Positions 1-22,906 of a DNA stretch of 22,906 bases are shown here, piece by piece. The stretch lies in NCBI GenBank assembly GCA_049599475.1, contig JBMYOQ010000068.1:1-22906 (forward strand). The letters run 5' to 3'. Positions within the stretch are counted from its first letter, which is position 1; each line of letters starts with the position of its first letter. The notes below the pieces were generated by a model. That model was given only the letters and a program-made list of their open reading frames with translations. It made no database searches and had not been told where the DNA came from. Source of the stretch: Opitutales bacterium. Its GTDB lineage: Bacteria > Verrucomicrobiota > Verrucomicrobiia > Opitutales > JABSRG01. Position numbers and translations under genes: made by a program.

Positions 1-2
1 CC

Positions 3-52
3 GTAGACAAAACCATATAACCATAAAGCTCAATAATTATTCGAACTGGTAT
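3..52. repeat. Left copy of a 50-bp perfect inverted repeat bounding the window (probable terminus of a multicopy IS/MITE)
   Basis: GTAGACAAAACCATATAACCATAAAGCTCAATAATTATTCGAACTGGTAT at 3-52 is the exact reverse complement of 22857-22906. Identity breaks at 53/22856. The repeat is seen directly; the IS interpretation is inference. Confidence 0.9.
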
Positions 53-2469
53 AAATTGCGGTTGTCTTTTACCGGGGCTAAGGGATTTGTCATCAAATAT
101 GTAGGATAACGCATCTCATGCCCATCGGCAGTAATATAGCCGCTGGGTTTAAGCTGAAGATCGTAGGCAGCGATCGGCAGTGGATTATTGATGTCCGAAT
201 TAGCTAAGATATCGATGTCCTGATCAAGTGTCCACTCATATTCCGGGACACTTTTGGTTTCGAATATTGAAGGGTCGAAACGGTAAGATGCTGCCAACTG
301 CTCATTTATCGGAGTATGCTCGTATCCGATACCTGGAGACATTATGTTTGCAGCAAAACTCGAAGCAACGGGCCAGCGCGAGTCGCTGATATTGGACTGA
401 ATAGTGGAAGTGCCCTCAGCTTGGAAAAAGGTTTGGTAGGATGCAAAGTTGCTTGCGTATCGATAGCCCTTATCATCGGAACCGTCTGTCATGTTTGCTA
501 AGACTCGAGTGAGGTTACTATTCCCATAGCCTCCAAAAGAAGTGGATAGTGTAACCGAGGTCGCATTTGTATAGAATTCTTGGCCAAAATTTAGGTTGCC
601 TGTGGTGCTGTTTAGGTTCGAACCTTTCCAATTAGCCGAAGCTCCGCTTATTTCGGATGAGACCTGTGACGTTCTATTGGGAACACCTTCGTAAGCCTTT
701 ATTTCGCCGGCATTGAAGCTCCCTGGTGCGACCATGGCGCGTGTTCTGAGATCGTCCGAGCCACTTTCCCAACTACTTTCAGATGTATTGTTTATCGGTG
801 TCCCGGTACCGGTTTCGTACATGAAAGCACGTAGGTTGAATCCTCGTCTCGTTTCTGTTGAGAAATAGTCGTGATTTAACTGAATGTTATACGGATTGTG
901 ATAAACGAAAGTATCTCGCGTCTGTTCCCGCACCCGATATTTGTTATAGTCGACAGTCGCCACAGTGTGCGTGCCGGTTGCATCGAAGTGGATGCCTATT
1001 TCGGTAATGATTCTGATATTCAACGGGCCGTAGGTGCCTGCTACCATGGATGGGATGTCAAAGCCTCGTGAACGCAGGGGATCTCCTTCGGTTTCTAAGA
1101 ATGAAGTGCCGTTGCTCATAGTCCTTATTCCGCTCACCACATCGCTTGGAATGCCTGGTACGTCTCTGCAATTGATTTGTGATGTCCCATTGAAGTTGAG
1201 CGCTCGCCCCCCGGTCATCATATAGGCAGGGTGTAAAGACGCGTCGTCACTCAGCGCGTCTGGGTAATCATACAAAGGGTTCGGGTGATGCAAGTTGGGA
1301 CCAAAAATGCGGACGTCCATTTCAGGGGCAGTCATCACATTCTCCACTTCGTGGTAGAGTTGGTAATAGTCGCGTAAAATGTGCCAAGTTGGGCCGTGAG
1401 CGGGGACACTTACACCGTCTGGGCTGGTGTTCTCTAGCCAGAAAATGGGTTGTACATCGAAGGTTGCACCCGCCCAGGGTGAGTAGGCGTTGGGGCCAGC
1501 TCCGGCAAATTCTGATAGATTGAAGTCCGCCTCGCTCATCTCAAATGCGAGGGATAGATCCTTCTTGAGTCCGCCGTTTTTGACGTCCGAGAGCACGCCC
1601 ATGGCGTGGGTGTTAAGATGGTGGAAGTACTGATTCCCGATTTTTTCGGTGCCGTCGTTGGTATTAGAATCTGCGGCGAAATTTACGTGCTCCAGAGCGG
1701 ATATCGCTGTAGGGTCATTGCGGTAGAAATTCTCAAATGCAGAAGTGTCGAGACCGTCTAAGGCCAGGGGGACGCTCAGTGGGCTCGCATTGGCGAAGTG
1801 TATCGAAAGCTCCTTCGCCTCTTTTGAGTCTGGATTCTCAATAGTTGGGGAAGTCGTGTTGATGCGCGCCTTTAGGTTTTCGTCACCGATCCACCATGCG
1901 TAGCGCCCGACGGTATCGCTACCGTCTGTGAGGGTGGTGTATGAGGCATCTACAGAAATTTGTTCGGTGGCGACTTCGGCTTGGCCGTCGCCATCTGCAT
2001 CCAGGGACCCGGGCCCGACAAGGATTACGGTGTTGTCTGGATCGGTGCTCACGGGTTCAGTATTGTAGCCGGCGCGTAGGGTTCCGCTGGTATCTTTGGC
2101 GTCTGAGGCTAGCCAAGAAACCAGTTCGCCTTGCGAAAACGACTGCCCTCCGATGTCAACATCGGCGCTGGACCATACCCCAATTGCGTGCAGGCGGGAA
2201 CTGTCAGAATCGGCGAATTGATTGGCGGGTGCGGAGACGCGTTGATCGGGTCCCATCGCATTTTGTAGCTCACCCAGGGCTAGGCGCATAGCGAGCACCG
2301 CATTTTGCTGTGCGAGAATATCGCTCCTGTCACCACCAGAGGTCTTATCTTCGAAGCGAATGATCACGGTGAGGCTCAATACAATGAGTACGAGCAATGA
2401 GATCAGCACGAGGCTCATTACTAGGGCGAAACCCGTGTGGGTTGTCGATCTACGAGGCATTTTTTGCAT
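37..2469 (-). CDS. Large PilX/GspK-like prepilin-domain protein (Verru_Chthon cassette protein A-like), probably C-terminally truncated by the repeat
   Basis: Class III signal-like N-terminus (RRSTTHTG|FALVMSLVLISLLVLIVLSL, no Glu5). Contains AQQNA...ALGELQ...GPDQRVSA, GRYAWWIGDENLKARIN and GVLSDVKNGGLKKDLS, motifs I recognise from large verrucomicrobial PilX-like proteins. The last codons (YQFE*) lie inside the terminal repeat. Confidence 0.7.
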   Translation of the reverse strand: MQKMPRRSTTHTGFALVMSLVLISLLVLIVLSLTVIIRFEDKTSGGDRSDILAQQNAVLAMRLALGELQNAMGPDQRVSAPANQFADSDSSRLHAIGVWSSADVDIGGQSFSQGELVSWLASDAKDTSGTLRAGYNTEPVSTDPDNTVILVGPGSLDADGDGQAEVATEQISVDASYTTLTDGSDTVGRYAWWIGDENLKARINTTSPTIENPDSKEAKELSIHFANASPLSVPLALDGLDTSAFENFYRNDPTAISALEHVNFAADSNTNDGTEKIGNQYFHHLNTHAMGVLSDVKNGGLKKDLSLAFEMSEADFNLSEFAGAGPNAYSPWAGATFDVQPIFWLENTSPDGVSVPAHGPTWHILRDYYQLYHEVENVMTAPEMDVRIFGPNLHHPNPLYDYPDALSDDASLHPAYMMTGGRALNFNGTSQINCRDVPGIPSDVVSGIRTMSNGTSFLETEGDPLRSRGFDIPSMVAGTYGPLNIRIITEIGIHFDATGTHTVATVDYNKYRVREQTRDTFVYHNPYNIQLNHDYFSTETRRGFNLRAFMYETGTGTPINNTSESSWESGSDDLRTRAMVAPGSFNAGEIKAYEGVPNRTSQVSSEISGASANWKGSNLNSTTGNLNFGQEFYTNATSVTLSTSFGGYGNSNLTRVLANMTDGSDDKGYRYASNFASYQTFFQAEGTSTIQSNISDSRWPVASSFAANIMSPGIGYEHTPINEQLAASYRFDPSIFETKSVPEYEWTLDQDIDILANSDINNPLPIAAYDLQLKPSGYITADGHEMRYPTYLMTNPLAPVKDNRNLYQFE

Positions 2470-2745
2470 GACGATGAGGGTTGGGAAGTGGTGGTTCCCG
2501 GTGTCGCATCCATGGTCTGGAGCGGCCCCTTTTACGTCGGATCGGAGATCTGAATCTGAAAATGTTAAACTAGTTTTCCGCTCCGGAATTGGCCGGTGCC
2601 TTGTTTAACCATCAGTTTAAGCAGTATCGTAAGCGTGGTGGCGCAAACTCATTGAGAAACCGTATGGGTATCCAGGTTTCGCTGAGAATAGATTATCGGA
2701 AATTACTCTATTTTTACTTTGTTAAATCGATAACCGACTTTTTTT

Positions 2746-2793
2746 AACCACGAATAAACACGAATGCGGCGCCGTCGTATGGAGAATTCGTGT
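2746..2793. repeat. Degenerate REP-like palindromic element (AACCACGAATAAACACGAAT ... ATTCGTGT)
   Basis: Tandem CACGAAT units at 2746-2765 and an inverted ATTCGTGT at 2786-2793, intergenic downstream of the multiheme cytochrome gene. Confidence 0.5.
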
Positions 2794-2845
2794 GAATCTG
2801 GCCCGCTTTACGGAGCGCATTCAAAGTAGCGAGGGTGTCGCTCGC

Positions 2846-4177
2846 CTACTTGCGGCTTTCTTCTGTGCGAATCTTTTCCTCTCGGGCCCATTCTAAGCTT
2901 TCAATGTTCACGGACGGATGCCCAACGAAATTGCGTTTTATGAGCTCTTCGTCGGCGAGGGCATTGAGTGTGAACTGGAGGCCATGACACTGGATACATG
3001 AGGTGCGGATCATTTTTTCATTTGGCCGCAAAGTGTTGTTTTGGTTGTGATCGACTCGGATCTTAGTCTCGCCGAACTCGTTCACTTCGATTCGCGGCAT
3101 GTGGCAGGTGGCGCAGCTTACGCCGGTATTTGGCGCTGCCAGGCCTTTAATTTCCTGTTCCCAGGCCATGAAGTGCTTCGAGTTGATGTAATTGTTCGAG
3201 TGTTCGTCGCCGTGACACTGCATACATGCCTGCGTCGCCGCGTATTGGGTGTCGAACTCATGGCCACCGTGGCAGCTGATACAATTCAGCTCCTTGTGCG
3301 CAGCGCTGGCTTTCATCTCTAGGCGAGCGAGCTCTGGGCGCATGGGCGACAAGCCCTGGGCGATTCGCATCCCGTGCATGCCTTCGAGGAAGGATTTGTT
3401 CTCGTATTCGTGGCACTTTACGCAGCTCATGTGGGTGGGCTTCTCCACCCAGAAATTTGGGCCTTGAGATTTGTCGCCGTGACAATCCATGCAATTTACG
3501 CCTGCGGCCGCATGGCTGGAGGCTTCCCAGCTGGTGTGCCAGTCTGTGTCGTCTGCGGTTTTTACGGGAGCGTCTGCTTCAGGTATACCAGCAGATGCAG
3601 CGGCCATCTCATCGTAGAAACTACGGGCCAAGAGATGGGGATCTTCTAGATGGTTGGGCTGATCCAGATTTTCGACGAGGAAGCGTTCGTAGAGAGCTGA
3701 ATTGTCGTGGAAATTGTGGCAGCCTGCAGTTGCGCAGGTATCGAAGGTGAGGTCTGCGTGGGTTTCGCGCTCATCGAAGATCGTTTCGTGGCAGTAGACA
3801 CAATAATCCTTCGGTAGGGTGACTCCCATTTCGAGTGTAGTGTCCGGGCTGTGCTCTTTATGGCAGGCAATGCATTTGGTCGCCTCGATGTTTTCTAGGC
3901 GTGGGGCGTTCCGAGGATCTTTAAATTTTATAACTGGATGCGAGTCGTCCACGCGCTTGAGCTCGTCGGCATGACACTGGGTGCAGGCATTCTGTTTTAC
4001 GCCTTGGTTGGGTGTATGACACACCGCACAGGCCAACTCAATCTGATGGTGACCGTGAGACATCTCGCCGGGAGCGACGAATTCAGGCGACTCTTGATTC
4101 AGTGAATAGGTGAGGCCCGCCGCTAGAGAAATCGAGGCGACGATCCAGATATTCCAAAGTTTGAATTTCTTGAGCAT
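2846..4177 (-). CDS. Membrane-anchored/periplasmic multiheme c-type cytochrome, 11 predicted hemes
   Basis: N-terminal hydrophobic anchor (LWNIWIVASISLAAGLTYSL). Ten CxxCH motifs (CAVCH, CTQCH, CIACH, CVYCH, CMDCH, CVKCH, CISCH, CMQCH, CATCH, CIQCH) plus one Cx4CH (CATAGCH). Many spare His residues for distal ligation. No CxxCK. Confidence 0.92.
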   Translation of the reverse strand: MLKKFKLWNIWIVASISLAAGLTYSLNQESPEFVAPGEMSHGHHQIELACAVCHTPNQGVKQNACTQCHADELKRVDDSHPVIKFKDPRNAPRLENIEATKCIACHKEHSPDTTLEMGVTLPKDYCVYCHETIFDERETHADLTFDTCATAGCHNFHDNSALYERFLVENLDQPNHLEDPHLLARSFYDEMAAASAGIPEADAPVKTADDTDWHTSWEASSHAAAGVNCMDCHGDKSQGPNFWVEKPTHMSCVKCHEYENKSFLEGMHGMRIAQGLSPMRPELARLEMKASAAHKELNCISCHGGHEFDTQYAATQACMQCHGDEHSNNYINSKHFMAWEQEIKGLAAPNTGVSCATCHMPRIEVNEFGETKIRVDHNQNNTLRPNEKMIRTSCIQCHGLQFTLNALADEELIKRNFVGHPSVNIESLEWAREEKIRTEESRK

Positions 4178-4178
4178 C

Positions 4179-6155
4179 TTAGTAGAGGTAGACCTTTGCT
4201 ATGTGGATGCCTAAGAGGGCGATGTAGGGCCACAGGAGAGCCATGTGGATGGCTGTTGCCGCGGATCGGATTTGACGTCCGCGAATTCCCTGGAAGCGGT
4301 GTTCTTGAGAAAGCGTCACGGCGACGAGTGCGCCCGTGGTATTCAGGGTGATGAAAGTGGCTGCGAGCCAAAAGTTTAGGCGATCTCCAAGGCTGAAACC
4401 CGTGTGTAGGAACAACCCAATTAGCGTAGTGAGGCCTAAGGTCGTGTGGAAATTGCGCCAGAATTGATAGTTGCCCCACTTAAACCAGCGTGTGCGCTTA
4501 CGCAGGGATACAATCAATGAAATTGCACTGGCCCCCGCGATGCTGAATCCGGTGATCTGTTTGGTAAGCGTCTCGTTCCAGAGTCGACTGAATTTATAGA
4601 GTGCCGATTGAACGGTATCGGTGGGGTTGATACCAGGTACAAAAATGAATGCTAATACGAAAATTGCAGCTAAGGCGCCCATGATTGGCATCCAGACATG
4701 CTTTTTTACAGCCGGTGCTTCGTCGCTCTCCGTGTTGCTTTCTCCAGTCAATTGGCGCAGCTGAGGTACGCACGATTCGCATACGGTGCCAGCGCGGCAA
4801 GCGCTTCCGAGGGCCTCTACAGTGTTGTGTCCTTCGCCGATTAGATTGCGCAGTTTGCCACATGTCATGCCTGTACAACTACACACAACTGCGTTGTCTG
4901 GCCAAAGCTGAGAATCGGTGTCCGGGAGAATCTCCGGGATGTCGCCTGTCTGAGGAAATTGGCGTAGGGACCGGGCGGCTATACGGACGCGAGTGGAAAC
5001 AGCGGATTCCAAGGCGCTGCCTTGATCCCATTTTCCGATCGAAATCGCTCCCTGTAGGTTGCCTTTGTCTAGAGAAATATAGCGATACGCTTCGTCCGTT
5101 TTATACTCACTGGTCCGACCGTCGTCGAGATAGGAGCCAAACATGGATACTTCCAGAGGACCTACGTTGAGCCGGGAGCTGAGCGTGCTTCCCTCATAGG
5201 TGACGCTTTGGCCGGTAAGCCGTTTTGCCAATACGTCTGCCATGGCATAACCGGGAGCGACGAGTCCGTACCGTGTGCCTCGATACATGGCGCAGGCGCC
5301 GATGGCGTAGATGTCGGGCTGGTTTGTTTGCAGGGTATCATCTATGAGGATACCTCCTTGGACACCCGAATTGATCCCTGATGGATCGGCAAATTCGCTA
5401 TTGGCTTGGTCGCCTGTGGCGACGACACAGAAGTCGCACCAGATGTTCTCGCCATCGGACGTTTCCAGAATCAGCCCATCATCATCGGGCGTTATGGATC
5501 GAGTGTCTTTCTTCGGCAAAATTTCGATGCCGAGTTTACGGAAAGATTCGAGTAAATGTTGACCCGCGGGTTCGTTGAGTTGGCGGGGCATGGGCCAGCG
5601 CGCGATCTCGTAGACGGTCACTTTACAGTTTCGTTGGGTCAAGGCATAGGCAGCCTCGAGTCCCAGGAGACCGCCACCGAGCACCACTACATTTTTTGGG
5701 GCATCAAGATTTTTCTCAATGCTGCGCAGATCTTTAAGACTGCGGTAGGTGTAAACATTTGGGCTATGGATGCCTGGAATGTTGGGGACGCGCGGTTTTG
5801 CTCCGGTAGCCAAAACCAGCGAGTCGTAATCATGGTAATGGCCCGAGCGACACAAGATTTGCTTGCGGTCCGGGAAAATTTCAAAGACGCGATCGCCGTT
5901 TATGAATTCGACGCCAGTGCTGTCATACCATGACTGAGGCCTCAGTTCGTCGACCTCGGCATCTGGAGAGGCGAGGGCCTGACTGAGATGAATGCGGTCG
6001 TAGGGTAGCCCCTTCTCATCTCCAATAACCTTTATACTTAGTTTGTTCTTTTTGCTTTGATGTCGAAGTAAGGCCTCGCAGAAGTAATGACCAACCATGC
6101 CGTGACCAACAACGATCACAGAGTGGGCTGAGTCCTTTTTTGCTTTGCTAGGCAT
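4179..6155 (-). CDS. NirB-like FAD/NAD(P)H oxidoreductase with one BFD-like [2Fe-2S] domain, fused to a C-terminal ~5-TM probable diheme-b membrane domain
   Basis: VIVVGHGMVGH (FAD), LVLATGA, VVVLGGGLLGLEAA (NAD), TNQPDIYAIGACA and GLVAPGYAMA match the NirB/NasB N-terminal module. VCSC...AGTVCESC is BFD-like. The C-terminus has five hydrophobic segments, two with H-x13-H pairs (FHTTLGLTTLIGLFLH, IHMALLWPYIALLGIH). No siroheme/[4Fe-4S] domain. Confidence 0.88.
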   Translation of the reverse strand: MPSKAKKDSAHSVIVVGHGMVGHYFCEALLRHQSKKNKLSIKVIGDEKGLPYDRIHLSQALASPDAEVDELRPQSWYDSTGVEFINGDRVFEIFPDRKQILCRSGHYHDYDSLVLATGAKPRVPNIPGIHSPNVYTYRSLKDLRSIEKNLDAPKNVVVLGGGLLGLEAAYALTQRNCKVTVYEIARWPMPRQLNEPAGQHLLESFRKLGIEILPKKDTRSITPDDDGLILETSDGENIWCDFCVVATGDQANSEFADPSGINSGVQGGILIDDTLQTNQPDIYAIGACAMYRGTRYGLVAPGYAMADVLAKRLTGQSVTYEGSTLSSRLNVGPLEVSMFGSYLDDGRTSEYKTDEAYRYISLDKGNLQGAISIGKWDQGSALESAVSTRVRIAARSLRQFPQTGDIPEILPDTDSQLWPDNAVVCSCTGMTCGKLRNLIGEGHNTVEALGSACRAGTVCESCVPQLRQLTGESNTESDEAPAVKKHVWMPIMGALAAIFVLAFIFVPGINPTDTVQSALYKFSRLWNETLTKQITGFSIAGASAISLIVSLRKRTRWFKWGNYQFWRNFHTTLGLTTLIGLFLHTGFSLGDRLNFWLAATFITLNTTGALVAVTLSQEHRFQGIRGRQIRSAATAIHMALLWPYIALLGIHIAKVYLY

Positions 6156-6167
6156 TATTTTGACACA

Positions 6168-6217
6168 AAGAAAAACCGCCTATCGAAGCCGGTTCCGTTT
6201 GCCGGCCTTCGATAGGC
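6168..6217 (-). terminator. Intra-operon stem-loop / intrinsic terminator-like element between the globin and oxidoreductase genes
   Basis: GCCTATCGAAG (6178-6188) pairs with CTTCGATAGGC (6207-6217), extended by CCGG/CCGG. On the minus strand it is followed by GGTTTTTCTTT. Confidence 0.65.
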
Positions 6218-6250
6218 TAGATATTCAATACTGTTTGAGCGCTTAGTGTC

Positions 6251-6733
6251 TTATCCTTCTGCTGCCGCGTCCTTCATGGTCGTGGCGAGCAGGGTGTAAG
6301 TCTTGAGCCAAGCTACTTTTACTTCTTCAGTGAAGGCATCTCCAAGGCCTTGTCCCAAAGTCCAGATGAGTGCTGAACCTACAGTGTCGTAGTGCTCGTC
6401 TTTCACTCCATATCCAGCGTGGCGCTTGCCCATGGCTTGGACTGCGCCGACAATTGTATCGAGTTTATCAAGACCATTCACCGCTGTGGTGATCATAGTC
6501 ATGAGCTTCTTTCCTTGCTCTTTAATGTCGGTCTTGAAAAGCGGTTTTACGCTTGGATCAAGCTCGAATAGTTTGCCGTAAAAAAGATCAGCAGCTGTTT
6601 CCGCGATTGGAATACATTTGCCCCAGCTCTCTTGTACGAGCTGAATTTCTTTTTCTGTGATAGGTGCAGTTAGGTCAGGTTCAGACATTTTCTTTTCAGG
6701 TTTAGAAAACAGAGATTTGATGAAATTGATCAT
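6251..6733 (-). CDS. Single-domain 3/3 bacterial globin (flavohemoglobin-type globin domain without reductase; probable NO dioxygenase/NO-binding)
   Basis: LVQESW (A helix), LFYGKLFELDP (TyrB10), PLF (PheCD1), EQGKKL (GlnE7), MGKRHAGYGV (HisF8), HYDTVGSAL, AW...Y. The start overlaps the cytochrome c5 stop (ATGA). Confidence 0.93.
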   Translation of the reverse strand: MINFIKSLFSKPEKKMSEPDLTAPITEKEIQLVQESWGKCIPIAETAADLFYGKLFELDPSVKPLFKTDIKEQGKKLMTMITTAVNGLDKLDTIVGAVQAMGKRHAGYGVKDEHYDTVGSALIWTLGQGLGDAFTEEVKVAWLKTYTLLATTMKDAAAEG

Positions 6734-7164
6734 TTGCTTGAGTAGGTTACGAAATCGACAGCGAGTTTAACTTCTTCGTCAGTCAGGTCGGTGAATCCTC
6801 CTTTAGGAGGCATTTGATTATAGCTAGGGCCAATGAAGCCCTCGATGGCATGCTTGTAAAGCGTCTCTTTACCCTTGGCGATGCGAGTAGACCATGCAGC
6901 GACATCTCCAATTTTTGGAGCGCCTCCGAGGCCTGTCAAGTGACACTGTGAGCAGGTAGCCATCCATATTTTACGCCCGTCAATAAGGCCAGGTTCAGAC
7001 AATTCCAGTGCCATCGGATCGAATGCCTTAGGCTCTGGCTTGCTAGAAGCTGACGGTGTTGTATCACCCGACTTCTTTCCACAACCGATGAACGCTAGCA
7101 TGCAGACTACGAACATCGTAAGTGCGAGAAAAAAGGCAGGTGCGGAGATACCACGCTCACTCAT
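6730..7164 (-). CDS. Cytochrome c5-family monoheme lipoprotein
   Basis: Lipobox-like LAFIG|C, then a low-complexity linker. CSQCH, GAPKIGD..AW..RI..G...LY.HAI.GF and MPPKGG (distal Met) are typical of the c5 class. Confidence 0.88.
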   Translation of the reverse strand: MSERGISAPAFFLALTMFVVCMLAFIGCGKKSGDTTPSASSKPEPKAFDPMALELSEPGLIDGRKIWMATCSQCHLTGLGGAPKIGDVAAWSTRIAKGKETLYKHAIEGFIGPSYNQMPPKGGFTDLTDEEVKLAVDFVTYSSK

Positions 7165-7176
7165 TGTTCGTAATGA

Positions 7177-7761
7177 TTAAGCGTCGATTGGTATGCGAAT
7201 AACCACGCCTCCCATGACATCTCCAAGTTCGAAATCTGTCTTAGGGCTGTCCTTGTGCTCATTGTGGCAGGTTACGCAAACCGGCGCTACTGCGATGTCA
7301 GGATAAATTGCGGTGAAGTATTTCTGACCCCCGAGGCTTTCCTCAGAGTAGAAGTTTTCACCTACATTATCAGCGATATACTGTAGACCTTCTTTCTCAA
7401 CGTCAGTCTGAGTCGCAGCATTTGGTTTGTTGATTGGCCATAGAGATTGGAGCGAATAGCTGAAAAAAGCATCTTTTTCCGCGGTAAGCTCTGCACCCAT
7501 ACGAAACATTTGCGCTGGAAGGGGCAGAGCCTTGTCTTCCATGAATTGTTCGCTGGCTTTGATTACCTTTTCACCCTTAACGAGGCGGTTAACCACCTGT
7601 TGCGTGTAAACGGTACGATCATTTTCGAGGACCATATGCAGCGCGTCGGCCGCCTTCTGGTAGCTGAGGGTTGGACCCTCAGCGCTAGATTCTCCGCAGC
7701 CTGTAAACAGGAGCGCTCCGGCAGCTGCGAGAGAACTGATGATAGCAGTGTTTTTTTTCAT
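7177..7761 (-). CDS. DUF3365 / Tll0287-like monoheme c lipoprotein
   Basis: Lipobox LLFTG|C. Contains R.VYT..VV, LPLPAQM, SLWPINK.N, YFTAIYPD.AV...CVTCHN and LGDVMGGVVIRIP. Start moved from 7797 to the ATG at 7761 (MKKNTA..., normal signal peptide); the upstream ATG lies inside the predicted promoter/operator. Confidence 0.85.
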   Translation of the reverse strand: MKKNTAIISSLAAAGALLFTGCGESSAEGPTLSYQKAADALHMVLENDRTVYTQQVVNRLVKGEKVIKASEQFMEDKALPLPAQMFRMGAELTAEKDAFFSYSLQSLWPINKPNAATQTDVEKEGLQYIADNVGENFYSEESLGGQKYFTAIYPDIAVAPVCVTCHNEHKDSPKTDFELGDVMGGVVIRIPIDA

Positions 7762-7792
7762 ATTGAGAGAGGCACAGAAATGCCTGCGCGTT

Positions 7793-7815
7793 AACATGCA
7801 TCCAGAATGCCACTT
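7793..7815 (-). promoter_or_regulatory. Overlapping sigma-54 (-24/-12)-like promoter and NsrR-like operator for the heme-protein operon
   Basis: The minus strand reads AAGTGGCATTCTGGATGCATGTT. TGGCAT-TCTGG-ATGCA has the GG/GC spacing of the RpoN consensus TGGCAC-N5-TTGC. The 23-mer also aligns with the NsrR 11-1-11 consensus AAGATGYATTTNAAATRCATCTT (GCAT-N5-ATGC core). It ends 31 nt upstream of ATG 7761. Confidence 0.6.
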
Positions 7816-7903
7816 TAAGCATCAAGCTAAATTTTGGTAAAAAATGTACTTAGAATGCTGGTTTAGGAGAGCTTTTGCTCATTATTAGCCAGTAAAATGG
7901 CAT

Positions 7904-7927
7904 GTTCTGCGGATAATTGGGCAGAAC
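7904..7927. promoter_or_regulatory. Inverted repeat, possible upstream activator site
   Basis: GTTCTGC-N10-GCAGAAC, a perfect 7-bp IR about 90-115 bp upstream of the -24 element, a typical distance for enhancer-binding-protein sites. Confidence 0.3.
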
Positions 7928-8048
7928 TGCTCGTCCTGTGGATTCTCATGTATCCGCAATCCCACTCATACAAAGATGCCAGCGGTGGCTTTTCCGAGCC
8001 CGCGTTCTACGCGGCTCTAACGATACGTAGGTGTGGCTTCGACGCTAT

Positions 8049-8492
8049 CTAGGCGGTCGCTAGCTGTTTCTTGAAATGCTCAGCTAAGCCAGGGTGCGCT
8101 AGGGCGTCGGCTAAAGTGTAGGCCCGGAGCGTTTTGATGAAGGCGTTGCGTGCCTGGGCTAGAATGCCTTTCAGCGCACAGCAGTTGTTCAGATTGCAGG
8201 TATTGGTCTTAGAATCGAAACACTCGACGATGTTGAAGTGAGGTTCGGTTTGGAGAACCAGGGTGCCCACATTAATTTCTTCTGGGGTTTTCTTCATTTT
8301 GATTCCGCCGTTTTTACCTCGGATCGTCTCAATGTAGCCCAACTCGCTGAGGCGATTGACAATCTTTGCTATGTGGTGGCGGGAGACTCCGTAATACTCC
8401 GCGACCATATCTATGGATGCGAGTTTTTCGGGTTCACGGCCCAAATAAATGAGCAGGCGAAGGGAGTAGTCTGTGAAGGCAGTCAGTTCCAC
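8049..8492 (-). CDS. nsrR: Rrf2-family Fe-S transcriptional regulator, NsrR-type (NO-sensing repressor)
   Basis: GTG start. MELTAFTDYSLRLLIYL, SRHHIAKIV..L...GYIETIRGKNGGI, and ECFDSKTNTCNLNNCCALK (C-x7-C-x5-C, as in Bacillus-type NsrR). Adjacent to a globin. Confidence 0.85.
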   Translation of the reverse strand: MELTAFTDYSLRLLIYLGREPEKLASIDMVAEYYGVSRHHIAKIVNRLSELGYIETIRGKNGGIKMKKTPEEINVGTLVLQTEPHFNIVECFDSKTNTCNLNNCCALKGILAQARNAFIKTLRAYTLADALAHPGLAEHFKKQLATA

Positions 8493-8523
8493 GGGAGAAT
8501 GGAGAATAGCAGAGAAAACTTTG

Positions 8524-8557
8524 ATTATATCAATAAGAAGTATTCATCAAGCACCTT
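8524..8557 (-). promoter_or_regulatory. nsrR promoter: extended -10 (TGnTATAAT) with an adjacent NsrR-like operator (autoregulation)
   Basis: The minus strand reads AAGGTGCTTGATGAATACTTCTT (8557-8535; imperfect 11-1-11 palindrome resembling AAGATGYATTTNAAATRCATCTT), followed by AT-TGA-TATAAT (TATAAT = 8529-8524), 31 nt before the GTG. Confidence 0.65.
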
Positions 8558-8581
8558 TATTCCGGGAATGTTTCAGGAAAC

Positions 8582-9373
8582 CTATCCGCACACGGTTTCA
8601 ACGGCCGCTATGGTGGCTGCCACTTGAGCGCTGATCCGGCTCTCTATATAGCCTGAACTGGGGGTCTCGTGAGTGTAGGAGCGGCGTGCAAAGTCTTTGA
8701 ATAAATAGGCCGCTTCGGGGAGGTCGGGGCGACTTTGGTGGATGTCCGGATAGACTTCTAGGGGAAGAATTACGCCGTTTTGCGCAGGCATTCCGTCGAT
8801 TTCTTCGCCCGCTTCGACTTCCATGAACTCGCTGGTGCGCGCTAAGACGTGTCTACATATTTCGGGGGCCATGGGGGTGTCGTCCACGCAGTAGAGGTAA
8901 AAGCCCTTGGACTCGTAGTCTTCGTGCAGGCAGATTGCGAGGTCCCAATAAGGGCGTTCACCCTCGAGGCCCTCGATGTAGCGCGTGTGGCACCGGACTT
9001 CGTATGTGTCGCGGTTTTTGTAGTCGCGGTTGAGGTCGACACCGTCTGCGTTTTCGCGCGTGCCGAGCTCGAGGCCACTGGGATTGAGGGCGGGAAAAAT
9101 GGTCCACTCCACATCGTGTCGGTAGAGTTTCTCAGTGGCCAAACGGGTGAGGGCGAGGGGCGGCGCTGGCTCGTCTCCGTGGACACCTGCGGAAAGGAAC
9201 ACACGGGCCTTGGGCTCTATCGACTCCTTTGTCTCCGGATCGAAAGCTTTGCGGGTATAAACAAGGATGGGGTGATCGCCAATGTGTCCGAGAGTTTGTT
9301 CTTCGAAGCGTAGGCGGGGCATAATTTCTCTGAGGCGGTCTACGAAGCGCTTAAATTGGAATTTTGAAGACAT
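8582..9373 (-). CDS. M14-family zinc metallocarboxypeptidase / succinylglutamate desuccinylase-like (MpaA-like) protein
   Basis: SAGVHGDEPA (HxxE), LNPSG...TRENADGVDLNR, ICLHED and a C-terminal ETPS. Start placed at ATG 9373 rather than the ORF-track start at 9433. Confidence 0.85.
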   Translation of the reverse strand: MSSKFQFKRFVDRLREIMPRLRFEEQTLGHIGDHPILVYTRKAFDPETKESIEPKARVFLSAGVHGDEPAPPLALTRLATEKLYRHDVEWTIFPALNPSGLELGTRENADGVDLNRDYKNRDTYEVRCHTRYIEGLEGERPYWDLAICLHEDYESKGFYLYCVDDTPMAPEICRHVLARTSEFMEVEAGEEIDGMPAQNGVILPLEVYPDIHQSRPDLPEAAYLFKDFARRSYTHETPSSGYIESRISAQVAATIAAVETVCG

Positions 9374-9493
9374 AGAGCGTGTGGATTGTGATAAAGCTCT
9401 TGAGTTTGAAGAAGCGGACGCCTTGATAGGCAAGCTTTCCTAATCGGCTGTTTTGGCTGAGAGCTTTTAAACCCAATAGATCTTCTTCATCTT

Positions 9494-10870
9494 ATGTCCA
9501 ACGTCAGAGTTCGTTTTGCGCCGAGTCCCACCGGTTTTTTCCATATTGGAAGTGCGCGCACCGCTTTGTTCAACTGGCTGTATGCACGTCATACAGGAGG
9601 CACTTTCGTGCTTCGTATTGAAGACACAGATAAGGAACGAAATACCGACGAGGCCCTACGCGTTTTGATCGATGGCATGCGTTGGCTGGGGCTGAATTGG
9701 GACGAGGGGCCAGAGGTCGGAGGTGAGCATGGACCGTATTTTCAAAGTCAGCGCACGGAGCTATATCGTGAGTGGGTCCAGAAGCTCTTGGATAAAGGGC
9801 GTGCCTACGAGAAAGAGGGTGCGATTTGGTTCAAACTCGAAGGAGAGCGCTACACGGCTTACGATGATTACCTGAAGAAGGATATGGAAAAGGTGAAGGC
9901 AGCACCTGTCGTCATCGATGACCAAGTCCGCGGTCGTGTCGAGCGGGCGGAAGATCGCGATTTTGTGATATTCCGTGCGAACGGTGAGCCTGTTTTCCAC
10001 TTCGTAAATGTCGTGGACGATATAACGATGGGAATCACCCACGTGATCCGTGGGGAGGACCACCTTTCCAATACCAGCAAGCATGTCGAGCTCTTCCGCG
10101 CATTCGACGTGGAGCCGCCTGTGTTCGCTCACATTCCATTGATCCTAAAAGAATCAGGTCCTGGAAAAATGAGTAAACGCGACCAAGGTGCGCTGATCGA
10201 GGAATACCAAAACCTCCAATTCTTGCCGGAAGCGGTTCGTAATTACCTGTGTCTTCTCGGTTGGTCGCCCAAGGATGATCGTGAGATCTTACCGATTGAT
10301 GAGATTATCGAGCTCTTCGATTTACCCGCGATCAACAAGACCAATGCGCGCTTTGACGCGAAGAAAATGGGCCACTTCAATACGGAGTACCTGCGTGAAA
10401 TGCCGGTGGAGACTTTGGCCTGGATTGCAACCCCTAAGCTCGTAGAGGCAGGCTTGATCGGCAGTGAATTTCCCGAGGATACCCTCCAGAAGATTCTTAA
10501 GCTGTGCCAGGAGAAAATACGCTCGCTACACGAGCTTGCAGACTTCGCACGATACTTTTTCAAGGACGACTATTCTACGGTCGAAAAAGCCTTAAACAAG
10601 GTGCTCAAGAAGGGCGACCCTTCCGCTCGTTTGAAGGAAGTCGCTTCGGCTTTCGAGGCGCTGGAAACATTTGATGCGGAATCCATCGAGTCCGCGATCC
10701 AAGGGTGTGCTGAGGCCTCTGGGAACGGTCCTGGAGCGTATATGCCCTTATTGCGTGTCGCTGTTTCAGGAACGAATGTAGGCCCTAGTTTCTATCCGAT
10801 GTTAGCGCTTCTTGGAAAATCTGTGGTACTCGCCCGCATTGAGCGCTTTGTCGAAGCGCAAGGCCTATAG
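9494..10870 (+). CDS. gltX: Glutamate--tRNA ligase
   Basis: [16 protein letters not shown] (HIGH), [34 protein letters not shown], and the anticodon-domain LRVAVSG...GP. Confidence 0.97.
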
Positions 10871-11025
10871 TTTCTGATTTAAGCAGTTGTATAACTGGGC
10901 GTTAGAATAACTACCCCAACGGGCAAGAAAAGACTATGTGAAACTAAACGTTTTACCAGTTGTTTTCCCTGCTACACCCAATTCAGTATTTCTGAACGAA
11001 TACCCTCTATTCTCTGCTCCTGAAA

Positions 11026-11706
11026 ATGATCCGATTATCATCCCTTCCTGTCTCTGTCGGTCTGATATTCTTGACCTGTGCACAGCTTCTAAGCGCGATT
11101 GAAATACGCCTAGCGACTGAAAACCCAGGCAACGAAAAAAAGACCCAATTTCTTTTTTCAAAACTGGGTTCTGATGATCCAGAGATTCGCGGAGGCCCGA
11201 TATTGGCGCCTGTCGTTTCGAGTGCGATACGGGGCGTAGACGGTGAAATTTTGATTACATGGAAAGCATCGGCGAAGACATCCGAGCAGAACCCGGAAAC
11301 ATGGGTTTTTGGCGACGTGAACGGATTCATCGACACGCGAGACAAAGGCTGGGGGGTGCGGTCTCCGAAAGAGAAAATGGGAGACCTGCAGCTATTCGAG
11401 GAAGAAGCCTTTCTCATCGAGTTTGATCTCTCTGAGGCGAAGATTGAACCAGGGCGTAAGTTGGTATTTCGCCTGGGGGTTTCCGGGGAAAGTCCAGAGA
11501 GTTTTAAGGTATATTATCGTAAATCGGAAAACTCTGGCGAGCTTGTGGAATCATTCATCTACAAGGAGGGCCAGAGCCCCGTTACCGATCCTATTTACAT
11601 CGAAGGCTCAAAAGCCGAATTCGCTATTACTGAAGCGGGTTTTAAAGGGGGGAGTCTACTCAGACTGTATTCATTCTTCCTCGATACGATACCGGTGTCC
11701 AACTAG
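11026..11706 (+). CDS. Secreted hypothetical protein (paralogue 1 of a tandem pair)
   Basis: Signal peptide ending ...AQLLSA. Colinear similarity to 11963-12649 (AIEI.LA, RGGP, W.FG, RD.GWG, EFD.S, PG..L.F.L.V, EFA). Confidence 0.75.
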   Translation: MIRLSSLPVSVGLIFLTCAQLLSAIEIRLATENPGNEKKTQFLFSKLGSDDPEIRGGPILAPVVSSAIRGVDGEILITWKASAKTSEQNPETWVFGDVNGFIDTRDKGWGVRSPKEKMGDLQLFEEEAFLIEFDLSEAKIEPGRKLVFRLGVSGESPESFKVYYRKSENSGELVESFIYKEGQSPVTDPIYIEGSKAEFAITEAGFKGGSLLRLYSFFLDTIPVSN

Positions 11707-11962
11707 GAGCCTGTTTGTTAACAGCAGTGGTTCTCCGCGGACCGCGATCAACCCAGGTATTGTTTCTCGTAAGAGATTTTCGGCTCAGATTTGGTAATGC
11801 AAACGATCCCGGGTGAGCCGCAGCAGTGAAGCCTTGGTTAGGCCCTCGATCGGCTCACTGAAACTACGCGCTGCCTACCCATACGCCTGGGTGAATACTG
11901 GATACTCGGCGGTGCATTTCCTCTCGATTCTAGAGTCAGTAAGAAGCTAGGGTTATGTTGAA

Positions 11963-12649
11963 ATGCGATTACCCTGTTTACCCCTCTCGATCGTTCTTCA
12001 ATGTGTTTTGCTGAGCTCTGCAGGTGCTGCGATAGAGATCAAACTGGCACGAGGTGAGATCGATGCACCCGAAACGGAATTCTATTTTGGTGACTTGGAT
12101 TATAGTGAGGCCGACGTGCGAGGCGGTCCGATGTATGCCGAAGTAGCCGAAAGCGTCTTAAAGAGAGTGAAGGGTAGCTTCAAAATGAAGTGGATTGCTA
12201 AGGGAAACTATGAAAACGTCGACCCCTCCGCATGGGATTTTGGTAATAACCAGGCGACCCTTATCTCGCGGGATATCGGCTGGGGAATTCAGACTGAGAA
12301 TGAAGGCGAAATGAGGCCTAGAATTCGGCCCCAGGAAACCCTTTTGTTCGAATTTGATTTTTCAAAACTCGTGATCGTGCCGGGGTATTTACTCACTTTC
12401 CAGCTCGTCGTGGACTCCGACTTGGATAATCACTTCAAGTTGTTTCAAAGAGTAGGAGCGAAAGAAGGCGTGGAGGCCAAAATCCTGAAATCGGGAAAGC
12501 ACAACCCGAAATCGGTTGGCCCTGTTGCCATTACTCGAGGTCGGCCTGAGTTTGCTTTCGGCAGGCATCGGGAGGGCCGAGGAAAGGCCTTTATCGTCGA
12601 CTCGTTCGTGATCGATGTCGTTCCCGAATCAGTATTTGAAGCAAAATAA
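11963..12649 (+). CDS. Secreted hypothetical protein (paralogue 2 of a tandem pair)
   Basis: Signal peptide ending ...SSAGA. Same motif order as 11026-11706 and near-identical length (228 vs 226 aa). Confidence 0.75.
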   Translation: MRLPCLPLSIVLQCVLLSSAGAAIEIKLARGEIDAPETEFYFGDLDYSEADVRGGPMYAEVAESVLKRVKGSFKMKWIAKGNYENVDPSAWDFGNNQATLISRDIGWGIQTENEGEMRPRIRPQETLLFEFDFSKLVIVPGYLLTFQLVVDSDLDNHFKLFQRVGAKEGVEAKILKSGKHNPKSVGPVAITRGRPEFAFGRHREGRGKAFIVDSFVIDVVPESVFEAK

Positions 12650-12671
12650 ATGACGGCTCCGTGCCCGCTTA

Positions 12672-13769
12672 TCACCCCTGTTTTTTAGGAATGCGCACGT
12701 GGAATTCTGTTCCTTTCAATTGAGAACTCTTAAAATCAATTGTGCCTTTGTGGGCCTCTACGAAGGCTTTTACGACAGCCATTCCCAGTCCCGTCCCGTT
12801 GCGCTTACCGTGGGTAACAAAGGGCTCGAACAGGGTGTTCTGAATCTCAGGTGGTATCCCTGGGCCGTTGTCCGCAATAGTGAATAGGACATATTTTCCG
12901 TCGTCTTCAACGGAGATGTCAATGCGGCCATATTCCGTCTTTTCGAGAACCTCATAGGCATTTGAAAGTAGATTTTGAAAGACGCGCATCAGGCGGTTGT
13001 GGTCACCGTGAAAATGCAAGGCTTCGACCTTTCCAATGACGACTTCCACCTTGTCGCTTTCAAAGTAGGTGGGAAAATTACGGGGTAGGGCATCGATGAA
13101 TTCCACCGTGTGGTAGAGCTGAGTCTTCAGCCGCGTATCACCCCGGACATATGCCAAAATATCCTCCGCCATATCCTCAATGCGGTTGATCTGGCCTTTC
13201 ATCGATTCGCAGACTTCTTGTGATTTGCTATCGGTTGTTTTGTAGCCCAAGAGGTCAACGCCCAGTGAAATGCAGCTCAGGGGATTGCGGAAGTCGTGGA
13301 TGAGCGAGCTCATCATTTGGCCGATGAGGGTCATCTTTTGCTTCTTGATGAGCTCCGCGACATAATGGTCTGTGGTCTCATGGAGGTGCCCCACTAAGCC
13401 ATCCAGGACGCAGCGCAGTGGCAGTTGATTCGCATCGATAAGCTCATCGATTGTGGCTTTCGGTATGTGCAAAAGGTCTGTCTTTTCGGATGCCGTGGCG
13501 CTGAGGGATCGTGGCTCTCCGCTGAAGATTCCGAGCTCGCCGAAATGTTCTCCCGCGCTCGCGCGGCTTACGATCTGGCGCTTCCCGTCGGCAAGTTGTT
13601 TACGAAACTCAACTTCGCCTTCCATGATGACATAGATGCCATCGTAAGGGGTATTTTCCGGAAATATCTCTTCATTACTCTGGAAAGTCCGTCGGTCAGC
13701 ACTGCCCATGATATGCTTACGCGTATCCTTTGAGCAGCTGTTCAAGAATGAGGACGTTTCTGTTTTCAT
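12672..13769 (-). CDS. Cytoplasmic sensor histidine kinase with an N-terminal cyclic-nucleotide-binding (cNMP/CAP_ED) domain
   Basis: IYVIMEGEV, GEHFGELG..SGEPRSLSATA (cNMP). H-box LIHDFRNPL, N-box FQNLLSNA, DNGPGIP, LFEPFVT, GTGLGM. No TM segments. Start placed at ATG 13769. Confidence 0.92.
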   Translation of the reverse strand: MKTETSSFLNSCSKDTRKHIMGSADRRTFQSNEEIFPENTPYDGIYVIMEGEVEFRKQLADGKRQIVSRASAGEHFGELGIFSGEPRSLSATASEKTDLLHIPKATIDELIDANQLPLRCVLDGLVGHLHETTDHYVAELIKKQKMTLIGQMMSSLIHDFRNPLSCISLGVDLLGYKTTDSKSQEVCESMKGQINRIEDMAEDILAYVRGDTRLKTQLYHTVEFIDALPRNFPTYFESDKVEVVIGKVEALHFHGDHNRLMRVFQNLLSNAYEVLEKTEYGRIDISVEDDGKYVLFTIADNGPGIPPEIQNTLFEPFVTHGKRNGTGLGMAVVKAFVEAHKGTIDFKSSQLKGTEFHVRIPKKQG

Positions 13770-13858
13770 ACAACAGAAGTCGGGCGAACGTGGGCAAAAA
13801 TAAAGCCCGGAACCAAAGGTCCCGAGCTTCATTAAAAATTAACTGCTATCTGCGCGAA

Positions 13859-14449
13859 TTAAGCGTTGCTGGACAGGTAAGATTTTACCCCTTCAGCAGT
13901 GGGAGCCATGGCTTCCTCGCCGGCTTTCCAGTTTGCAGGGCAGACTTCGCCGTTTGCCTCGAAGTATTGGAGAGCGTCTACCATACGGAGGAGCTCATCC
14001 ACGGAACGTCCGAGTGGAAGGTTGTTGACCACTTGGTGCTGAACGATGCCGTCCTTGTCGATGAGGAAGGTGCCACGCATGGCTACACCTGCTTCGTGCT
14101 CGATGCCATAAGCGCGGCAGATCTCGTGCTTTACATCCGCAACCATAGGGAATTTTACAGGGCCAATGCCTCCCTCTTCGATAGGCGTGTTGCGCCACGC
14201 AAAGTGAGAGAATTGAGAGTCAATAGATACTCCCACGACTTCTACGCCTTTGGCTTCAAACTCAGCCATCTTCTTGTCGTGCGCGATGATTTCAGTCGGG
14301 CAGACGAAGGTGAAGTCGAGAGGCCAGAAGAAGAGGGCTACATGTTTTCCGCGGAGGTCAGAGAGCTTGAAAGACTCGTTGATCACGCCATTTCCCATGA
14401 CGGCTGCTGCGGTAAAATCGGGTGCTGTTTTGTTTACAAGTACGCTCAT
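13859..14449 (-). CDS. ahpC: Typical 2-Cys peroxiredoxin (AhpC/Tsa family)
   Basis: FWPLDFTFVCPTE (peroxidatic Cys), RGTFLID, GRSVDE, GEVCPANW (resolving Cys). Confidence 0.95.
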   Translation of the reverse strand: MSVLVNKTAPDFTAAAVMGNGVINESFKLSDLRGKHVALFFWPLDFTFVCPTEIIAHDKKMAEFEAKGVEVVGVSIDSQFSHFAWRNTPIEEGGIGPVKFPMVADVKHEICRAYGIEHEAGVAMRGTFLIDKDGIVQHQVVNNLPLGRSVDELLRMVDALQYFEANGEVCPANWKAGEEAMAPTAEGVKSYLSSNA

Positions 14450-14612
14450 AATTGGATTTGTTAAAGAGTTGTGAACCTGTCATATTTTTCAACAGGTTCA
14501 AGCGGGAACTCTTCTTTAATCTTTCCCGCCTATCATTTTTTTCTGTGCGGAAATGGCGGCGAATATAGCTCATCCGCCATCCCCACAAAGGGCCTAGATC
14601 TAAGACTTGGCC

Positions 14613-16097
14613 CTATTTCACGCGGATCGCCAGATAGCCATATCGTCCGTTTGCCTGCATGTAGAAACGGTTCACGCCTGGTTTGATAAGCGACATCGCG
14701 TCGTCGAGAGATTCAGGGGCTTTTCCGTTGATCTCGATGACGATCATTCCTGCGGCGAGCTGTCGAGAGTAGGGCGAAGTCGCGTCGACTTCTCGGATTA
14801 AGACTCCCTGCACATCTTCCTCGAGTCCGAACTCTTCACGCAGTTCGTCATCGACAAATGCAGCCTCAACACCGTCGAGGAATTCCATAGTGGTTTCGCT
14901 TGCCTGAGCGAATGTACCGAGGTCTCCGAGAGTTACTTTGAGCTCCAAGGTCTCTTCCTCGCGGATTACCGTGAGCATGACTTCGGTGCCTGGAAGTTTG
15001 CTGGCGATGCGTGAGCGTAGCTCGTCGGGACCAAGGATCTCGGTGTCGTTAACCTGGGTAACGATATCGCCGCGCTCGATGCCTGCTTCGTCGGCAGGGG
15101 AGTCTGGCTGAACAGACGCAATGAGCGCGCCTTTAAAGGTGACGGCTCCGAAGGACTCCGCGAGATCAGGGGTAAGCTCTTCGAGACTGACTCCGAGGAA
15201 ACCGCGGCGAATTTCGCCTTCGTTTACCAAAGAGAGTGCAATGTTGCGAGCCAGGGTTGAGGGAATCGCGAAGCCGATACCAATGTTGCCCCCGGAGCGT
15301 GAGAGAATAGCCGTGTTGATACCCACCAAGCGTCCTTTTGCATCGACCAGGGCGCCCCCAGAGTTCCCTGGGTTGATCGAAGCATCGGTTTGGATGAAGT
15401 TTTCGTAGGAGCGTTCTCCAATAATGCCGAGCTCGGCACGGCCTGTGGCAGATACGATGCCCTGAGTTACCGTGAGGCCCACGCCGAGCGGGTTTCCGAT
15501 CGCGAATACGATGTCGCCGACCTGCAAGTTGTCGCTACTTGCTATTGGAAGTGTCGGGAGGTCTTCGCCTTCAATTTTTAATACGGCTACGTCGGTGTCA
15601 CGGTCCTTACCGATCACTTCTGCCTCATACTCGCGACCATCTTTGAGGCGAACGAGGATTTCATCGGCATCGCGGTCGCCCTCCACAGAGATTACGTGGT
15701 GGTTGGTCAAAATTAGGCCCGAGCCGTCGATCACGACTCCTGAGCCCACGCCGCTCGGCATCTTGCGTTCTTCGGGCTCTTGTTGAGATCCCTCGGGTGC
15801 GGGCAAGCCGTAAAAGCGCCGCAGGAATTCTTCCATAGGATTCCGTCCACGGGGGGACCTACGAATAATTTGAGATGTATGGACGGAGACTACAGCCTCG
15901 GTCGCCGGTGCTAGAACCGGAGCGTAGCTAAGGCGCATGTCCAACGCGTCGCGAGGAATGTCGGTCTCGTCGATCGGTATCTCTACAGGAGCATCAGTCG
16001 AATCCTCAGGCTCAGGCTGAGCGTGGCAAGCGACGGTGATTAGCGCTGCTCCGGAAATCCAAAAAATGTCACGAATGTTCTTAATCATATTACTCAT
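14613..16097 (-). CDS. htrA: DegP/DegQ (HtrA) serine endoprotease with two PDZ domains, probable lipoprotein
   Basis: GSGVVI, LTNHHV, DTDVAVLKI, AIGNPLG, IQTDASINPGNSGG; PDZ RGFLGV; lipobox-like LITVA|C. Confidence 0.93.
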   Translation of the reverse strand: MSNMIKNIRDIFWISGAALITVACHAQPEPEDSTDAPVEIPIDETDIPRDALDMRLSYAPVLAPATEAVVSVHTSQIIRRSPRGRNPMEEFLRRFYGLPAPEGSQQEPEERKMPSGVGSGVVIDGSGLILTNHHVISVEGDRDADEILVRLKDGREYEAEVIGKDRDTDVAVLKIEGEDLPTLPIASSDNLQVGDIVFAIGNPLGVGLTVTQGIVSATGRAELGIIGERSYENFIQTDASINPGNSGGALVDAKGRLVGINTAILSRSGGNIGIGFAIPSTLARNIALSLVNEGEIRRGFLGVSLEELTPDLAESFGAVTFKGALIASVQPDSPADEAGIERGDIVTQVNDTEILGPDELRSRIASKLPGTEVMLTVIREEETLELKVTLGDLGTFAQASETTMEFLDGVEAAFVDDELREEFGLEEDVQGVLIREVDATSPYSRQLAAGMIVIEINGKAPESLDDAMSLIKPGVNRFYMQANGRYGYLAIRVK

Positions 16098-16164
16098 ATG
16101 GGTTTCTAAATATATCGAATGGAGACTTCCTAAGGTCTTGCAAGTTCCACTCGGTGAAAGGCTG

Positions 16165-16620
16165 TTAAATGCTTAATTTCAATCCTGCGTGAGAGTGCGT
16201 GAATCCCTCGGACTCGTAGAATCGGATTGCGTCGGTTCTTTTTAAGTTGGATGTGAGCTGCACAGACCGGCACCCGCGTGCCCTGGCTTGTCCGATGGCC
16301 CAGCGAATCAATTGGCCACCCAATCCCTTGCCGCGACTCGAATTATCGATACGGACGCTCTCGATCTCGCAGGTCCAGGAGCCCTGGTAGTGAAATTGTG
16401 GGATGAATACGATTTGCAGCATTCCGACAATATTTCCATCTAGCTCTGCCGCGATGAGACGGGTGTCTGGATTCTTCGAAATGCGATCTAATGCATTCAG
16501 ATAATTGGTATTTAGAGGCTTCGAGGTGTCCTCGCGCCCCTTCGCCAAAAAATCATCCTCAAGCATCTCCACCATTTTAGGCAGGTCTGCTTCTACTGCA
16601 TCGCGGAAAATTGGATTCAT
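16165..16620 (-). CDS. GNAT-family N-acetyltransferase
   Basis: IESVRI...RGKGLG (acetyl-CoA motif A), ARARGC..VQLTS...R.DA.RFYE..GF..SH.G.K. Confidence 0.92.
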   Translation of the reverse strand: MNPIFRDAVEADLPKMVEMLEDDFLAKGREDTSKPLNTNYLNALDRISKNPDTRLIAAELDGNIVGMLQIVFIPQFHYQGSWTCEIESVRIDNSSRGKGLGGQLIRWAIGQARARGCRSVQLTSNLKRTDAIRFYESEGFTHSHAGLKLSI

Positions 16621-16651
16621 CGCACGATGTCAGGAAATCGCTGATTCGTCG

Positions 16652-18049
16652 TCAAAACTTATCTGCGACACGCCCCAAGTCGAAGAAAGTGACGTAAATG
16701 ATAAAGGAGAATAAGAACATCGCGAAGGCGATTTGGACCTTTTCCATGAAGACGCGGGGGAGGGGTTTGCCGCGGAGTTTAGCGATCGTGGCAAACATCA
16801 TATGCCCGCCATCGAGTACCGGCAGGGGCATGACATTCATGATAGCCAGATTGATGTTCACGAAAACGAGCAGCCATCCCAGCGGGACCAGTCCGTATTT
16901 TACGCTCTCCTGGAAATTGTCAATGATGCCGACAGGGCCAGACATGTTGCGTACTTTCACATCTGAATCCCTGTGCAGCAGTCCCCGGAGCGTGAGATAC
17001 ATCATCTCCATTTTCTCGGCGAATTGAGTGATCGGGTTGGGGTAGATCTTATCGGATTGGGATATGAGGTTGAGCCCGAAATCGTAGTAGTAGCTACCAC
17101 TCTCGCTTTCGATTTTTTCGAAGCTGATGGGTGCATCAAATTGTTCGCCGGCTCGATTGAATGTCATCAGCGCTGTGCTATCTTCGCTCGTTTCAAGAAC
17201 AGATTGGAGCTCGTGGATACCGAAGTCGGTGATGCCATTGATGGCTACCAATTCATCACCAACTGAAAGATTATCTGGCAGTGTGTCTTCTCCTGGCTCG
17301 CCTACTTTCAGGAGCAAAATAGGAGTGACCCCAATGCGTCGCATCCCCTCCTTGGTGGCTAGGATCGGTGTGACATTGATATCGATGGACTCGTCATTTC
17401 TTAAGACGGTTAATTCCGTGAGTGGGCGGTCGTCTTCGGTGCGTTTCACTCCGGTTACGATGCGGCTACTCAGGTCTTGCCAATCGCTGATGGCTACGCC
17501 GTCGACATGCGTGATCATGTCACCTGTTTGGATGCCAGCTGCTGCTGCTGGACTCTGAGATTCTGTGCCATCCTCATCGATCACCGTGGGGACTACTGAA
17601 ATCTTAGTCTGTGCGTAGGATCGATTGACGTCTTGGCCTACAGCCCAGAGAGCCAAGGACAGGACGAAAGCGAAAATCACGTTGAAGACGGCCCCCATGA
17701 CCGAGACGATCATTTTATCCGAGTAGGAAATCTTCGGCAGCTCTTCAGAAGAATTTCCAAAGCTTTCTGAGGCCTCTTCGTCTCCTTCGAGGTTCCCCAT
17801 GTCTGCGAGTTGAGGGAGTGCTACGTAGCCGCCGAAAGGTATTGCGGACAGGCGATAATCGACGCCATTCCGAGTCCAACCGAAGAGGCGGGGGCCAAAG
17901 CCGATTGAGAAGCGAGATACTACGAGTCCGCGTTTTCGAGCCGCCAAGAAGTGGCCGAGCTCATGGACAAATACACACAGTCCGAGGCAAAAGATGCCGA
18001 TGAAAACGCGGCCAAAGGCGATGAGGGAGTCTATTACGGATTCTAGCAT
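16652..18049 (-). CDS. rseP: RIP metalloprotease RseP (site-2 protease, M50, PDZ)
   Basis: VHELGH, FSIGFGP, AIPFGGYV, SGPVGI, NLAIMNVMPLPVLDGGH. Downstream of dxr, overlapping it by 7 nt. Confidence 0.95.
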   Translation of the reverse strand: MLESVIDSLIAFGRVFIGIFCLGLCVFVHELGHFLAARKRGLVVSRFSIGFGPRLFGWTRNGVDYRLSAIPFGGYVALPQLADMGNLEGDEEASESFGNSSEELPKISYSDKMIVSVMGAVFNVIFAFVLSLALWAVGQDVNRSYAQTKISVVPTVIDEDGTESQSPAAAAGIQTGDMITHVDGVAISDWQDLSSRIVTGVKRTEDDRPLTELTVLRNDESIDINVTPILATKEGMRRIGVTPILLLKVGEPGEDTLPDNLSVGDELVAINGITDFGIHELQSVLETSEDSTALMTFNRAGEQFDAPISFEKIESESGSYYYDFGLNLISQSDKIYPNPITQFAEKMEMMYLTLRGLLHRDSDVKVRNMSGPVGIIDNFQESVKYGLVPLGWLLVFVNINLAIMNVMPLPVLDGGHMMFATIAKLRGKPLPRVFMEKVQIAFAMFLFSFIIYVTFFDLGRVADKF

Positions 18050-19239
18050 GTATGAGCAGGGGTATAGGAAGTGGCTATTTCGCGCGCGGCACGATCTGCA
18101 TTCAAGACATCATCGAGGGAAGAAGGATCCTGGGGTTTTATCGCGGCCATTGTCCTTTGAATAACGGTTGGAATTTCCAAAAATGCAATTTGTCCGGCCA
18201 CAAAGGCTTCGACGGCGACTTCATTGGCCGCATTGAAGACGGTCGGGCCGATGCCTCCTTGTCGCAGGGCATCGAAGGCGAGAGCCAGGCACGGGTATCG
18301 GTTGAAGTCCACTGGGCGGAAGTTCAGATTGAAAGCCTGCTTGAAGTCCAGGGTCGGTAAGACGCTATCCTTGCGCTGGGGATAGAGCAGGCAGTGCTGG
18401 ATCGGAAAAGTCATCGAAGGCGGGCACATTTGGGCAATAATCGAGCCGTCTTTGAAAGTGACGAGCGAATGCACGATACTCTCCGTGTGAATCGTCACCT
18501 CGATTTGATCCGCACTAAATCCGTAGAGCCAGTGAGCCTCGATGACTTCTAAACCCTTGTTCGCCATCGTCGCCGAATCTAGGGTGACCTTGGGCCCCAT
18601 GTCCCAATTGGGATGTTTCAGGGCTTCGGCTACGGTGACATCGCTGAGCTCCTCCAAGGGTCTGTCACGGAATGCGCCTCCAGAGGCTGTGAGGACCAGG
18701 CTAGCCACATCTTCCTGAGGATTATCGGTGGCAGCTAGGCATTGAAATAGGGCATTGTGCTCGCTGTCGACGGGGAGGATTTGCACATCGTTTTGGCGAG
18801 CGGCCTCCATTACGAATTTGCCGGCCATCACCAGGACCTCTTTATTCGCCAGAGCTATGGTCTTCTTTGCGCGAATGGCTGCAAGGCTGGGTTCGAGCCC
18901 CGCTGTGCCGACGAGCGCAACCAGTACCATGTCTGCTTCGGCGAGGGTCGCGAGATCGATCAATCCCGATTCGCCCATATGCAGCTCGGGGGATCCATCA
19001 CATAAGCTCGACAATTCATCTGCAGACCCCGAACTCAGACCGATATGCTTGAGGGAAAACTCTTTCTGGATTTCCGACAGTTTGGAGATTTGCGAGTTCG
19101 CGGAAGCCCCTACGAGCTGAAGGGCGTCAGGGTGTTTCCGGATCACCTCAAGGGCACTCGTTCCAATGGAACCGGTGGCTCCTAGGATGACGATTTTTCT
19201 TGGATTCTTAGCGTGAGAGTCGTTGGCAATGTCGGTCAT
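18043..19239 (-). CDS. dxr: 1-deoxy-D-xylulose-5-phosphate reductoisomerase
   Basis: ILGATGSIG, ALANKE, LPVDSEH, LTASGGAFR, HPNWDMGPKVTLDSATMANKGLEVIEA, NAANEVAV. Confidence 0.98.
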   Translation of the reverse strand: MTDIANDSHAKNPRKIVILGATGSIGTSALEVIRKHPDALQLVGASANSQISKLSEIQKEFSLKHIGLSSGSADELSSLCDGSPELHMGESGLIDLATLAEADMVLVALVGTAGLEPSLAAIRAKKTIALANKEVLVMAGKFVMEAARQNDVQILPVDSEHNALFQCLAATDNPQEDVASLVLTASGGAFRDRPLEELSDVTVAEALKHPNWDMGPKVTLDSATMANKGLEVIEAHWLYGFSADQIEVTIHTESIVHSLVTFKDGSIIAQMCPPSMTFPIQHCLLYPQRKDSVLPTLDFKQAFNLNFRPVDFNRYPCLALAFDALRQGGIGPTVFNAANEVAVEAFVAGQIAFLEIPTVIQRTMAAIKPQDPSSLDDVLNADRAAREIATSYTPAHTC

Positions 19240-19242
19240 GGA

Positions 19243-20136
19243 TCAGAGGTCCGGGAGTAAAGCAGCGAAATTCCAATCAATCACGAAATATTTGAGCAAA
19301 AGATATCCGACTGGAGCGCAAAGAATTACCGAGTCTGTGAGGTCAAAAACGCCTCCAATCCCGGGTATAATAGATCCAGAATCTTTCACGTTCGCTGAGC
19401 GCTTGAAGCTCGATTCGATGAGGTCTGAAGCGACTGAAACCATGGCGATCGGCATCGCGAGCAGCCCTGCCATCCACCAAGAAAAGTCCTTCGGCAAGTC
19501 TACATGAAACATGTCGGCGTTGTCGAAGGCACTGTTCACCACGACCAAAATTACCGAAATCAGAGCTGATACGAACACTCCGCCAATGACGCCCTCCCAG
19601 GTCTTCCCAGGAGATATGTGCGGAGCGAGTTTGTTTTTGCCATATCGTTTTCCTAAAAGAAGGCCGCCTACGTCTGTGAATTTTGCTGCCGCGACGATCC
19701 AGACACACAGGAAGATACCGGTGTTATCCGGGTATCCAGATTTTTCGACCAACTGCAGTAGGCTTACGAAGAACTGTAGCATGAACGGGACATACACGAC
19801 CCCGAAAATTGTCGGCATAAACGAGGACAGTCGTCCGGCCACCATACTCCGTGCTTGGATCACCAGGCAGAGGACCACGAATGCCAGCGCAAAAATCTCT
19901 ACGCCCGATTCCAGTGCTGGAAAGTAATAGGCTCCCAAAACGATGAACAGTCCGCAGGTGACACCCGTTTTTTTGTAAGACTGATAACCCATGCGCTCAA
20001 ACATGGTGTAGAGCTCCCACTGCGTAAGGGCGGTTGCGATTGCTGCGAGCCAAGCGACTGCCTCGGAGCTAAAGACCGCTACTGCGATCATAATGGAGAA
20101 CCAAAGTCCGAGTGTGCTGAGGATGCGTAGTTTCAC
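19243..20136 (-). CDS. cdsA: Phosphatidate cytidylyltransferase
   Basis: Multi-TM. KLAPHISPGKTWEG, SDLIESSFKR...KDSG.IIPG.GG.FD..DS. Lies between uppS and dxr. Confidence 0.95.
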   Translation of the reverse strand: MKLRILSTLGLWFSIMIAVAVFSSEAVAWLAAIATALTQWELYTMFERMGYQSYKKTGVTCGLFIVLGAYYFPALESGVEIFALAFVVLCLVIQARSMVAGRLSSFMPTIFGVVYVPFMLQFFVSLLQLVEKSGYPDNTGIFLCVWIVAAAKFTDVGGLLLGKRYGKNKLAPHISPGKTWEGVIGGVFVSALISVILVVVNSAFDNADMFHVDLPKDFSWWMAGLLAMPIAMVSVASDLIESSFKRSANVKDSGSIIPGIGGVFDLTDSVILCAPVGYLLLKYFVIDWNFAALLPDL

Positions 20137-20193
20137 AAAAAGTGGGTGGGGCGGGGATTTGCGCGGGTTGCTCGGCTCACTCGAGAGGTCTGA

Positions 20194-20937
20194 TTAACTT
20201 GCAGAAACTTGGGCGACTTGAGCACTGGTCTTGCCGAACCGTCGCTCGCGCGTCCGGTAATGCTCGATGGCCTCCATAAAGGCTTCTTCACCGAAATCGG
20301 GCCAATACACCTGGCTGAAGTAAAATTCGGAGTAGGCGCTTTGCATAAGCAAAAAGTTGCTCAGGCGATACTCTCCAGATGTCCTGATTACGAGATCAGG
20401 ATCCGGGATATTTGAAGTGTAAAGGTAGTTTTCAAAACGATCCCAGTCGAGCCCCTCGGGAGAGGCCTTACCCTCAGCCACGTCTTTGGCAAACGCTTTG
20501 GCCGCGGCAACCACTTCATTGCGCGAGCCATAATTCACTGCGAGGTTGAGCTGATGCTTCGTGAAATGGGCGGTCTCTGCCTTTACCCGGTCGATCTCAG
20601 CTTGGAGCTCCGGGCGGAGGGCTGAGACATCGCCAATGGTTTCGAAGCGGATCTCGTTTTTGAGCAATTCTTCGGACTGTGCTCTGAGGTAGTCCAGAAA
20701 CATGGACATCAAAAATTCGACTTCTGCTTCCGGTCGATTCCAGTTCTCCGAGCTGAAGGCAAAGAGGCTCAGGTGCTCGACATTACATCTCTGCGCGGCC
20801 TTCAGGACATGTTGCACGTTTTCGACTCCCTTGCGGTGGCCCTCGGTGCGGTTGAGCTGACGTTGCTGTGCCCATCGACCATTGCCGTCCATGACGATGG
20901 CTACGTGGCGTGGGTTTAACTGTGGATCAGATGTCAA
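20194..20937 (-). CDS. uppS: Undecaprenyl diphosphate synthase (isoprenyl transferase)
   Basis: TTG start. HVAIVMDGNGRWA, FAFSSENWNRP, NYGSR, PDLVIRTSGEYRLSNFLL, WPDF, RERRFG. Confidence 0.97.
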   Translation of the reverse strand: MTSDPQLNPRHVAIVMDGNGRWAQQRQLNRTEGHRKGVENVQHVLKAAQRCNVEHLSLFAFSSENWNRPEAEVEFLMSMFLDYLRAQSEELLKNEIRFETIGDVSALRPELQAEIDRVKAETAHFTKHQLNLAVNYGSRNEVVAAAKAFAKDVAEGKASPEGLDWDRFENYLYTSNIPDPDLVIRTSGEYRLSNFLLMQSAYSEFYFSQVYWPDFGEEAFMEAIEHYRTRERRFGKTSAQVAQVSAS

Positions 20938-21040
20938 AGGTGGAGGTTTCCGCGGTGAAAATGTTAAGGCGTAGAAGCTAGACCGTGTGTCGCTTTTTAC
21001 AATATCAAAGCGGATCTTTTAGCCGAACTCTTAGGCCCAT

Positions 21041-21490
21041 TTACGCGTGCTTGGCTAAATGATCCAAAGCATAGCGGTAGCCGTCGATCCCGAGGCCCGT
21101 AATCACGCCGATGCATACCGGAGCGGTATAGCTGTTTTTACGGAATTCTTCGCGTTTGTAGATATTCGAGATGTGTACTTCGATGGCGGGGAGCTCAATT
21201 CCAGCTAGGCAGTCTCTGAGTGCCACGCTGGTATGAGTAAACGCCGCTCCATTGAGGACGATCCCTTGACCGCCCCCTTGTTTGAACTGGTAGAAAAATT
21301 CGAGCAGAGCGCCCTCCGAGTTGGACTGAAAACAGGTCACCTCGAGGTCTAGCTCTTGGCCGTAGGCGATGAGCTGTTCTTCGAGTTCCTCAAGGGTGGT
21401 CTTCCCATAAATCTCAGGCTCACGCTGTCCCAACCAATTTAGATTGGGGCCGTTCACAACCGCGATTTTCTTGATACTCTCCGTCTCCAT
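21041..21490 (-). CDS. aroQ: Type II 3-dehydroquinate dehydratase
   Basis: NGPNLN.LGQREPEIYG, FQSNSEG, N..AFTHTSVALRD, EVHISNIYKREEFR. Start placed at ATG 21490. Confidence 0.96.
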   Translation of the reverse strand: METESIKKIAVVNGPNLNWLGQREPEIYGKTTLEELEEQLIAYGQELDLEVTCFQSNSEGALLEFFYQFKQGGGQGIVLNGAAFTHTSVALRDCLAGIELPAIEVHISNIYKREEFRKNSYTAPVCIGVITGLGIDGYRYALDHLAKHA

Positions 21491-21537
21491 GTTTCTGAAC
21501 ATCAGGTGTTTTGGAGAGAAAGGCAAGGAGAGTTCGG

Positions 21538-22749
21538 CTAATCCGTTTCCAACCCGACTCGATAAAAGGCCTCGCGGGCAGAAGCATTTTCATCGTCTGT
21601 GAATTCAATGGGGCCCGATTGCGAAGGAGACTGTGTCGCGATGATCTCCCATGTCTTGAGGTCTTTCGAATGTTCTAAGGTGTAAGTCCTGCCGCTCCGG
21701 GCATGCCATAGAATACTGGGAGTGTTGTTCACGCGGGCTATTTGAGGTTTGAGCTCGGGCAAAATGAAAGTCTCGTCGGCCCAGCGATTGAAATCTTGGA
21801 GCAGGGCGTCGTTTGCACCATCAGCGCCGTCGTTACCTGTTTTGAGTTCGTATTCCCAAGGCTCGAGGTAGCGTATATTTAATTCACGCGCTTGGACAAA
21901 AGCCTCGGCGTAGCCATCTGAGGTAAAACGGGAAGTCTGGTCTGAGCTGCCAATGATCTGACCATAGATATCGCCGGGGAAATGGGCTAAATATGCGAGC
22001 AAATCCGATTGGTATGCTCGGTCTCCTGATACCCACCACATCGCGGCGCCTACCCGCTTATCGAGGTCAGGATCGTTCCACAGGGCGTTTATGATGTCGT
22101 TAGGAACGTCTGCATCATTATCGATCTCGTGCACTTCAAACGCTAGGGGCTTGTCTGGAAAGGCATTGGCAAAGGCTTTAGAGATCGAGAGTGAGTTGTC
22201 TACCCAGACTTGTTCGGTGTATCCCGCTGTTCGAAAGGTAGACATGTTTACGCCTTGAAGATGCCCTTCGACGCCATTCGAAGTCATTTGCGGAATATAG
22301 ACCAGGGCGAGTTTTGTGTTACTAGTGTATCGATTTCCAAGAACTGTTGCTAGATTTTCCAGCCTATCCTGGACAACGGAATCCCAGAGTAGGGGTAGCC
22401 GGTAGTTAGGATCTCCGCGGAAGGAAAAATTAACAAACTCTGCTTGAAAGCTCCCGTCATCCATCAGCCAATCGGGTGCGCCGACTCCGCCCGCGACCAC
22501 CGCCAAGGACCACGGAAGGCCCTCCGCTTCGACCGCAGCTACCTGAATATCGATCATGTCGAAGTCGAAGACATCAGGAGCTGTTTCTATGCGAAACCAC
22601 GGGGCCCGTATCAAAACGCCCCTCAAAGATTCATGTTCATAGATCTCGGGATCTGTCGAGCCCGCGCTAGAGAAGATGCCCACGGGCTTTTCAACGGCAG
22701 TGAGGGTGCAAATTGTGAAGATGAATAGCAACAGAACGCGGGAGGGCAT
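21538..22749 (-). CDS. Secreted glycoside-hydrolase-like (clan GH-A/GH42-like TIM barrel) protein with a Verrucomicrobia-type C-terminal module
   Basis: Signal peptide. W..IE..P.VFDF..ID, G..APDWL, P..WD......L...L..RY resemble beta-galactosidase-like barrels. The C-terminus reads ILW.ARSGRTYTLEHSKDLKTWE...FTD......AFYRV. The family assignment is tentative. Confidence 0.6.
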   Translation of the reverse strand: MPSRVLLLFIFTICTLTAVEKPVGIFSSAGSTDPEIYEHESLRGVLIRAPWFRIETAPDVFDFDMIDIQVAAVEAEGLPWSLAVVAGGVGAPDWLMDDGSFQAEFVNFSFRGDPNYRLPLLWDSVVQDRLENLATVLGNRYTSNTKLALVYIPQMTSNGVEGHLQGVNMSTFRTAGYTEQVWVDNSLSISKAFANAFPDKPLAFEVHEIDNDADVPNDIINALWNDPDLDKRVGAAMWWVSGDRAYQSDLLAYLAHFPGDIYGQIIGSSDQTSRFTSDGYAEAFVQARELNIRYLEPWEYELKTGNDGADGANDALLQDFNRWADETFILPELKPQIARVNNTPSILWHARSGRTYTLEHSKDLKTWEIIATQSPSQSGPIEFTDDENASAREAFYRVGLETD

Positions 22750-22856
22750 TTTATGAGAGGGGTTTTGAAACGTTTAAACACATCAAAGCGTTCCTAATCA
22801 AATGAAGAAACATTACAGTTTTGTCATAAAGCAGTATGACGGGGATAGGAGATCTA

Positions 22857-22906
22857 ATACCAGTTCGAATAATTATTGAGCTTTATGGTTATATGGTTTT
22901 GTCTAC
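22857..22906. repeat. Right copy of the 50-bp perfect inverted repeat (runs off the window end)
   Basis: ATACCAGTTCGAATAATTATTGAGCTTTATGGTTATATGGTTTTGTCTAC is the reverse complement of 3-52. Confidence 0.9.

Follow-up and report, generated by a model that had tools for sequence, protein, structure and literature searches.

What might a protein do that begins like the large subunit of nitrite reductase, NirB, and ends in the membrane? The question is raised by one open reading frame in the window, that is, the whole 22,906-nucleotide stretch of an Opitutales bacterium contig analyzed here. An earlier note, made from the letters alone, took this protein to be a one-polypeptide electron exporter. 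The ORF and its parts are the following.

4179..6155, minus strand: whole fusion ORF, 658 aa (P0001), with a NirB-type FAD/NAD module, one BFD and a five-helix membrane domain
4911..6122, minus strand: FAD/NAD(P)H module, about residues 12-415 (Pfam, PDB sequence matches, Foldseek, column counts)
4749..4889, minus strand: single BFD-like predicted [2Fe-2S] domain, C425, C427, C459 and C462 (PF04324, E 2e-8)
4695..4748, minus strand: acidic flexible linker, residues 470-487 (sequence; pLDDT <50 at 475-485)
4182..4694, minus strand: membrane domain, five predicted helices (model, His conservation, Lys/Arg counts, fold search)
4446-4448, 4404-4406, 4245-4247 and 4203-4205, minus strand: predicted heme b ligands H570, H584, H637 and H651, respectively

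A NirB-type flavin module without the siroheme half

Pfam placed Pyr_redox_2 at residues 12-293 and one Fer2_BFD at 423-469 and found no NIR_SIR domain (PF01077/PF03460) in the fusion, and the NirB model TIGR02374 aligned to residues 14-475 only, with 333.3 bits against a cut-off of 578.35. These data agreed with the earlier description of a NirB-type FAD/NAD module of about 470 aa with a single BFD cluster (C425-x-C427...C459-x2-C462), in which the siroheme catalytic half is missing and a short acidic linker (ESNTESDE, with low model confidence at 475-485) leads to the membrane part. The module has the glutathione-reductase-type fold of ferredoxin and rubredoxin reductases, is related to NorW, and drew flavoproteins alone among the Foldseek matches listed for the full fusion model.

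Each of the 72 full-length fusions has the four Cys of the BFD cluster, while two positions of the flavin module vary. NADH had been proposed as the donor from the acidic residue in VTVYE; this residue, E183 (5607-5609), is real, but its column is acidic in 46 of the 72 fusions (E 44, D 2, Q 19, H 7), which makes the assignment less general. Position 287 is Glu or Asp in 71/72 fusions and Ala in the window's protein (A287, 5295-5297); since we take the acidic residue there to have a role in FAD binding, the latter may be weaker in this protein.

The FAD/NAD module and the first BFD are common to NirB (TIGR02374) and the fusion, which are about 30% identical as far as residue 462-469. NirB then differs by its siroheme/[4Fe-4S] half and by two BFD motifs (in 3 of the 5 NirB examined), whereas the fusion has one BFD, a membrane domain replacing the siroheme half and a score under the TIGR02374 cut-off. 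When 23 modules from fusions and 5 from NirB were placed in one tree, both kinds were interleaved, with 2 label changes in 200/200 bootstrap trees, and the window's flavin module formed the longest end branch (1.45). Mis-annotation as nitrite reductase, which had been predicted, is indeed common: 27 of 33 named long homologues are annotated as nitrite reductase large subunit, and PF01077/PF03460 occurred in 0 of the 120 long homologues listed.

A predicted membrane domain with two invariant histidine pairs

AlphaFold2 gave long helices at residues 488-505, 529-555, 563-585, 593-616 and 624-657 and a short one at 518-527. H570 and H584 lie on helix 3 and H637 and H651 on helix 5, matching the earlier count of about five TM segments with H-x13-H pairs on separate helices. 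H-x13-H pairs on the second and fourth helices of the bundle are the cytochrome b arrangement of bc1. Conservation of the four His, named beforehand as the point on which the di-heme reading could fail, was complete: they are invariant in 28/28 full-length homologues and in 79/79 membrane domains (78 of which were gathered via the neighboring cytochrome, not via the fusion protein), and the full-length fusions combine the four His with the four Cys and the 14/14 spacing in 72/72 cases. Across the 79 domains, loops 2 and 4 carry 5.4 and 4.0 Lys+Arg per sequence, and loops 1 and 3 carry 1.3 and 0.5. This distribution turns H570/H637 towards the cytoplasm and H584/H651 towards the periplasm, as a trans-membrane di-heme requires. 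We infer that H570 and H637 hold a predicted cytoplasm-side heme, and H584 and H651 a predicted periplasm-side heme.

The model of the domain (pLDDT 91.5, pTM 0.86) had E. coli superoxide oxidase as its best membrane-protein match (5oc0, Z 11.1, rmsd 2.9, 127 aligned), with cytochrome b6f (Z 9.2) and hydrogenase-1 cytochrome b (Z 9.0) as further matches; soluble talin bundles matched equally well (Z 11.8 and 11.5), and a fold-search Z below about 13 can reflect a common helical arrangement. NOX, STEAP and MsrQ chains were absent among the best 50 fold matches from 48,161 representatives. In Pfam, the window's domain matched no di-heme family over cut-off, and the 79 domains gave weak matches to DUF4405 (38/79), cytochrome b561 (13/79) and Ferric_reduct (4/79). 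PF01794 did not match the window's domain; among the 79 members it matched 4 with E values of 0.05 or less, 0.0011 being the best, and its profile search of the genome did not pick the fusion gene. A PDB sequence search with the membrane profile returned chance-level reaction-centre matches alone (E 0.11-0.14), and the ESM Atlas held nothing at 0.9 or above for this domain (best 0.82). In fold, the model thus appears to be nearer cytochrome b561 than NOX or ferric reductase, with a Z-score that is not decisive. The analogy to NOX and ferric reductase drawn in the earlier note holds for the His layout and the principle and is probably less close in fold, the best membrane-protein match listed being a cytochrome b561-type superoxide oxidase; the likeness to PF01794 is weak.

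An 11-heme cytochrome and a recurrent cassette

Four further genes of the window belong to the same setting.

2846..4177, minus strand: 11-heme cytochrome c, ten CxxCH and one CX4CH (motif count)
6251..6733, minus strand: single-domain globin, no signal peptide seen (PF00042; PDB 3wfw/3s1i/3ubc/1vhb)
6730..7164, minus strand: monoheme cytochrome c, c5-like, with lipobox-like LAFIGC (PF13442/PF00034)
7177..7797, minus strand: stand-alone Tll0287/DUF3365 (sCache_heme) cytochrome with lipobox-like LLFTGC (PF11845, E 1.5e-19)

The 11-heme cytochrome gene begins 1 base past the stop of the fusion, and its product has a hydrophobic N-terminal anchor or signal. The heme number given in the earlier note was reproduced by counting, one of the 11 motifs being CX4CH. 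The 81 cytochromes compared all have 11 heme motifs plus 11 invariant His outside these motifs, and in 81/81 every motif ends in His, such that CxxCK, the catalytic heme motif of NrfA and octaheme nitrite reductase, is absent. M270 and M389 are likewise invariant, and all-bis-His ligation is therefore not proven. Among solved proteins, octaheme nitrite reductase and NrfA come nearest to the cytochrome in sequence (E 3e-9 to 7e-9), through short, motif-driven stretches. For the Tll0287/DUF3365 cytochrome, the starts of relatives indicated that the true start is probably the downstream MKK at 7761.

In loci chosen by their 11-heme cytochrome neighbor, the fusion was directly upstream of this cytochrome and the Tll0287/DUF3365 cytochrome was present in 58/58 well-flanked cases, with the globin in most; the membrane domain itself was directly upstream in 77 of 80 loci, the 3 exceptions lying at contig ends. 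Among the 48 fully flanked loci, 39 had the globin (absent in 9/48), 22 had Nrt/NasT-type genes and 8 had an Rrf2 gene; the latter two kinds occurred together in 0 and were both missing in 18/48. One slot of the cassette takes a single-domain or a truncated globin interchangeably. In this genome, the globin at 6251..6733 alone matches the globin part of the flavohemoglobin model, and no gene scored over the cut-off of that model. The fusion architecture recurs across many bacterial phyla, and the cassette has cultured carriers in Alcanivorax, Cerasicoccus, Neptuniibacter, Hahella, Lentisphaera and Luteolibacter, which makes direct testing feasible. In the distant homologues L010/L011, both H-x13-H pairs persist and a multiheme cytochrome follows downstream, but the input comes from a cNMP/4Fe-4S neighbor, and one homologue (P0082) joins the same membrane domain to EF-hands and an FNR-type module; the P0082 locus was looked for in metagenome contigs and not found there. 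Pairwise-identity correlations between cassette parts were uninformative (Spearman 0.33-0.38).

On this sequence evidence, the fusion and its neighbors are a widespread, conserved redox cassette, and our literature search found no description of either. The idea of a one-polypeptide exporter was sustained as regards a trans-membrane carrier, but the functional unit is a multi-gene cassette. Two other roles lost weight on gene content. An extracellular electron conduit fits poorly, as the porin occurs in just 16/48 fully flanked loci and here accompanies the nitrate transporter of contig C7. That the cassette replaces the siroheme enzyme became less likely because true NirB or NirA coexists with it: 29/49 cassette genomes also carry NirB over cut-off, and a separate cluster of nitrate genes in the present genome includes one of siroheme NirA type.

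An NsrR-like regulator and its candidate operators

The cassette often lies amid nitrate-assimilation genes or, as in the window, behind an NsrR-like repressor gene.

8049..8492, minus strand: Rrf2-family regulator, best match NsrR (134.8 bits vs cut-off 182)
7795..7813, no strand assigned: NsrR-like palindrome, 3 mismatches of 14 vs the published consensus, also with sigma-54-like GG-N10-GC spacing
8537..8555, no strand assigned: another NsrR-like palindrome with 3 mismatches, preceding the regulator gene

Compared with the NsrR operator consensus gATGyAT-N5-ATrCATc (PMC1274295), the window has 3 sites with 3 mismatches or fewer, one of which precedes the operon and another the regulator gene; only 6 of 61 other upstream regions reached 3 mismatches. 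Singly, the matches are weak (17/500 shuffles for the window, and at least 4 mismatches in 8 of 11 intergenic regions), while these 11 regions, which are kin and not independent of each other, had 46 mismatches in total, compared with a mean of 56.1 and a minimum of 48 in 500 shuffles. A strict sigma-54 pattern scan found nothing, the GG-N10-GC spacing at 7795..7813 being visible by eye.

A proposed route for electrons and its alternatives

We consider it highly probable that the fusion is a trans-membrane di-heme electron carrier coupled to the 11-heme cytochrome, and a role of the cassette in nitrogen-oxide metabolism is probable. Taken as a whole, the best explanation, though not one we hold firmly, is NADH-driven di-heme export through the fusion to the 11-heme cytochrome, serving NO/nitrite handling. 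Electrons would pass from cytoplasmic NADH to FAD, the predicted [2Fe-2S] cluster, the two predicted b hemes and the 11-heme cytochrome; the latter, as a putative periplasmic all-bis-His wire (11 motifs and 11 extra invariant His), would hand them to the Tll0287/DUF3365 cytochrome and, if present, the c5-like cytochrome. The flavin module may also supply the cytoplasmic globin with electrons for NO dioxygenation. We infer the outward direction of flow. The membrane potential pulls outward electron transfer, and the fusion would thus work at a cost in energy, in keeping with a role in protection or redox balancing. A more specific version, which is rather unlikely, is a siroheme-free, NADH-driven system whose periplasmic active site, located on the cytochrome itself or on the heme of the Tll0287/DUF3365 protein, would reduce NO or nitrite while the globin clears cytoplasmic NO.

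The main job could instead be cytoplasmic: the flavin/BFD module would reduce the globin, the two proteins forming an NO dioxygenase, and the arm through membrane and cytochrome would be a side branch or overflow. The globin in 39/48 fully flanked loci, the genome without a flavohemoglobin over cut-off and the relation of the module to NorW, described in the available part of PMC4724949 as a weak reducer of Cgb, speak for this, but we judge it unlikely, since the constant partners are the cytochrome and the DUF3365 protein (58/58), the globin is lost (9/48) or swapped, and a di-heme domain is superfluous for reducing a globin. The cassette as a siroheme-independent nitrite/NO reductase with its periplasmic site on the 11-heme cytochrome or the Tll0287/DUF3365 heme would account for octaheme nitrite reductase and NrfA as the nearest solved relatives (E 3e-9 to 7e-9), for the nitrate-assimilation genes as neighbors and for the weak NO binding of a stand-alone sCache_heme protein, which becomes His/OH- upon reduction (bioRxiv 10.64898/2026.02.01.703092). 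This reading is improbable, as those matches are short and motif-driven, CxxCK is absent, the invariant His equal the hemes in number, and true NirB in 29/49 cassette genomes and the NirA-type gene here already provide siroheme enzymes.

We think it quite improbable that the membrane domain is quinone-reactive (NADH:quinone or quinol:cytochrome c), or that electrons flow inward to the globin or NAD+, because the NADH site and the periplasmic cytochrome are on opposite membrane faces and NAD+ reduction by periplasmic cytochromes is uphill, against the membrane potential. Superoxide oxidase, the best membrane fold match, does reduce quinone (according to the accessible text of PMC11869295), and direction cannot be fixed from sequence; yet all four His are kept, while FRD proteins with a presumed surface-side heme only have lost 1-2 (PMC3591440). 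Direct reduction of O2 or metal ions at the outer heme, as in a NOX- or ferric-reductase-like enzyme, is very improbable in spite of the same layout of two His pairs on parallel helices and of P0082, which couples the membrane domain to EF-hands and an FNR-type module: a multiheme cytochrome is always next in the locus, no iron-uptake cluster is among the identified recurrent neighbors, and the NOX signature His-119, which in TM3 follows the second heme ligand by four positions (PMC3591440), has no equivalent, the residue four past H584 being S588 in a column that is not conserved. An assembly chimera or broken nirB, which the roughly 30% identity of the N-terminal 470 residues to true NirB might suggest, can practically be dismissed; the architecture recurs in many phyla with invariant cofactor ligands, and His/Cys invariance and fixed gene pairing in homologues refute it.

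Comparison with known systems

The ferric reductase domain superfamily (PMC3591440, PMC8238504; compared here were NOX, FRE, STEAP, MsrQ/YedZ and MsrQ-like NAD-binding fusions) resembles the fusion in leading electrons from NAD(P)H through flavin to trans-membrane hemes and, by the definition in PMC3591440, in placing the His pairs on helices 3 and 5. The fusion differs in having an N-terminal glutathione-reductase-type flavoprotein with an Fe-S relay in place of a C-terminal FNR-type domain, five helices and a multiheme cytochrome c as partner, and sequence likeness is weak (hhalign probability 32%, E 5e-4). Reverse domain order had been claimed for it; the flavin module is N-terminal here, but STEAP2-4 are a precedent, with the nucleotide-binding domain N-terminal to the heme domain (PMC3591440). 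Superoxide oxidase CybB (5oc0), cytochrome b6 and hydrogenase cytochrome b superpose on helices 2-5 of the model, by Z-score no better than soluble talin bundles do; these di-heme cytochromes b are quinone-linked, lack a fused flavoprotein in the matched chains and share 10-15% identity with it.

In gene content, the narK-bjgb-flp-nasC module of Bradyrhizobium is alike, a NO detoxification module of globin and flavoprotein within a nitrate-assimilation operon under NasS-NasT control, its globin likewise single-domain; as described in the available part of PMC4724949, it differs in having neither a membrane di-heme domain nor periplasmic cytochromes. The SHP-DHC-cytochrome b operon also pairs a membrane cytochrome b with periplasmic c-type cytochromes but, in the accessible portion of bioRxiv 10.64898/2026.01.22.701106, consists of three genes with a diheme cytochrome c and without a fused NADH/flavin module. 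Stand-alone sCache_heme cytochromes, the class of the DUF3365 protein, have been proposed to be redox-related, with +123 mV for the P. putida protein and the function left open (bioRxiv 10.64898/2026.02.01.703092); here such a protein has a fixed redox context (58/58 loci).

The cassette thus offers a testable redox context for stand-alone Tll0287/DUF3365 cytochromes and for Hell's Gate-type single-domain globins. With its core gene labeled nitrite reductase (27/33), nirB-based surveys of nitrate reduction may count a protein without the siroheme route. Beside the NOX/STEAP/MsrQ theme, it would represent another build of an NAD(P)H-to-outside exporter, made of a glutathione-reductase-type flavoprotein, a BFD relay, a b561-like di-heme domain and a multiheme c wire.

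Domain make-up and conservation of the fusion protein

The flavoprotein-membrane fusion is encoded by the following frame.
4179-6155, minus strand: fusion ORF, 658 residues.

A Pfam search placed Pyr_redox_2 at residues 12-293 and a single Fer2_BFD at 423-469 and returned no match to the nitrite/sulfite reductase catalytic domain; the NirB model covered residues 14-475 only, with 333 bits against a cut-off of 578. These results bore out the earlier note's reading of a NirB-type N-terminal half with one BFD cluster and no siroheme half. The predicted full-length structure (pLDDT 85) comprised the flavoprotein, the BFD domain, a disordered linker (475-485) and, as that note had also proposed, a C-terminal helical domain, here of five long helices with two His pairs (H570/H584 and H637/H651), each 14 residues apart. 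Foldseek matched the N-terminal part to glutathione-reductase-type ferredoxin and rubredoxin reductases (best E 4e-34). One other fusion, P0154 (927 aa), carries a low-complexity insert of ~270 residues between BFD and membrane domain, which suggests flexible tethering of the soluble module.

Four His and four Cys were invariant in 28 full-length homologues. So that selection did not rest on the feature itself, loci were gathered via the neighbouring 11-heme cytochrome gene; at least 576 relatives were found among the 600 pattern-matched stretches listed (a count of stretches and not of genomes). The best 80, which were retained, include loci from Verrucomicrobiota, Gamma- and Betaproteobacteria, Planctomycetota, Poribacteria, Binatia, Acidobacteriota and Lentisphaera. 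The four His, on whose conservation in homologues the original reading had been staked, did not vary in 79/79 membrane domains, and 72/72 full-length fusions kept the 14/14 spacing as well as the four Cys and four His; these were the window fusion and 71 others, each 600 aa or longer, from the cytochrome-collected loci. A nine-sequence profile recovered 308 clusters (50% identity) at E ≤1e-30 and 1114 at E ≤1e-3; among 147 of its clusters listed, a NirB-type N-terminus was present in 76 of the 77 proteins of at least 560 aa.

Position 183 was Glu in 44, Gln in 19, His in 7 and Asp in 2 of the 72 fusions. Given these mixed residues, the use of NADH, earlier read from the acidic residue, is likely for the window fusion but not across the whole family. 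Position 287 is Glu or Asp in 71/72 fusions and Ala in the window fusion, which also forms the longest end branch of the module tree; the window protein is a divergent family member retaining the remaining invariant residues.

Predicted topology and fold of the membrane domain

Modelled alone, the membrane domain reached a pLDDT of 91.5 and a pTM of 0.86. Per sequence, loops 2 and 4 contained 5.4 and 4.0 Lys plus Arg, against 1.3 and 0.5 for loops 1 and 3. With a cytoplasmic N-terminus assumed, H570 and H637 would lie towards the cytoplasmic side and H584 and H651 towards the periplasmic side, a placement that would supply one His from each helix at each level.

Among 48,161 solved chains, the best membrane-protein match was E. 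coli superoxide oxidase (cytochrome b561; Z 11.1, rmsd 2.9, 127 aligned, helices 2-5), followed by cytochrome b6f (Z 9.2) and hydrogenase-1 cytochrome b (Z 9.0). Z by itself is indecisive, since soluble talin bundles (Z 11.8, 11.5) tied with superoxide oxidase. Weak Pfam matches over the 79 domains were to DUF4405 (38), cytochrome b561 (13) and Ferric_reduct (4). The description that suits the domain best is a di-heme cytochrome b-like bundle that has one additional helix and lies outside the curated families.

Cassette layout and possible regulation

The membrane domain stood directly upstream of the cytochrome in 77/80 loci, the three misses being contig ends. For 58 loci the sequence reached 4.6 kb or more upstream and 2.5 kb or more downstream; in these, the fusion and the Tll0287/DUF3365 cytochrome were each present in all 58, a single-domain globin in 37, a c5-like cytochrome in 26 and an Rrf2 regulator in 10; a truncated globin takes the globin's place within the cassette at ten loci. 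In the window the genes are closely packed: fusion and cytochrome are 1 base apart and globin and fusion 95 bases, with a 4-base overlap and a 12-base gap further upstream. One locus (L088:2693-12042) holds a tandem pair of fusion-cytochrome-DUF3365 cassettes with a truncated globin in between.

The window's Rrf2 regulator matched NsrR best, under its cut-off. A scan with the NsrR operator consensus, as given in part of PMC1274295, found three window sites at ≤3 mismatches, one of them preceding the operon, another the regulator gene and the third lying within an unrelated gene. Mismatches over 11 intergenic regions summed to 46 versus a shuffle mean of 56.1 (minimum 48, 500 shuffles), single sites being weak; ≤3 mismatches were reached in only 6/61 other upstream regions.

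Elsewhere in the window we noted the following.
37-2469, minus strand: large ORF close to one end of the window; its N-terminus resembles that of pilins, and it matches Verru_Chthon cassette protein A weakly (E 0.008).
11026-11706 and 11963-12649, plus strand: two adjoining secreted-looking proteins (226 and 228 aa) with alike N-termini, without Pfam match.
12672-13832 and 13859-14449, minus strand: cNMP-binding histidine kinase adjoining an AhpC-type peroxiredoxin.

Association with nitrate and nitrite genes

Complete flanks of 10 kb were available for 48 loci; 22 of these carried nitrate-transporter-type or NasT-type (ANTAR) genes, 8 the Rrf2 gene, none both and 18 neither ("Nrt" and "Nas" being labels assigned here from gene families). 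Genes for a molybdopterin reductase, a siroheme NirA-type protein, a CysJ-like protein and true NirB recurred nearby. NirB exceeded its cut-off in 29/49 cassette genomes. The fusion-type domain (E <1e-24) occurred in 9 of 401 sampled genomes of the phylum, of which 6 had a NirA-type gene, versus 49/401 overall, kin being non-independent. This co-occurrence indicates that the fusion is present alongside nitrite reductases and is no substitute for them.

The window's own genome (96.6% complete) yielded no full NirB; its nitrate cluster lies apart from the cassette, on contig C7, with a transporter, a porin, a molybdopterin reductase and a siroheme NirA-type gene. Three CysJ-like flavoproteins are encoded on contigs C7, C22 and C145, one within the nitrate cluster beside the NirA-type gene. 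A 739-codon frame with eight CxxCH motifs was also seen (G000:C50:4019-6235).

Homologues with other input modules

Distant stand-alone homologues of the membrane domain were found at three loci.
L010:1273-2658
L011:1279-2595
L012:1324-1827

L010 and L011 keep both His pairs, with a multiheme cytochrome after and a cNMP/4Fe-4S protein before. In both, the His pairs flank a long Pro/Ala-rich insert. In L012 the first His pair was seen, and the adjoining protein resembles a cNMP-binding/4Fe-4S protein. P0082 (951 aa), a close homologue whose locus was not found in the metagenome contigs searched, combines the same membrane domain with preceding EF-hands, a BFD domain and an FNR-type FAD/NAD module, the components of NOX5 in reversed order. 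From L010, L011 and P0082, the di-heme domain with its cytochrome looks like a stable unit whose cytoplasmic input is exchangeable.

Proposed electron path and alternatives

Most likely, NADH would reduce the FAD and the BFD cluster would pass electrons one at a time to the inner b heme; from the outer b heme they would go to the 11-heme cytochrome, which would feed the c5-like and DUF3365 cytochromes. The globin, too, is probably recycled by the flavin module. NO dioxygenase action of globins requires a partner reductase, as part of PMC3820574 states, and part of PMC4724949 describes a Bradyrhizobium globin and flavoprotein module guarding against NO arising in nitrate assimilation. Moving electrons outward would cost membrane potential, and a role in detoxification or redox balance fits this cost; quinone-linked or inward flow we consider quite unlikely. 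NOX-like chemistry is very improbable.

The globin, present in 39/48 fully flanked loci, bears on whether the fusion is instead a globin reductase with a side arm, which we regard as fairly unlikely. Its nearest solved relatives are 3wfw, 3s1i and 3ubc, which are Methylacidiphilum Hell's Gate globins, then 1vhb, a Vitreoscilla-type hemoglobin from Vitreoscilla. No flavohemoglobin exceeded the cut-off in the window's genome (96.6% complete). At L089:12269-14085, a truncated globin and then a 2Fe-2S/FNR-type reductase immediately follow the cassette, so that globin may have a dedicated reductase. A periplasmic nitrite/NO reductase role for the cassette is likewise unlikely: the cytochrome gave only short matches to octaheme nitrite reductase and NrfA (E 3e-9 and weaker), and no CxxCK motif occurs in its 81 sequences. 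In the window's genome (96.6% complete), a search with an NO reductase motif found no match. All 81 cytochromes have 11 heme motifs, with exactly 11 non-motif His and also Met 270 and Met 389 invariant; from these residues, a bis-His wire would be the simplest reading, as the outward path supposes.

Origin and comparison with known systems

An unrooted tree was built from the N-terminal modules of 23 of the 72 fusions and of 5 NirB proteins. Two changes of fusion label were needed in 200/200 bootstrap trees, and a true NirB over cut-off (L086) grouped among fusions of Planctomycetota, Verrucomicrobiota and others. This small tree fits capture of the flavin module from NirB, perhaps twice. The fusion itself does not belong to NirB, and the predicted mis-annotation was found: of the 33 names carried among 120 long homologues listed, 27 were "nitrite reductase (NADH) large subunit", 4 "FAD-dependent oxidoreductase" and 2 "(2Fe-2S)-binding protein". 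Fusion and cassette are real, widespread and mislabelled. No description of either was found in the literature searched, most subscription journals and the supplementary datasets of the sCache_heme preprint lying outside its scope; part of that preprint leaves the function of stand-alone sCache_heme members open.

A cytochrome b/Fe-S/FAD/NADH fusion beside an eNOR operon is noted in part of bioRxiv 10.64898/2026.01.22.701106. The proposed analogy to NOX and ferric reductases extends to the working, which would resemble that of NOX, FRE, STEAP and MsrQ-like NAD(P)H exporters as described in parts of PMC3591440 and PMC8238504, but the fusion falls short of the features that define these families, and likeness to PF01794 was weak (profile-profile comparison with 10 proteins, probability 32%, E 5e-4). 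The cassette could, with a low probability, be a new nitrogen-oxide reductase system; more likely it would be a variation on known trans-membrane electron transfer.
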